From Podarcis filfolensis (taxonomy: Eukaryota): 64,000 bases of DNA. Numbering within the stretch: the stretch's first letter is position 1; the number at the start of each line of letters is the position of its first letter. The notes under the pieces were generated by a model that did not search any database, was not told the origin of the DNA, and saw nothing but the letters and a program-made list of their open reading frames with translations. Positions 1 through 64,000 of this stretch are shown one piece after another. The stretch is from assembly GCA_964270895.1 (NCBI GenBank), contig OZ185447.1. One strand, 5' to 3'. Made by a program: the position numbers and the translations under genes.

Positions 1-427
1 ACTCATTTCAGTGGGTCTACTCTGAGTACAGTCTCATCTGCACTATGCATTTAAAGCAGTATCATACCACTTGCCTACCCTCCAAAGAATCCCAGGAACC
101 ATAGTTTATTAAGGGTGCTAAGAGTGGTTAGGAGACCCCTATTCCCCTCAAAAGAGCTACCGTTCTCAGAGTGGTTATTCCCCTCTTCTGGGAATTACAG
201 CTCCAAGGGGAATAATGGCTCAGTACCTTTAACAAACTACAGATCCCATGATTCTTTGGAGGAAGCCATGACTTTTTAATGCGGTATGGTGCTGATTTAA
301 CTGTATAGTGCAGGCGGGGCCTGGGACTAGCACTGGATACAACTCGGAGGATGTGGAACTGGTGCTTTATCCCTAAACTGTGGACTGTTTGTCATAGGAA
401 ATGAATTAACTGTTAGTTTTGTCCTAG

Positions 428-520
428 GAAAGAGAATACATCCAACAAGGCAAAGCAGCAATGGAGGTGGTCGACCAGATCTTAGCCCAAGAGGAGAACT
501 GGACATTTGAGAGATGCAGT
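428..520 (+). CDS. STARD3: STARD3 internal exon (START domain start); gene begins upstream of the window
   Basis: tag|GAA...AGT|gtaagt; 93 nt; [31 protein letters not shown], like human [31 protein letters not shown]. Confidence 0.95.
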
Positions 521-1205
521 GTAAGTTTATGGTTCCTGAAAGATGACTTATCGCCCTTGCAGGGGGGAGGGCGGAAGCGGTGTCAGTCTTCTGATCAGAT
601 TTCGAAAAGAAGTAATCATCTATTTTAAGCTGGATAGGGCTGTTCGGCTCTCCCTGAGCGTAACCTTAGCATGTTTACTTTTAAGAATCTTGGGGAGCCT
701 TGCCATGAGATGAGAGAGCCTTGTTTTTCAGTAGCTGCTCTTTTAAATGCCTCCCCCACATGGTGAAATAGCGGTACTGTCTTTATTTTGCACACCACTT
801 AAAAGCTTGTTCTGCAACTAAACAGCATAGAAAATTAGGATGATGACTTAATTTTCAAAAAGAAGTAATGCTTCAATTGTGTGACTCGACACCCTCCTCC
901 CCTCTTGAGATTTGTTTTTTTTTAAGATGCATATTTTTGCTATTCCTGGTGGGGTGTTTTTTTGCAATTCCTGCTTTTGCTATTCCTACTGTGGTTTGTA
1001 CCTTGAACTTGTGCATCTTCTGATAGCAGCACTGGAACCTGGCGCTTAGAGGAGAGGGTAGAATATTAGCATGCTCTTAAACAGCCCTGTGTCCTAGCGA
1101 TGGGCAAGAGGCCTAATTCAATGCTGGAAGTTCTCGCAGTGCTGCACAAAAGCAGCTCTGGCCTTCCACTGTGGAACTCATGTGCCCTCCACCCCTCTCA
1201 TGCAG

Positions 1206-1268
1206 GAGTTTGGCGACACGGTTCACTCTCTGGAAATGCCATTCTACGGCAAGGTGTTCATCCTGAAG
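1206..1268 (+). CDS. STARD3: STARD3 exon
   Basis: cag|GAG...AAG|gtaagt; 63 nt; EFGDTVHSLEMPFYGKVFILK. Confidence 0.95.
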
Positions 1269-2217
1269 GTAAGTTGCCTTGACTTTTCCTCTGAAGCCGA
1301 TGACTTGCAGAAGTCGCAGTCTTCCTCCTGCACCTTCAGTTAAAAAGAGATGGAGGGTGGAGGCTGTTGCACAGGAATTAAAATCTGGAAGGAGTGTTGT
1401 TTGTAGGATTGGGGGAGAGGAAGCAGAACGGGTGAGGCAGCCGTCCATTCTGTCTGGATTCCTCTTTGGGGATATGGGGGGGGGGGAATGAATGTTAATT
1501 TGCTTCTAGCAGCGAAACAAACTTTTGTTTCCACTTGCTTTGCCAAGCATGAACTGAACTTGTGTTTTCATTTTCTGGGAGCACGGAATGTGTGCTGCCC
1601 AGTGGAAATAAGACCATTGCCATGGGGTAACTAAGCTTCCCAGAGATCATTCTTTAGTTTCCATTGGCTTGGGTTAATTTCATCCCTCTTGGAAAACTTC
1701 CCCGTTGGAGAACTTGGGTGGCAGCGGTCTTCCTTTTTCAACAAATCAGGGCTGGGCTGGGAACCTTTTTCAGCCCAAGGTCTGAAGTCCCTTTGGGATT
1801 ATTTACTATGGTCTGCTTGCCAGCAACGGATGAGGCCAAAGTCACAGCCATACATCCACATGCTCCCCCATAATTCACACATCAAAGGAGTCTTCATTTA
1901 AGTGACCTTTCTTGCATCCTCCATGCAGGCATCCCCATGCCCTGCAAGGCGTAGGAAAAACCACAAGGCAAAAATATGGCATTTTCATCCATTTTCATTT
2001 ATTCCCTCTATCCATTCTTACTGCCCCTTTCCCCCATATTCAAGGCTCTTTAGGACTCTTCAGAGGCTTTTTGGGGGGAGAGGGCTGCTTGTCGGCTCTT
2101 CCTAGCTAGGTTCCCTTTGCATCCCTTGGGGGACTTTGTAGGCGAACCCTCCTCAGAGGGACAGGGCAGAGCTAGTAAAAGAGAGCTGGGCGATAAACAA
2201 GCCTCCCTCCCTTGCAG

Positions 2218-2313
2218 GCAATTCTACAGTGTCCTGCCGAGATAGTTTACCAGGAGATGATTCTTCAGCCGGAGAAGATGGTCCTGTGGAATAAAACCTT
2301 GTTAGCATGCCAG
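2218..2313 (+). CDS. STARD3: STARD3 exon
   Basis: cag|GCA...CAG|gtaggt; 96 nt; [32 protein letters not shown]. Confidence 0.95.
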
Positions 2314-3205
2314 GTAGGTCTTGGCAAACTCAGCTGCTAATTACTTATCCCTAAATTATAACTCCTGGCTTTAGTCACTCTCAATCTCCTCTAGTCTTTG
2401 ATGAGGGGCAAAACAGGGAACAAATGAAAACCTTTTGTATGTGCATCTCTCACCGCTGTGAATTGTTGTCTGTGTTTCCCACTTAGGGAGGAAGTTTTGG
2501 GCTAGGGTGGATTATATATTGAGGTCCTTCCTTGATCTCTGTTGGACATGGCAACCTTTCAAGTTTTTCCTGTCCTACAGTTTCTGCATACTTCCTTGAG
2601 CTCCTCAGAAGCTGCTTGTGATGAAGCTGCCACTGAGTGCCTTGTTTCACCTTTCTTAGCATGAACGGGGAAGCTTTTGCCCCTTGGGAGTTTGACACCA
2701 TTTGCATGGCTGAGGGATGGGTTGCTACTTCTGCACTGTGTTGTGGGGTTTCTTCCTGAAGTGCCTGCGGGGGAGCAGGCACACAGGGCAAACAATTTCA
2801 CATTTAGTTGAAACAGAACTGAGGTGTGGCAAAATGATTTAGAAGCGCAAACCATCTAATGGGATAAACCCAACCCTGTTTAAGGCTCTCTGTGGCATTC
2901 TGCAAGGTTGTTCGTGGTGCAGCTTTTAGATTTTGTTTTCTTGCAAGCATGAGTCCTTCTGTCTTAGTTGATGTCAAAGTCCTACACGGAGCCCTGCGCT
3001 CAACTGAACCAAATGCTATCACAATTCCCCCCCCCCCCCCATGTAACTGGGAATTGTTTTTGTGAAGGTGCTGAACATTTCCCATTAGGTCTCTGTATTT
3101 CCCATAGGCAGCATTCCTGGAGAGAGAGAGAGACTGTGTTTTCTTAGATAGATTTATGACAGCAGAGGTAGAGGGAAGCATCTCGTTTTTCTTCTTTCTT
3201 GACAG

Positions 3206-3285
3206 ATCTTGCAACGGATTGATGACAACACAATTGTATCCTATGATGTAGCAGCTGGTGCTGCTGCTGGCGTTGTGTCACCCAG
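3206..3285 (+). CDS. STARD3: STARD3 exon
   Basis: cag|ATC...AG|gtgagt; 80 nt; [26 protein letters not shown](R). Confidence 0.96.
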
Positions 3286-3365
3286 GTGAGTCCTGGTTTG
3301 GCCTCGACCCTTGACAGTCCTTTCTTTTTAAAGGAGGGTGATGACCTCTTGTTTTGTGTTCCCAG

Positions 3366-3470
3366 GGACTTCATAAATGTGCGTCGGATTGAGAGAAGGA
3401 GAGACCGGTACATTTCATCAGGGATGGCAACAGTTCACAGCGCACGTCCCCCTACTTCCAAATATGTCAG
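3366..3470 (+). CDS. STARD3: STARD3 exon
   Basis: Follows an 80-nt intron; 105 nt; [34 protein letters not shown](R). Confidence 0.96.
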
Positions 3471-5590
3471 GTATAAAGAGTCCTATGGATGGTGCTTTGA
3501 TCTATTTTATTACCTGTAGGTTTCCTCCGATGCACTGGCTTAAATCGTGCATAAGTCTTTGACTTTTAATTTCTGAAGAATAAAAAGTTTCATGGGCAAT
3601 CCACCTGGACAAGATACAATGCAAATTACACTATCACTTCCCAAAATGAAAATAAGACCTTGGATACTTCTAAAACTGGGTAGCCTAGTATGTAATGTGA
3701 AATGAGACAACATGAAACTATATGGTAGTTTTATGCATAATTTAGGGGGACTCCTCAGATATTTAGAAATAAAAATTAAAGGGGGGGATTAACAACCTGG
3801 TTAACCAAGGACTGAATGTCTTCTAGAACCAACAGAATGCTAAGCTGGGGTGGGGAGAGAGGGAATTAGCCTGGCTGAACCTCTGATTGTTTAGTATCCT
3901 GGAGAGGTGGACATTAGGTTCAGAGGAATCTGCACCACAGGGCTAAAATATCCCCCTCCCTGTACTGTATGGGGAAGTTTTAGGAGGAAGCAAAGGGGAA
4001 AGGGCACCTTTTCCCTTTCTCCTTCTGCAGAACTAAACCTGAGCTCTTCAGTGCTAAATAGCACAGTAGGGGAAGGTTTCACGAGGATGGGGAAACAAGA
4101 AAGGTGTTTTGCATGTGACTGACAGTCAGTAACCCTTGATCCTTGGGGAAGTCGCAGGTGTTGAGGTGTCCACTCAAACCAGCTTTTCAACGAAATGGTT
4201 CTTCAGTGCTTCCTGGGTGTCTAGTCCAACTTTGGCTCCCAGCTGCTGTCTTGTGATGAGCAGAGCTCTTGCCCGAGCATCAAGGCCTCCTTTGTTATTC
4301 TCAGAGCCTCTGCCTCAGGTGACCAGCCAGGGTGTCTTTGCTCACCAACTTCATTTTTCTGACTAATAGCATTAAAAAGTCATTGGCCTTTAGCTCAGCA
4401 TCTGCGTAGCTGTTGGGGGAAATCTGTGAGAAGGGCAGCGTACATTCCCCACATCGCATGCACATGATGAAATACAATGCTCCTTGTCTCTTTGTCTTGA
4501 TCAAGCTGATTGGATTTCTAGCATTTGAAATGCGTGGGAAGTGGTTGAAAATATGAGTTTTCTACTTCAGGTGTCCACACACTGAAACTGAACAGGCATG
4601 ACACCTGTTGCCGCCTGCTCTTCTCTTCCCAAACACCATTCCCTCTAAACTGCTGTTGCCTTTCTGGTTTCCACTTTGCCAGGCAAGAAGTTCCAAGGGC
4701 ACTACACAGCTGGGTTTAGTTTCCCTTGGATGGGGGTGCACGGATGACTTCAGATTACTTTTGTAAAACTTGCTTTCGGTGACAGCAAACACACTCCTCC
4801 AGCAAGACAGGAGCTTGCTCTTTTAAATGGGAACTGAGGCACTCCCATAAAAATGCAGCACATGCACAGATGCTCATGGCTTCTGACGTTATTAATGGCC
4901 TGGCCTGGGCCCAAGGTATCTGTAAGAACCCATTCCTCTATGGCCCATGCCATAAAACCCCTGCTGCATGTATCAGCATCTTCAGAAAAGTGCTCAGGGA
5001 GGGGGTTTTCTGTCTCATTTATGGAAGAGGAGGCCTGCCAGGATCTTCTTTGTGCTGAGGACTGAAAAAAGTGAGGCTCTAAAACCGTATCGGGGGATGG
5101 GGGGAATTCAGTTACTCATAAGACGGGGAAAATTGGTATGTGCTTGATATTTTCATGATTTCAGAGTACACTGCTTTGGGCACAGGATTTTATATATCAA
5201 GCCCAATTCTTTCATGGGCAACCTTCCAGGGGCTGTATGATGGCGGATGGGGTGGAGCCACAGGCAAAAGTAGATGTGGCAATGGGTATGCCTCTTGCAG
5301 ATATTCCACCCATGAAAAAGCCAGGTTTCTGCAAAACTCTTCCGTTCTCCAGCCAGACAAGCGAGAGACATGGTCGCAGTTCAAAGACACATTCCAATCA
5401 GGAAAGAACACTTCCGGGCCAAGCCAGAGGAGAGGGGGCATGGCTTAGGGGGTCCAGAGGGCCAGGTGGAGAGACACAGAGGGCCACATTCAGCTCCTGG
5501 GCATGTGGCTCCACACATCTGTTCTAGGTAATAGCCAGCTATTAAATTGCTTCTGCTGTGACAACTCTCCCCGTTGTTGGCTTTTTCCAG

Positions 5591-5684
5591 GGCGGAAAAT
5601 GGTCCAGGTGGTTTCGTTGCTCTGAAATGTCCCACTAACCCGAACCTCTGTACCTTGTTCTGGATACTCAATACAGACCTCAAG
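5591..5684 (+). CDS. STARD3: STARD3 exon
   Basis: cag|G...AAG|gtaagg; 94 nt; [31 protein letters not shown]. Confidence 0.96.
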
Positions 5685-6837
5685 GTAAGGCATGTCTTGT
5701 CCTTGAGTGTTTTCAGTTGAATGAGCCAGATTGTGACCATTTCTCTCCTGCTCTACCACTGTTGTGTTTTGCTTTTTAAATGGCTCGTTGTCACGTCCAA
5801 GGTCTCAAACCTTGGAAATTTCTGGGTCCTGGGTCCTGATTAGACGTTTTTCACGTGAATCAAACGGCAATGTGGCCCAGATGCTGTAGTGCCATTAAAA
5901 TCTATTCCTGCTCCCCTCTGATGGACGTGGTATGTGGTTGTACTGCTGAGGATCAAGATGTGCCTTGGAGAACGGTCCAAGTAAGAGGCGAGGGCTGCTC
6001 TCCCTCCAGAATGCAGAATCAGACCAATTGCATAGCTTTGCTAGCCAATGAGTGCCCTGTTTGGGGATATAACTTGGACCTGATGAGATGAAAGAGAGGT
6101 GCTGAACAGAGGAATATGTAGGAAAGAGGGAGATTTTAAGGAAACCCTACGTTGAACCACCCAGAGATCTATGGGTATAGGGGCAATGTACAAATTTAAT
6201 AAATATAGTAGTAGTGGTAGTAGTAATAGTAGTAGTAATACTATCCTGTTGTGTTTATATACCTAACATAACAGTGTTACCTGTAACAAAATGTTGCAGT
6301 GTGACTGACAACCCACTGACACAGTTAAGGATTATCATGCTTGCCAGCTGGGATCAGAAATTGCTCAGTTCTGTGGTTCCTTTCTCTGTGGCATTCTCTT
6401 AATCTTATGGTTTAAGGGGAGGAGCCATAGCACCATTGTAGACCGCATGCTTTGCATGTGAAGAAACCCCAAGGTGCGCCACTGGCATCTCCAGGTAGAT
6501 ATAGGGAAAGCGCTCTCTTATGAAAACCAGGAGAGCTACTCCCCAGTCCGTGTGAACCACCCTTGAGGTAGGTGGACCAATGCATGGATTCAACATAAGG
6601 CAGCTTCCTATATTCCTATGTTCATTTCTACTGCCCCAGCTTAAAGAGAGCAGTGGTTGAGCACATGCTTAGCACTGGATGCCTTGGGTTCATTTAGTGG
6701 TATCTCCAAACAAAGGGGATGTTGGGCAAAGACCTGAGAAATGGTGCCAGTTTGGGCCAGGCAGACCACTGCAGCTTCAGAACCTGTATCAGAGTTGAAG
6801 ATGCTTCTCTGGCTTCATCCTTCGTCTCTTCTTGCAG

Positions 6838-6942
6838 GGCCGACTTCCCCGCTACCTCATCAACCAAAGCTTGAGCGCCACCATGACGGAATTTATTTTC
6901 CACCTGCGCAAACGTATTATGGAGGTCATGGCGAGGTCTTAG
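6838..6942 (+). CDS. STARD3: STARD3 last coding exon
   Basis: cag|GGC...TAG; [34 protein letters not shown]. Confidence 0.96.
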
Positions 6943-7957
6943 GTTCTTGGAACTCCTTGCTCTGATGTTGCCTTTTGAGCGTGCTCAAACCCAACAAGGT
7001 CCAAAGAACTGGAGTATCTTTTTTCCTTCTTCTTCTACTTCTTCTTCTTCTCTCTCTTCCTGCCAGAGAACAAAGACAAAATCTCACAGCTGACGTTCTG
7101 GATCAGGCTGAAGAGCCTTTCCTTGTGTCTTCAGGTTGTCAGCCAGGTAAAGGGCTGAAGGTGATGACCAAATGGCAAGAGGGAGGTCGAGACAAAGCAG
7201 GTGGTCCGTGCCCAAGCGAATTGGTGAGAAGCACCAAGGTGGCTTCTTCCAGCCTTTCACCGATGATCAAAGTTAACATTGCTACTAGAACTTGAGCCAT
7301 GTATGGATTCCGATGTGCCAAATTCCTTCATGATCATGCTTCCAGAACCTGCTAAGTGCTTACCTGTATAGCCCCCTTCCTTTCTCCCTGGGTGTAATCA
7401 TGATTTGTGTGTCCATAAACTTAACCAGTTGCCTTCCATGGCGGAACAGAAGTGCACCATCAGATAACCTGCACACACAGTCGCACGGCTGAAGTGCAGC
7501 AGGTTAAGCCAGAAAGTGTCCCAGGCACTGCCACGGGTCGTCCACCTTTCGGCATAGCTGTGACGGCGTCAGGAGGTTTTACTGCCCGAATGTTTGGATG
7601 AAATTTGCCAATTGTATGGTTGGTAATGGCCAGAGAGAACGAAATCTCCTGCCCCCCTGTCAAGTACCTGGTCTTCAGTGGTGCACCAAAACTGACACCT
7701 TGGCTTGAAAGCATTGCTGTTCCCAGTTCCGTGTTGCTTTATTTTCCAGTTTCTCCTCCTGCCCATGAGTAGCAAAGACTATAAAATAAGCTTCCGTAGA
7801 CTAAACTGACCCTGTGGTTGGTTGGTGGTTCCTGGGTTTGATTGTGGCCTCATCATTCTGGAGTAGGCTTCAAATGTTAGTAATGGAGGCCAAGATCTAT
7901 AATTGGTTCTATTGACTTGTTAATATATAGAGAGGCCAGAGCCCTTATCTGCCACTC

Positions 7958-7995
<38 letters not shown>

Positions 7996-9419
7996 TGGAG
8001 GAGCATCCTTGGAAACTTCCTGCCTGGTGCCTATCAGAGCTAAGCATTGAAAGCAGCCTGTTGTTTCATGAAGCATGAGCTGGGTTTGCCATAGAAGTGA
8101 GACTAGTATAGACCTATCACCAGAGCAGATGTTTATATTAACCTCCTTCCTTCGCTCCCCAGAGTCCTTAAGTTGCCTTCCTCTGCTCTCCTGCATTCGC
8201 TGTTGATAACCAGTATTCTCCAGGTGAAAAACTACGTAGCTCATGAATCAGTCTTCAGAGCCTTGAGTTCTGTGTCTCTCTCCCCACACCCCACCTTGCT
8301 TGGGTGTAGAAAGCTGGAGATGTGGCGGACATAACATCTACAGGCCTTTTGGTCTGCCAATGACTGAATTTTCCTTGAGTGGAATCGACATTTCTAATCC
8401 CTTCAGAGGATCAGCTTTGGGACACAGGAGTGTGGGGCGGAAGTGAAATGCCTTTGCTTCAACATAATAAGTGCAATAATCCTGGCACAGAGCTAACATG
8501 CAACTTACCAGAAGTGTCCAAAGTTCTTGGCCTCAAATGTTAACTGTTGTCCAAAGCCATTTGGGTTAAACCGCACTGACTCTTGTGATTCTCCACTTCA
8601 GCGGGACAGCTTTCAGCAGAAGTAGTATGGGGGATTGCACAGAGATTGCAGCCTTAAGGCAGATTCCTGCACTTTTAAAGGCTCTAGAATCAGAATTAGT
8701 CTTGTAGCGAGAGTCACGCATGGCTGCTTGCTCGCTCAGTGCATTTGAAGACCCCAAGGCAGGACTTGAAGTCAAAAGGTTGAAATGAAAGCAAATAAAT
8801 ATATTCTGCACTGGATTTATTGGGGGAGCAAACTGCACACCTGGCTTACACAACAACGGGGCAACTAGCATGTGTGCCAGACCTGTTCTTGCAGGCGTAT
8901 TTTCAGCAGTTGAGGCCCCCCCCACTTTTGTATACTGGTTTCTCCCCTTTGCCTTGCCTCTGTGTGTTTTGTGCAGTGGGTGGAACTTGTAGAAGTCCTG
9001 TCCCCTCCATCTGATATCTTTGTCGGAATAGGGAGGCTTGTAAGAAGCTTTTCCTATTGCAGGGTGCGGTGAGTTTCCAGACACCACAATAGGCTTCCAG
9101 GGATGAAAAAGAGGCTCGCCATCCAGGGAAGTTGTCCGAAGTGACTTGCTTTACAATATTTCTGCATTTTTTGCCAGCATCGGAGATTTGCCCGAGTTCC
9201 TGTTTCTAAGAATCGGCTATTAATCTTATTAAAGCGCCTTGGGTTGTTCGTAAGCATTTCAAATGGACTGTGAAAAGGGAGGCTTACAGACTTCATGAAT
9301 CTAATGCACAGAAACTGTTTCCTTTTATGTGTGCATGGGGAGTGGACCTGCACACCTCATTTAAAAAGCCACTTGAATAACACGTATGCCTTTTGCATTG
9401 ATTCTTTGTTACTTGATCT

Positions 9420-9425
9420 AATAAA
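9420..9425 (+). terminator. Candidate STARD3 polyadenylation signal (about 2.5-kb 3' UTR)
   Basis: AATAAA ending a stretch with no recognisable transposon, followed by GT/T-rich sequence. Confidence 0.45.
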
Positions 9426-10500
9426 ATCTAGTGACAACTTTCCTCTGGCTCAATGTGTCTTTCTGCCTAGCATGGGATATCCCTTCACTTTCAAATCTCC
9501 ATCCCTGAAGAACGGAGCTAATCTACCAACTCAAAAATAGCACAGTGATGATATGACTCTTTTACCTTAATTGCTGAGCCCTGTGTTCCAGACTAGCTCC
9601 TGCTCCTCCTCTCTTTTAACTTATGTGAGCTGCTTTGGGAGACAGTAATTATCTGGAAAGCGGAATAAAACAATTACACAGTTTACTGGCATTTTGGCAG
9701 CATGATTGCAACCCTGCTTTCCCAGGGGCAAATCTCCGTGTGTTCATTGGGATTTCCTCCCCAGATCATTTGCCTGGGAATTTCAGAGTGTTCTATTGCT
9801 TTTGCCCTAGGAGCAATCCTGGGAAGCAGATTTACTGTTGTTCAGCATTTTACAGATGGAAAATTCTAATATAGAGAGTCTGATCTGATAACACCAGTTA
9901 GCAACTTACATTTAGAAACTGCTCACGGGTGCAGTCTACTTGCACAGCTAGTGTGCCGCCCAAGTGGTGAACTTCTACAGGGTTGCAGCTTTGAAGATCT
10001 ACTGTCCACATGAGTAGATTACTCCTGTGAGCATATATATATTTTTTAGCACAAGATAGGATGTTGGCCTTCCAGTGGAAAGAAATCCATGCACAACCCA
10101 AGGTCACAAAATGAGTTTTATAGTAGAAGTAAGGCTAAGAATTGCAAATGGGTATGTGGTTATTCTATTAACCCTGGGCAGAGTAAGGCTACTCTATAAA
10201 CAGCCATGACTTCCTCTAAAGACTTCTTGAAACAGAGTCGTTTGTGGACCCCTATTCCTGTCCCAGAGCTACAGTTCCCAGAGGTCCCTGTCACTATGGA
10301 TTGATTGCGGATTAATCCACTTTGGCGGTTGGGAAGCATGACTGTTTTTAAACTGTTATCATAGTACTTTAAGGTGGAATGTGGCCCGAGTAAGTCCAAG
10401 GCTGACCCAAGACATGTTGCTTCCGGAGGCAACGGGCAAAATAGCCCATACACATGCTCTTTCCACCTCTAGTAGCTAACTGAGCTGGCCACTGAATCCT

Positions 10501-10887
10501 AGGTAAAAAAGAAAGGTAAAGGATCCCTGGACAGTTAAGTCCAGTCAAAGGCGACTATGGAGTTGTGGCGCTCATCTCACTTTCAGGGCAAGGGAGCTGG
10601 TGTTTTTCCACAGACAGCTTTCCTGGTCATGTGGCCAGCATAACTAAACCACTTCCGGCGCAATGGAACACCATAATGGAAACCAGAGTGCATGGAAACA
10701 ATGTTTACCTTCCTGCCATAGTAGTACCTATTTATCTACTTGCACTGGTGTGCTTTCGAACTGCTAGGTTGGCAGGAGCTGGGACAGAGCTATGAGCTCA
10801 TTCCATTGCAGGGATTTGAACTGCCGACCTTCCAATCGGCAAGCTCAAGAGGCTTGAGTGGTTTAGACCACAGCGCCACCCGCATCC
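10501..10887 (-). mobile_element. Sauria SINE
   Basis: Reverse complement of the tRNA-like head (GGATGCGGGTGGCGCTGTGG) and ACCTTT tail; similar to copies at 20977, 23659 and 46137. Confidence 0.9.
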
Positions 10888-11342
10888 ACTGAATCCTACT
10901 TCAATACTAACAACAGGGCAAAGCACAGACCCTAAGGCAGTTATAAATGGGGAGGGCAAGATGCACAACACACAACTCTCTTCTCCAACAGAAGGAATGG
11001 TTGGGGAGCTCAGGAAGAAGAGCTATGGGACACCACTGCCTCCTCCCATAAGCCGCCAGAAGCAGTCACCTCACTCTGCCTAATGACAGGACCAGCCCTG
11101 CTAGGGTCAAACGACCTACTTGGCGATTAAGAAGCTCTGGGTGCAAGCCACTGTCTTGCCCACTGTAACCAAACTTGCAAAGTAGCTGTGAGGATAAACT
11201 GAGGTGGCTCCATTTATGCTACCCTGAGCTGCTTGGAGGAAGGGCTGGTTGCAAAAGGAATAGATGGCAAAATTTCTCCCAGTGGATAACATGGCAAGGC
11301 CTGGGTTCTGTTCTGCCTTTCCTTGCCTCTGCACCTTTGGCT

Positions 11343-11558
11343 TCATGTGGCTCCACAGTGCCTCACAACTCGTCTAATCCTGCGGTCTCTCTTCTTGAAG
11401 ATACGAAAAACAAACCTACATTTCATTACATATCAACACGGAGGCAACATACAATACACTATTTCATACTCTGCAGTTTGTTTTAAAGGCCTTAAGCTAT
11501 GGCGGAAGGGGGAGAATCTCACATGATCACTGCTTATGACGTGCAGATGATATTTAAA
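11343..11558 (+). promoter_or_regulatory. Putative MREG-like proximal promoter
   Basis: TCATGTG 11343-11349, TCACATGA 11519-11526, TGACGT 11537-11542 and TATTTAAA 11551-11558, upstream of the ATG at 11738. Confidence 0.5.
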
Positions 11559-11737
11559 GAGAATTCATATAATGCCTTTGCCTTCCCACCCCCCAAGCAG
11601 AGTTCCTTTACTACTTGGACTTACGCCTGCCCCATCCATTTTCTCTCCATCTTTTAACTTTGGTTTTTATTGCGTTTCAATATGCTGGTCTCAAGCCTGT
11701 CTTAGCATTTACAACACATTGCAAGAAAGAGAGAGAG

Positions 11738-11814
11738 ATGAATTTCTGGTACAAAGTTTGCAGCTGCTGTTGCCATATAGAAGAAGAACTGGAGAAGAAT
11801 CCATTGGTGGTTGG
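11738..11814 (+). CDS. Melanoregulin-like gene, coding exon 1
   Basis: ATG...GG|gtatgt; 77 nt, phase 2; MNFWYKVCSCCCHIEEELEKNPLVV(G), like the human MREG Cys cluster and EKEPLV. Confidence 0.85.
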
Positions 11815-12426
11815 GTATGTGTTACAAATCAGCTTTTTCATTTAGCAAGCCCCGAGCTTCTGCCAAATTTATAATAAGCAATGGCAGACAATGGCATAAA
11901 TTAAGGTTCTGCTTTCAAAGTGATGCTGTACAGAAGCTGGCAGTTCTGGAATTCTGGAAGTACAGAATATTGCTGTTTAGGGCCCCAGTTGGCCAGACAA
12001 CCCCACCCTTTCCCAGGATACTCCATTTCATCCCCACTCCCAACAACCAGATGGCATTTCCTTCCTCCATTAGAGCTCTGTGTCTAAATATTTCAGTTCT
12101 ACTTTTGCAAACCTTAGCATTCCCCCAAGCCTGCTGAAAACCTCCTCCTCCTGCAGTGGTGTTTTGGTTATGTAACTTACAGGATTCATCATGAAAGGAT
12201 TCCGCCTAACTTGCTTTCACACTTTAGCTACTGTTTCAATGTACAGTGCTTTGTTTGAGCCACAATCTTTGTGTGTGCCTTCACAAAAGCCCTCTTGAAT
12301 TATATGCACACTTTAATTCTAGGGCTGCAACATTAAATGCTTCTATTAATCAGCTTTTAATTAATTGGTCTCCTTTAATTGAGGGTGACTTTTTAGTCTG
12401 AAAAATTATTGTGAATAAATGTACAT

Positions 12427-12670
12427 AAAGGTAAAGGGACCCCTGACCATTAGGTCCAGTCGTGGTCGACTCTGGGGTTGCGGCGTTCATCTCGCTTTAT
12501 TGGCTGAGGGAGCCGGCGTACAGCTTCCGGGTCATGTGGCCAGCATGACCAAGCCGCTTCTGGCGAACCAGAGCAGCGCACAGAAACGCCATTTACCTTC
12601 CCGCCGGAGCGGTACCTATTTATCTACTTGCACTTGATGTGACCTTCTGATCGGCAAGTCCTAGGCTCTG
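12427..12670 (-). mobile_element. Sauria SINE, internally deleted, in MREG-like intron 1
   Basis: Tail and body match other copies; the middle segment is missing after TTGCACTTGATGTG. Confidence 0.88.
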
Positions 12671-13522
12671 TATGTACGTAGCAAGGCTCAAACCCAAGGT
12701 TTCCAGTCCCAACCTGGTATCTACCAGGCTAAAGAGATGCATTGCACTCGCCGCAATGGTAAACCTGTGCCCAGGCTGCACTGCTTTGGACTGAAGTTGC
12801 AGGAATCACAACATGAAAGAAATGTTGTTTCTGTGCATGAAAGCAAATAGCTTGTCAGGGAGAAGACTATGCCTCTCCCTCAATATGCTAGCTGTCTCTG
12901 TGCAGGGACTGTTTTTGTACAGAGAACAGACCCTCCGAGTGACTCATTATTCAGGGACAATCTCGGATTTACAGAAGCTGTCCTGGTTTCTGATTTGATC
13001 CTGGAATGTCCCGCTTTTCCTTAGAACGTCCCTATTTTCACTGGAGAAATGTTGGAGAGTACGGAATAGAATGTCCCTGGGGCTTTTTTTCAGCTGGAAC
13101 TTGCCAGCACCTCTCAGAGAACGAGGGAGGTGTTCTTGGTGAGTTCCAGTACTTCTTTTCCTAGAAAAATAGCACTGGACTTCCCTATTTTTGTTGGAGG
13201 AGGCTATGTGAGAAGCATTTGCCCATGTGAGCTCCCACTTTCAATCCCAAGTGATAAAGCCCAGATACCAGATACAGTACCTAGGAAACTGCCTTCTATT
13301 GATCCAGACCATTGCTCCATGTAGCACAGTATGGTTGACAATCACCAGCAAAGATTCTCCAGGGTTTCAGACAGGGGACAATCGCAGATGTCAGAGATTG
13401 AGCATGTGCTCTACCACTGAATTACTTGGTGAGAAGTAGATCTAGGAGTCCTGTCTCGGTTTGAAGAGCAGCCATTGTGATGTTGTTTGTTTGTTTGCTT
13501 GCTTGTAACCTTTCTGTTGCAG

Positions 13523-13682
13523 CGACACGCTTCAGTATTTCAACAAGTTGCAGAAACGCCGGGAATTAGAGGCTGTCAACTTGTGGAATGAACCAGTGGA
13601 CAAGACTCACGTGGAACGGGATGATGATCATAAACTCCACATGTTGTTGGAGAAAAGGTCAAAAACACGCCGGGGATCAGAG
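13523..13682 (+). CDS. Melanoregulin-like exon 2
   Basis: cag|C...GAG|gtatgt; 160 nt; DTLQYFNKLQKRRELEAVNLWNEPVDKTHVERDDDHKLHMLLEKRSKTRRGSE, like MREG NLWSMPHDVSHTEADDDRTLYNLIVIR. Confidence 0.92.
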
Positions 13683-14192
13683 GTATGTTGTCCTTGTGCA
13701 TGGAATATTTTTGTTTGGGGGAGAATTTAATTGCAAGACATTTGCCCACGTAGTCTGATATGGTTGGTTCATCTGGAGAAATATGTACCAGACAAGGATG
13801 TCAACAGACAAGAATTATTGTGTATGTGTGCCCACAAACACAGTGATGCATTGATGTAAGCATTAAAATAATATAAACCAGTTTCTAGTTTCTGTCACAC
13901 TCTAGTGTGACCCACAAATAAAAACCAGCATAGGGCTATGCAGGTGGGGTTGGCTAATGGCTTCCATTGAGTGATGCAACATAGACGCAATCTGCATGGG
14001 TGGCATGACCTTTAGGAATAGGGGCCTCAGTGGGGTGCAGTGTGTTAATGGTGCACACACAAAGCAGCCCTTTAGAGATCCCTGTAATGTATAGGCCTTT
14101 CTCCACACATACTTTACATGACGGTGGGCATTTTGCTGAAAAACGTAGCTTAGTGGTTCATTCTTTTGATGGTCTCCTTTATCCTGACAAAG

Positions 14193-14283
14193 GAATACCG
14201 ACGCTTGAGCTTTGACATCATCGCTCACCGGCAGATCCGTCGGAAGATGAAGGACCGATGGAAGCAAATCCTAGAAGTCTTGG
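14193..14283 (+). CDS. Melanoregulin-like exon 3
   Basis: aag|GAA...G|gtatgg; 91 nt; EYRRLSFDIIAHRQIRRKMKDRWKQILEVL(G), like MREG [31 protein letters not shown]. Confidence 0.93.
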
Positions 14284-14579
14284 GTATGGTGTCCTTGGGG
14301 GATTTCCACCACAGACCAAACTGGAGAGTGTTAGGAGAGCTATTATCCTTACTCGCTTTCATTTCTCTCAAGTTTGGTTTTAGTGTTCCACAACTAAAAA
14401 CTACTAGAGCCTTTTCCCTGTTGACTTTGGAGGGGTGAAGACTATTATTTACCTATCCTTGGCCACTGTGAGAGCAGGATACTGGGTTCCATTCCTATCC
14501 AACAGGGCTGCTCTTGTTATTATTTATTGAGTTGGTTTTGGGACTAGATATGGGCATAAATGATCTCTTCCCAATGTAG

Positions 14580-14746
14580 GATTCAAAGCTGAAGCAGATG
14601 GGCTCCTCACTGTCACGTCCAGCACCTCATATGAATCCCTTCGCAATCCTCAAGAGGCCCGTAGGATCCACACTGCCCTGGCTGAGCAGACAACCATTTT
14701 TGGCTGGCATCGTGGTGGTCCACCTGAGAGATACCTCTTTGTCATT
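14580..14746 (+). CDS. Melanoregulin-like exon 4
   Basis: tag|GA...ATT|gtaagt; 167 nt; FKAEADGLLTVTSSTSYESLRNPQEARRIHTALAEQTTIFGWHRGGPPERYLFVI. Confidence 0.93.
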
Positions 14747-15510
14747 GTAAGTAGAGGAAGGATTTGGTAGAAACTTCTCTTGGGGCATGTGCTTGTCTTT
14801 GCAGTACATCACCACAGGGACAGAAGCTGTGGGCCTAACCCACAGTGGCATAGAAGCTACCATGGAGGTAGGAGCAGCACGCAAGCTCCTCCAGGTAGCC
14901 TGATTGTGGTTTTCAAATAACTGTTTCCAGTGTCATGAAGCCTCTGTGAGTCGCCTCCTTCTAACATGCTAATTGGCCTTACGAATCCTTTAATATCTTG
15001 CCACCCTCTCCCAAATATTTTTTCCTTTGTCCTCCAAGTTAAGGGTGACGTTTCCCCTCCTCCTAGTGTTGGGAGTGTGATGCCAAGTTTTCCGTTCAAC
15101 ACAGAGGGTGATGCCTTTAGGACAAAGCAATCCTTTTGAAATTGTCCCCCTTCTGCAGGTAGCCCTGTTAATGGCTAAAAATACATGGCGTTTGCTTGGT
15201 TAGTCAGTTCTCTCGCTTTGAGGGAGAAAGATCTCAGTTTAATCTTTTCCTTTGTCTGGAACAGGACTTTGGTTGATTTCATTGGCATACTATGCCCTTT
15301 TAAAATGTGGGGTTTTTTGGGGGGTTATTAGGTTGCTTTAATTTTGATTATATATTTTGTGGTTTTATATTTTGATTTTGTTTTATGAACCAAACCTCTG
15401 GGTATAGGGCGGTATATTAATGATGATAATGATGATGATGGAAAGAAGAATGCTTTGTTCTTTATTTGCAATAATTAAATAATTAAATAAAGGGTGTGCC
15501 AGCTCCTGTT

Positions 15511-15540
15511 TTCTTCTTCTTCTTCTTCTTCTTCTTCTTC
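15511..15540 (+). repeat. (TTC)10 microsatellite
   Basis: Direct reading. Confidence 0.95.
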
Positions 15541-16190
15541 GGCCAAATAGTTTATTGGGAACTATTTTCTACAACAAAGGGTGGATGTCTCCTAGGCTAG
15601 AAAACAGTCAGAGCAGAACAACAATAAATCACTTTATCTCCGTTTCCCCCTTTTGAATGCTTTTAGACTCAGACTTCCCTTAATAAATCTAATTTACATT
15701 TTATTACCAGATACTTGTATCTTTGTAGTTAATTACATACTCCAACCCTACCCATTCAGTATTAGGCCTGTGCTACTAAGAACCTGGGAATCTCCCTCGT
15801 GACAGAGGCTCCTTGAAGTGCTTTGGCCCCTGCCCTAAACAGGGACCATTTCTTCGGTTTGTTTTATATGTGTTTCCCTTACATCCTCTGTCTTTTAAAA
15901 GCGGGGTAGAGGCAGTTGGCAACAATTAGTTTTTTGTTTGCTTAAAGATTTGGGGGATCCCTGACCCCTCTGGTGACCCAAGGATTGCCACTCTCCCTCC
16001 TTCCATTATTTTACCTCACAATTACTGTGAGGTAAAGTGTAATTGAATCCGATATTTACTCTTGGCTCGGTGTGGGCATCATTTTTAAATTTTCTTCTTC
16101 AGGTGTGCTTAGGCCAGCTCTATTGTGGGATCTCAATGGACCCAACACTATCACCTTATTTCCTTATTTTTGTCACCTTTCCTCCCCTAG

Positions 16191-16376
16191 GACAGGCTGC
16201 TTCTCCTTGATGTGGGAGATGAATTCCTGTCAGCAGCTCGGCACTTCTACCCTGTGGAGGACGAAGAGGACGATGGCTCTTCCAGCGATGGAGGACCTAC
16301 AACACCTGGTCCTGTCTTGGTCACAATGAGCAAAGAAGCTCAGGAAGAGATGGAGGAGGGCGTGGACGGGGAATAA
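16191..16376 (+). CDS. Melanoregulin-like exon 5 (last coding exon)
   Basis: tag|GAC...TAA; DRLLLLDVGDEFLSAARHFYPVEDEEDDGSSSDGGPTTPGPVLVTMSKEAQEEMEEGVDGE*; total CDS 681 nt = 226 aa. Confidence 0.9.
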   Translation, partial: DRLLLLDVGDEFLSAARHFYPVEDEEDDGSSSDGGPTTPGPVLVTMSKEAQEEMEEGVDGE

Positions 16377-16761
16377 GCCAAGGAGAAGACAGAAGTGAGG
16401 CAGACACTGAAGAAAGTGCGAAGAGGCGGATGCAACTCAACCTATGGATGGAAGAACGAATGTATTCAGAGTAGGCTACTGAACTGCAAACCTGTTGGAA
16501 ACTCCGTATGACACAAAGAACTTGCGCCCCCATTTCCTGTTCATGCATTGCCCTTTTTCTTCTGTATTAATATTATGAGTTAACAAATAGCACCGTTTCT
16601 CACGACGCTCAGTCTGTAGTTTTCTATAAAACAGGAGGTGAACATTTGGAAGGAAAACATAAACCAAAACGTAGAACTGAAATGTTCTCCATGGCCAAAA
16701 ATGTGGGGCTTTCCCACACACTGCCTTGATACCTTTACTTTAGGCTTTGCCGCTTGACTCA

Positions 16762-16762
<1 letters not shown>

Positions 16763-16845
<83 letters not shown>
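16763..16845. repeat. Palindromic microsatellite (AAT)14-AT-(ATT)13
   Basis: The two arms are reverse complements of each other. Confidence 0.93.
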
Positions 16846-17663
16846 TGTACCCCAGCCACTCTGGGCGTCTCCTAACAGAATATTAAAAACACGATAAAAT
16901 ATCAAACATTCTCAGGGTGATGAACAATAATATCTCCATATTTTTTCAGGGTGTTTTGTCTTGCCTATGGCAGGGCCAGAGGCTGAGATAATAGAAAGAT
17001 ATCTTTGAGACTCTTTCTTCCCTTTATGAGCTGAACTTTAGTTAGCTATGAGGCTTTCCATGGAGTATAATAAATTACGTATATGACATAGAGGACTCGC
17101 AAACTCATTTTAGCTGAATTCACTTCAGATTCCTTTAGCACTGAGTGTACACAATTCTGGTCATAAGGCTGAGGGTGTGGAGAGGCTCCTTCTGCAGTTG
17201 TGCTGCACATGCACCAGAATGTGGGATTTCAGCCTACAACAGAGCACATTGAGAGTCTAGACTTGCTGTCCACATGTTTGCTTTAAAAAAATAATTTATA
17301 GGCCTTAGTGTGGTTTAAAAGGGGGCAGGCTGTTCCCACTCTGATGCACTGTACAAACTATCCCAACCCACCCACCAATTATTAGCAGACAGGAGAAGCC
17401 GGATATATTCAGCAAAATATGCCAATAAAGGCCAATTAGCTTAATTTGCATGATTTGTACAGCTCATGGGTTTGGGTGTTTGGCACAGAAACTGAGTTAC
17501 CCCGATGCTCTGTGTTTTGGGGGCTGAGGCTGTTGAGCTTTTTTTAGTTTGGCCCAAAGTTGTTCAACTTTTTTTTTTCCTCCCAAAAATCTCCCCCCCG
17601 CCCAAAGAGGGAATTTAAAAAGCTATTTTTAAGGAAAATCACTAAAATCTAGACTTCCGACAT

Positions 17664-17775
17664 GGGTTGCCATACGTCCGGATTTTCCCAGATATTGAAC
17701 TGATTTCCACCCGGAAACTATTTCCGACTGCCGTATTCCTACTATGTATGGGAAATTCTGGATGTATGGCAACCC
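17664..17775. mobile_element. Short MITE with GGGTTGCCATAC terminal inverted repeats
   Basis: Starts GGGTTGCCATAC and ends GTATGGCAACCC. Confidence 0.75.
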
Positions 17776-17922
17776 TACTCTGTGTGAGAGAGGAGGGCAG
17801 GGCAGGAGGTTGTTAGAAGTGGGTTTAATGTACACAACATAGGCATAAAAATGGGGGAGAGTTACCCCCCCCCGATGAAGCATAAGCCCCAGGTTCCCAG
17901 CTTTCACTTTGAAAAGCGAGTA

Positions 17923-18137
17923 CAGTGGTACCTCAGGTTACAAACACTTCGGGTTACAGAGTCCGCTAACCCAGAAGTAGTACTTCATGTTAAGAGCTTT
18001 ACCTCAGGATAAGAACAGAAATCGTGTGGCGGCCATGGGAGGCCCCATTAGCCAAAGTGGTACCTCAGGTTAAGAACGGTTTCAGGTTAAGAACGGACCT
18101 CCGGAGCGAATTAAGTTCGTAACCAGAGATACCACTG
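17923..18137. mobile_element. Tc1/mariner-type MITE
   Basis: TA|CAGTGGTACCTC...GAGATACCACTG|TA. Confidence 0.88.
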
Positions 18138-18490
18138 TACATGTTTAGCAGTTGTAGAACCAGAGATGCAAGGCAAAAGGTGTGAGCAGGTATCCCTCTC
18201 TCTTGTTTTGAGAGAAGCTTGCGTGTTCCCACCTTTCATTTATGTATGTTTGCTCATATATCCAAGATTTGTCTGTCAGAAATAGCGTCCGGGTGGAATT
18301 TCCAAAAATCACGGAAAATCATGGCAACCCATGTTGAAAGTGTGGATATTATTTTTATTTCTGGAAGTGTTGATTTTGATTTTCCTTAAAAATAGCTCAA
18401 AAGCTTCAATTTTATTTTATTGAGATTTTGCAAAAAGAAAAAAAAGAAAAAGAAAGAAAGCTTAACTTAGACAAGTTCGGATTTTCACTT

Positions 18491-18716
18491 TTTGAAATAT
18501 GGCAGCCTCATGAGAAGAGAAGACTCCCTGGGAAGCTGGGAAAGATTGAGGGCACAAGGAGAAGGGGATGACAGAGGACGAGATGTTTGGGCAGTGTTCT
18601 CGAAGCTACTAACGTGAGTTTGACCAAACTGCAGGAGGCAGTGGATGACAGGAGTGCCTGGCATTCTCTGGTCCATGGGGTTATGAAGAGTCCAACACAA
18701 CTAAACAACAACAACA
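18491..18716 (+). mobile_element. BovB (RTE) LINE 3' fragment
   Basis: Matches the 3' end of the copy at 35702; (CAA)n tail. Confidence 0.88.
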
Positions 18717-19523
18717 GCCCTAGAGTATTTGCTTTCTCTACCACACCTGCAAAAAAAATAATCCTGTGGATGTCCATGGCAAACCACATACATAAATGTT
18801 GCCCATTGGCCATGCCTGCCTATAAAATGTTTTTTTCTGTCCTTTCTACAAGAAGGGTTGTTTTCTCTTCTCCTCCTTTTCCCTGTCCATTTTTGTGTGT
18901 GCTTCCAGGCCACCTGTTCTCCTTTCATCACCCTCTTCTCTCCAATCTCTCTGTGTACAACCTGTCCCTGATATACAAGCCGCCCAGAGCCTGGTGACAG
19001 GGATTGCTGCTGTCCCTGCCGCTAATCCCCCTGGCTCCTGTTTCTAAATAGCAGAGTCTCCATTTGCGGGAAACAAAAGGCCCGGCTGGGGAAATTTCTC
19101 CCTTTCCTCTCCTTCCCCACAATATCCCAAGCATGCGATGGACCCAGGGCGGCCTTTTCCTGGAGTCTGGATCGCAGGTTTCAAGCATCCAGCCTAGAGG
19201 TTGGCAAGAAATATTGGAAACTGCTCTACTTGTCCCTCTTGGCAGAGACATGCAAACACATATATCTCTTCCTGTCACTATCCTTTCTGACAGCTGAGAA
19301 CTGCTAGGTAATTAATGAGTCTTCTTCTCTCTCCCCGCCCCCCCAAACCTCCAGCTCATTTAACAACATTCCTTGTGATGATTTTGTTCTTCCTTGTCAA
19401 GGTTTCTGTGGTTTTACACCTTTCGCAGGAATCTCAGGCCTCTGGGAAGGGATACTCCTGCTTGTGTGCACAGATGCCCACGTTAACTGTTGCACCCTGG
19501 TTTTGAACTGAAGAGATTGAAAA

Positions 19524-19675
19524 CAGAATCACTGAACTGTCAAGTTGCAAGGGGTACCACGAGGGTCACCTAGTCCAACCCCCTGCAAAAGCGGGAAATC
19601 TTTCTGCCAACATGGGGCTCAAACCCACCACTCTGAGCTTAAGAATCTCATCCTCTACCAACTGAGCTATCCAGG
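19524..19675 (-). mobile_element. tRNA-Lys-derived SINE with CR1-like tail (Squam3-like)
   Basis: Minus strand GGATAGCTCAGTTGGTAGAGGATGAGATTCTTAAGCTCAGAGTGGTGGGTTTGAGCCCC, then GCAGGGGGTTGGACTAGGTGACC. Confidence 0.75.
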
Positions 19676-20784
19676 CTCAAGTCACATAATACCTTTACAT
19701 GAATACATTGGTGCAGCCACTTTTGGAATATCATCTACCCATATCATAGAGCTAGATAGTATGCTTTTTAAAAGAACACAACACAACTGTGTAATGTTCA
19801 ACTAAACCTGCAATCCAACATACCCACCTCAGTGTAAGTCTCGTTGGCCTCAGAGGGACTTACTTCTGAGCAGATTTGCATAGGATCACACTGTAAAATG
19901 ATGAAGGGCTTGGAGTATCTTAGAGCATCTTGCGGGGAGCTAGATGGAAACTCAGTCCGATTTGGTAGGGTGCAGTCGGAAGGGATGGCAACGTGCTCTC
20001 CTTTGACACCCCCCTCCCCACAAAAGGCAAGTGGGAAGGGCTAAAACTTCTCTTTCCTGCTGGCCCATTGCCTTCTGAGGCACAGCTGGTGATCCTTTGC
20101 ATGTGGAACTCCTTGCTCCAAGACTTCTCTGTGTTCTACCAACAAATAAAAGCTTTCTTTTCCCAGTGACTTTTGGTTCTGCTGTGGCTCAGTTTAATTT
20201 AATTCATCAGCCTGGGTTTATTGTATTCTTGCTCTGTGCTGCATTTGTGTTTTTACTGATGGATTGTTGTTTTTTTGTATGCCTTTTATATTTTATAAGC
20301 CGCCTTGAGCAACTCTTTTTTTGGAGTGGGGAAAGCAAGGTATAAATCTTTGTGTAAATAACAAAATGGCAATAAGTGTGTGTGTTTTGTTTGTTTTTCC
20401 CAGCTGCCTAAGCCTTAACAGTCTCACTCCCTTCTTGGCCCTGAGCAAAGGTCAGCATATTATGATCCTCACTATGGGAAAACAAATAGCTACTCCTCTG
20501 TTTTTCTGGCTAGGGATCTTGTAGGAACAGCAAGCCAAGTTATAGTCCCCCTGGGCCACAAGTGTGCTGATGCTTCACCCAACTCAGTCTACAGCTGCCT
20601 CCCTCTCCCCCTTGCACGTTGGGTCTGTTCAACGTGAGCCGCTCTGTATGGTATCTGCAATGGGCAAGCAATGTTTTTCCCAAAATGGATAGGGAAGGGA
20701 AAGCAGATGCAACCTCGGTTTCTGTTTGGCCTGGAGAGTTTGTGGGTTTGTCTATGAAGATCTGTCAGCCACCCTACTGCCAGA

Positions 20785-20866
20785 CCATTCTGAACTCTCC
20801 TAAATTGTCTGATCTCAGAAGCAAAACAAGGACCTCCCTGCTTAGTACTTGGATGGGAGAAGGTCT
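20785..20866 (+). mobile_element. Degenerate 5S rRNA-derived SINE fragment
   Basis: GATCTCAGAAGCAAAACAAGG...CTTAGTACTTGGATGGGAGA resembles the 5S internal control region; a related relic lies near 22945-23000. Confidence 0.6.
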
Positions 20867-20976
20867 GTCAGCCAGAATACTGTTGGGAGAGAATAGGTCT
20901 GCTCTGCTTTATTTATGTTGCTGTTGTTGTTAAAAGTGGAAGTCTGATATTTTGCTATCCTGTACAGATCTACATA

Positions 20977-21330
20977 GGGACACGGGTGGCGCTGCGGGTT
21001 AAACCAAGAGCCTAGGACTTGCCAATCAGAAGGTCGGCGGTTCGAATCCCCGTGACAGGGTGAGCTCCCGTTGCTCGGTCCCTGCTCCTGCCAGCCTAGC
21101 AGTTCAAAAGGACGTCAAAGTACAAGTAGATAAATAGGTACCGCTCCAGCGGGAAAGTAAACGGCGTTTCCGTGCGCTGCTCTGGTTCGCCAGAAGCGGC
21201 TTAATCATGCTGCCCACATGACCTGGAAGCTGTACGCCGGCTCCCTCGGCCAATAAAGCGAGATGAGCACCACAACCCCAGAGTCGGCCACGACTGGACC
21301 TAATGGTCGGGGTCCCTTTACCTTTACCTT
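20977..21330 (+). mobile_element. Full-length Sauria SINE with target-site duplication
   Basis: B box GGTTCGAATCC, ACCTTT tail; 13-bp TSD ACAGATCTACATA at 20964-20976 and 21331-21343. Confidence 0.95.
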
Positions 21331-23407
21331 ACAGATCTACATAAATAAAATCATTGTTATTATTGCTATATTTTCTATACTGCCTTTCATCTCAGGATCA
21401 CAGGGCAGTTTACAATTTAAAAACACAAAAATACATACCATAGATTACCCATTTCATACCACCTTTTCTGTGGTGTCATCCCGATTGTGGAATGCTCTCC
21501 CCAGAAAGCCTCACCTGGCACCATCTTTACATTTCTTACACTACTAGGCAAAAACATTCCTCTTTACCCAGGCCTGTGGCTATTAAATAACCTATGGCCT
21601 GTAACAGTGTGGGGGAGAGGACTGTTATGATGGTGATGATTTCATTATTAGGCTGTCCGTCAGTATGCTTTTTACTATGTTTTTATCTTTGATGTTCTGT
21701 AATGTGCTTTTAAAGTTGTATACCACCTCAGGATCTTTTGATAAAGGACGTTATATAAATCAAACAAGTAAAAAATAATAACAACAAAAATAAAAAATGC
21801 CCCTGCTCACTTTGCTCACCACCCACCCCATCTCTGCCAAAGCCACCCTTATGCTTTACATCTCGCCAAACTTCTGCTTGCAGACTTGGGCCACCTGTTT
21901 TCCTCCTCACGGGCCTCTATCTCCAGTTCCCTCCTTTCCTCTGATGCTGTTGCAATGGCCCAGCAGAGCCCAGTTTTTCACCACACTGCAGTTCACAGCA
22001 GCACCTGTTGGCGGCCACACAGACTGCAGCATGACGACATCCTTAGGAAAATATGTAATGGGAGAGAAAAGCACTTTGTAACCTCAATACTTTTAAAATG
22101 GAAGCAGAGTACCAGAATGCAACATAAAAACTGGCATCTGGTTGGCCACTGTGAGAACAGGATGGTGGACTAGAAGGGCCATGGGCCTGATCCAGCAGGA
22201 CTTTAATCATGTTCTTGTCTGTGAAAATAATGCGATAAAATTATATGTGATAAAAAAAAACCAGAAGAAGGAAGGAGGGAAGTCAGTGCTTGGGAGCAAG
22301 TATAAATGTAAAATGCAACACACTATGTGTATGTGGAGTATGTAACCGGAAAACTAATAAAGATTATTTTTGGGGGGGGGATCATGTTCTTGTCTGAGCC
22401 CCATAATACCTTACAATGCCAAAGTCGGCTGCATGCTGTGTATCAACACTGTAGTGTCTGATCCTGCATTGGTTTTAAAAGCTGTGTGTCTTGTTGTTAA
22501 AGCTACCCTCCCCTCCCCAATCCCTGTAGTTCTCCTGTAACATTGTCCTCATACTTTACATGCTTTACAAAATGAACTTCACCACCTGCAGCATAGCACG
22601 CTGTCTAAAACATGGCATAGTAGGCTGTCAAATGCATGACACCTGGGAGCAGAGCATCCCATTTGTACCCATTCCTAATCCTGATTTTACTGGGGCATGG
22701 CAAATGTGAATCCCCCTTAGAGGAGAACATGTTTAATCCCACCCTACCAAATTCCTCTTGCAAATTCCTCTGAGACTATTCTTCCCTCCTAAAGTTGGGA
22801 AAGGAGGTGAGTTAATGGGCAGTGGGAGGCAGGGAGAGTTAAGTTGTGTCACACAGACACACAGACACACAAACACACAAACACACACACCCCAGCCTCC
22901 TGCAGTTGTTCCCATGGTATGGTCTGAAGGCACAGAAGGTTGCCACCTTGCTGAAGCTAAGCAGATCTGTGCCTTGGATGGGTGATTGCCTGAGAACCAC
23001 ATGCCTGGAAAAACACGCTGATGCCACTTTGGGTTCTATAAAAGAAGAAAACTGGAATATAAATGTATAGTGTTAAAAAAAAAGTTATCCACCCTATCTC
23101 CCCACATTACTGGTGTAAGACAACCATGAGGTTTGGCAGCACTGGCTGCCATTTTCCCCCTATAAAACCATCCTTAAATGTGGGATTGGCTGTAGCCTTG
23201 CACCATAGGGCTTGTCTTAACTAGTGGGACATTACTGGGGTTTCAGAGGTGGAATTGAAGTCTGGGAGGAATCTCCAAAAGATGGCACTTTGTCCTGGAT
23301 CTTAGGCAAGTCAACTTTCAGGGGGTCCTGGTTTTTACTTTTTGAAATACAGCAACCCTATCTTAACTGAGTATCTTATTCATAGTTAATATTCCCCATA
23401 CCTAATA

Positions 23408-23648
23408 CAGTGGTACCTCGGGATAAGTACTTAATTCGTTCCGGAGGTCCGTTCTTAACCTGAAACTGTTCTTAACCTGAAGCACCACTTTAGCTAATGA
23501 GGCCTTCTGCTGCCACAGCACCGCCACTGCACAATTTCTGTTCTCATCCTGAAGCAAAGTTCTTAACCCGAGTAATTTTTCTGGGTTAGCAGAGTCTGTA
23601 ACCTGAAGCGTATGTAACCTGAAGCGTATGTAACCCAAGGTACCACTG
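23408..23648. mobile_element. Tc1/mariner-type MITE
   Basis: CAGTGGTACCTC...AGGTACCACTG flanked by TA. Confidence 0.9.
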
Positions 23649-23658
23649 TAAATGAGAA

Positions 23659-24040
23659 GGATGCGGGTGGCGCTGTGGTCTAAACCACTGAGCCTTGGGC
23701 TTGCCGATCAAAAGGTCAGCTGTTCGAATCCCCGCAACGGGGTGAGCTCCTGTTGCTCAGTCGCTGCTCCTGCCAACCTAGCAGTTCGAAAGCACGTCAA
23801 AGTGCAAGTAGATAAATAGGTACCACTCTGGCGGGAAGGTAAACGGAATTTCCGTGCACTGCTCTGGTGTCAGCGTTCCATTGTGCCAAAAGCGGCTTAG
23901 TCATGCTGGGCACATGACCCGGGAAAACTGTATGCAGAGCGGACAAATGGCTGCTCCCTCAGCCTGTAAAGCGAGATGAGCGCCGCAACCCCAGAGTCGT
24001 TCACAACTGGACTTAACTGTCAGAGGTCCATTTACCTTTT
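23659..24040 (+). mobile_element. Sauria SINE inserted directly after the MITE
   Basis: TSD TAAATGAGA at 23649-23657 and 24043-24051. Confidence 0.92.
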
Positions 24041-26359
24041 AATAAATGAGATCCTTGGACAAGAGGGTGATACATGTTAGTTCATTTTGCTGCAGTTTGT
24101 AACTTTCTCCCCCCCCCCCCACACAACCCTTTAGGTTTATGAGGGAAAATGGGCTGCATCCTGCAGGCTGAGTTTCAGAGGAGTTGGCAGAACTGCTTCA
24201 CCCAGACCAGAAGTCTCCTGTTTCCTCTGCAATCCACACCACTTTCCACGTGCTGGATGCTCTGCCCTTTGGTCACGTTGGAGGGGTTTGTGCTGTTATG
24301 TTAGGAAGTGGTCCCACGTGGAGGGGAATGCTTTAAAAATAAAATTGGGGAGGGAGGAACAGCACACAGAGCAGGCAGTTACCACCTAGAAGGTTGTGCG
24401 CTTGGTTGTGTATCTGCTAATCTGCCAGGATTATCTTTTTATGGTTTATTTCATGGCCTTTGGAGACAACCGCTCTGGCCCCCCCTACTCACCTGCCACC
24501 CAAATAAACAAACATGCAGTTTGCTTCTCCGTCCAGAAAAGGACACACTGATAGTCCCCTGCCAAGTCCTTATTCTATTTTTAAAGCTCAGTCCCATTTA
24601 AAGACCAAGGCGAGAGAGAGATGGGAGCATCTTTCCAAATACAGAAGTACAAGAATACTTTTAAATCAGGGGAAGCTGATAAGAATGTGTGCTTGGGAGA
24701 AGGGAAGGCTCTGCTCCAGTTATTAGAGGTCAACAGTTAATGGGGTGGTTGGTGGTGGAGGAGGGGGGCAAACCCTGATAAGGTGTATTATTGAGTAATC
24801 ACCAAAATGTCTATCATGATGGCCTGAATGTTTGAAAAGGTTATTTGTTTATTTGGGGGGGGGGATAAACAAACTGCCTCGACTGCTCCATTTCAGACCA
24901 CAGGTGTGTGCTCTCATCTGCAGGTCCTCTTTCAAAGGCAAGATTCCCAATTTGCATTTTTCAAAACAACACCAGATCCTCCATGTGTCCCTTTTTTCCA
25001 GGGATAGTCCCAGATTTACAGAAGCTGTTCCAGTTTCTGATTTGATCCCGGAATGCACCACTTTTCCTTAGGATGTCCCTATTTTCACCGGATAAATATT
25101 GGAGGGTATGGAGTTATGCAGGCCCCGAGCCAAGGAGATAAGTGACTATACAAACTTCTAAAGGCAGCCCTGCATACGGAAGTTTTTTTTAGTGTTTAAT
25201 GTTTTATTCTGTTTTTATATATATTGGAAGCTGTCCAGAATTATTATTATTAATAACAATGACAATGACAATGACAATGATAATAAACAGGACATCCCTA
25301 CTTTCATCAGAGGAATGTTGGATGGTATGCAACATTGAAATTCACACTTCTCTGAATTTTGCAGTGTGGCTCTCCAGCTAAGAAACATGTACCAAAAACA
25401 CACACGCAAGCTGGGATAAAGTGTGCAAATAAATGCATATGATAGTGAAAAGAACATACAAACTGTGTTGTATGAAGGGGAATTGCTTGACAATACTGTG
25501 TATGTAAGGCAAATTTGCATGCAAAGCTGTGCGCACCAGGGGAAATTCTCGTTAAAATGCTAATGAATTTTCACAAGGTCTTTTTAAAACATTGCCAACG
25601 GATGTGGAAAATGGGATTTAAGACTGGGAAAACTGGAAAAGAAAACGCTACTTTCTGCTGTCTGTTCCTTTTTTGCAGCTGTAGGAAGTCGGTGGTCTTC
25701 AGCCCTTTCAGATGCTGTTGGGTTTCACCTTAGACCAGACCGTGGCACAGCAGTGGGTCCTGACCCCCCAGCGTCCTAGCTGACAGCATCTCTTTTGCTC
25801 TAACCCTTCAGCAGTGCCCCCCTCCCCCATATACCGTATATAAATAGTATTCAGGAATCCTGGCTCTGAGCCTGCCAAATCACACTGTCTTCCCAGTAGA
25901 ATTGCTAGAAGGATTTGGCAGCCTTGTTGGTTTTGGGTTATATAAGTCCCTCCTGGCCCACTCCATACCTTGTACCATTGCCAAATGCCCTGGCCCTTCT
26001 CTGGCATCACGAACCTGGCCCAAAGGCTTGGATTAGCTGTCCCATCCCTTTCTCCTCCCACTGCAGGGTCTCGCCCACATCCCCAAGGGGCCAGATCACC
26101 AGGCCTGCCCCGTTATGCCCGTCATCCTAGTGACCTTGGGCTCCTCACAGGCAGAGACATGTGAAGGCTGGGCTGCAAAGGGTAGCCCGAGCCTGTACAT
26201 ATCAGGCTATCTTTGGGGTCGGTCGCCAAGGTCTGCCCTAACTTTGGTTACTGTTTGTAAGAGACAGTTTGGCTTCGGAGGTTGCTAAGGAAGGGGGGAG
26301 CTTGTGCATGGAGTGGGATGGTTATTATCCGAGTACAAGTGGGACCAACAACAAAAGGT

Positions 26360-26634
26360 TGCACTGTGTTCCTCTTCAGTGTTCCAGCCAGCCAGCCAGC
26401 CATGCCCTCTTCCAGGATACCATTCCCTCCTGTCTTCCCCACTTGTGTATCCCAAGTTGGTAGCCAGTACATGTCCCTGAGTATGCTCAGGTCCTATTGC
26501 ACTGTGGAGTGTTCCTCTTCAGTGTTCCAGCCAGCCAGCCATGCCCTCTTCTAGGATACCATTCCATTCCCTCTGCCCCATTTTTGTGTCCCAAGTTAGG
26601 AGCCATTACACATCCCTGAGTATGCTCAGGTCCT
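26360..26634 (+). repeat. Tandem duplication of an about 137-bp unit
   Basis: Units 26360-26495 and 26498-26634, both starting TGCACTGTG and ending CCTGAGTATGCTCAGGTCCT. Confidence 0.9.
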
Positions 26635-27159
26635 GTTTGTGTGCTTCCCTCAGGCTGCTGCTACACAGGTTGCTGGACAAGATGAGCCACTGAGATGGCC
26701 CCACTATTCTTATGACAAATGTGGCACTGCCCAACCAACTTTGATCTGCCCTCGGCCAGCCCCCACCTGCCTGTCTGCCTTCTTACTCACAAGAAGCCCA
26801 GAGGGTGGCCTTCCTTGCCTGCCAGCACCATCCTCCTTTAGCCCTTGCAGAACTCAGCAGGGGAACAAAACTAAAATGAGTTGGCTCTGGCTCTGCCTAC
26901 TGCTCAATTGCGCCAGTGCTCCCCCCCCCCCCCCCGAGGGTACTCAGGGGTATGTAGTATTGGCACCTTCCCCCGCCCCCGGCCCCCAATGTTAAAAGTG
27001 TGGCACTTAGTGTAAGAACTTCCTGGTTAGTACTGGAACCTGTTTTTATTTAAAAAGGGCACTGGCATGCCCTACCATTTTTGTTGGGCACCAGACACCG
27101 ATGCCTTGACTTCTTTGGCCATGTGAAAATTACAGGAGCAAGGCTGCTTGCCCCATTCC

Positions 27160-27163
<4 letters not shown>

Positions 27164-27205
<42 letters not shown>
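27164..27205 (+). repeat. (GT)n microsatellite
   Basis: Direct reading; similar tracts at 7962-7993, 29036-29073 and 63154-63210. Confidence 0.95.
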
Positions 27206-27207
<2 letters not shown>

Positions 27208-29034
27208 GGGCTGCTGTTTGCACAGTGCAAAACAATCAGAGCCCCAACAGAATTCTGGGATATGTTTACACATGTGACAAACCCGAATGTGATCCACCCG
27301 TCCGAAGGAGATAAACACATTCCGCGCTGCTCTCGCCATTCCTTAAGAGCACAATGCCAAGGCATGGTCTTGTCAGACAGCAACCCCTACAAAAGTACCT
27401 CATGCTGTTAGGCTGAATTTCTAGAGGCGTAGCTTCCCTGGCAGCAGAAGCAACAAAGAGGTCTGCAGCCTAAGGAAAACAACAACAAATATAGGACAAA
27501 GCTGCCTTATACCAAGTCAGGCCATTGGTCTGTATTGTGTTATTAAAAAAAAAATTAAGGGACACACATTCCACAGAAAACCAATCCTTCATTCTTCAAA
27601 ATTAGGAAATATTCTCTGAAGAAATAGACACTTTATTTTAGTACACAGGTCAATACCAATGTCATCTTGGCTCTCTTGATAACCCCAGATATTTCCCCTG
27701 CAGTAAAAGGAAATATCCTGGGAAAACCTTTTCTTTTCACCTACAAATCCATCAAATCCTGTGTATGAATAGGAGACGTCTGTGACAATGGTTTCAGAAA
27801 CTAGGTCCAGACTGGCCCGGGTAATGCATTCGGCAAGCATGATCATGGATCTTGACAGACAGCAGACAGGCCACATGCTCAAATTTCTGTTGTAGACCGC
27901 CTCTTTTTGTAACGATTATATGATGCTTTTGGGTAGTCTTTGGCTAAGGACTTGGGCAATTTCTAAAATCTTTAAAAGTTGTTACACACTTTTGTTCTGG
28001 TTCCTCACCATCGTGAAAGGTGGTGGTGGTGGGGCTCTGTTGCCACACAAAAATAAAGATATCCCTTCCTTCTTTCTGCTCATTCCTGCCTCCACCCATT
28101 CTTCTCTGACCAATCATGGACATAGGGGACTCTGAGTCCCTTGGGAGATTTGGGCTGTAAAAGGCAACCCCAAATTTTCGTATAACTTAGGGTGGATCTT
28201 CACACAAGAAAAAAACACACACTATAAGTAAGTCAGAAATTAAATTGTTATAACAAATAAAGAAAACGCTATGGGAAATTGCAAATATTTTTTTTAAAAA
28301 AATTATTTGCTCTCCAGCACCATATGGTGTTGCATGTTTATAACGCATTCAAAACGCTGTTTTTTAACTAATGTAGCTGAGTCCATAGTCCACAATGCCT
28401 GGCAGTAGCTCTCCAGAATTTTAAATAAGTCTTTCAGTCTCTGTCTGCAGGCACCAGGGTTTGGACCTGTGGCCTTTAGGATACAAATCACAGGCTCTGC
28501 TACTGAGCAGCCCTTCCCTTGTGGCACTTTTAAGACTAGCAAATATATTGTGGCAGAAAGAGTAGTCCACTTGACTCCACAAAACCTTATGCCACAATCC
28601 ATTTTTAAAGTCTTTTAAGATGCCGCAAAACTCACTGTTGTTTTCACAAAGGCTGGAGACAGACGTAGGCCTTTCCAGTGAACTCAACGGCTGCATTCTG
28701 AGGTGTTTCTTTTCAAACTCCACATGACTTCCAATGCTAAGCCTGCCTTCAGTCATAGATTTACTCCCTGGATATGTCCTGGATATCCTTAGGGAGTCAT
28801 GGATTTTGACAAGGGTCTACCTGCTTTGATCATTGTGAACATGCAGTTAGCTAGCTATAAACTGTTAGCTAATGAATCCGCTCAGGCACATTTTCAACAG
28901 GGGATTTGTGGAGTTGGGTGGAGATTTCGGTGAAGGGGGGGGGAATATTTGCTGATTCAAAGGTCTCTTCTCAACAACATCCAGGACAGAGTTGCAAAAA
29001 TATGTTGTGACTTAAAAGGACATCTTCCAATCAC

Positions 29035-29075
<41 letters not shown>

Positions 29076-29906
29076 TCCGTGGGTTGTGTTTAACTAACTT
29101 TTACTCAGCGTATACCCATGGGGCTATACTACGCTGTTAGTTGAATACAGCCCATAATAATTGGGGAGGTCCATGCACCTGTGCAGTACCTGTGTGTATG
29201 TGTGTTTGAAGAGGGACTTCCATTCACACATCCTGGTGTGGGGCTGGCTGTGATGGAAGGGTGCTTGTTTTGAGGGTGTTTTACCTCTGGTAAGTAAGGA
29301 GGATGTTGCATTCATACAGGTGTAGTAGCAGCTCCAGGAGGGAGAGATCCCAAATGGAGACACAGAAGCAGCTTAACCCTGCCCCTTCCCACTGTTTCCC
29401 TACTGCAGTTCTTGCCCCTGTGGGCTCCTCCTTCCACCGCAAAGTTCCAGAAATGTTCATTTGTAAGGGTAAATAAACCATGTTACTTTCCCTCTTTCCC
29501 CAATGGAAGTCACATGAACAGCTGCATGCTCCTTGACCAACGCAGGCTAGGCTGAACCAAACTATGGCACCCAATTCAATGTTGTGTTTCTGAAAGCAGC
29601 AAGGTAAGGTTTGCTTTGCTTTGCTTCCTAAGGTGTGTTGCAGCATGAAGTGACCTGAGAGACTGATGTCGGCTTGTGAGGTGGCACAGAATCAGTGGCC
29701 GACTTGGGTTTCTTCATAGCTGGGACACCAGCTTCCTTTCCTTTGCACCCGTTGGACTTCTGCGTCACTCTTAAGGGCGCACATCCCTTGAGCATGAAAA
29801 AGAGAGATGAGCAACTTTGCCGGGCAGCCCGACAAAAACGCAAGGTCTTTGAAATTAAGGAGGTCTTTGAAATTAAGGAGACGTTTTTTCTGTCATCCCC
29901 CTCATT

Positions 29907-29912
29907 TTTATT
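29907..29912 (-). terminator. Candidate TCAP polyadenylation signal
   Basis: AATAAA on the minus strand about 1.08 kb past the TCAP stop codon. Confidence 0.4.
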
Positions 29913-30989
29913 TATCTTATAAGAATACAATAAATCACCATACAGCATTCCACTATTTCTTCAAAAGTAAAGCAAAGGACAAGAAGTACAGGACATGGGG
30001 AGGTATTCACAGTGGATTTCTCTACAATTCTTAATGATTTGTCTATAGTTTATCATACCCTATGGGGAGGAGTCAGGTGTAAAACCAAATCTGTTTCTTG
30101 AACCTCTTTTGTCCAGGTTAAACCCTCTTCCTTTCCTTCTCTATTAGCCCCTTAATTCAACTTTGGCTCATCTTCAACATCCCAAGATGCAGATGTTCCT
30201 CATTATAAATGCACTGGGAAATTTTTACTGAGTCCCCGTACCCCAAGTCAGGTCTATCTGGGGAGGAGGGTGAGAGAACGCCACCTCAGAAGTTGTTTAG
30301 TTCCATTAACCTCTCCCTACTCTTCAAGTACAACATTCAGATTCCTCCCCAAACACCTGTGCAGGCCACATCAGCTGAAACAGAACCAGGAGCATCGCCA
30401 ATGTCATCCATACTCTCTCACTTGCCACTAACCCTTCAACCTTCCTCTTCTTTCTGCAAGGAGCCCTCGCTCTCTCCTGCTAAGCTCACGAAGCAGGGCT
30501 CCCATCACCATCTATCTACAAATATGTTTCACCCAACTATGTGAAACCATAGGGAAGAGGGCCCTGAACCTCCATGAGCTGCTTTGTGCATGACATTCTC
30601 GTTTTCTTTTTCTCTCTCCTTTAATTCAGGGGCTCTCCCTAACTCTCCCTGGGGAGGTAGTCCTTTTTTAAAAATAAAATAAAATAAAATAAACACCACC
30701 GCAATGCACGGTGCAGAAAGGAAAGCACTGGTGGCAGAAGTGCACGGTGCTGTACATCTAATATATACATTTACACACAGAGATAGTCCTAGTCCTAGTC
30801 CTTGCCCCACCCCCAAGAGTTCTCCGTTGGAGTCATCAAGGTGGCTTCAATCCTACCAAACCTTTTCTATGTGCCTGGGCCCCTTCGGATTGTCCTCATG
30901 CAGCAACAGATGTGGGGGGCCACCACCCCCAAGGCCTCCAAGCCAGTTCCCGAAGGAAAGTCCTTGCGTTGGGGAAGGGTCCCGTACGC

Positions 30990-31374
30990 TCAGCCTCTCT
31001 GGGCATCCTGAGACATGGAACGGGACAAGGAGCGGGGCAAGCCTTTCTTGAAGTCGGGGCAGGTGGGCTGGATGACCAGGGGCAGCTCCTTGGTGATCTC
31101 GGCCACAGATTTCTTGTCGAGACACACGCCAGTCGCCGGCAAGGACTCCACAGACTCTGAGGGGGTCGGGGTGAGCTCCCTGGCGCTTAGCTTGGCTGGT
31201 GTGAAGATGGGCAAGGGCAAAGGCCTCTGGTAGGGCAGGTGGTAGGAGGTCAGAGGTTCGCCCAGCAGACCCAAGCGAAGGATGCCCCATGGAGACCTCT
31301 GCACTATGACCCGGGCTTCCTGTTGCTGGCGGTAGGTTTCTCTGCGCTGTTTGTCCACTTCAAACCGAGACCAG
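30990..31374 (-). CDS. TCAP: Telethonin (titin-cap) exon 2
   Basis: cag|C TGG...TGA; WSRFEVDKQRRETYRQQQEARVIVQRSPW...YQRPLPLPIFTPAK...LPRSLSRSMSQDAQRG*. Confidence 0.96.
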
Positions 31375-31489
31375 CTGCGGAGAGAAGGAGTGGAGAATCA
31401 ATCATAGATTCACCCCACAGCTCAGTTTCAGGCAGGGGTGCCCAAACTTTTTTTCTTTTTTTTCCTTTTAAAAAAAACTTTTTATTAAG

Positions 31490-31920
31490 CAATTTCAACA
31501 TAACAAATTATCAAACCATATAATCACATACGTTATTTTTTCCTTTTTCCCTCCCTCCCTCCCCCCTCCCTCCCCCCTCCCACCAAGGACTTACCTCAGC
31601 TCCTCTCTCTGATTTCTCTGCACATATTATTCTCTGCATGTTATAAAATTATACATATCCTTACCTTATCTATCTATCATGTTCTCAACCAATAAATTTG
31701 TGTATGTTTATTCAAAACCTGCCAAGGAGTCCAGTTCATTTTGTTGTCTTTTTAGATAATTTGTAAAAAGTTCCCATTCTTCCTTAAAGTCACAGTTGTC
31801 CTTGTCCCTCAGTTTGTATGTCAGTTTAGCCAACTCTGCATAGCTCATCAGCGGCAAGAGTCTTGATAACACAAGGATGGAAGAATGAGGAAATCCCAAC
31901 AAACTTTTTTCAAAGAGGGC
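31490..31920 (-). mobile_element. L1-like LINE 3' end in the TCAP intron
   Basis: Minus-strand ORF2 C-terminal relic SYAELAKLTYKLRDKDNCDFKEEWELFTNYLK followed by a G-rich 3' UTR. Confidence 0.7.
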
Positions 31921-33040
31921 CAGATTTGGTGAAGTGAGCATGTGTGAGGGCCAACCAGAGTTGTTGACCTTTTTTTAGGATTGAAGTTCTTGAGCTTTTT
32001 TGGGGATTTTACCCCAAGAAATAAACTTCCACAGGGGAAGGATTAAAATGACTGGCAGGCCAAATTAGGGCCCGCAAACGGATTTTGGACATGCCTGCAG
32101 CATCTTCAGGTGGGGCTGTGAGAGACCTCTGTCCGAATCCCTGGAAAGCCACTGCCAGTCCCTGCATACAGTGCTAAACTAGATGGCCCAATGGTTTTTA
32201 TTCAGTTTAACGCAGCTTCCTAGGTTCCTATGCTCTTCTTTGCTGATAAGGTTGACAAGCAGAGACTAGGCAGCCATCTAACAGTGATGCCCTAGCTGCA
32301 TCCGGTGTTACAGATCCCGCACTGAGCAACACCTCCTTCTGTTATTCTATGCACCCCAAAGCCCCCTCTCCCAGCCTTAAAACCCCACACACCTTACCAT
32401 CCCAGCCCTAGCCTGGCAAATACGATTAGACTGCTTCATACCGGGAGAAATACTTTCTCCCCTGATTTCATACTCATACAAGTGTGATATCCTTGCAAAG
32501 GGTTAGAAAGGAAAGGGACAGATTAACTGGAGGGCAGATGTAGCACTCAAAACCAAACCACCACAACTGCTAAAAGCAGACACTCTGCTTTCATTGTCAG
32601 AGGTGAGCGATGCAGTGGCCGCATTTGCTGAGGGCACCAAATTATTCAGAGCGGGGGAGAAAGCAAACAGCGCCTGGAAATTAGCTCTGAAAGGATGTCT
32701 AAAAGCTGAGTGAATGGGTAATGAGATGTCCAATGTGATGCACACTGGGGCAAACCCCCCCCCTAACTTTATACACTGATGGGGCCTGAGCTGTCTCCCC
32801 CTGCCCTTCCTCTTTGACATGTCTGGCACCTCCAAGACTTGACTGTATCATAGAACCATAGAGCTGGCAGGGATCCCAAGAGCAATGCATGTTTAACCTC
32901 TCCCAATACTTGGCTTTATCTAGGCTTCCTTGGGAGGACCCAGCCAGTAGACTTCTGTAACAAATACAAAGCCGCCTGGCTGGATTATAACAGTTTAGAC
33001 CAAGCCTATCGTCCCCACCAGACCCAAGCCCAACACTCAC

Positions 33041-33189
33041 CCTTCCTCAGGCCTAGCGGTGAGTGAGAGGTCCTTCCATTCCGCACTGAAGGACTCCTTC
33101 CGGGATGTGTCTCTTTCGGATACCTGGCAGCTCAGCTCTGCTGCGGCCAGGTTCCCTGAGCTGCGAAGGACCACGCTCTTTCCGTGCAT
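33041..33189 (-). CDS. TCAP: Telethonin exon 1
   Basis: ATG...GG|gtgagt; 149 nt, phase 2; MHGKSVVLRSSGNLAAAELSCQVSERDTSRKESFSAEWKDLSLTARPEE(G). Confidence 0.94.
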
Positions 33190-33272
33190 TGTTGCGTCTG
33201 GGCTTCTGCTCGAACTAGGATGCGTTCTCGGAGTCTCCCTTCGGTCTAGTCTATTGTCCCTGCTGCGGGTGA

Positions 33273-33280
33273 TTTATATA
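33273..33280 (-). promoter_or_regulatory. TCAP TATA box
   Basis: TATATAAA on the minus strand about 85 bp upstream of the ATG. Confidence 0.65.
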
Positions 33281-33842
33281 GGTTTCCTGAATGCCGATTC
33301 CAGAGGGGTTGGCATTCAGAGCTATATCGGTCTTGCAAAGTCACCGGTGGAGCATTCTGATACCGGACACCTCCCCTCCCTTCCCCCTGGGTGCGTTTGC
33401 TACTGGAAACCAAATGTGTGACGTGACAATATTTTTAATACATTTTTAACCCTGTCATTTCCTGGCAGCAGCTTGTGGCTGTTGATGGGTCGTTTCATTA
33501 ATTTAGCATGGAAGATCAAAACATGCACCATTCTGAGATGGGAGCTGGAGAGAAGCTGTAGAAATAATGTTTGTTGCCATTTAATTTGGTGCTTCCATTC
33601 TGGGCCCACTGGAAGCCAAGACACAAGGGCTTCTTTTGATTCTCAAGAGGGATATCGGGTCGTTGCCAAGAGAAATATCTCTTTCAGTTGCTGAGGCTTA
33701 GCCCCACAAACATATGAGGCACTCTCCCTTTGCAGTTTTCAACAACGGGTCTGTCACTGTGAGAACAGGATGCTGGTCTAGATGGGCCTTTGGCCTGATC
33801 CTGCAAGTTCTCCTTATGTTCTTATGACTGCTAAATAGAAAT

Positions 33843-33922
33843 GAATAAACAATAATAAATAAATAAATAAAAATAAATAATAAATAAATAAATGATAATA
33901 AATAAATGATAATAAATAAATG

Positions 33923-33972
<50 letters not shown>

Positions 33973-34010
33973 AATAACAAATAAATAAATAAATAATAAA
34001 TAAATAAATA
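33843..34010 (+). repeat. Compound (AAT)n/(TAAA)n microsatellite among CR1 fragments
   Basis: Direct reading; CR1-like pieces at about 33755-33830 and 34020-34140. Confidence 0.9.
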
Positions 34011-34161
34011 GAAGCATTACTGCCTCTTAACTGTGGAGGCAGGTCATAGCGACAGCTTTCGATAGCCCTCTCCTCCATGAATTTGTCTAATCCTCTTTTA
34101 AAGCTGGTGGCCGTCTCTGGCTCCTCCAAATATTGAAGCCATGGCAGTATTTGACAGTCAG

Positions 34162-34848
34162 CACACAGCGGTATATGCAGTAGTTTATGCAGCATGACAC
34201 TGTTGAATAGAAGTCGATGTCTAGTATTTCACAACTTATGGGTCACTTGTCAATAGAACCAAGTCACCAATGTCTAATGCAGTGGGAAGTTCGCAATTCC
34301 TCAGTGGCAAGAGGAGCGTGTATGGCATACCCTCCAACATTTCTCTGATGAAAATATGAACGCCCTAAGGAAAAGCGGGACATTCCAGGATCAAATCAGA
34401 AACTGGGATAGATTCTGTAAATCCAGGACTGTCCCTGGAAAATAGATACACTTGGAGAGTCTAAGATCTGGATTCTAATCTTTGATCAGCAGTGGATTTT
34501 ACTTCCCTTGTATCATCTGTAAAATGGGAATGTGTTTAACTTCAAGGGTAAGTAGTGATTTCGAAGGAGACTGAGCATTTCATGTGAAATCTAGTTGATT
34601 ACTACGGAAAATGCAAATGTTTAAGCTCCCTGCTTTCTCTTGATCACTCTTCATCTCAGATGGGATGGTTTTTTGAGAAAACACTTGGTTGGCGGAAGAA
34701 GACTGCAGTGACATGTGGCCTCATCCATGTTGATAAGGAGAACGCTTACCGTTATGATCTCATGTGCTGCAGGGATACTAATTTCTGTAATGTACATGAC
34801 CCTGTATATGATCTCATAGGTCCCTACAATGTCACTATGCTGACATGA
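34162..34848 (+). pseudogene. PATE/Ly6 (LU-domain, three-finger) gene relic, two exons
   Basis: Segment A gives C-x3-C-x9-C-x9-C-x7-C after restoring one A at 34253. Segment B (strong acceptor, from 34660) gives xGMVFEKTLGW...TC-x16-CCRDTNFCN after removing one T. Confidence 0.65.
34324..34460 (+). mobile_element. MITE of the GGCATACCCTCCAAC family
   Basis: Related copies at about 12940-13075 and 24975-25110 (both reversed) and 35600-36340. Confidence 0.75.
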
Positions 34849-35701
34849 AATCTCAGCAGAATTTCTGGAACTTTCTGGAGAATGAAACGAACTTACGTGT
34901 CCTGCCTCTGATGAAGAGAAGTTACGAGCAAGGGGATGCGATTCAGAAAGGCATTTGGTGATGGATGGATGAAGGGTTACGGGATTCACTGGCTGGAGAG
35001 GTTTGCACTGAGCCAGCACAGCTGAGTAACGACGCGTCTGGGGGATGAAGTCATTGGGAAAGAAAGATCTTTCCACCCACTCATTCCCCCTCCCCTCACT
35101 ACCCCACTCTGGTTTCAGGAGGACCAACAGCCCTCCCTCCTTCCCTTCTTCTCTCTCGCACAGACACAGTGCCAGGTTCAAAGGCACTTTCGATCAGCCC
35201 CAGAGACAGAATGTCAAAACTTTGGCATAACGGGGAGAAAATGTCCTGAGTGGATTGAGCTGTCTCCTCCTACAGGGTGAGGTGGGGACAGGGGGCAACG
35301 TGACAAGCCGACTGGGCAAAAAAGTCACTCAGTAAGGAGTGTTGTGGGCAGAGAGAGCAGGACTCTTGATGCACATGTCTCTCTGTGTGTGCAAGAGATT
35401 GCGGGAGGTATTGGTTGGAAGGAAGGCAGAGGGTGGCAAAGAGAGAAGGAAAACCAGTGAGTGGTGTGTCAGGCCTTGACCAGGCAAGAGGACTGGGCTC
35501 AAATCCTGGTACGAAGGTCACTTGAGGCCAAGTCATCCTCTCACAACCTAGCCTGCCACACAGGGTCATTGTGAGGACAAACGGTTAGAAGCATAGGCAT
35601 GCATACCCTCCAACATTTCTCTCATGAAAACAGGGGCGCCCTATTCCATAACAACAACAATAACAATAATTTTACTATTTAAACCCCACCCATCTGACTG
35701 C

Positions 35702-36072
35702 TTTTGAATTATGGTGCTGGAGGAGACTCTTGAGAGTCCCATGGACTGCAAGAAGATCAAACGTATCCATTCTTCAGGAAATCAGCCCTGAGTGCCCACT
35801 GGAAGGACAGATCGTGAAGCTGAGGCTCCAATACTTTGGCCACCTCATGAGAAGAGAAGACTCCCTGGAAAAGACCCTGATGCTGGGAAAGATGGAGGGC
35901 ACAAGGAGAAGGGGACGACAGAGGACGAGATGGTTGGACAGTGTTCTTGAAGCTACCAGCATGAGTTTGACCAAACTGTGGGAGGCAGTGGAAGATAGGA
36001 GTGCCTGGCGTGCTCTGGCCCATGGGCTCACAAAGAGTCGGACACGACTAAACGACTAAACAACAACAACAA
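35702..36072 (+). mobile_element. BovB LINE 3' end nested in an older element
   Basis: ORF RVPWTARRSN...LQYFGHLMRREDSLEKTLMLGKMEGTRRRGRQRTRWLD, (CAA)n tail; 11-bp TSD CATCTGACTGC at 35691-35701 and 36073-36083. Confidence 0.95.
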
Positions 36073-36880
36073 CATCTGACTGCGTTGCCCCAGCCACTCT
36101 GGGCAGCTTCCAACATATACAAAAACATAATAAAACATTAAACTTTTTTTTTTAAAAAAAGCCCTCCTCTATACAGGATTGCCATCAGACGGCTCAGGAG
36201 TCAGATAACTCCATACCCTCCAACATTTCTCTGATGAAAATAGGGACGTCCTAAGGAAAAGCGAGGCATTCCGGGATCAAATCAGAAAAGGGGGCGGCTT
36301 CTATCAATCCAGGACTGTCCTTGGAAAATAGGGTCTGTGTATGCCATCCCAGGCTCCTTGGGGGAAAAGATGGGGTACCAATGTGAAAAGCAAAAAGAAC
36401 CACATTCACACCATACATTGAAAGCACTATGTGCCACTGTAAACAGTCATGGCTTCTCCCCCAAAATTCTGGGAGCTGGAGTTTGTTAAGGGCGCTGAGA
36501 GTTGCTAGGAGAACTCTATTGCCTTCACGGAGTTACAAATCTCAGAGTTCTCTGAGAAGAGGGCTTAATAGTAAAAGCCACTAGACAGTCTCCTCTGTTG
36601 TAGGAGGAGTGGGGTGATTCGCAGGCCCCCCTGCCTCTTGCATGGAAGGGGGAGCTGTCTAACCTTCTGCCAGCAGGGCTCTTCCCTGACAAATGACATA
36701 GACCCCCCCTCCCAGCCCATCCTAGTTCCTGACAGTAATTTGGTTATACTGGATGAACAGCTTCAATAAAGTGTCCTTTCAATAGAGTTATTAAACGACT
36801 ATCCAGTGCGAGATAAAGCAATCCGTTCCCTCGCCCCCAGCATTGCCAGGACCTCCATCAAGCTCTTGGAAAGGTCTTCT

Positions 36881-37013
36881 CAATTACTCCACGGCGAGCG
36901 GAAGAGTGTGCGAGAGAAATGGCCCCAATTGAGACAGGCCCCGCAGGCTGATCCTGATGGTATCAGCCCAAAGTACTCGGGACTAATTGCATTCGGTCAG
37001 CCTGGGCTATAAA
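36881..37013 (+). promoter_or_regulatory. PNMT proximal promoter with TATA box
   Basis: TATAAA at 37008-37013, 57 bp before the ATG; homeodomain-type cores CAATTA 36881, CAATTG 36926, TAATTG 36984. Confidence 0.65.
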
Positions 37014-37069
37014 GCCACTCACCCAGAGCCGGTTGCGTGAGCCGGACACAGCCAAGCATTTCCCCAGCC

Positions 37070-37229
37070 ATGAGCGCCAATGGTATCGCGGCTGTGGCCG
37101 AAAGCTACCAGAAGTTCAACCCTCGGGCCTACCTGCAAAACAACTACATGCCACCCCGTGCCAACTTCACGAGCGAAGAGTTTGCAGTGCCCTGGAAACT
37201 TCGCTGCCTGGCAGATGCCTTTGCCACGG
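37070..37229 (+). CDS. PNMT: Phenylethanolamine N-methyltransferase exon 1
   Basis: MSANGIAAVAESYQKFNPRAYLQNNYMPPRANFTSEEFAVPWKLRCLADAFAT(G)|gtaggt; 160 nt. Confidence 0.95.
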
Positions 37230-38899
37230 GTAGGTAGACCTGTAATTGTTTTCCTTAGCAAACCTGGGTTTCAAAGGTGATCTCCCTTTGTCTCGTTTGA
37301 AAATCTTCTGCCTTGCCTCTTGACAGGGCCGGCCCACCCATGAGGCAAGGTGAGACGCCCGCCTCAAGCGGCAGGATTCACAGGGGGAGCAGATCCCAAC
37401 GCAAACCTTTATTCTTCCCTTGTTCCTGATGTAGATCTTCATTCCCCTCCTTCTTCCCTGGCTGGGAGGCAGGCACCATTTAGTGGTTCGGCCTCAGGTG
37501 CCAATATGTCTTGGGCAGGCCATGCCTCTGGGTCATTTTTACCTTTTCCTTGACAACGTCACCATCCATCAGAAGTAAGCTTCCCAAATGCGGAGCTGTC
37601 TAAATTTGAAAAAAGTGCATTGCAAAAAAAAAAAGAGAGCTCCTTTGTAAACTTGGAGGGTGGGGAGTAAAATGCTTTGCAAAACCTGAACTATGACCTT
37701 CCAGGACCTCAGCGTCTTTCTAACATTAATTAATTAATTAATTAATTAACATTAAATAGTTAGCTGAACCCAGGCAACTGACTTAGATTGGGTGAGATTT
37801 TGGCCTTGTAAGAAGCTCCATTAATGTGTGGCCCCAAAATTTTGCTTTCCCCTGAAACCAATGCCAAAGTTTAGTGCTAGTTTAGTGCCATTTTGAGTTC
37901 CAGCATCCTTAGGATTCTTTAAATGCTCTTTAGATGGTGTGCATGCAGCCCAAGTCACTCATTTTTTTAACCATCACCAGAGGCTATCAACCGCAGAAGT
38001 GATCGCAGGTGTAAGTCTTTGCTCCATTAGCTTGCTTAGCATAGGACTAGACAGGCCAGCTTTCTGGTCTGGCGTTTTATTTTCATATTGATAGTGATTA
38101 CAATTTCTCCCTTAAAAAAAAATACTTCTCTTAAATCAATTTCTTAATTGGATTTCTGAGCTGTGCCTGTTTCTAGAGCCCTGAAACTCTGCACCAAATA
38201 CTGAGGATTGTAGCCAATGCTAGTCTTAGTCAGAGTTAAGGGACATGACTAATCCAGGTTCATGAATTTGAGCAGCTCTTCTCCAAGTAGATCTTCGTTG
38301 AATACAATCCTGAAACTCTGGCAATCTTACAGACTGATATATTAGTTGCAATCTGCTAGTCCGTACGGTTTGTAAATCATAACCTCTTTACCTTTTCATC
38401 TGCTGGCAAATAAACGAAACAGGAGTCAAGAAGCAGGAGGTAAACTGAGCTGCCGGGGTGGGGTCTGCCTATAAGATCTTTGCTCTGCGCTGCTTGGCGC
38501 TTAAGTTTAGGAAAGGTGGCGACTTGCAAATTAACTGAGTTCTCTTGCAAAGTTTGCAGAGCAGCTGAGCCATCTCACAAAGCAGGCTGCTTTGATAGAC
38601 TGTGGTAGATTCCTGCTGTGATCTACTGTGGTAGGTTCCTGCCATGGGACTTTGCAAGAGCTCCATTAACATGTGGCCCTGAAATTTCAGGTCCCCCCTC
38701 CAAATAAAACCCACAACTGATGCCAAAGTTAAGTGCTAATTGGACACAGTTGGATGATTGGGGGCGGGCATTAACTAGTGGCTCCAATTTGCTGTGTCAA
38801 TTACTTAGTTTGGGGGGTGGCACAAAAAGTGTACTTCTGTGAGTAGAGTTCCCAGGAGCCTTTTGGCGGAAAGGTGTGTGTGTGTGTGTGTGTTCTTAA

Positions 38900-39279
38900 A
38901 TGAATGTACACAGCCAAAGTAGGAAACCACACTGCCACATTTTATCCAGCTTAGAAGGTTCTTTTTATCATATGTGGTGGCCTTGTAGTAAGGTTAAAGC
39001 TTACTGGGAAATGATACATAATATAATGAAAATGATGTTTAAAATAACCTTTGTAAAAACAAAAAACAAAACCAGAAACTTTTCTTTTAGGAATTGTAGG
39101 GACAGAACTACCTAAAATGTATTGAAACTTAATTCAAGTATGCTACTACAGCGGCAAGTATGTTACTTGCCCCAAAATGGAAAAAAGCAGAAGTCCCAGT
39201 AAAGGAAGAATGGATGCAAAAACTTGTGGAATATGCAGAAACGGGGAAACTTACCGGAAGAATACGAAATCAAGATGAC

Positions 39280-39325
<46 letters not shown>

Positions 39326-39560
39326 TGGAAATGGTTTATTGACTATTTACAGATAAATTATAAACGGATAAAAACATGGGCAGGATTATTGTAATAACCT
39401 GCAGTTTTATAAGAGTATATATTTAAAGAAGATGAATAAATGAGCAAATTAAGTTAATTTGGATATGCAGAAGATATTAAAAACTAATTTAAGGAACTGC
39501 AGACAGAGGGGGAAGGAAGCCAAGTTTTGAAATATCAAAATGAATGTAAAATTAGTGAAA
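38900..39560 (+). mobile_element. L1-like LINE 3' end with an (AT)n expansion at 39282-39322
   Basis: EEWMQKLVEYAETGKLTGRIRNQDD; related pieces at about 41330-41760 (+) and 44890-45420 (-). Confidence 0.7.
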
Positions 39561-39569
39561 TGTATAAAC

Positions 39570-39619
<50 letters not shown>
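39570..39619 (+). repeat. (AGAA)n microsatellite
   Basis: Direct reading. Confidence 0.95.
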
Positions 39620-39620
<1 letters not shown>

Positions 39621-40522
39621 CATTTTATCTAGCTTAATCAGTGAGATCATGAGTGTGAGAAGGGCAATTGACCAATGAGAGGGGAGGATCCTTATGGGTA
39701 GGGGGATCCTGGAGGCGACTGAGTCACTTCTACAAGGTGTGAAGGAGGACCCAGATGCCTAGGCTTCTCTTGCCAGACAGCGTGTTGCGATGTGGAGTGA
39801 AAGGGATGCTAGTTTGGTAGGTGGCTTGCGAGACATCACAATATGGAACCGCTCTTCCGGCTATGTGGAAGACTTAAAATGCAATTCGTGTGCAGATTCT
39901 TACAACTCGGCTGGCTTGGAAAGATCCAGAAAACAGGACCATCTTTCAAGCTGCGCCTCATTCCTCCAGGCCTTGATTGGCTGGGAGCTTCTATCTGACT
40001 TTCCCTTGGGCATTTTGCCAATCAGCGATAAGGTGACCAAATGCAATAGAATACAAGCCTCTTGTGCCTGTGATATTTTATTAGAAGCGGCAATTTTGGC
40101 AGGTGCTGTTTTTCCTGTATCTCCTCAACTACTGTATCACAAGTACTGGATCCTGCTTGCCTCTCAATATAATTTCGGTGGGAAATCTTCCAGTGAGCTG
40201 CGCCTCCATGGGATCAAATCTTTTGGGGTCGGGGAGTGGGAGAAGGGGAGCATTTGCAGCAGGCATCTCCATTACATTTCCCCACACAAACAGAAAAGGG
40301 AACCGAGTAGCCTGGATTCTAGGTTTCTCCTCAAGATACGACTTTAGCCATTTGACTTCCACCCTTCACCTTATGAGAAGGTCATTTCTGGACAGAAAAT
40401 TAGGGGCCAGGGTATTGAATCCTCTTTTATGATTGTATTTGGGAAAGACTTGCACTCCCCCTCCACCCTCATTATGAATACAGATTTATTTATTTTCTAA
40501 GAGGTTTCCAGTATTTTATGTA

Positions 40523-40781
40523 CCGTATTTTTTGCTCTATAAGACTCACTTTTTCCCTCCTAAAAAGTAAGGGGAAATGTGTGTGCGTCTTATGGAGCGA
40601 ATGCAGGCTGCGCAGCTATCCCAGAAGCCAGAACAGCAAGAGGGATTGCTGCTTTCACTGTGCAGTGATCCCTCTTGCTGTTCTGGCTTCTGAAATTCAG
40701 AATATTTTTTTTCTTGTTTTCCTCCTCCAAAAACTAGGTGCGTCTTGTGGTCTGGTGCGTCTTATAGAGCGAAAAATACAG
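40523..40781. mobile_element. Tc1/mariner-type MITE (CCGTATTTT TIR)
   Basis: TA|CCGTATTTTTTGCTCTATAAGAC...GTCTTATAGAGCGAAAAATACAG|TA; sister copy at 60516-60684. Confidence 0.88.
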
Positions 40782-40838
40782 TAATTGTTTATCGCCAGAT
40801 ATGATTGCACCTTAGTTCTTTATTCTCACTCCTTGCAG

Positions 40839-41049
40839 GGGAAATCTGCGGCCGCACCCTTATTGATATTGGCACAGGCCCCACCATTTATCAGCTCCTC
40901 AGTGCTTGCGACTACTTTGAGGAGATAGTGGCCACAGACTACCTGGAAGTAAATCGGGCTGAGATACAGAACTGGGTGCTCGGTGAAGACTCCAGCTGCT
41001 TTGACTGGTCCCCTTACATCCAGTATACCTGTAAGATTGAAGGCAATGG
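40839..41049 (+). CDS. PNMT: PNMT exon 2
   Basis: cag|GG...GG|gtaaga; 211 nt; SAM-binding motif LIDIGTGPTIYQLLSAC. Confidence 0.96.
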
Positions 41050-41149
41050 GTAAGAAATAAATGCTGGAGAGAGAGGCATGGGTTCCCAAGGAATAAGCCT
41101 GGGGATGCAATCATGGTTACCTGTGATCTACCATGCCTTACCTGGCTGC

Positions 41150-41303
41150 TGGCGCTGTGGTCTAAACCACTGAGCCAATTGGGCTTGCCGATCAGAAGGT
41201 CGGCGGTTCAAATCCCTGCGACGGGGTGAGCTCCCGTTGCTCAGTCCCAGCTCCTGCCAACCTAGCAGTTCGAAAGCATGAAGTGCAAGTAGATATAGAG
41301 GTA
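41150..41303 (+). mobile_element. Partial Sauria SINE (head)
   Basis: TGGCGCTGTGGTCTAAACC...GGTTCAAATCC. Confidence 0.85.
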
Positions 41304-41884
41304 CTGGCTGTGCAGTGCAGGTGACAAAGAGCTTAGCAGAGGGATGGGAAACCTATGGCCATCTAAGTATACCCATTACAAAGCACCTTTTTTATAATAT
41401 ACTGAGGTAAAACACCTACAATATATGATTACTGCGGCAAGACTGCTATACGCACAAAGACTGCTATACGCACAAAGAAAAGCACAGCCTTACCCACTAT
41501 AGAAGAATGGCTGATAAAATTATTGGACTTGGCTGAGACGGCTAACATGTTTAATTAGAGAGAAATCATTACCAACATTTGTTGAGGATTGGAAATTTCT
41601 TATGGACTTTTTGTGTGAAAGAGAAAATGACCTTGTAATATCTGGATTTGAAGATTGAAAAAATGCTGGTTTATAGAGGATAGAATGGTTGGATCTTAAA
41701 GAATAAATATCATATGTAGCTGCAGAGAGCTGGAAGTCCTTTTATTTTATCTTTCTTCAGTCCCCCCCCTTCTATTCCTTTTCTCTTTCTTTCTCCTTCT
41801 TTAGATTTCTCATATTTTCTTCCTTCTGACTTTGCTCCTTTTTAGATTCAGAAACAACTATCTGACTTTTAGAAGACATCTGGA

Positions 41885-42000
41885 GTTTTTAATGTGTGAT
41901 GTTTTACTGTGGTTTTATGATTTGTTTTGAAAGCCTCCCGGAGTGGCTGGGGCAACCTAGTCAGATGGGCAGCATATAAATAACAAATGATTATTTATTT
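41885..42000 (+). mobile_element. LINE-tail relic abutting the PNMT exon 3 acceptor
   Basis: GAGTGGCTGGGGCAACCTAGTCAGATGGG is close to the reverse complement of copies at 36073-36100 and about 46020-46050. Confidence 0.75.
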
Positions 42001-42002
42001 AG

Positions 42003-42432
42003 GGAACCGTGGAAGGAAAAAGAGCAAAAGCTGAAGAAGAAACTCAGAAGGATCCTTCCCATCGATGTCCACCAGGCCAAACCTCTAGGTTCCTCTCTCA
42101 GCCAACCAGCCGATGCTTTGGTCTCTGCTTTCTGCCTGGAAGCTGTGAGCCCTGACCGACCGAGTTTCGACCGGGCCCTGCGGAACGTCACAACGCTTCT
42201 CAAGCCTGGTGGCCACTTCCTCATGATCGGGGCTTTGGACGAGTCCTTCTATCTGGCTGGAGAAGCCAAGCTGTCAGTCGTGCCCGTCAGCGAGGCAGAT
42301 GTCAAGGAATCCTTCGCCAAGAGCGGCTATCGCACCCGCAACTTCCGCTCCTACGTCATGCCGCCGAGCCTGAAGATTGGTGTGGATGACGTGCAAGGGA
42401 TCTTCTTCATCCATGCGCAGAAGACAGCCTGA
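42003..42432 (+). CDS. PNMT: PNMT exon 3
   Basis: EPWKEKEQKL...AFCLEAVS...GALDESFY...GVDDVQGIFFIHAQKTA*; equivalents of catalytic E185, E219 and D267 present; total 266 aa. Confidence 0.96.
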
Positions 42433-42990
42433 TCCTAGCTCGCCTAGCAGAAACACACACACAAGGCCCTTGCGCCCTAAAACCCAGCTTATTGCATGCT
42501 GCTCCTGTTCTTTTCTGTATTGCTGCTCCTGTGATGATAGCTGATCCTCTGTTCTGTGAGTGCAAATATGTGTGTGTTCACTTCCACACCATACATTTAA
42601 CATGTTTAAAGCATATGGCTTTCCCCCCGAACTGTAGTTTATCCCTCACAGACCTAGAGTTCCCAGCACCCTTAACAAACTACAGTTTGCTGAATTCTTT
42701 GGGAGGAAGCCAGATGCTTAAAATGTTCTCTTGCATTGTTCACACAGATCAAAATGTCAGCCTGTTGTTTTTCCCCCCTCACCTTTAATCCAGATTTCCT
42801 ATTTCTGTGGAAAATCTAGTGCTGAAATCTAAACAAAAATCCTGTTGCTGACAGCCCTTTCGTGACATCTGAATGACCCGTTTGCAATATCAAGTGTCCC
42901 CCCCCCCCATTTATTGCAAAGCGCTTGACGTTTCTTGTAAACTACTTAGAGGTTTTACCAGGATTAAGTGGTATATAAATTTTGTTATGA

Positions 42991-42996
42991 AATAAA
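42991..42996 (+). terminator. Candidate PNMT polyadenylation signal
   Basis: First AATAAA seen after the stop codon, about 560 nt downstream. Confidence 0.5.
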
Positions 42997-45900
42997 TCTG
43001 GAGGTACGTTTCCTTGGTACACGTTCCTTAGGACATGAAGCAGGATGGAGGTTTCCCAAATGTTGACCTTTTTTACTTTCCATATTGACTCTTCTGCCAA
43101 GGTATCCTAGCACGTTGCAGAAGATTCTGAGGCATGGCCTGTGGTAGGCTCCCGTCTTCCTGTGTGAGGCACTGACCAAGCCTCTTGGGCTTCAGAAAGT
43201 GCAACCCAGAACAGAGCCGCCAGTCCCCTGTATTCCCTGCTCATTACAGGAGAAAAGTAGTATGGTACAGGCAAAACCTATATTTCAGGTAAGCTTTGCG
43301 GCCATTATTATTCCCTTTCCTGCCAATGTTCAGGCAGGAGGTCTTTTTGCTTGTGTGGGTAAAAAGTACCACTCATACACAAGAGGGAGGTACCAGAAGG
43401 CTTGAGGGAACCTTAAGTATTGGGTAGAAGCACAAAAGTAAATAAATCCCTGCACATATTTGTCAGGGACAAGGGTTGTAGTCAGGAAATCCTAACATGT
43501 TGGTTTTCCGGGTGCAATGTTTTGTAATGGAGCAGTATTTTGTAATATGAGCCCTCCGCTCGCCCAGTACAACCCAGACACTGGTTTATTACCATACCTG
43601 TTTGTGACACAAAGGCAGAAATCTAAGAGGGAAATCTCCTCTTGCTGAGGAGAACATGTCGCTAGAGTCTGAATTAGGCGTGGCAGTCCAGAGATTTAAA
43701 AAAACAACAACGGAGGCATCCGAGGACAAAATTAAGTGCTTCACCAGACGTGTTTCGGTTTCTTATTTAAATAGCAGCTGCTGGTGGGCGGATATCAGAT
43801 TGGGATGTTGTTGTTTCAAAAACCCTTCCCTCTGTGGCACAGTCCAGGTTAAGGGGATGTTCACAATACCACATACCAGTGCGCTCCCACTGCTAGGTTT
43901 TTAGCTTTCACACAACGCTAGCCACATTCGAGATCAAGCCAGTGGTTTTCCTCAGAAACACTGCTGTCTGATGCATCCCCCCCACCAATCCAATTAGAAA
44001 ACAGAATGCGGAATAAGCGATAATATGAACATTTGAGGCAGCTGTCACACATGTGCAGATGAGTGCAAATGCTCCATGAATGTTCCAGGGGAAAGTGACA
44101 GGGCCAGGAAACCAAAAAGGTTCTGTGCCTCAGGCAAAGGCACCCGCTTCCAATGGAGGCCAGACATTTTTTAAAATTCCAGCAGGCATGGTAATTGAAT
44201 TTTGACTTCATAGTCTTAACTCGTTTTTACTCATTGCACTGTATCCTTGAGATGGCTGTAGCTAAGCGGCATATAAATTGTTTAAACAAACACAATTAAT
44301 AAAATGCATCCTTAACAACAACAAAAATATTCCGTTTGCAAAGTGTATCTCTGCTCGCCAAGAACATGGGCGAGCTTTCGGGCACAGAGGTAGAAACATA
44401 GGAGGGAGCCTCCTATGAAGTCCAGACTTATGCATCTCAATATCAAGTCCATTTAGCCCAGGATAATATGTCCAGACTGGCAAAAGGAGTCACCATAGGG
44501 GCTTCCAATTCTTAGGGGCCGAGGTCCCTTTGGCTCCCGCTCAATAAAATATTTGAGGGGGTCAGCCCCCCCTTCCCAAAGTTGATGGACATTGACATTC
44601 AAATGGTGTGCATGTGCTGCATCATGTGATCAATTATGTGGGGTGGGGCTTACCTGGGCACCCCCAATATTTTATTCAATTTGGCACCCCTGCAAATCAC
44701 CAGCCATCATGGACTGCTAACCCTAGGCAGTAATGATTCTGTAGACCAGTGGCTGGAAACTGGGGAGAGGTCTTCTGTTCATGTCCCGCTTGCTGGTTTC
44801 CCTCAGGTACCTGGTTGGCCCCTGTGAGAATAGGGTGCTAGGCTGGACGGGCCTTTGGCCTGCTCCACGAGGGCTCTTGTTATTTCCTTTATTCCCTCAT
44901 AAATTTTAATTCATTTTCCACACAATTTAACAAATTCAATTCAGTTTCCACACAATGTTCCCTTAGCATTTTGACTTCCCACCCTTACCCCCATGATATT
45001 TCTGTTCAAATCCTTTTATCTACTGCCTTAAATATAATAAATTATTTCTATAGCGTATGTCCCACGTTACATTCTTTTATCATTCCCACTCCTTGGCTTA
45101 TATTTTCCAGTCCTGCCTGCAATTTCATTGAACTATAATGTTTTCTCAGGTAATAATATAATAATGGTCTCCGCTCTTCCGCAAACATTTCGTCTTTTGG
45201 GCCTCTTGTTTTTTGCCACCAGTTTCACCATCTCCATATAGTCCAATAGTTTTAAAATCCACTCCTCTTTTGTTGGAACTTCTTATTCTTTCCATTTCTG
45301 CGCGTACAGAATTCTGGTTGCGGTGGTAACATACATAACCAATTTAACCCACTTTTGCGGGGGACTTCTGCCCCTATTTTCACCCACCCCCCAAAAAAAT
45401 GCTTTTTGGGGAAATGACAATTTGTCTCTTTCTATTTCCTGGCAACAGCATGTGCTCTGTCCTGCCACTGAGCTACAGGCCCTCCACCCAGGATCCACTA
45501 GCATGGGCACTTTTCCTAATGGGAGGGTGCAAAGCAGCCCTTGAATGCTCTCTGGCCTTCAGCAGAAGCGCAGAGGTGGCCTTTGATGACGAGCTCCAGC
45601 AGGTCACCTTCACCCACCCGTTTCCGAGCTCCCTGCCAAAAGGACGGGCAGAATGTACAGTTCTTTGAAAGCGGCCTGGGCTTTCAAAGGGGAAGATGTG
45701 CCCTTTTCATGGCAGCAGGAGGATTATTATTAATCCAGCACACACATCTAGCCAGAAGGTAGATACTATATAAAAATCCAGCATGGCACAAATACAGCTG
45801 GTCAGCAGGCACCAGAGCCTGAAACAACTGGCACCTGGGTGGTGAAGAGGGCAGAAGGCAGGCTGCCCCCCCCCCTCCTGCTTTTAGTGACTTGCAGAAG

Positions 45901-46136
45901 ATCTGGCTTCCAACCTTGGCTTGGTTGATTCTTCTAGCTCAGCCAGCTTCCCTTGCCTAACAAGTGGTGCTCTCAAGTGGTGGCAATAAACAACAACAAC
46001 AACTTATTAATACCCTGACCATCTGGCTAGGTTTCCCCAGCCACTCTGGGCAGCTCCCAACAGAATATTAAAAACATGACAGTAAGAGGTGTTCGACACT
46101 GAACAGATTCCCACGAGAGGTGGTGAACTCCCCTTA

Positions 46137-46502
46137 AAGGTACAGGTAAAGGTACCCCTGACTGTTAGGTCCCGTCATGGACGACTCTGGGGTTGCGGCG
46201 CTCATCTTGCTCTATAGACCGAGGGAGCTGGTGTATGTCTGCAGACAGCTTCCTGGTCATGTGGCCAGCATGACTAAGCCGCTTCTGGCGAACCAGAGCA
46301 GCGCAAAGAAACACCGTTTACCTTCCCGCCGGAGTAGTACCTATTTATCTACTTGCACTTTGACGTGCTTTCAAACTGCTAGGTGGGCAGGAGCTGGGAC
46401 CGAACAACGGGAGCTCACCCCGTTGTGGGGATTCAAACCACCGACCTTCTGATCGGCAAGCCCTAGGTTCACTGCTTTAGACCACAGCGCCACCTGCGTC
46501 TC
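46137..46502 (-). mobile_element. Sauria SINE nested in a CR1 3' fragment
   Basis: 13-bp TSD TGAACTCCCCTTA at 46124-46136 and 46503-46515; CR1-like sequence on both sides. Confidence 0.93.
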
Positions 46503-47272
46503 TGAACTCCCCTTACTTTGCCGGTTTTTAAGCAGAGGTTGGATGGCCGCCTGTCATGTATGATCTAGTTGAGATTCCTGCATTGCAGAGGGTTGGACTA
46601 GATGACCCTTGGGGACCACTCTAAAGTTTCTGACCACTCTGAGATTCTTTTAAATGTACCTTCCAAGGCACCAGCAAGCCACCACTGGCCTCCATTGCCA
46701 CCTGGTGGCTGATTAGAGTCATAGAACACCTGACATCAGCAAGCCACCTGGTCTTTTCCATTATTTCTTTGGTTCTCTCGTCTTGGGTCATTTTCTGAAG
46801 AACCCTTGGCAGTCTTGGCTCCCTCCTGTTGCACTGTCTCTGTCTCTCTTTTTCTGGCAGGAAATGCTTAAGTGTTCATGCACACCTTGCTGGAAGTGCT
46901 GCAACCCGACGCCTGGAGTGGTGCCAAGTTTGATGTCATTTCAGGGCTGCAGAGGTGTGTCATTGGGAACTTGCCCCCCCAACCCCAAAATCTCTGGGAA
47001 CGTTCGCAAAACCAGTTGGCTTTGTCAGAAATATTGAGGCAGCTTATCTGCAGCCCCACCTTAAAAGTGAATCTTCTGCAACGTCAAGTCTTTCCAAAAG
47101 ACAAAAAAGGAGATAGGCCCACACCAAATGAACAGAGGAGATCTCAAGGCTGAGATCTCTGCCCCAGAATTCGTAGGGGGCGAAATGGCCTCCAGGAATG
47201 GCTGTTAGCCACTGTAATCTAAGATGGAACCACAATGCATTTCAGAGATGCTGGGGACACAATTAGGCCTTA

Positions 47273-47512
47273 CAGTTGTACCTTGGTTGTCAAATGCCTT
47301 GGTACTCGGACATTTTGGCTCCCGAACGCTGCAAACCCAGAAGTAACTGTTCTGGTTTGCGAATGTTCTTTGGAACCCGAACATCTGACGGGGCTTCCAC
47401 AGCTTTTGATTGGCTGCAAGAGCTTCCTGCAGCCAATCAGAAGCTGTGCTTTGGTTTTGGAAGTTGAATAGACTTCCAGAACGGATTCCGTTCGACTTCC
47501 AAGGTACCACTG
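47273..47512. mobile_element. Tc1/mariner-type MITE
   Basis: TA|CAGTTGTACCTTGG...CCAAGGTACCACTG|TA. Confidence 0.85.
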
Positions 47513-47570
47513 TACTTGTAAGCATCCCAAGGTTAGTAGACTAGATGCAACTTTGGTGGACAAGTCTTCT

Positions 47571-47602
<32 letters not shown>

Positions 47603-48669
47603 ATACCCCACTGCAGTCTGTGTCTATTTTAAAAACAGAGCAGATATGTCAAAGGAAAGGAGAAATGCCATTTATTTCCCCTATGAATCGCATATCAGCT
47701 TGAACAGACGAATACAGCTTCCACAGACTGGAAGGAATAGTCTTCAGGATGAAAAAATTCAGAGATTCACCCCAATTGGTTTTTTAAAGAAGTCTTTTAA
47801 ATATATATTTTTCCATTCTGCTCAGACTTAATTTGAGAAAGGCTCAACCCCTGGTTTTTAATGCCAGGACTCGGCTCTGAAAAAATAAGAATGAACCGAG
47901 GTGCGTCTGAGCCCGTACAGAGAGCTCACACCACCAAGGAGTATGTGCACAAAGCTCTGAGGTCAGAGGGAAAATCTTCTAGGCAGGTTGAGCCCAGCCC
48001 CATTTTTCCTCCTAGAAGTCGCCGCAACCTGGAATCTTAGTTCTTGTTTTTATCACGACAGGGAAGTCGTGGGGAAGTAGGGTTTGCAGAGCAGTGTTAC
48101 CTGATGGGCTGGCAAAGAACAAAAGGCAACCTGTCAATGAAACAGCATGTCAGGACTGCTTCGCTGAAACAGTTGACATTTCAATTTCACCCATGGCACA
48201 TGACAAAGAAGGCTTCTGAAAATTCTGCTTCGAGAAGCATCGTCCATGCTGTTTTTGGAAGTCCACTTAGCAAAAGCACATTAGACCAACAGATCTAACA
48301 CCATAGAGCTAATCAGGGCAGGGTAATAAAAACAAATGTTTAAAAATGAATCGACCAGGACAAGCCACAAACAAAATCTCCCCAGAGAAGCATGAAAAGA
48401 CTTGGGAAGGCAGCGCGAGGAACTCGAGCGCAAGTTTCAGGAGAGGCAAGATGTATATCCTGATATATCCAGGAGAAAGGCAGACAGTCAGTTTAGGACA
48501 CCATGGCAGCAGAACCCACACGTGGATGCTGGGGAAGTAGGAGGGCAGAACCAGGAAGTGCAAATTGCTGCCACTTCTCAGAACACAGCACACTCCTGCT
48601 GGAAACGAGCCAATGGATGTCTTCCATCGAGACCAGTGGTGTTCTCCAAGCTGTGTTCCACCGGCCCCT

Positions 48670-48730
48670 TCAGTCTATTTTAATGATGGAGTTGGCCTTC
48701 AAAAGATAGAGGCTGTCGTCAACGAGGAAA
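48670..48730 (-). CDS. PGAP3: PGAP3 exon 8 (last)
   Basis: (S)FLVDDSLYLLKANSIIKID*; 61 nt. Confidence 0.95.
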
Positions 48731-49614
48731 CTGCAAGGAGAGGAAAGAGGAAGTTGCTGAATTGACTGGCGAGTGAAGGGATGGATTGAGCTACCCAATA
48801 TGCCTAGAACTAGAATGTGCCCATCTTGTCTTCCTGGTGATGTATGAAAACCTTGAAATGCAAGTCTCCTGAAATAGCAGCTACGTGAACCGCAAGGAAG
48901 GTGCAGCACCCATATTGCCCTCCCTCGAATCTAAGGTCCACGCCTGAGGTCCTGCTTGCATACCCCAACGGTGGAATTGATTAGAGCTGGTGAGCACATG
49001 AAACAGGTCCTTCCTGGTGGTGGCCCTGCAGTTGTGGAACCCTCTTCCAGTCAACGTTCATTTGGCTCCTTCAGTTCGGGCATTCAAGGCGGCCTTTAAA
49101 GCTCACTTTTTCCCTACTGCCTTTCCTAAATATAATTTTGGTGATCTAATTCAGTATCTCCCATTTTTCTATTGGTTTGTTTTGGTCTGCCTAAGGTTCC
49201 TGTTGTTTTTGCTTCTCTGTACATTGCTATATGAGGGCTGGAATGAAGGAATACACTTTATGCTCCAGGAAAATGGCTCCTTGTAGCCTCGTTTCACGAA
49301 AGTATATTAAATACAGGACTGGCTACAGGCCACAGATTCCAACAAGTTCTAGCTTGTCAGATTGTGTGTGCTCTAGATCAGTGGTCCCCAGTTGGCAGTC
49401 CGCAGACCCCAAGCGGTCTGCATAACTCACCGGGGGGGGGGTCCATGGTATCATTCACATAACAAAAACTACCATAAAGATATTTAACTTTTCAGAAGTA
49501 AGGGGCCCATGGCTTTTGAAAAACAAGGGGATACTCAGTATTTCGGCATTAAAGACCCACTGCTGTAGATCATATGCCTCCTCCATGAGAGTTCTGGTTG
49601 CAACATGAGAACAG

Positions 49615-49850
49615 GCCTTTTCTGTGGTGGCTCCCCGTTTGTGGAATGCTCTGCCCAGGGAGGTTCGCCTGGCGCCTTCCTTATACACCTTTAAGCACCA
49701 GGTGAAAACATTCCTCTTCAACCAGGCCTATATTAAATGTGTTTGTGGGAGGTGGTAGTATTGATTTTTATTATGTTGTGTTTTTATCTTGTATTTTTGT
49801 GCTGTGAACTTGTGAAGTGCCTGACTTGGATGAAGGGCGGGATACAAAAA
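49615..49850 (+). mobile_element. L2-like LINE 3' fragment
   Basis: AFSVVAPRLWNALPREVRLAPSLYTFKHQVKTFLFNQA; related pieces at about 21460-21730 and 49010-49250. Confidence 0.75.
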
Positions 49851-50050
49851 TAGATCAGTGGGGTGTGTGTGTGTGTGTGTGTGTGTGACACTCAAGATGC
49901 TGCTGGACCACACAACTCCCATCATCCCTGAGCCTTCGCCATGCTGGCTGGGGGTGATGGGAGTTGGGAGTCCAAGTAGCACCCTGACAAGCAATCACAG
50001 AGCACCAATGGCAGAAGGCCCACCCACAAAGGCAAGCAAACTTGGCTGAC

Positions 50051-50255
50051 CTGTAGAAAAGGATATTGACGGGAATGGTGCTGATGTGCCAGATGGCATG
50101 GGCGTCGAAGACCCAGAGCAACGGCGGGAAGTCCAGGAGCTCCAGGAGGGCCAAGGCTTGCAGAAGAAGCACAACCGCCACACACTTCCAGACGTACGGC
50201 AGACGTTGCTGGTTCCTCATGCACCAACCCAGCCACCAGAGGAGGTTGAGGAGGC
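50051..50255 (-). CDS. PGAP3: PGAP3 exon 7
   Basis: 205 nt; [24 protein letters not shown]...[25 protein letters not shown]. Confidence 0.96.
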
Positions 50256-50361
50256 CTGCAAGGTATGGCAGAAAGAGGATGCCGCTTCATGCCTGGCAGT
50301 AGTCACAGTGCTGCAGGAACTTAGGTATGTTATGTACATGGCGATGCACCAGAGGCACTAG

Positions 50362-50417
50362 CAGCCCTTGCTCCAGACCCCTTGCTCCTCAGCCCTTGCA
50401 CCAGACCCCTTGCTCCT
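50362..50417 (+). repeat. 28-bp tandem duplication in PGAP3 intron 6
   Basis: CAGCCCTTGC(T/A)CCAGACCCCTTGCTCCT twice. Confidence 0.9.
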
Positions 50418-50949
50418 CAGCACCAAATCCCAAGGCATGCCAGGAATATCCCCTCCCCATGCATACATCCCCCAGAATCATCCACTGAGAAAGCATGGAG
50501 GAAACTAACTGCAAGTGGTGACTCTGCTTCTGAGCCCTGATGGGGCCATAAGTCAGAGGAGGAACCTCTGGGCAAATATGTAACAACACAAGCTTTTGCA
50601 CTGTTGTGGAAAATCATGGCTCCGGGGATCTACAGACCTGCTCTCTCTTTGCCTCTATAATGCTGAAAAACCGTAACATAGGTGCCCTTTTCTTGCTGGT
50701 TGGCCCTGCACCCAGTGAATCCACAGATCCCAGGGAACCTGCCCTGAGGGTCCTGGGCCGCTATCCTGGTGCTCTATACTACAAACGCCCTGGGAGTGCA
50801 GGGAAGGAATAAGGGAGATATGTACCAGCAATATAGATGCAGCCTCCAAGTTACGCTCACAGCTATTTTGGTGTGTGTGCTTTTAAAGGGTGTAGCTACA
50901 TGCTGCTCTTAGCAAGTTGCAAGTTGGCATCTGCCTGTCTCAAGAGACA

Positions 50950-51420
50950 ATGGAGTGCGCCTCCGGGGGTGAAGTCAAACTACTGCATTGGCGGCACTAA
51001 AGTGACCTCCCTGGGGCACAAGCCTGGGCAGTGTGTATGGAGGTTCTGGCTGCCCAGACGACAAGACCTTGACCTCGCTGATATGCTCCAAAGGAAAGCA
51101 GATTAATACACTTGGCACCAGCTTGGCTGCAGGAGGTGCCGAAAGGTGGCATACAAAGCGCCATCCAACAGTCTTAGGGATTCCAGGTCTGCGTAGGGTT
51201 TGCTCCTTAGCCTTTCTTCTCCCAAAGCTATCCCACTAGGCAGGAGAGGTTTGGGATCAGAGTTTTCCTCCTTCTAGATTGACTACCTTCCCATGAAGAT
51301 AAGCCCCATCTGACCTTCGCTTTCCTTGACTGCATGTGCATAAACCGCCTTCTCGACTGTTGGACCCATTATTGGCCTCATCCGCTCAATCCGCCAGAGC
51401 CTGTCTTTGCATGCAGGAGC
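50950..51420 (-). mobile_element. Probable RTE-clade LINE 5' region
   Basis: Minus strand GGAAAACTCTGATCCCAAACCTC...AAAGGCTAAGGAGCAAACCCTAC resembles recalled RTE 5' UTRs; boundaries approximate. Confidence 0.5.
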
Positions 51421-52077
51421 AAGTCCCTAACTCACCAAGGGATTCAGACCCATCGGCTACTCTCACCTGGTTTAGCTGGCCAGTCAAAGCTGTTTCTGGG
51501 GTGTGGCCACTGTTACATGCTGACAACTTCAAGGAGCCACAGGTGAAAACTGAGTGCAGGGGAGGAACCAAAGGTGGGCAAACCACCCCAGAAGGTGCAT
51601 GATATGTCTCTCCCCCCCCCAGAGGTGCTACCCTTCCCCTAACACCCCATACACCCCACTGCTCTGAGCATGGCTGGCATTATCTCCACAAAACAATCTT
51701 TTGCTCGGGTTAAGAAACAGAATGATGGGAAATGATCTCTCCCTTGCCTTTCTGTGGCCAGATGCAGAGAAGCACTTGTCAGAGATTCTCCAGCCGGAAA
51801 CAGCTAATCTCTCTTCCCAGGAATTTGCAGTCCTGTGAAGGGATGGGGCGGTGTTGCCTGACAGCTCTCAGCAACCTTAACAATTTGCAGTTCCCAGGAT
51901 TCATTGAAGGAGAAGCTACAACCATATAAAGTGCCATGATACTGATTGGTGCAGATGGGGCCTTAGAGAGGTTGGGGGCATTAGGGGAGAAGGCCACACA
52001 AAGGTTATCTGCTGGGCTACACCTCCACACCAACCAACACCTGCTGCAAGGGAAGAACACTGCTCCACCGTCCTCAC

Positions 52078-52214
52078 CTATTACCACGTTGGCAACCATA
52101 TTGTAACCATAGTCAAAGCGCACGAGCGTCAGATACGACACATGGCAGGCCAGGAAGAGGAGCAGGAAGATGCCTATGGCAGTGGCAAAGGCTGGACGTT
52201 TCAGACCCAGAGTC
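52078..52214 (-). CDS. PGAP3: PGAP3 exon 6
   Basis: 137 nt; [45 protein letters not shown](G). Confidence 0.96.
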
Positions 52215-53267
52215 CTGAAAGAAAAGGAAAAGAGAGAGACGGTGCTGAAGGAACTTGCAAGAGCTGTAGGAACTGGGTCACTTCTGGACTCGTTCCTCCG
52301 GGTCTAGGCCAGGGATGGGGAACCTGTGGCCCTCCAGATGTGAGCCAAGGGTCAAGGACAAAGGAGTCCAGTTGGAGCCCATCAACATCTAGAGGCCACA
52401 GGCTCCCCATCCCTGATCTATGGGCATGGCTGAGCTGCAAAGGCTGGTCCTGCCATTCAGAAACTTGAGCAGACAGAACACAAAGCATTTTCTTTTGCTC
52501 GAATGGCCACAGCTACATCTCCCAAAAGGCCCGGCCAGTTTCCACTAGCTCTCCTTACTTGCTGCTCTTTTGCTTTGTCCTTGGGTTGCTCCTCCTCTCT
52601 CTGCACATATCCTGTCCGCACACATTTCCTCTTGCGGTTTCGACCTGTCCTTTTGCAGATGCCCAGTTTTTGAATAAAAGCGAAATATGGGAGCTGTGAG
52701 TGGACAGGGGAGACTCCTCTCTGCTACTGCCACTCACCCGCTCACTTAAAAAGGGAAATGTGAGCTGCTCCCAACAGCTCTGGAGGCTGAACTGGGAGTG
52801 TGGGAGCTGCTTTAAAGCCTTTGCAAGTTTCTCTGCGGTCTCCCTCCTAAGCCTCCCAGGTCAGGGGCTTAAAGGGGGAGCCTGGGGATACTTGGCAAAG
52901 CCACGCAGGAGATTGCGACAGGTGGGCAAGGCTGACAAAGATCTAACCTGTGGAGCCCAAAGAAAGTTCCCCACCCCACCGTAACATTTCAACCAGTGAA
53001 GCTGAAAAGTGGGAGAGGCAGGACAGACAAAAAGTATAAGTTCGCAGGGCAAGTGGTGAAGCTTGTCACCGGAAGATGGTGACCAACAGAAGCCGCTTTG
53101 GAAGGGGATTAAGATACAGTTACAAGTAGGGGAGTGCTATTGGGCTTGTGCCAACCACATCAGCCTGCTTGGCCACTGTGGGATAACAGAACACTGAACT
53201 GGATGGGCCTTTGGTCTTTTCCAGCTGCAAGGCTCTCCTTATGTTCTTAAGGAGGAGAGAAACTCAC

Positions 53268-53329
53268 CGGACGCAACACAGGTAGACAGAGTGAAGGATG
53301 ACGGCTGATGCACAGAAATAATCCATTTT
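53268..53329 (-). CDS. PGAP3: PGAP3 exon 5
   Basis: 62 nt; [20 protein letters not shown](R). Confidence 0.96.
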
Positions 53330-53869
53330 CTGTGGGAAGAGAAATGTCGTTAGAAATCGGGGCTGGTTCTCATTCAGTGCTACACGTTCTCTTTAGAAAA
53401 TCCTCATGGTATTTGTGTTTATTCATGGCTTTTCTCCAGTGACAGGGATCTGCATTGAAAGTTTTCTCTTTCCCCTGGGATTATGGCCTGCAAATACTCA
53501 GAAGCCTACTAGTAGTGTTTTTAACACCTTGTGATAGCTGTCCTCTTATCCTACCTCAAAAACACCTTGACGTGATTATGATCCTGAGCACACATATCTG
53601 AAAGAAAGTCTCAGGCTAGAATCCTAACCTCACTTCCCTGGGATAAACCCCCACTGAATTCAACAAGATTTACTTTGGAGTAGACATAGTTAGGATTATG
53701 CTGTCATGCTGGCTGCACTATTTACCTGGGGTTCACATAACTTGCATTTTTCTACCATTTACCTTATCTATTTTTTAAAAACCCACTAGAGAGGTTTCTG
53801 CCATGCCTTCAAAATTCCCCCAGCACCCCATACCAACATTTTTCATGATACGAGAGCAAAATTGCTCAC

Positions 53870-53932
53870 CTCAGTTAGATTCGTTTCTCGAGTATGGAAA
53901 ACTGTAGACCAGAACCAGGCATTTAAAGAAAC
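53870..53932 (-). CDS. PGAP3: PGAP3 exon 4
   Basis: 63 nt; [21 protein letters not shown]. Confidence 0.96.
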
Positions 53933-55439
53933 CTGCAGGGGGAGTGAGGGAGCAGGGAAATAAATGGTTATCCTGAAAATACCACATTCTATGAAGTTAG
54001 GTTGTTAAAACCGGCTTCTACCACTGAAGGAATAAAAACAAGCCATTCTGGGATAACCAGGATAACTGCCATATGGTACTTAAACCAACAAACCCAGAAG
54101 CAAGTCCCACCCCCTCTTTAAAATTAGAGGAATCGTGCTGCTTTGTCTATTGGACTGCTGCAATAATACTGTATGTGAAACACTCAAAAAGTTCTAGAGA
54201 CATGCTATCTATTATTATCACCATCTATCAATTCTATCCCACCCTTTTCCTCAAATTGCTTCCGAATCAAAACACAATTTGTCCACAGAGTAGAAGAAAA
54301 AGGCTAGATAGAAACTGATATAAGAAAAAACTGCTCCTTTTCCCTTATGGGGTACTCAAGAGCCCATATAGAGTCCTTATGTAGGTTCTCTATTGGTAGG
54401 AGAAAATAACAGGCCAAACCAGAGAATATTGAGAGGCAAAGCAGCTAGTAAGCCTGATCTTTATTAAACTGTTGCACCAGGGTGCTCACCATGCAGGAGG
54501 GAGGAGGAACCCAGAACACTGATGTGCAAGCTCTTACATAGACTTTCGAAATTGCCTACCCTGTAGCTCAAGACCACCCCCAAAACATCATACATACATC
54601 ACAGAAAGAGCTGGTCCCCAGCAGACATCTGAGTGTGTTACTTCTCTCCTGTCTGCCAGTATACCTGATAATGCCTTATCTGATTGCCTTTTCTGGGTAA
54701 CCTGGCCATTCCTTTGAGATGGTAAATATTTAGTTCTTGAATCTCTTACGCATATCGATAGTGTGCTCAGCTTAACAGATACTTACCAGACTGTATTTAC
54801 AGGGAGGTGTAAGCCCCTACAGTCCAAAGACAAATGGAAAGCTTTTCCCATCTGAGGTCAATTTGGGAGAGTCAAAATGGCTTCAGGGTTGTTCTCTTGC
54901 ACTATTTCAGACAAGTGGTTTATATACTTATGTATGTGTTTGCTTTGTACATTTATGAACATTTATTTTGTGTGTGTGTGTGTATGAGAATGAGAGAGAC
55001 CTTAGAATTTCTATAACAGAAACTAACACTATAAGCGTTGTTCCAAAACATAACCCTTCTTTTAAAAAAGCACAGAGGAAAATACCACATAATTCAGCAA
55101 ACCTTTCTCCAAATACCCACAATGCCACTGGAAACACACTGCACTCTGCTGTGGCTCAAGTTTGTTCCTCATGGGAGATGCCCTCCTTACTTCCTTACTT
55201 CGCTCTGCATTTCCTGAGACAGCCTGGACTGAGGAGCAGGACATCGTGTGTTTCTGTGAGTCTTCTTGTAGGGAAACCTGTCATGTTTCCCCCACTTCCT
55301 TCCCACAAGATCTCAAGCAACCAGAAGCCTTCCTTGTCTTTTCTATTCTCCATGTTTCCCACCTCTTTGAAGAAGATGAGAAGGAAGCTAAGGCACCCAT
55401 CTTGCCGTGGTGAGGTATTAACCGCCCAGAATGACTTAC

Positions 55440-55592
55440 CCAAGCAAAGGCAATGCAGGTATGGTACATGGGAGAAGAGCGGGGGACAGCAGCTTTATAT
55501 CTGTTCAGCATCACTAAATTGGCAAGTCCGTTCAGGAACGAAGCAAAGGCAGAAGCAGGCTCCTGAAAAAACAGGAAGCGGGAAAAGGGCCA
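55440..55592 (-). CDS. PGAP3: PGAP3 exon 3
   Basis: 153 nt; [51 protein letters not shown]. Confidence 0.96.
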
Positions 55593-55799
55593 CTGAGGGT
55601 CGGGTGGGAAAACAAGGGAGGGAGAAGAAGAAGGAAAATATGTCATCAGCCAGAAATGAGAAGGTATACATGCTCTTTGAGGCAATGGTAGGGAACTGGA
55701 TTTGGCCAGTGGGCCAGATCCTGGGCTCCCCACCACCACCACCCTTGGAGGGCTACTTCCACAGGTCAATCACTTAACATCACAATGATGTCAGATGAC

Positions 55800-56370
55800 C
55801 CATTTTTGCAGAAACCTCCACTACAAAGCAAAATTCCAGCCCAGGAGGGTTCGAAGTTACTACCAACTAGCTGGTAAGTTTCAAGCTCTTTTTTTAATCG
55901 AGGGAGCTCTTTTGAAGCCATCCAAACTGGCAGCCATCACTACTTTCTGTGGGAGTGAGTTGGACAGTTTAACTATGCGTTATGTGGAGAAGTACTTTCT
56001 TTTATCCGTCCTGAATCTTGCTACTGTGGTGGAGTGTGTCTCTAAGCCACACGCGGTGCATGGGTGCGCGTGTCCATTGACACACCAGGCCCAAGCGGCA
56101 TGGCTGCTGCACCTTCCTCACGCCACTGTCCCCAGATCCGAGCCCTGCAAGGCGACTCGGGGAGGATAGTGTGGAGATGCGACAGCCATGCACCCCGATC
56201 AAAGGGCGCACAGTTGCTGTGTTTGATTGCCCTTTTCTGAAACTTTTCCAACTCTGCAATATCCTTTTTGAGGTAAGATGACCAGAACGGTACACAGTAT
56301 TCCAAACATAGTTGTGCCATAGGTTTGTATAACAGCATTATGATAGCAGCTTCATTTTCAATTCCTATCC
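55800..56370 (-). mobile_element. CR1 LINE 3' fragment interrupted by an unrelated insert
   Basis: LEYCVPFWSSYLKKDIAELEKFQKRAIK, then about 175 bp of foreign sequence, then RFRTDKRKYF and the CR1 3' end. Confidence 0.85.
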
Positions 56371-56424
56371 CATTGATCCTGAACATGGAACGTATCACAG
56401 CTGCTGCACACGAACGTTGCTTAC

Positions 56425-56522
56425 CTTTCCATGAAACTGAGGCACTTTGTATCCTTCCTGGACGTAAAGGCCCACCGTCAACCACATACATTCATATTTA
56501 CATTCATCTCTGCAGGTCCATC
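56425..56522 (-). CDS. PGAP3: PGAP3 exon 2
   Basis: 98 nt; (G)[32 protein letters not shown]. Confidence 0.96.
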
Positions 56523-56813
56523 CTAGAATACGGTTGGGGGAGGACAAATTTAAATTAGTGCAAATGAATTTATTTGCCTAATGCCTGAATGCAATGGAAC
56601 TCCGTGAAATAATTTTAAAATACCAGGGTGGGAACGGGGGTGGGAGGGTACTCAGATTTGCCAAGTTTGTTTTATTTTAAGGGAGCATGATGTATGACTG
56701 GCAAGCCACTTGTTGCCAGGATGAATTCTTACAGTTAACTTGTTTGTTTTAAATGAAGCATATATTGCATGTTTTCTGCTTGGAATCAGGAAACATGCAA
56801 ATGCAACTATATA

Positions 56814-56996
56814 CAGTTGTACCTCAGGTTACAAACACCTCGGGTTACAAACACTTCGGGTTACAGACTCTGCTAACCTGGAAGTAGTACCTCGGGTTAA
56901 GAACTTTACCTCAGGATGAGAACAGAAATTGCGTGGTGGTGGCAGCGGAAGGCCCCATTAGCTAAAGTGGTACCTCAGGTTAAGAGCGGTTTCAGT
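56814..56996. mobile_element. Truncated Tc1/mariner-type MITE
   Basis: Left TIR and body match the copy at 17923; right TIR absent. Confidence 0.8.
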
Positions 56997-57385
56997 ATCT
57001 CCAGGCTTTGTTTTGCACGTGGCACCTTAGTATGTTTGTTGTTTGAATGGCTACAAGTCTATCTCTATTCTAGCTATTATTCTAGTAAATTTGGTTTTAT
57101 ACTTATAAGGCAGTTTGTGGTGTTGTTGTTTTGTTGGACTCCAACTGCCATCAGACCCAGCCAGCATCCTAGGTGGTGGAAATGGTAATCCACGATCTGG
57201 AGGACCACAGGTTCCAACTCCCTTGCCATGTGGACTTCTCAAAATTAAATGTATGTTTGAAACCTGGGCCTGCCAGTTCTGCCATACATATATAACTACT
57301 GAATAGGAGATGTAATGGGTAAGAGGGGTTAAGGTTTCCTGAGTGAGAGAGGCAGAGTGAGGGATATTAAGGTTGCAATAATATA

Positions 57386-57631
57386 CAATGGTACCTCTGG
57401 ATGTGAACGGGATCCATTCCGGAGCCCCGTTTGCATCCTGAGCAAAACGTAACCCGCTTCTGCGTGTGCACGGGTTGCGATTCGCCACTTCTGCGCATGC
57501 GCATGACGTCATTTTGAGCGTCTGTGCATGCGGCGAAACCCGGAAGTAACGCGTTCCGTTACTTCCGGGTCACCACAGAGCGCAACCCGAAAACGCTCAA
57601 CCTGAAGCAACTTCAACCCGAGGTATGACTG
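57386..57631. mobile_element. CpG-rich Tc1/mariner-type MITE
   Basis: TA|CAATGGTACCTC...GAGGTATGACTG|TA. Confidence 0.8.
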
Positions 57632-58599
57632 TACAATTATTTTATTTTGTATCCCATTTTCCCTCGAAGAGGCTCAAAGTGGCACCCTTTTTATTTTCAC
57701 AACAACCCTTTGTGGTAGGTTACGCTGAGATATAACTACTAGCCAAAGGCCAGCCAGTGGCCTTCAAGGCTGAGCAGAGATTATCCAACGCTCTTAACCA
57801 CAACATCACATCGCCTGCTTTAATTGGGGAGTATATATAACTGAACTCAGAAGGCTTCCTTCTGAATAAATGTACGTAAGATCTAACTGCATGTAAACGA
57901 TGGTACATGTTATGTCACCCACAAGCAACCTAGTTAATTAAAGAATTGTGGCTTCTTGCCACTTACTTGCTATAACCTCCAAGAAACCTGGAGGGCAGAT
58001 GAGGTGTTGAACCACATACCTAGCTGTGAATGCTACAACAAGCCACTCAATGGGCTCACTTTCAACAACGCCATAAGAAACCTGGGAGAAATGAATCAAT
58101 GGGGGGCGAGGGAATCTCACTCGAAGAGAGATACTTTGAAAACGTTAGAAAATAGTTGTCTTTACCTAATGGGTAAGGAATGGCTACTCTCGCTAATTCA
58201 GGATGAGATATGAACAGCCTAAATAAGTAAAACAACAATAATAAACAAGAGACAGCTTGCAAGTCCTGAAGCAGGGAGATAGACACAGCAGCTGCCCCAC
58301 CAGCCCTTTTGGGGGTAGCAGAGTCCTGCTTGCAAACAACGATGCGGCAGTGCAACAGCTGTATGTGCAGCCTCGCTGCTCTGGAGCCCCAGGCTGCAAC
58401 CCTATGTGCATTTCCCTGCAAATTGACCTCAGTGAGTCTTACTTCTGAGTAGGACTGCACTGTTAAGGGGAGAGGGAGCAACATCAGCTCAGCACTACAT
58501 CCAAGAACCATTGCCAATTTAATTGGAAAATGCACTCTGCACATGTTCAGACGCTACTGAACCTCCTCTCACCGAGGGCAGAGGGAAAGAGCGTCAGGA

Positions 58600-59110
58600 A
58601 TTGGTCGAAAGAGCGGGTAGGCGGTGCCACCAAGCCGTCCTATGGGAAAACACGGGGCGGGGCACCGTCATTCGTGGGCGGGGCTATGCAAATGAGGAGC
58701 ACGTCGCGGATACCGCCCCCCTCGCGCCTCGTCCTTGGCGGTGGGCGTGGCGCTTCTTCGGCCGGGGGCTTTGCAGTACCTGTGAGGCTCATGTAGAGAG
58801 GCTGGTGGGAGCGGAAGTGCCGCAGCCCGGGCCCGGAGCAGTTGCGCCTCTCGCAATGCGTCAGGCATTCTCGGTAGACGGGCTCCCGGTCCCCCCGCGA
58901 GGCCTGGGCGGGGGCCGGGCCGGCGCCCGCCACCCCGAGCAGCAGTAGGAGCGCGGTTCGAGCCGCCATCCCGTCTGCCGGGAGGCTGCAAGCTCCACTT
59001 CTGGTTTGGGGACCGGAAATGGTCCTTTGCTTTAAGCCGCTGGGGGGAAAGCCATAGAGTTGGGGGAAACACGAGCCGCACGCGCAAAGGTTCCGCCTTG
59101 GCGGCAAGGG
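58600..59110. promoter_or_regulatory. CpG island / PGAP3 promoter
   Basis: Dense CpG around exon 1; GC boxes at 58654 and 58676; octamer at 58686. Confidence 0.85.
58780..58969 (-). CDS. PGAP3: Post-GPI attachment to proteins factor 3, exon 1
   Basis: 190 nt; signal peptide [23 protein letters not shown] then [40 protein letters not shown](G); total 322 aa. Confidence 0.96.
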
Positions 59111-59121
59111 CAGGGGATTGT

Positions 59122-59133
59122 GGGAAATGTAGT
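59122..59133 (-). promoter_or_regulatory. ZNF143/THAP11-type ACTACAnnTCCC motif
   Basis: ACTACATTTCCC on the minus strand about 155 bp upstream of the PGAP3 ATG. Confidence 0.6.
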
Positions 59134-60515
59134 TCTTCTACTTTAAGACTACAGTATTGGGAGAAACTTACCCTTCCAGTTAGAAGCAGAGAAGAATCCC
59201 CATCTCTGCCTCCCCTTCAAGCGCTACAATCCTGTCACGTCCACTTACAAGCCGTATTGCCACCTCTCTTTCTCTTGAAAATTATCTTTTTAAAATCTCT
59301 TCCAGCTGTCCCAATTTTCCTTTAAAAAAAAACCCCGTCCCTATATTATTGCCCTTATTTTTGCTTTCCGAAAATTCCTTTGTTCAGTGCAGGTTTCTAG
59401 AATGATCACTCGTCAGTGTTCATCTCCTTTCCTCTGGGTCTCTAGAAGTTCAATCTTGGGCTGTGGGAACAGATATATAGCTTGCCTCCAATGCACACGG
59501 GTGTAAGCAACATGTACACACACTGGCAGGTTGCACACTACCTTTGAAGCACATTATTTGCCTAAAATAATTCTGGGCACTTTGGTTTACCTACCACAGA
59601 ACTACAATTCCCAGCAAACTGCAGTGTCCAGAATTCTTTGAGGGGGGAAATGTGCTTTGAATGTGTGTATACAGTGACACATGCACGCACGGCGTGCCCA
59701 GAGTTTCATGTAGCTCTGCCTGCCATTCAACATGCTGGTGAGGTTAATTTTGATAACAGATTGACGATTACGTATTATTTGCTTTCCTTGCCTATCTTTA
59801 ACCCAAACAAACACTTTGGCTTTTTAATCAAGTGAAGAATTGGCTATTGATGAGTAAGTTAAATACAGTACTGTACAGCATAGCATTAATTGGGGCAGTA
59901 AGAAAGTTATGTGCTTAAAATATATCGTGTGACCATAGTTTTTAGCATTTGTAGTAGAAGCCGAGATGAGGCAAAATGTGCAGGTACTGTTGTTCTTTTA
60001 TGGCTGCTCTCCCTGTCAGTGTTTTACTCTTCACCCCAGAAAAAGTCATGTGGACACCCACAGGCAGAGTTGATAGCAAAGTGAAGTAATAGGAAAGCCT
60101 AGCAATAAATAGTGAGACCCATGCTTTTGTCCCTTCCCCTTGAGACTTTATTCCTTCTCCTGAAGAGGCTTAATCCCTTGAAAGGTGTGGTCAGATCCTC
60201 AAGCCTAACGAGTAGCAACCACCCTATCCAGACCTCATGAGCAACAGAATCATAGCTGTCAACTTTTCCCTTTTCTTGCGAGGAATCCTGTTCGGAATAA
60301 GAGAATTTCCCTTAAAAAAAGGGAACAGTTGACAGCTATGAACAGAATCTGGAGGAATTGTTTGCCTCTGTTGTCAGAAAGCATCCTGGTTGTGGCTCCT
60401 GAATTTATTCACCTCCCAGGTTCCTCAGAAAGGAAGGGTAGAAGCCATTGCAAATTTATTCTAATTCATGTACTGACAGAACTGTCCATTGCCTAGAGGT
60501 TATAGCTGTGAACTA

Positions 60516-60684
60516 CCGTATTTTTTGCACCATAACACTCACTTTTTTCCTCCTAAAAAGTAAGGGGAAATGTCTGTGCGTGTTATGGAGGGAATGCCTA
60601 CGGGTGGCATGCCTACGGATTTTCCTCCTCTAAAAACTACGCACGTGTTATGGTCGGGTGCGTGTTATAGAGCGAAAAATACGG
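60516..60684. mobile_element. Tc1/mariner-type MITE (CCGTATTTT TIR)
   Basis: TA-flanked terminal inverted repeats; sister of 40523-40781. Confidence 0.87.
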
Positions 60685-61835
60685 TAATTGTTTTAAAACA
60701 ATCTATGGTAGTGGTTATGACTACATCAGTGTTACAATGAATCGTGGCAAATTTTATTTTTCAGTGACTGCTGCCTGGATAGTGTGTGCATTTTATTGTA
60801 CTCAATATTTCAAGGTGGCAGCCCCTTTTGCCAGGGACCAAGTCCCAAGAATTCAATAAAAATTACTTCTAAGTAGACACCTCCAGAGATTCATGTGTAT
60901 ACTCTTCCAAGGGCTGCTTTGCAGATATTGCAGCTCCAACGTTAATTTAAATACCTTCTATATGATAATTATGCATTCCACTGAATACCTGTCAGACCTG
61001 AACCTGTTGCCCGATAGTAGCCTGAACTGGATGACCTTGGGTTCTTGTGTTTTGAAAGAGGGAGATAGTTCCCTCTCCCTATTCATTCTCTCCATACCAT
61101 TCATCAATTTATAAAATTTGAGATTACATTGTCATGGGGGGGGGGGATTAAAACCAAAAAGCCGCATCTTAAGCCTTCTTCTCTACCCCACATAAGCTGC
61201 AACATGCTCTGTTTTTCCAGTCTTTTTACAGCCTCATTCCGTGCAGAATTAGGTGAACAGACTAAGCCCACTGAAATCAGTAGCATGGATCCCAAGATTA
61301 GTTAAGTTCACAGGAGGAAAGATTTCCTGTCCTCATTCCTCAGGTGTGATTGGAAAGATGGAATCACTTAAAATTGTGTGGATCTCTCCCTAGCTTGGGA
61401 CAATTCCTCTTCTTCTGATGGAAAGAGCTGCTCAATAGTGGAATGGACTCCCTCAGAAGGTGGTGCACTCTACTTCACTGGAGATTCTTTAAAACGGGTT
61501 GGATGGTCACCCGCCAAGGATTCTTTAGCCGTGATTCCTGCATCGCAAGGGGTTGTACTAGATGCCCCTGAGCCCCTTTCCAACCTTACAGTTCTTCAGC
61601 AGCTCCCCATGGACCATATCCCACATTATACAGGAGGGCCCCCAACTCTCCAGAGATGCTTTTGGGGAGGCACAGGTGACTACTGTGGGGAGGAAGGGGT
61701 GGGAAACTTAACTTCCTTAACTTAAATTAGGATCTGAGCCAGTAGATCTAGACATGTCTACCTCCCGCATAGGATTGGGCTATTTGTTACGTATTCAGTG
61801 GTCTGTGTTTGCCTGATCTTTAGTTTGGACTAAGG

Positions 61836-62086
61836 AAGGCGTCAGCAAACTTTTTCAGCAGGGGGCCGGTCCACCGTCCCTCAGACCTTGTGGGGGGCTG
61901 GACTATATTTTTTTGGGGGGGGAATGAACAAATTCCTATGCCCCACAAATAACCCAGAGATGCATTTTAAATAAAAGGACACATTCTACTCATGTAAAAC
62001 ACGCTGATTCCCGGACCGTCCGTGGGCCGGATTTAGAAGACGATTAGGCCAGATCCGGCCCCTGGGCCTTAGTTTGCCTACCCATG
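61836..62086. mobile_element. hAT-type MITE
   Basis: 8-bp TSD GACTAAGG at 61828-61835 and 62087-62094; degenerate GGC/GTAGGCAAAC terminal repeats. Confidence 0.88.
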
Positions 62087-62258
62087 GACTAAGGATTCTG
62101 AGCGCCTGTGTTCTGATTTGATACATGTTGTTCAATCACAGAACATTTCAGGATTTGGGGCTCTGCCATTGGCCCTTGAACTCTGAGTTGTGATTTGCAG
62201 TTTGGAAGTATAGACAGCCAATCACGGTGGGAGTGGCCCAGGCTTTCAGAAATGTATA

Positions 62259-62489
62259 CAGTGGTACCTCGGGTTAAGTACTTAATTCGTTCCGGAGGTC
62301 TGTTCTTAACCTGAAACTGTTCTTAACCTGAAGCACCACTTTAGCTAATGGGGCCTCCTGCTGCTGCTGTACGATTTCTGTTCTCATGCTGAAGCAAAGT
62401 TCTTAAGCTGAGGTAATATTTCTGGGTTGGCGGAGTCTGTAACCTGAAGTGTCTCTAACCTGAAGTGTATGTAACCCAAGGTACCACTG
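62259..62489. mobile_element. Tc1/mariner-type MITE
   Basis: CAGTGGTACCTC...AGGTACCACTG flanked by TA. Confidence 0.9.
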
Positions 62490-63152
62490 TATAAGCAGTT
62501 GCTTTGCCTCTGTTTTCCAGTTATGTAGTTCAATTAAGGTTCTTGCTGTTATTGCTGTGTCTTGCCTTGTGGGAACCCACCTACACTTCACTGGCGACGA
62601 GGATGGGATGCTAGGCTAGGTATGCAGCCCTGGCTAGCTTCCACAAGCTGAAATCACTGCTGGGGAACTATTGCCTCAGCTGAGCTGAAATCACTGACGG
62701 CAGCCACAAGGCAGATCACACAGGGTGGATCTCATGGCCACATCGAGGAATTTGACACAACGGTTCCAGAGAAATACTATTAATTGGCCCTTTTAAATGC
62801 TTCTGGTTGCTCTGGAAGAACCTTTTTGAGATGGGGGGGGGGTGACCAGCAGCTGATTCCTGTGTAAATGTAGCATAATGTACATAATGCCTGTATGATG
62901 ATAAGGCTTTTAAAAAACCAGTCCCTTTCTGAAAGTCTTTTATATTCCATTGCCCAATATTGGCAGGGAATATATTCTTTCCAGGCCCTGGTGTTCTGCA
63001 ATGCTTTTCAGCTGGGATTGCAAAGGTAAATGTCTCCTCTCTTTCAGGTGGAACCCGGGGAATTAAAACCCACTCCTTGCAAACAGCTGCAAGGCATGGG
63101 GAAAAAATATGGCTGAGGGGAAAGAAAAGAATCAGTTAACACCACAAGAAAG

Positions 63153-63212
<60 letters not shown>

Positions 63213-63722
63213 CCTTTAGCTGCCTGCAGGGTTTGAAAGAAGCCTTGAAAGAACCCATTCTCTAGCAATTCCTCCACGTTCCAAGAATTTCCTCCGCAGA
63301 GTGCAGTCTCTCAAGCCAACTGCCCCTTCTTCTAAAGTCGTCTCCCACCCACTGGCCTTTCATATCTGAGACAGACACACACAGAGAGAAACTACAACAA
63401 GCCCAGCAAAGCCCTGATCACAACTGGCAGCAAAGCGAGGCTGCCAAAAGCGGCGAGGAAGCACAGCAAACTGGCAAGGCCTGCTGCACGCACGACTTTC
63501 TCAGAATCCGTCAGGAGTCAGGATTTTGCCACAAGCCCAGCAGTGCTCAAAGCATCTGGGAGGCTCTTCCTGAAAAGGGATTTAGGCAGAGGAGAGCAGC
63601 AAGGCTGTGGGAGGATCGAGAAGAGAGGGATTCTTGAACAGTCGCCCTGGTGTTTTGAAGGCAGTTGGGGGGTGGGGAGGAGTGTTGCAGGCTGACCAAT
63701 ACTGGGTTTCTTCTTCCCTATA

Positions 63723-63963
63723 CAGTGGTACCTCGGGTTACATACGCTTCAGGTTACAGACGCTTCAGGTTACAGACTCTGCTAACCCAGAAATAGTGCT
63801 TCAGGTTAAGAACTTTGCTTCAGGTTGAGAACAGAAATCGTGCTCTGGCAGCGCGGCGCAGCAGAAGGCCCCTTTAGCTAAAGTGGTGCTCCAGGTTAAG
63901 AACAGTTTCGGGTTAAGAACGGACCTCAGGAATGAATTAAGTACTTAAACCGAGGTACCACTG
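63723..63963. mobile_element. Tc1/mariner-type MITE
   Basis: CAGTGGTACCTCGG...CCGAGGTACCACTG flanked by TA. Confidence 0.9.
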
Positions 63964-64000
63964 TATATCTTTTTAAAAGGGGAATACAGACATAAAAAGG

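Follow-up and report, generated by a model that had tools for sequence, protein, structure and literature searches.

The 64,000-nucleotide stretch of Podarcis filfolensis DNA analyzed here (contig OZ185447.1; hereafter the window) very probably holds the functional lacertid copy of an ancient melanoregulin paralog, which has stood between STARD3 and TCAP since the ancestor of jawed vertebrates and which arose, most likely through an early whole-genome duplication, before sharks and bony vertebrates parted. We use the name MREG-A for this STARD3-linked copy (clade A) and MREG-B for the canonical, mammalian dilute-suppressor gene (clade B). The MREG-A gene of the window is intact and under purifying selection, it belongs to clade A and it keeps a conserved synteny. 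The gene is real but already known, since public annotation lists it; as an annotation item it is ordinary, because RefSeq models named "melanoregulin" or "melanoregulin-like" exist in the sister genus and in more than 100 other species. For the same reason, the novelty implied by the preliminary description of this DNA was overstated.

A five-exon gene between STARD3 and TCAP

The MREG-A model comprises five exons on the plus strand, spanning positions 11738 to 16376 (Table 1), with GT after exons 1 to 4 and AG before exons 2 to 5. The 681-nt coding sequence yields a protein of 226 amino acids plus a stop codon, and contains no internal stops. This is exactly the structure that the preliminary description had given, including the GT-AG boundaries, the length of every exon and the stop-free product. 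Exons 2 to 5 matched the melanoregulin profile PF15812 collinearly and far beyond chance, and exons 2, 3 and 4 each singly exceeded the 27-bit Pfam gathering cut-off; the ortholog from Zootoca vivipara reached 184.5 bits, with an alignment that spans positions 3-148 of the 149-position profile. Exon 1 showed 96% nucleotide identity to its Zootoca counterpart. The search for orthologs was entered with exon 4, whose identity to the squamate orthologs was 80-82%, and was then continued from the matched records. Downstream of the stop codon, the continuous alignment with Zootoca extends to about position 16919, and the candidate poly(A) signals suggest a 3' untranslated region of about 0.5-0.7 kb. 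No CpG island was found at the 5' end of MREG-A.

The location between STARD3 and TCAP, which had been proposed from the sequence of the window, was corroborated on both flanks by Pfam matches and by comparison with the Zootoca coding sequence. STARD3 lies upstream, its stop codon 4.8 kb away from the ATG of MREG-A, and TCAP lies downstream in a tail to tail arrangement, 14.6 kb apart. The order STARD3, MREG-A, TCAP was found in the elephant shark, gar, barramundi and alligator as well as in the window, while the Xenopus and Zootoca loci showed STARD3 followed by MREG-A only. These three genes constitute a clean example of microsynteny maintained for about 450 million years, with subsequent loss of a gene from the ERBB2 amplicon region of mammals.

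Table 1. Coordinates of MREG-A and of its neighbors in the window.
Feature	Position	Strand	Evidence and remarks
STARD3, START-domain exon	3355-3474	+	Pfam START PF01852, E 2e-6; ORF 3286-3519
STARD3, last coding stretch	6745-6942	+	Stop 6940-6942; 97% identity with the terminal part of the Zootoca STARD3 CDS as annotated
MREG-A exon 1	11738-11814	+	77 nt; ATG; end phase 2; GT donor
MREG-A exon 2	13523-13682	+	160 nt; AG/GT; Pfam MREG positions 2-42, E 4e-10
MREG-A exon 3	14193-14283	+	91 nt; AG/GT; Pfam MREG positions 43-72, E 2e-8
MREG-A exon 4	14580-14746	+	167 nt; Pfam MREG positions 74-127, E 2e-11
MREG-A exon 5	16191-16376	+	186 nt; Pfam MREG positions 128-148, E 0.018; acidic tail; TAA 16374-16376
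Candidate poly(A) signals	16882-17074	+	Sequence motifs: ATTAAA at 16882, AATAAA at 17069
TCAP exon 2	30990-31358	-	Pfam Telethonin PF09470, E 3e-40

Two clades of melanoregulin and their origin

A maximum-likelihood tree divided the melanoregulin family into two clades, the split between them receiving a support of 100/100. Each clade holds sharks, ray-finned fishes, the coelacanth and tetrapods, and each follows the species tree. Clade A gathers the window gene with orthologs from squamates, crocodilians, turtles, amphibians, lungfish, coelacanth, teleosts and sharks; clade B comprises mammalian MREG together with a separate squamate MREG, including that of Zootoca, Podarcis and Lacerta. The window gene falls on the other side of the split from mammalian MREG, outside the canonical orthogroup, and its protein scored 356 bits with the profile of clade A vs 173 bits with that of clade B. 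When 288 sequences (287 database proteins and the window protein) were sorted with these profiles, none was ambiguous. A duplication restricted to lepidosaurs was rejected by the AU test (p 8e-72). Both the tree split and the separate lacertid MREG uphold the earlier proposal of a second MREG gene, a paralog absent from mammals. The view that this paralog was kept in squamates and lost in mammals was right in that no mammalian copy was seen, but the gene is not special to squamates, as it is found from sharks to reptiles. MREG-A is kept in almost all jawed vertebrates other than mammals and birds: lizards carry A and B, mammals and apparently birds carry B only, and teleosts carry A only, all the teleost MREG sequences retrieved (teleost "mreg", zgc:91968) belonging to clade A.

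MREG-A and canonical MREG (mouse dsu/Mreg, human MREG) have in common the PF15812 domain, an N-terminal cysteine cluster and five exons. Their identity, which had been put at 40-45% by eye, was measured at 41% over about 190 amino acids, using the canonical proteins of Zootoca, Podarcis and guinea pig. The equivalence of the splice junctions was also borne out, since the introns lie at the same positions and in the same phases as in the canonical gene of Lacerta agilis: in both genes exon 1 ends in phase 2, exon 2 has 160 nt, and junctions fall between ..LG and F.. and between ..FV(V/I) and DRL... The canonical gene spans far more DNA: 42.6 kb in Lacerta, vs 4.6 kb for MREG-A in the window. 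Furthermore, clade A proteins carry an acidic tail of 40-60 amino acids past the YP motif, whereas the ancestral clade B proteins end directly after YPK.

The two orthogroups were already separate when the lineages of sharks and bony vertebrates parted, and both copies are present in cartilaginous and in bony vertebrates. The pair most likely stems from one or other of the two whole-genome duplications early in vertebrate history, given the paralogy of the ERBB2 and ERBB4 regions. The block that contains copy A, with STARD3 and TCAP, was confirmed; the ERBB4/IKZF2 region is a recognized paralogon of the ERBB2/IKZF3 region, and we take human MREG to be located at 2q35, near ERBB4 and IKZF2. An ancient small-scale duplication, unrelated to the whole-genome events, appears improbable to us, even though no gene neighbors of the clade B copy were found within 10 kb in Lacerta and the lamprey sequence occupied an unresolved position on the A side of the tree, on a long branch. 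The copies A and B lie on different chromosomes in Zootoca, that of MREG-A measuring 55 Mb; copy A resides in the STARD3/TCAP(/ERBB2) block, and human MREG presumably in the ERBB4/IKZF2 paralogon; and a duplication that occurred before the gnathostome radiation fits the timing of a whole-genome duplication.

Conservation of the lacertid gene

The Zootoca protein XP_034990837 is encoded by the same gene as that of the window: STARD3 is the upstream neighbor in both species, the two sequences fall in the same tree clade, the exon lengths are identical and the proteins show 96% identity over 226 of 226 amino acids. The nine amino acid differences include a Cys9 to Ser change within the cysteine cluster. 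Comparison of the coding sequences revealed 9 nonsynonymous and 18 synonymous changes (dN 0.017, dS 0.133; binomial p 7e-7). Because the resulting dN/dS is 0.13, a ratio near 1, the adverse outcome raised in the preliminary description, is ruled out. Identity between the two lacertids was 94-98% in the exons and 82-91% in introns and flanks.

The low dN/dS and its binomial probability argue against a decaying or unexpressed pseudogene whose reading frame has stayed open by chance, and we judge this reading very unlikely. The GT donors and AG acceptors of all four introns are kept in both lacertids, and intact, full-length orthologs are present throughout the squamates, aligning over most of the length or the whole of it at 73-81% identity; one UniRef entry among the clade members, that of the coral snake Micrurus, is presumably derived from a transcriptome. 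A pseudogene would agree with the loss of an ancestral C-terminal motif, described below, and with the apparent lack of an MREG-A annotation in Podarcis and Lacerta: in the protein collection searched, the window's own protein was absent and the sole lacertid MREG-A model found was that of Zootoca.

The idea that the window gene is the only MREG of the genome, a canonical copy relocated beside STARD3, has next to no probability, for although NCBI gives the plain name "melanoregulin" to the copies of Zootoca, snakes, geckos, teleosts and sharks, the tree places the window gene outside the canonical clade with full support, the position adjacent to STARD3 is ancestral and not derived, and a separate gene, canonical MREG, exists in Zootoca, in three species of Podarcis and in Lacerta agilis, where it occupies a different chromosome, about 134-139 Mb long, away from the STARD3 and TCAP neighborhood of the window gene. 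The simple translocation contemplated in the preliminary description is therefore refuted for lacertids by the tree and by the second, canonical copy.

Protein features and a possible role in pigment cells

As an intact paralog distinct from canonical MREG, MREG-A shows both shared and lineage-specific features. The N-terminal cysteine cluster was found in clades A and B; it contains four cysteines in the window protein (Cys 8, 10, 11 and 12), five in that of Zootoca and, as reported, six in that of mouse. In mouse Mreg, clustered N-terminal cysteines are required for palmitoylation and membrane targeting (PMC11854935). The acidic C-terminal tail is also present in the window protein, but the terminal motif is absent. 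Orthologs of clade A outside the squamates, from sharks through to crocodilians and turtles, end in approximately (V/I)DE(D/E)x[LF][LM]xxxL[ED]; this conserved motif was missing in all squamates examined, and likewise in those non-elopomorph teleosts that were inspected (Chanos, Ictalurus, Lates). Because this motif was lost and the squamate stem branch in clade A is long (0.30), the function of squamate MREG-A may have shifted from the ancestral one, judging from the sequences.

Homology to the mouse Mreg structure 6CMY was detected at the sequence level over residues 43-187 (E 4e-33), and the core of the AF2 model is confident and all-helical. The same structure was the top Foldseek match of the model (E 8e-5, probability 1.0), but the superposition was poor, with a TM of 0.26-0.31 and an rmsd of 17 A vs the NMR structure. 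Foldseek also gave weak hits to the pro-domain of legumain (E 0.16-0.5). A resemblance to LAMTOR1, suggested by the ESM Atlas, was dropped, as 0 of 58 MREG proteins matched Pfam LAMTOR at E values up to 1. Two stretches of mouse Mreg that fit the CRAC pattern, picked by pattern reading and maybe not corresponding to the tested motif, lack a conserved counterpart in clade A.

The known function of the family concerns clade B only. Mouse Mreg acts together with RILP and p150Glued (PMC9586991), and its RILP-p150Glued binding, its dynein-driven retrograde transport and its dependence on a CRAC motif have been described (PMC9586991, PMC7308992). If MREG-A behaved similarly, its N-terminal cysteine cluster would be palmitoylated, anchoring the protein to melanosomes, lysosomes or late endosomes, and the helical core would then recruit RILP, dynactin and dynein for the minus-end-directed transport of these organelles, as in mouse Mreg; a further function could be added by the long acidic tail, which is peculiar to clade A. 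The teleost mreg, a member of clade A, is raised in black carp skin, and in Midas cichlids its variation parallels that of tyr, tyrp1 and pmel (PMC7601221, PMC3623868). As the teleost ortholog tracks melanophore genes, a role of MREG-A in dermal melanophores is plausible by analogy. A bolder proposal, which we advance only tentatively and regard as rather doubtful, is that MREG-A represents a melanoregulin with a function of its own, specialized for the motile pigment organelles in dermal chromatophores, kept wherever such cells exist (fishes, amphibians and reptiles) and independently lost in mammals and birds, which are without them. If this were true, teleost "mreg" would not be the ortholog of mouse dsu, and the work on fish and frog pigmentation that cites mouse Mreg would refer to a different gene.

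Public names mix the two lineages, clade B of sharks and gar being called "melanoregulin-like" and the STARD3-linked copy "melanoregulin". Zootoca XP_034990837 is now "melanoregulin" and was formerly "melanoregulin-like", and the zebrafish ortholog is listed as zgc:91968 or mreg. Our literature search found no paper on the paralogy of MREG, nor on the assignment of teleost "mreg" to the STARD3-linked clade and not to the mammalian MREG clade.

Taken together, the vertebrate MREG family consists of two ancient lineages, and our analysis adds bookkeeping that has consequences. Every teleost MREG retrieved belongs to the STARD3-linked lineage, which is missing in mammals; therefore, studies that apply the mechanism of mouse dsu to pigmentation in fish, frogs and snakes may be reasoning across paralogs.

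Structure and conservation of the STARD3-linked gene

The five exons of the melanoregulin paralog located beside STARD3 (MREG-A, member of clade A) form a CDS of 681 nt, and translation of the spliced exons gave 226 aa followed by TAA, with no internal stops. When each exon was translated separately, exons 2, 3, 4 and 5 matched the Pfam Melanoregulin profile (PF15812) consecutively, and three of these four exceeded its gathering score singly. The splice sites, the CDS and the collinear profile matches bear out the preliminary description, which had read this region as a five-exon, stop-free, 226-aa melanoregulin-like gene. Its proposal that the splice junctions are equivalent to those of canonical MREG (clade B, the lineage of human MREG and mouse dsu/Mreg) also held on comparison with the canonical gene of Lacerta agilis, which shares the same architecture: in both genes exon 1 terminates in phase 2, the second exon is 160 nt long exactly, and the junctions between exons 3 and 4 (..LG|F..) and between exons 4 and 5 (..FV(V/I)|DRL..) occupy equivalent positions.

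Features of the STARD3-TCAP interval in the window
Feature	Position	Strand	Splice sites	PF15812 profile positions
STARD3 stop codon	6940-6942	+		
MREG-A exon 1	11738-11814	+	GT donor after	
MREG-A exon 2	13523-13682	+	AG before, GT after	2-42
MREG-A exon 3	14193-14283	+	AG before, GT after	43-72
MREG-A exon 4	14580-14746	+	AG before, GT after	74-127
MREG-A exon 5	16191-16376	+	AG before	128-148
TCAP exon 2	30990-31358	-		
Short interspersed repeat copies (MREG-A intron 1 and elsewhere)	12420-12640, 12978-13065, 36000-36290, 41913-41986, 46004-46075			

Using exon 4 as query, 23 matches were found among 1.84 billion representative proteins, the best being 80-82% identical. The proteins recovered with these matches as queries were annotated 'melanoregulin' or 'melanoregulin-like', some of those from teleosts being labelled Zgc:91968; they came from squamates, crocodilians, turtles, frogs, salamanders and one caecilian, and from coelacanth, lungfish, bichir, sturgeon, gar, bowfin, many teleosts, sharks, rays and one chimaera. 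The spliced window protein was 96% identical, across all 226 residues, to XP_034990837 of Zootoca vivipara (hereafter Zootoca), at first named 'melanoregulin-like' and now 'melanoregulin'. The 90% protein cluster held two Zootoca versions only, the window's own protein being absent from the protein collection. The two loci aligned collinearly, with identities of 94-98% in the five exons and ~82-91% in non-coding sequence, and exon lengths and splice dinucleotides were equal. These identities place the window in a lacertid distinct from Zootoca. The short interspersed repeats of the window are common to several places in the Zootoca locus.

Between the window and Zootoca CDS there were 18 synonymous and 9 nonsynonymous differences (dS 0.133, dN 0.017), the neutral expectation being ~21 nonsynonymous changes out of 27 (binomial p 7e-7). 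The resulting dN/dS was 0.13, and not the value near 1 that the preliminary description had named as evidence against its proposal. Intact full-length orthologs with 73-81% identity were present in geckos, skinks, cordylids, anguids, iguanians and snakes. By these comparisons, MREG-A is maintained by purifying selection rather than being a relic.

Two melanoregulin clades

A second set of MREG proteins was sought with a profile of core fragments and a length filter of 68-217 aa, which left out the 226-250-aa clade A proteins. This set comprised amniotes (guinea pig, pig, seal, otter, emu, tuatara, Varanus, Sceloporus, Tiliqua, Anolis, Rhineura and Lacerta agilis) as well as caecilians, coelacanth, bichir, sturgeon, paddlefish, gar and several sharks and rays. 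In a tree of 71 sequences (IQ-TREE, LG+C20+F+G4, ultrafast bootstrap and SH-aLRT) the family divided into clades A and B with 100/100 support, clade B containing mammalian MREG and the second set. The window gene fell in clade A, paired with Zootoca (100/100) inside a squamate clade (100/100) whose stem was long (0.30 substitutions per site). Inside each clade the branching order was that of the species, from cartilaginous fishes through ray-fins, lobe-fins and amphibians to amniotes. The long branch of a lamprey sequence joined the A side without resolution, and this sequence was left out of the rooting. Clade-specific profiles cleanly sorted every one of the 287 retrieved proteins, and likewise the window protein, which scored 356 bits for A versus 173 for B. 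Constraining all lepidosaur sequences to one clade, a group chosen after the tree had been viewed, cost 213 log-likelihood units (AU p 8e-72).

By cluster membership, Zootoca has both genes: a 135.7-Mb chromosome carries canonical MREG (XP_060138328) and a 54.9-Mb chromosome the STARD3-linked gene. Canonical MREG was also found in Podarcis muralis, P. lilfordi and P. raffonei, and in Lacerta agilis, where it spans 42.6 kb. The second MREG proposed earlier is thus upheld, as is, for the lacertids sampled, the separate canonical copy that it implied: the 100/100 split puts the window gene in clade A and canonical MREG in clade B, and since Zootoca holds both genes and Podarcis species have canonical MREG, the window gene is not a sole MREG within the canonical clade.

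In the Lacerta agilis canonical locus record (L002), exon 3 (L002:50688-50779) has 92 nt rather than 91 and a reading frame broken by one base after 50738, and exon 4 (L002:51073 onward) is seemingly one base short at its start, which explains the 'LOW QUALITY PROTEIN' flag on this gene. As the Zootoca and Podarcis canonical models are intact, the frame break is either an assembly error or L. agilis-specific damage. A called 553-aa gene within an intron (L002:37928-46502, minus strand), with no Pfam matches, may be a transposon ORF.

Synteny, origin and distribution

STARD3 and MREG-A, both on the plus strand, were also found in this order in Zootoca, Xenopus tropicalis, spotted gar, barramundi (a teleost), alligator and elephant shark. 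TCAP follows MREG-A in gar, barramundi, alligator and elephant shark, on the same strand (+) and at a distance of 3.4-6.2 kb in the first three. In the window, STARD3 and MREG-A are on one strand and TCAP on the other, 14.6 kb downstream; it is inverted (-) in elephant shark too. The recurrence of this gene order from elephant shark to reptiles makes the position of MREG-A ancestral to jawed vertebrates. The arrangement of TCAP in the window suggests a local inversion or expansion in lacertids.

In human, STARD3 and TCAP are neighbours with no known gene in between, and MREG lies at 2q35 near ERBB4 and IKZF2, in the region recognised as paralogous to the ERBB2/IKZF3 block. Given this location, the most economical reading is that genome duplication early in vertebrate evolution gave rise to MREG-A and canonical MREG (MREG-B), the clade B block being deduced from human map positions.

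None of the 232 clade A sequences scored, made up of 231 database proteins and the window protein, came from a mammal or bird, and none of the 56 clade B proteins scored came from a teleost, frog, salamander or snake; as one source search comprised the best 120 of 188 matches and the clade B search was limited to 68-217 aa, these absences are indications only. The strongest is that of clade A in mammals, since the human locus is known, and the weakest that of clade A in birds, whose microchromosomal genes are frequently missed. Canonical MREG may have undergone lineage-specific losses in snakes, frogs, salamanders and teleosts. Database names are inconsistent between the clades: NCBI gives the name 'melanoregulin' to the STARD3-linked copy of sharks and gar but 'melanoregulin-like' to the copy that is truly orthologous to mammalian MREG, and the clade A gene is also named 'melanoregulin' in snakes, some geckos and teleosts.

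Protein features and putative role in pigmentation

An N-terminal cysteine cluster and a helical core are retained in both clades. In clade A an acidic tail 40-60 residues long follows the conserved YP, whereas ancestral clade B proteins end directly after YPK. The ancestral clade A C-terminal end is acidic, with a dileucine-like motif close to (V/I)DE(D/E)x[LF][LM]xxxL[ED]. This motif is present in chimaera, sharks, bichir, sturgeon, gar, bowfin, tarpon, lungfish, amphibians, crocodilians and turtles (e.g. retrieved proteins P0037, P0065, P0067 and P0098), and was lost in all squamates examined, including the window protein, and in the non-elopomorph teleosts examined (Chanos, Ictalurus and Lates). 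The window protein has Cys 8, 10, 11 and 12, encoded by exon 1, in a C-S-C-C-C cluster, compared with C-C-C-C-C in Zootoca and most squamates, and therefore one fewer potential palmitoylation site.

The Zootoca ortholog, a stand-in for the window protein core, matched PDB 6CMY (E 4e-33). In its AlphaFold model, a confidently predicted, all-helical core (residues 60-185) lies between disordered N-terminal and acidic C-terminal regions; 6CMY was also the top Foldseek match, with poor superposition (TM 0.26-0.31). Weak Foldseek matches of the MREG model to the legumain pro-domain were observed. In the ESM Atlas, MREG adjoins clusters of LAMTOR1, a lipid-anchored lysosomal scaffold (model m109d0f8fec3a; P0028, P0245); a Pfam LAMTOR search of 58 MREG proteins gave no match with an E value of 1 or below.

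In mouse, palmitoylation-dependent targeting of Mreg to melanosomes and lysosomes needs the clustered N-terminal cysteines (PMC11854935), and Mreg acts in retrograde melanosome transport by recruiting dynein-dynactin via RILP and p150Glued (PMC9586991). By analogy, MREG-A would be a membrane-anchored adaptor with a similar mechanism. In carp, mreg protein was 3.2-fold higher in black than in yellow skin (PMC7601221), and in Midas cichlids mreg mRNA tracks tyr, tyrp1 and pmel (PMC3623868). Among the MREG proteins retrieved, teleosts had clade A only, and thus these data concern clade A. A snake scale transcriptome reported differential expression of an 'mreg' that may be either paralog (PMC11988092). 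On these data a melanophore role of MREG-A is plausible, and in lizards it may have one too.

As a gene MREG-A is already known, since RefSeq annotates the same structure in Zootoca, of a sister genus, and in many other vertebrates; our literature search found no paper on MREG paralogy, STARD3 linkage or teleost mreg orthology. Though not a new kind of gene, MREG-A matters for the orthology clarified here and for a testable hypothesis on a paralog absent in mammals.

Follow-up and report, generated by a model that had tools for sequence, protein, structure and literature searches.

A sequence-only reading of this DNA had placed a PATE-like gene of the Ly6/uPAR (LU) three-finger kind between TCAP and PNMT. 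It had proposed two coding pieces, segment A as exon 2 and segment B as the following exon, and had left two possibilities: a pseudogene, or an intact gene with homopolymer errors. We know of no vertebrate that carries a three-finger gene at the TCAP-PNMT locus. The question is whether segments A and B are parts of an LU gene and, if so, whether that gene is alive. The window, that is, the whole stretch of DNA analysed, is 64,000 nt of one strand from Podarcis filfolensis (assembly GCA_964270895.1, contig OZ185447.1). The features discussed below are collected in Table 1.

Table 1. Positions, strands and supporting evidence of the features in and around the candidate LU region
Feature	Position	Strand	Evidence or remark
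TCAP (telethonin)	30990-33189	-	exon 2 ORF 30990-31358; Pfam Telethonin, E = 3e-40
Repeat tail, then (AATA)n/(ATA)n microsatellite	33755-34013		upstream of segment A
Segment A, earlier candidate exon 2	34155-34345	+	translations; unsupported as LU exon
SINE-like interspersed repeat	34325-34462		blastn against the window; between segments A and B
Pyrimidine-rich tract with a final CAG, retained splice acceptor	34620-34659	+	sequence; homology starts right after
Segment B, relic resembling exon 3 of a Ly6/uPAR (PATE-like) gene	34660-34848	+	phmmer, tblastn, ORF listing
T6 run, possible frame break	34669-34674	+	sequence; CAI5771091.1 residues 61-66
TGG (Trp) at the position of CAI5771091.1 Cys71, sixth Cys of the LU framework	34690-34692	+	tblastn alignment
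PNMT exons, downstream neighbour	40805-42432	+	ORFs 40805-41053 and 42118-42432; Pfam NNMT_PNMT_TEMT, E = 6e-27

Position of the candidate region

Both neighbouring genes were identified by Pfam and PDB matches. Exon 1 of TCAP lies inside 33037-33189 (PDB telethonin match, E = 1.6e-9), and the PNMT ORFs match PNMT in the PDB at E = 1e-41. Because TCAP and PNMT are identified on either side, the candidate LU region is intergenic between these two genes, where it had originally been placed. TCAP transcription points away from the LU relic. The distance from the TCAP start codon is approximately 1 kb to the candidate region and approximately 1.5 kb to segment B. It should be mentioned that TCAP and PNMT are on opposite strands in the window. 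In human 17q12, these genes are presumably in the same orientation. If so, the arrangement in the window would point to a small, local inversion within this lizard lineage.

Homology of segment B to the last exon of an LU protein

Segment B encodes C-x16-CC-x5-CN and ends with a TGA stop codon at 34846-34848. The letters had been read correctly: the pyrimidine tract, the AG, the T6 run and the cysteine pattern are all present as described. The bare cysteine motif of segment B is not beyond chance, since 20 of 200 Markov-shuffled windows (~10%) contained one or more stop-free copies of C-x10-22-CC-x4-6-CN. Segment B was used as the query in an exhaustive HMMER search of 1.84 billion protein representatives. 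The sole significant relative was CAI5771091.1 from Podarcis lilfordi (UniRef100_A0AA35K4Q8, 108 aa; labelled P0001 in our analysis). Residues 2-48 of segment B and residues 62-108 of this protein are 74% identical (phmmer, E = 6.4e-16). When CAI5771091.1 was compared with the window by tblastn, 35 of 47 residues were identical (E = 2e-21). Because of the match to this LU protein at E = 6.4e-16, the similarity of segment B is far beyond chance. These alignments show that segment B is truly homologous to the last coding exon of an LU three-finger protein.

The homology covers 34663-34803, and the frame of segment B then runs for 14 codons beyond the end of CAI5771091.1 to the stop codon. The retained residues are a Cys at 34714-34716, the Cys-Cys pair at 34765-34770, a Cys at 34786-34788 and the following Asn at 34789-34791. 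From the sixth-Cys position on, segment B and CAI5771091.1 share x7, x16, CC, x5 and CN; the x7, x16 and x5 spacings first noted in segment B are confirmed. In contrast, CAI5771091.1 is a full protein that has its signal peptide and all ten cysteines, whereas segment B has Trp at the position of Cys71, a longer tail and no detectable equivalent of residues 1-61. The family assignment made in the sequence-only reading is correct for segment B: the relative is named UPAR/Ly6 domain-containing, has 10 Cys and possesses a signal peptide.

The sequence-only reading had proposed a profile search for UPAR_LY6 (PF00021) and toxin families as a check of the family. This check gave a negative result: segment B and both frames of segment A, searched as separate pieces against Pfam, matched no family at E <= 10. 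The UPAR_LY6 Pfam model often misses short, divergent LU proteins. The missing PF00021 match weakens the LU membership of segment B and does not exclude it. In the PDB, phmmer with segment B gave chance matches only. A word-index protein search gave no match to segment B, neither as the 62-aa ORF nor as the 86-aa open frame. These blanks carry little weight because the same search missed CAI5771091.1, which has several 5-mers in common with segment B. HMMER also matched segment B to two repeat proteins (P0002 and P0003), which were set aside as irrelevant. By exact look-up of two window ORFs in the protein collection, neither was present.

Properties of CAI5771091.1

CAI5771091.1 has a hydrophobic signal peptide and ten mature cysteines with the spacings x2, x8, x4, x7, x17, x7, x16, CC and x5, and an Asn directly follows the last Cys. 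Its UniRef name, 'UPAR/Ly6 domain-containing protein', was given automatically. In the ESM Atlas, the nearest clusters are C9orf57-homologue, PATE4-like and PATE14-like LU proteins with feature scores of 0.88-0.89. All ten of the ten best Atlas matches belong to the three-finger clan, and toxin clusters (0.84) score below the PATE and LU clusters. A structure comparison with the Atlas model (pLDDT 0.73) gave TM values of 0.74 and 0.70 to LU clusters. The PATE and C9orf57-homologue LU proteins in these nearest clusters are short, secreted, 10-Cys proteins without a GPI tail. The likeness of CAI5771091.1 to them lies in the Atlas feature scores and TM values, not in a significant sequence match. 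Pfam gave no family at E <= 10 for full-length CAI5771091.1, phmmer against the PDB gave chance matches only, and the word-index protein search found only the protein itself. The AlphaFold single-sequence model (pLDDT 50) was too poor, and the Foldseek PDB search from that model is meaningless. The evidence for the putative LU membership of CAI5771091.1 thus comprises its cysteine framework, the Atlas results and the automatic UniRef name.

CAI5771091.1 is an intact, secreted-type LU protein and the sole member of its own 90% cluster. The protein may stand for a lacertid family of PATE-like or C9orf57-like proteins that is poorly annotated. Wall lizards have a PATE-like or C9orf57-like type of secreted LU gene, which is barely covered by current annotation. 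One annotated protein of this type was found in our limited searches, a number that does not establish rarity. Human PATE genes are at 11q24, not beside TCAP and PNMT.

Splice acceptor, sixth cysteine and reading frame of segment B

The acceptor AG is at 34658-34659, directly ahead of the start of the homology to CAI5771091.1. No frame upstream of 34660 resembles residues 50-61 of CAI5771091.1. Because the exon boundary and the intron end are kept, the copy in segment B is unprocessed and is not a retrocopy. The last intron is placed ten codons ahead of the sixth-Cys position and ends at 34659, as in the three-exon layout of LU genes.

The sixth cysteine had been predicted to be replaced by a TGG codon, and this codon indeed aligns with Cys71 of CAI5771091.1. 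In CD59, we take Cys19-Cys39 to be the core disulfide, in which the cysteine at the sixth position pairs with the fourth. To our knowledge, a core disulfide of this type is present in all three-finger proteins. By analogy with CD59, the TGG codon would represent the loss of a core-disulfide cysteine. The LU framework, 8-10 Cys with a final CC-x4-5-CN, is incomplete at this locus: C-x16-CC-x5-CN is kept, the sixth Cys is Trp, and no counterpart of Cys 1-5 is supported.

The T6 run was analysed by comparing the frames on its two sides by the minimum number of base changes allowed by the codons. In the four codons before the run, the frame offset by one base (G-M-V-F against G-K-V-F in the relative) gives a better fit than the as-is frame (G-W-F-F). 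The as-is frame across the T6 run is also open. From codon degeneracy, there is probably a frame break at the T6 run of segment B. We also considered the coding capacity of segment B. It has no stop over 86 codons (34588-34845) when read as is, and four of the five exon-3 cysteines and the Asn are kept in it. Given this long open frame, some constraint on segment B is possible. Downstream, neither AATAAA nor ATTAAA occurs until 36129, approximately 1.3 kb past the stop codon of segment B.

Segment A and the first exon

In segment A, the frame is open from 34155 to 34253 with four Cys and closes with TAG at 34254-34256, and the adjacent frame continues as IEPSHQC... with a fifth Cys. These letters are as had been read. 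Segment A is approximately 400 bp upstream of segment B on the same strand, where exon 2 would be expected. We compared segment A with residues 22-62 of CAI5771091.1 by frameshift-aware alignment. The score was 25, and 36% of random 190-nt tiles scored as high. The Cys spacings of segment A are x3, x9, x9 and x8 versus x2, x8, x4 and x7 in CAI5771091.1; all four differ. Cysteine-rich frames like segment A occur by chance at a rate of approximately 1 per 5 kb of strand. In the window, open frames that hold four or more Cys within 28 codons occur at 124 loci, and a relaxed five-Cys LU pattern with one frame change allowed occurs at 21 loci, 13 of which are on the plus strand. From these 13 loci, the chance of a five-Cys pattern within 600 bp upstream of segment B is approximately 12%. 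The similarity and the cysteine pattern of segment A are not beyond chance. LU exon 2 can evolve fast. We put the chance that segment A is a true exon-2 remnant at about one in three; its position is suggestive, and it has no other support.

Residues 1-61 of CAI5771091.1 gave no match above background in the 64-kb window by tblastn or by a frameshift-aware scan. For the signal peptide, no match to residues 1-22 was found in the 64-kb window, and a separate first exon of an LU gene is not seen there. This agrees with the sequence-only reading, which had named no convincing signal-peptide exon. Residues 1-63 were also aligned in a frameshift-aware manner with 33190-34660, using 106 window chunks as background. 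The best N-terminal alignment was at 33309-33409 (plus strand) in the region upstream of TCAP, where residues 10-43 matched in two frames (7 of 11 and 7 of 15 identical) with a score of 42. This match is attributed to chance because four of the 106 chunks, including that region, reach at least 42. The region 33309-33409 was rejected as an N-terminal exon, as three other, unrelated places in the window score 42 or more. The two-exon model is not supported, since segment A has no similarity to the middle part of the relative and has other Cys spacings, and no signal-peptide exon is found in the window. Of the two indels that had been assigned to homopolymers, the one in the T6 run is in such a run, and the other is at a mere AA dinucleotide in CAATAG.

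Segment B as a probable orphan last exon

We consider it likely that segment B is an orphan exon 3, a fragment of a PATE-like LU gene that persists as an unprocessed pseudogene. The source gene would have encoded a small, secreted three-finger protein of the Ly6/uPAR family, similar in kind to PATE or C9orf57. The fragment retains the intron-derived acceptor and most of the third finger and C-terminal motif. It has lost one core cysteine and probably carries a frame break four codons in, and exons that could supply the signal peptide or fingers I-II are not recognisable in the 64 kb. The fragment most likely yields no protein and is without function. It may be what is left of a gene formerly present at this locus or a partial duplicate that was inserted here. 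Of the two possibilities originally left, the pseudogene holds in the form of an orphan last exon, and the intact gene with homopolymer errors is unlikely. The pseudogene is preferred because rescue by sequencing errors needs two indels (one of them outside a homopolymer), a Cys-to-Trp change that is not an indel and the absence of exon 1.

A live, fast-evolving LU gene would require that segment A is exon 2, that segment B is exon 3, that a signal-peptide exon has escaped recognition and that the breaks are assembly errors. The order and spacing on the same strand fit the three-exon LU layout (PMC10421932), five Cys can be read in segment A across one frame change, and the acceptor at 34659 is kept. 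However, segment A is at background against the middle part of CAI5771091.1, none of its four Cys spacings is like those of the relative, and its five-Cys pattern had a chance of approximately 12% of occurring so near. Furthermore, the first of the two putative error sites is outside any homopolymer, Cys has become Trp by a change other than an indel, the search of the window for the signal peptide gave no match, and the separate pieces have no Pfam match. We judge such a live gene to be very improbable. The chance is similarly slight that a living, lacertid-specific, fast-evolving secreted PATE-like gene is present at TCAP-PNMT, with segment A as exon 2 and the breaks as assembly errors or tolerated changes. 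If this were true, the gene would encode an unannotated reproductive or chemosensory three-finger protein. Segment B might instead be transcribed for another use: a transcript that is non-coding, or that starts divergently in the nearby TCAP promoter region, could include it as its terminal exon or as a small ORF. An ATG at 34660 is directly past the acceptor and begins an open frame of 62 codons, and the first exon and promoter of TCAP are approximately 1.4 kb upstream in divergent orientation. Because there is no poly(A) signal nearby and half an LU domain without disulfide partners is unlikely to fold, we regard this use as very doubtful.

The relationship between segment B and CAI5771091.1 has to be considered separately. 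Congeneric orthologues are expected to be well above 90% identical. Therefore, if the window genome is that of a Podarcis, 74% identity is far too low for the P. lilfordi orthologue, and CAI5771091.1 would be a paralogue located elsewhere. If so, the window would contain an old, incomplete duplicate or what remains of a second member of the family. Alternatively, CAI5771091.1 may be the true orthologue: the lizard of the window would be distant from Podarcis, both would have had the gene at TCAP-PNMT, and only the lineage of the window would have lost it. In a fast-evolving family, 74% identity would suit distant lizards, but it is not the level expected between congeners if the window genome is from Podarcis. 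We therefore consider the orthologue unlikely.

Comparison with LY6/3FTx genes

A standard LY6/3FTx gene has three exons (PMC10421932; Koludarov et al. 2023). The TOP1MT-linked LY6 clusters of reptiles contain many pseudogenes, orphan exons and duplicated, pseudogenised copies of exon 3, and orphan exon 3 copies and pseudogenes are common products of the birth-and-death evolution of LY6/3FTx genes (PMC10421932). Such remnants have thus already been described, and segment B, as a lone pseudogenised last LU exon, is the same kind of object from another LU branch at another locus. The LY6/3FTx orphan exons (PMC10421932) are within the TOP1MT-linked cluster, whereas segment B is isolated at TCAP-PNMT and belongs to the PATE-like branch, not to the toxin branch. 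Toxin genes of the 3FTx type descend from TOP1MT-linked LY6 genes, with loss of the GPI region, and the locus here is TCAP-PNMT. Nothing ties the segment B relic to venom toxins. In the literature, we found no paper that connects LU genes with TCAP/PNMT or with C9orf57. The relic matters little in itself, since single decayed LU exons are a usual outcome of gene-family turnover. It is the trace of an earlier duplication or loss in the STARD3-TCAP-PNMT block, which is otherwise conserved, and could help to date the turnover of the LU family in squamates.

Repeats around segments A and B

The surroundings of segment A are mostly repeats. The SINE-like repeat begins just past the proposed donor of segment A; other copies are at approximately 36212-36331, 24979-25110 and 12928-13061 (blastn within the window, 83-88% identity). 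The repeat tail in 33755-34013 has copies at 22147, 53174 and 44822 (blastn within the window). Two LINE-derived fragments, possibly of CR1 or L2 type, were also observed. One is an ORF at 35730-36059 (plus strand), which is like the C-terminal part of ORF2 and ends with ...SRTRLND. The other, at 34014-34120 (minus strand), is a LINE 3'-end-like stretch that encodes ...LDKFMEERAI.... Pfam gave no match for either fragment. The stretch 34480-34600, directly upstream of the segment B acceptor, contains CATCTGTAAAATGGGAAT and then a perfect-looking GTAAGT at 34548. The CATCTGTAAAATGGGAAT stretch is presumably like the core of MIR-type SINEs. An ORF at 34482-34574 contains C-x2-C-x4-C, and a splice from it to 34660 would stay in frame; as a partner exon of segment B, it is regarded as a coincidence of a repeat.
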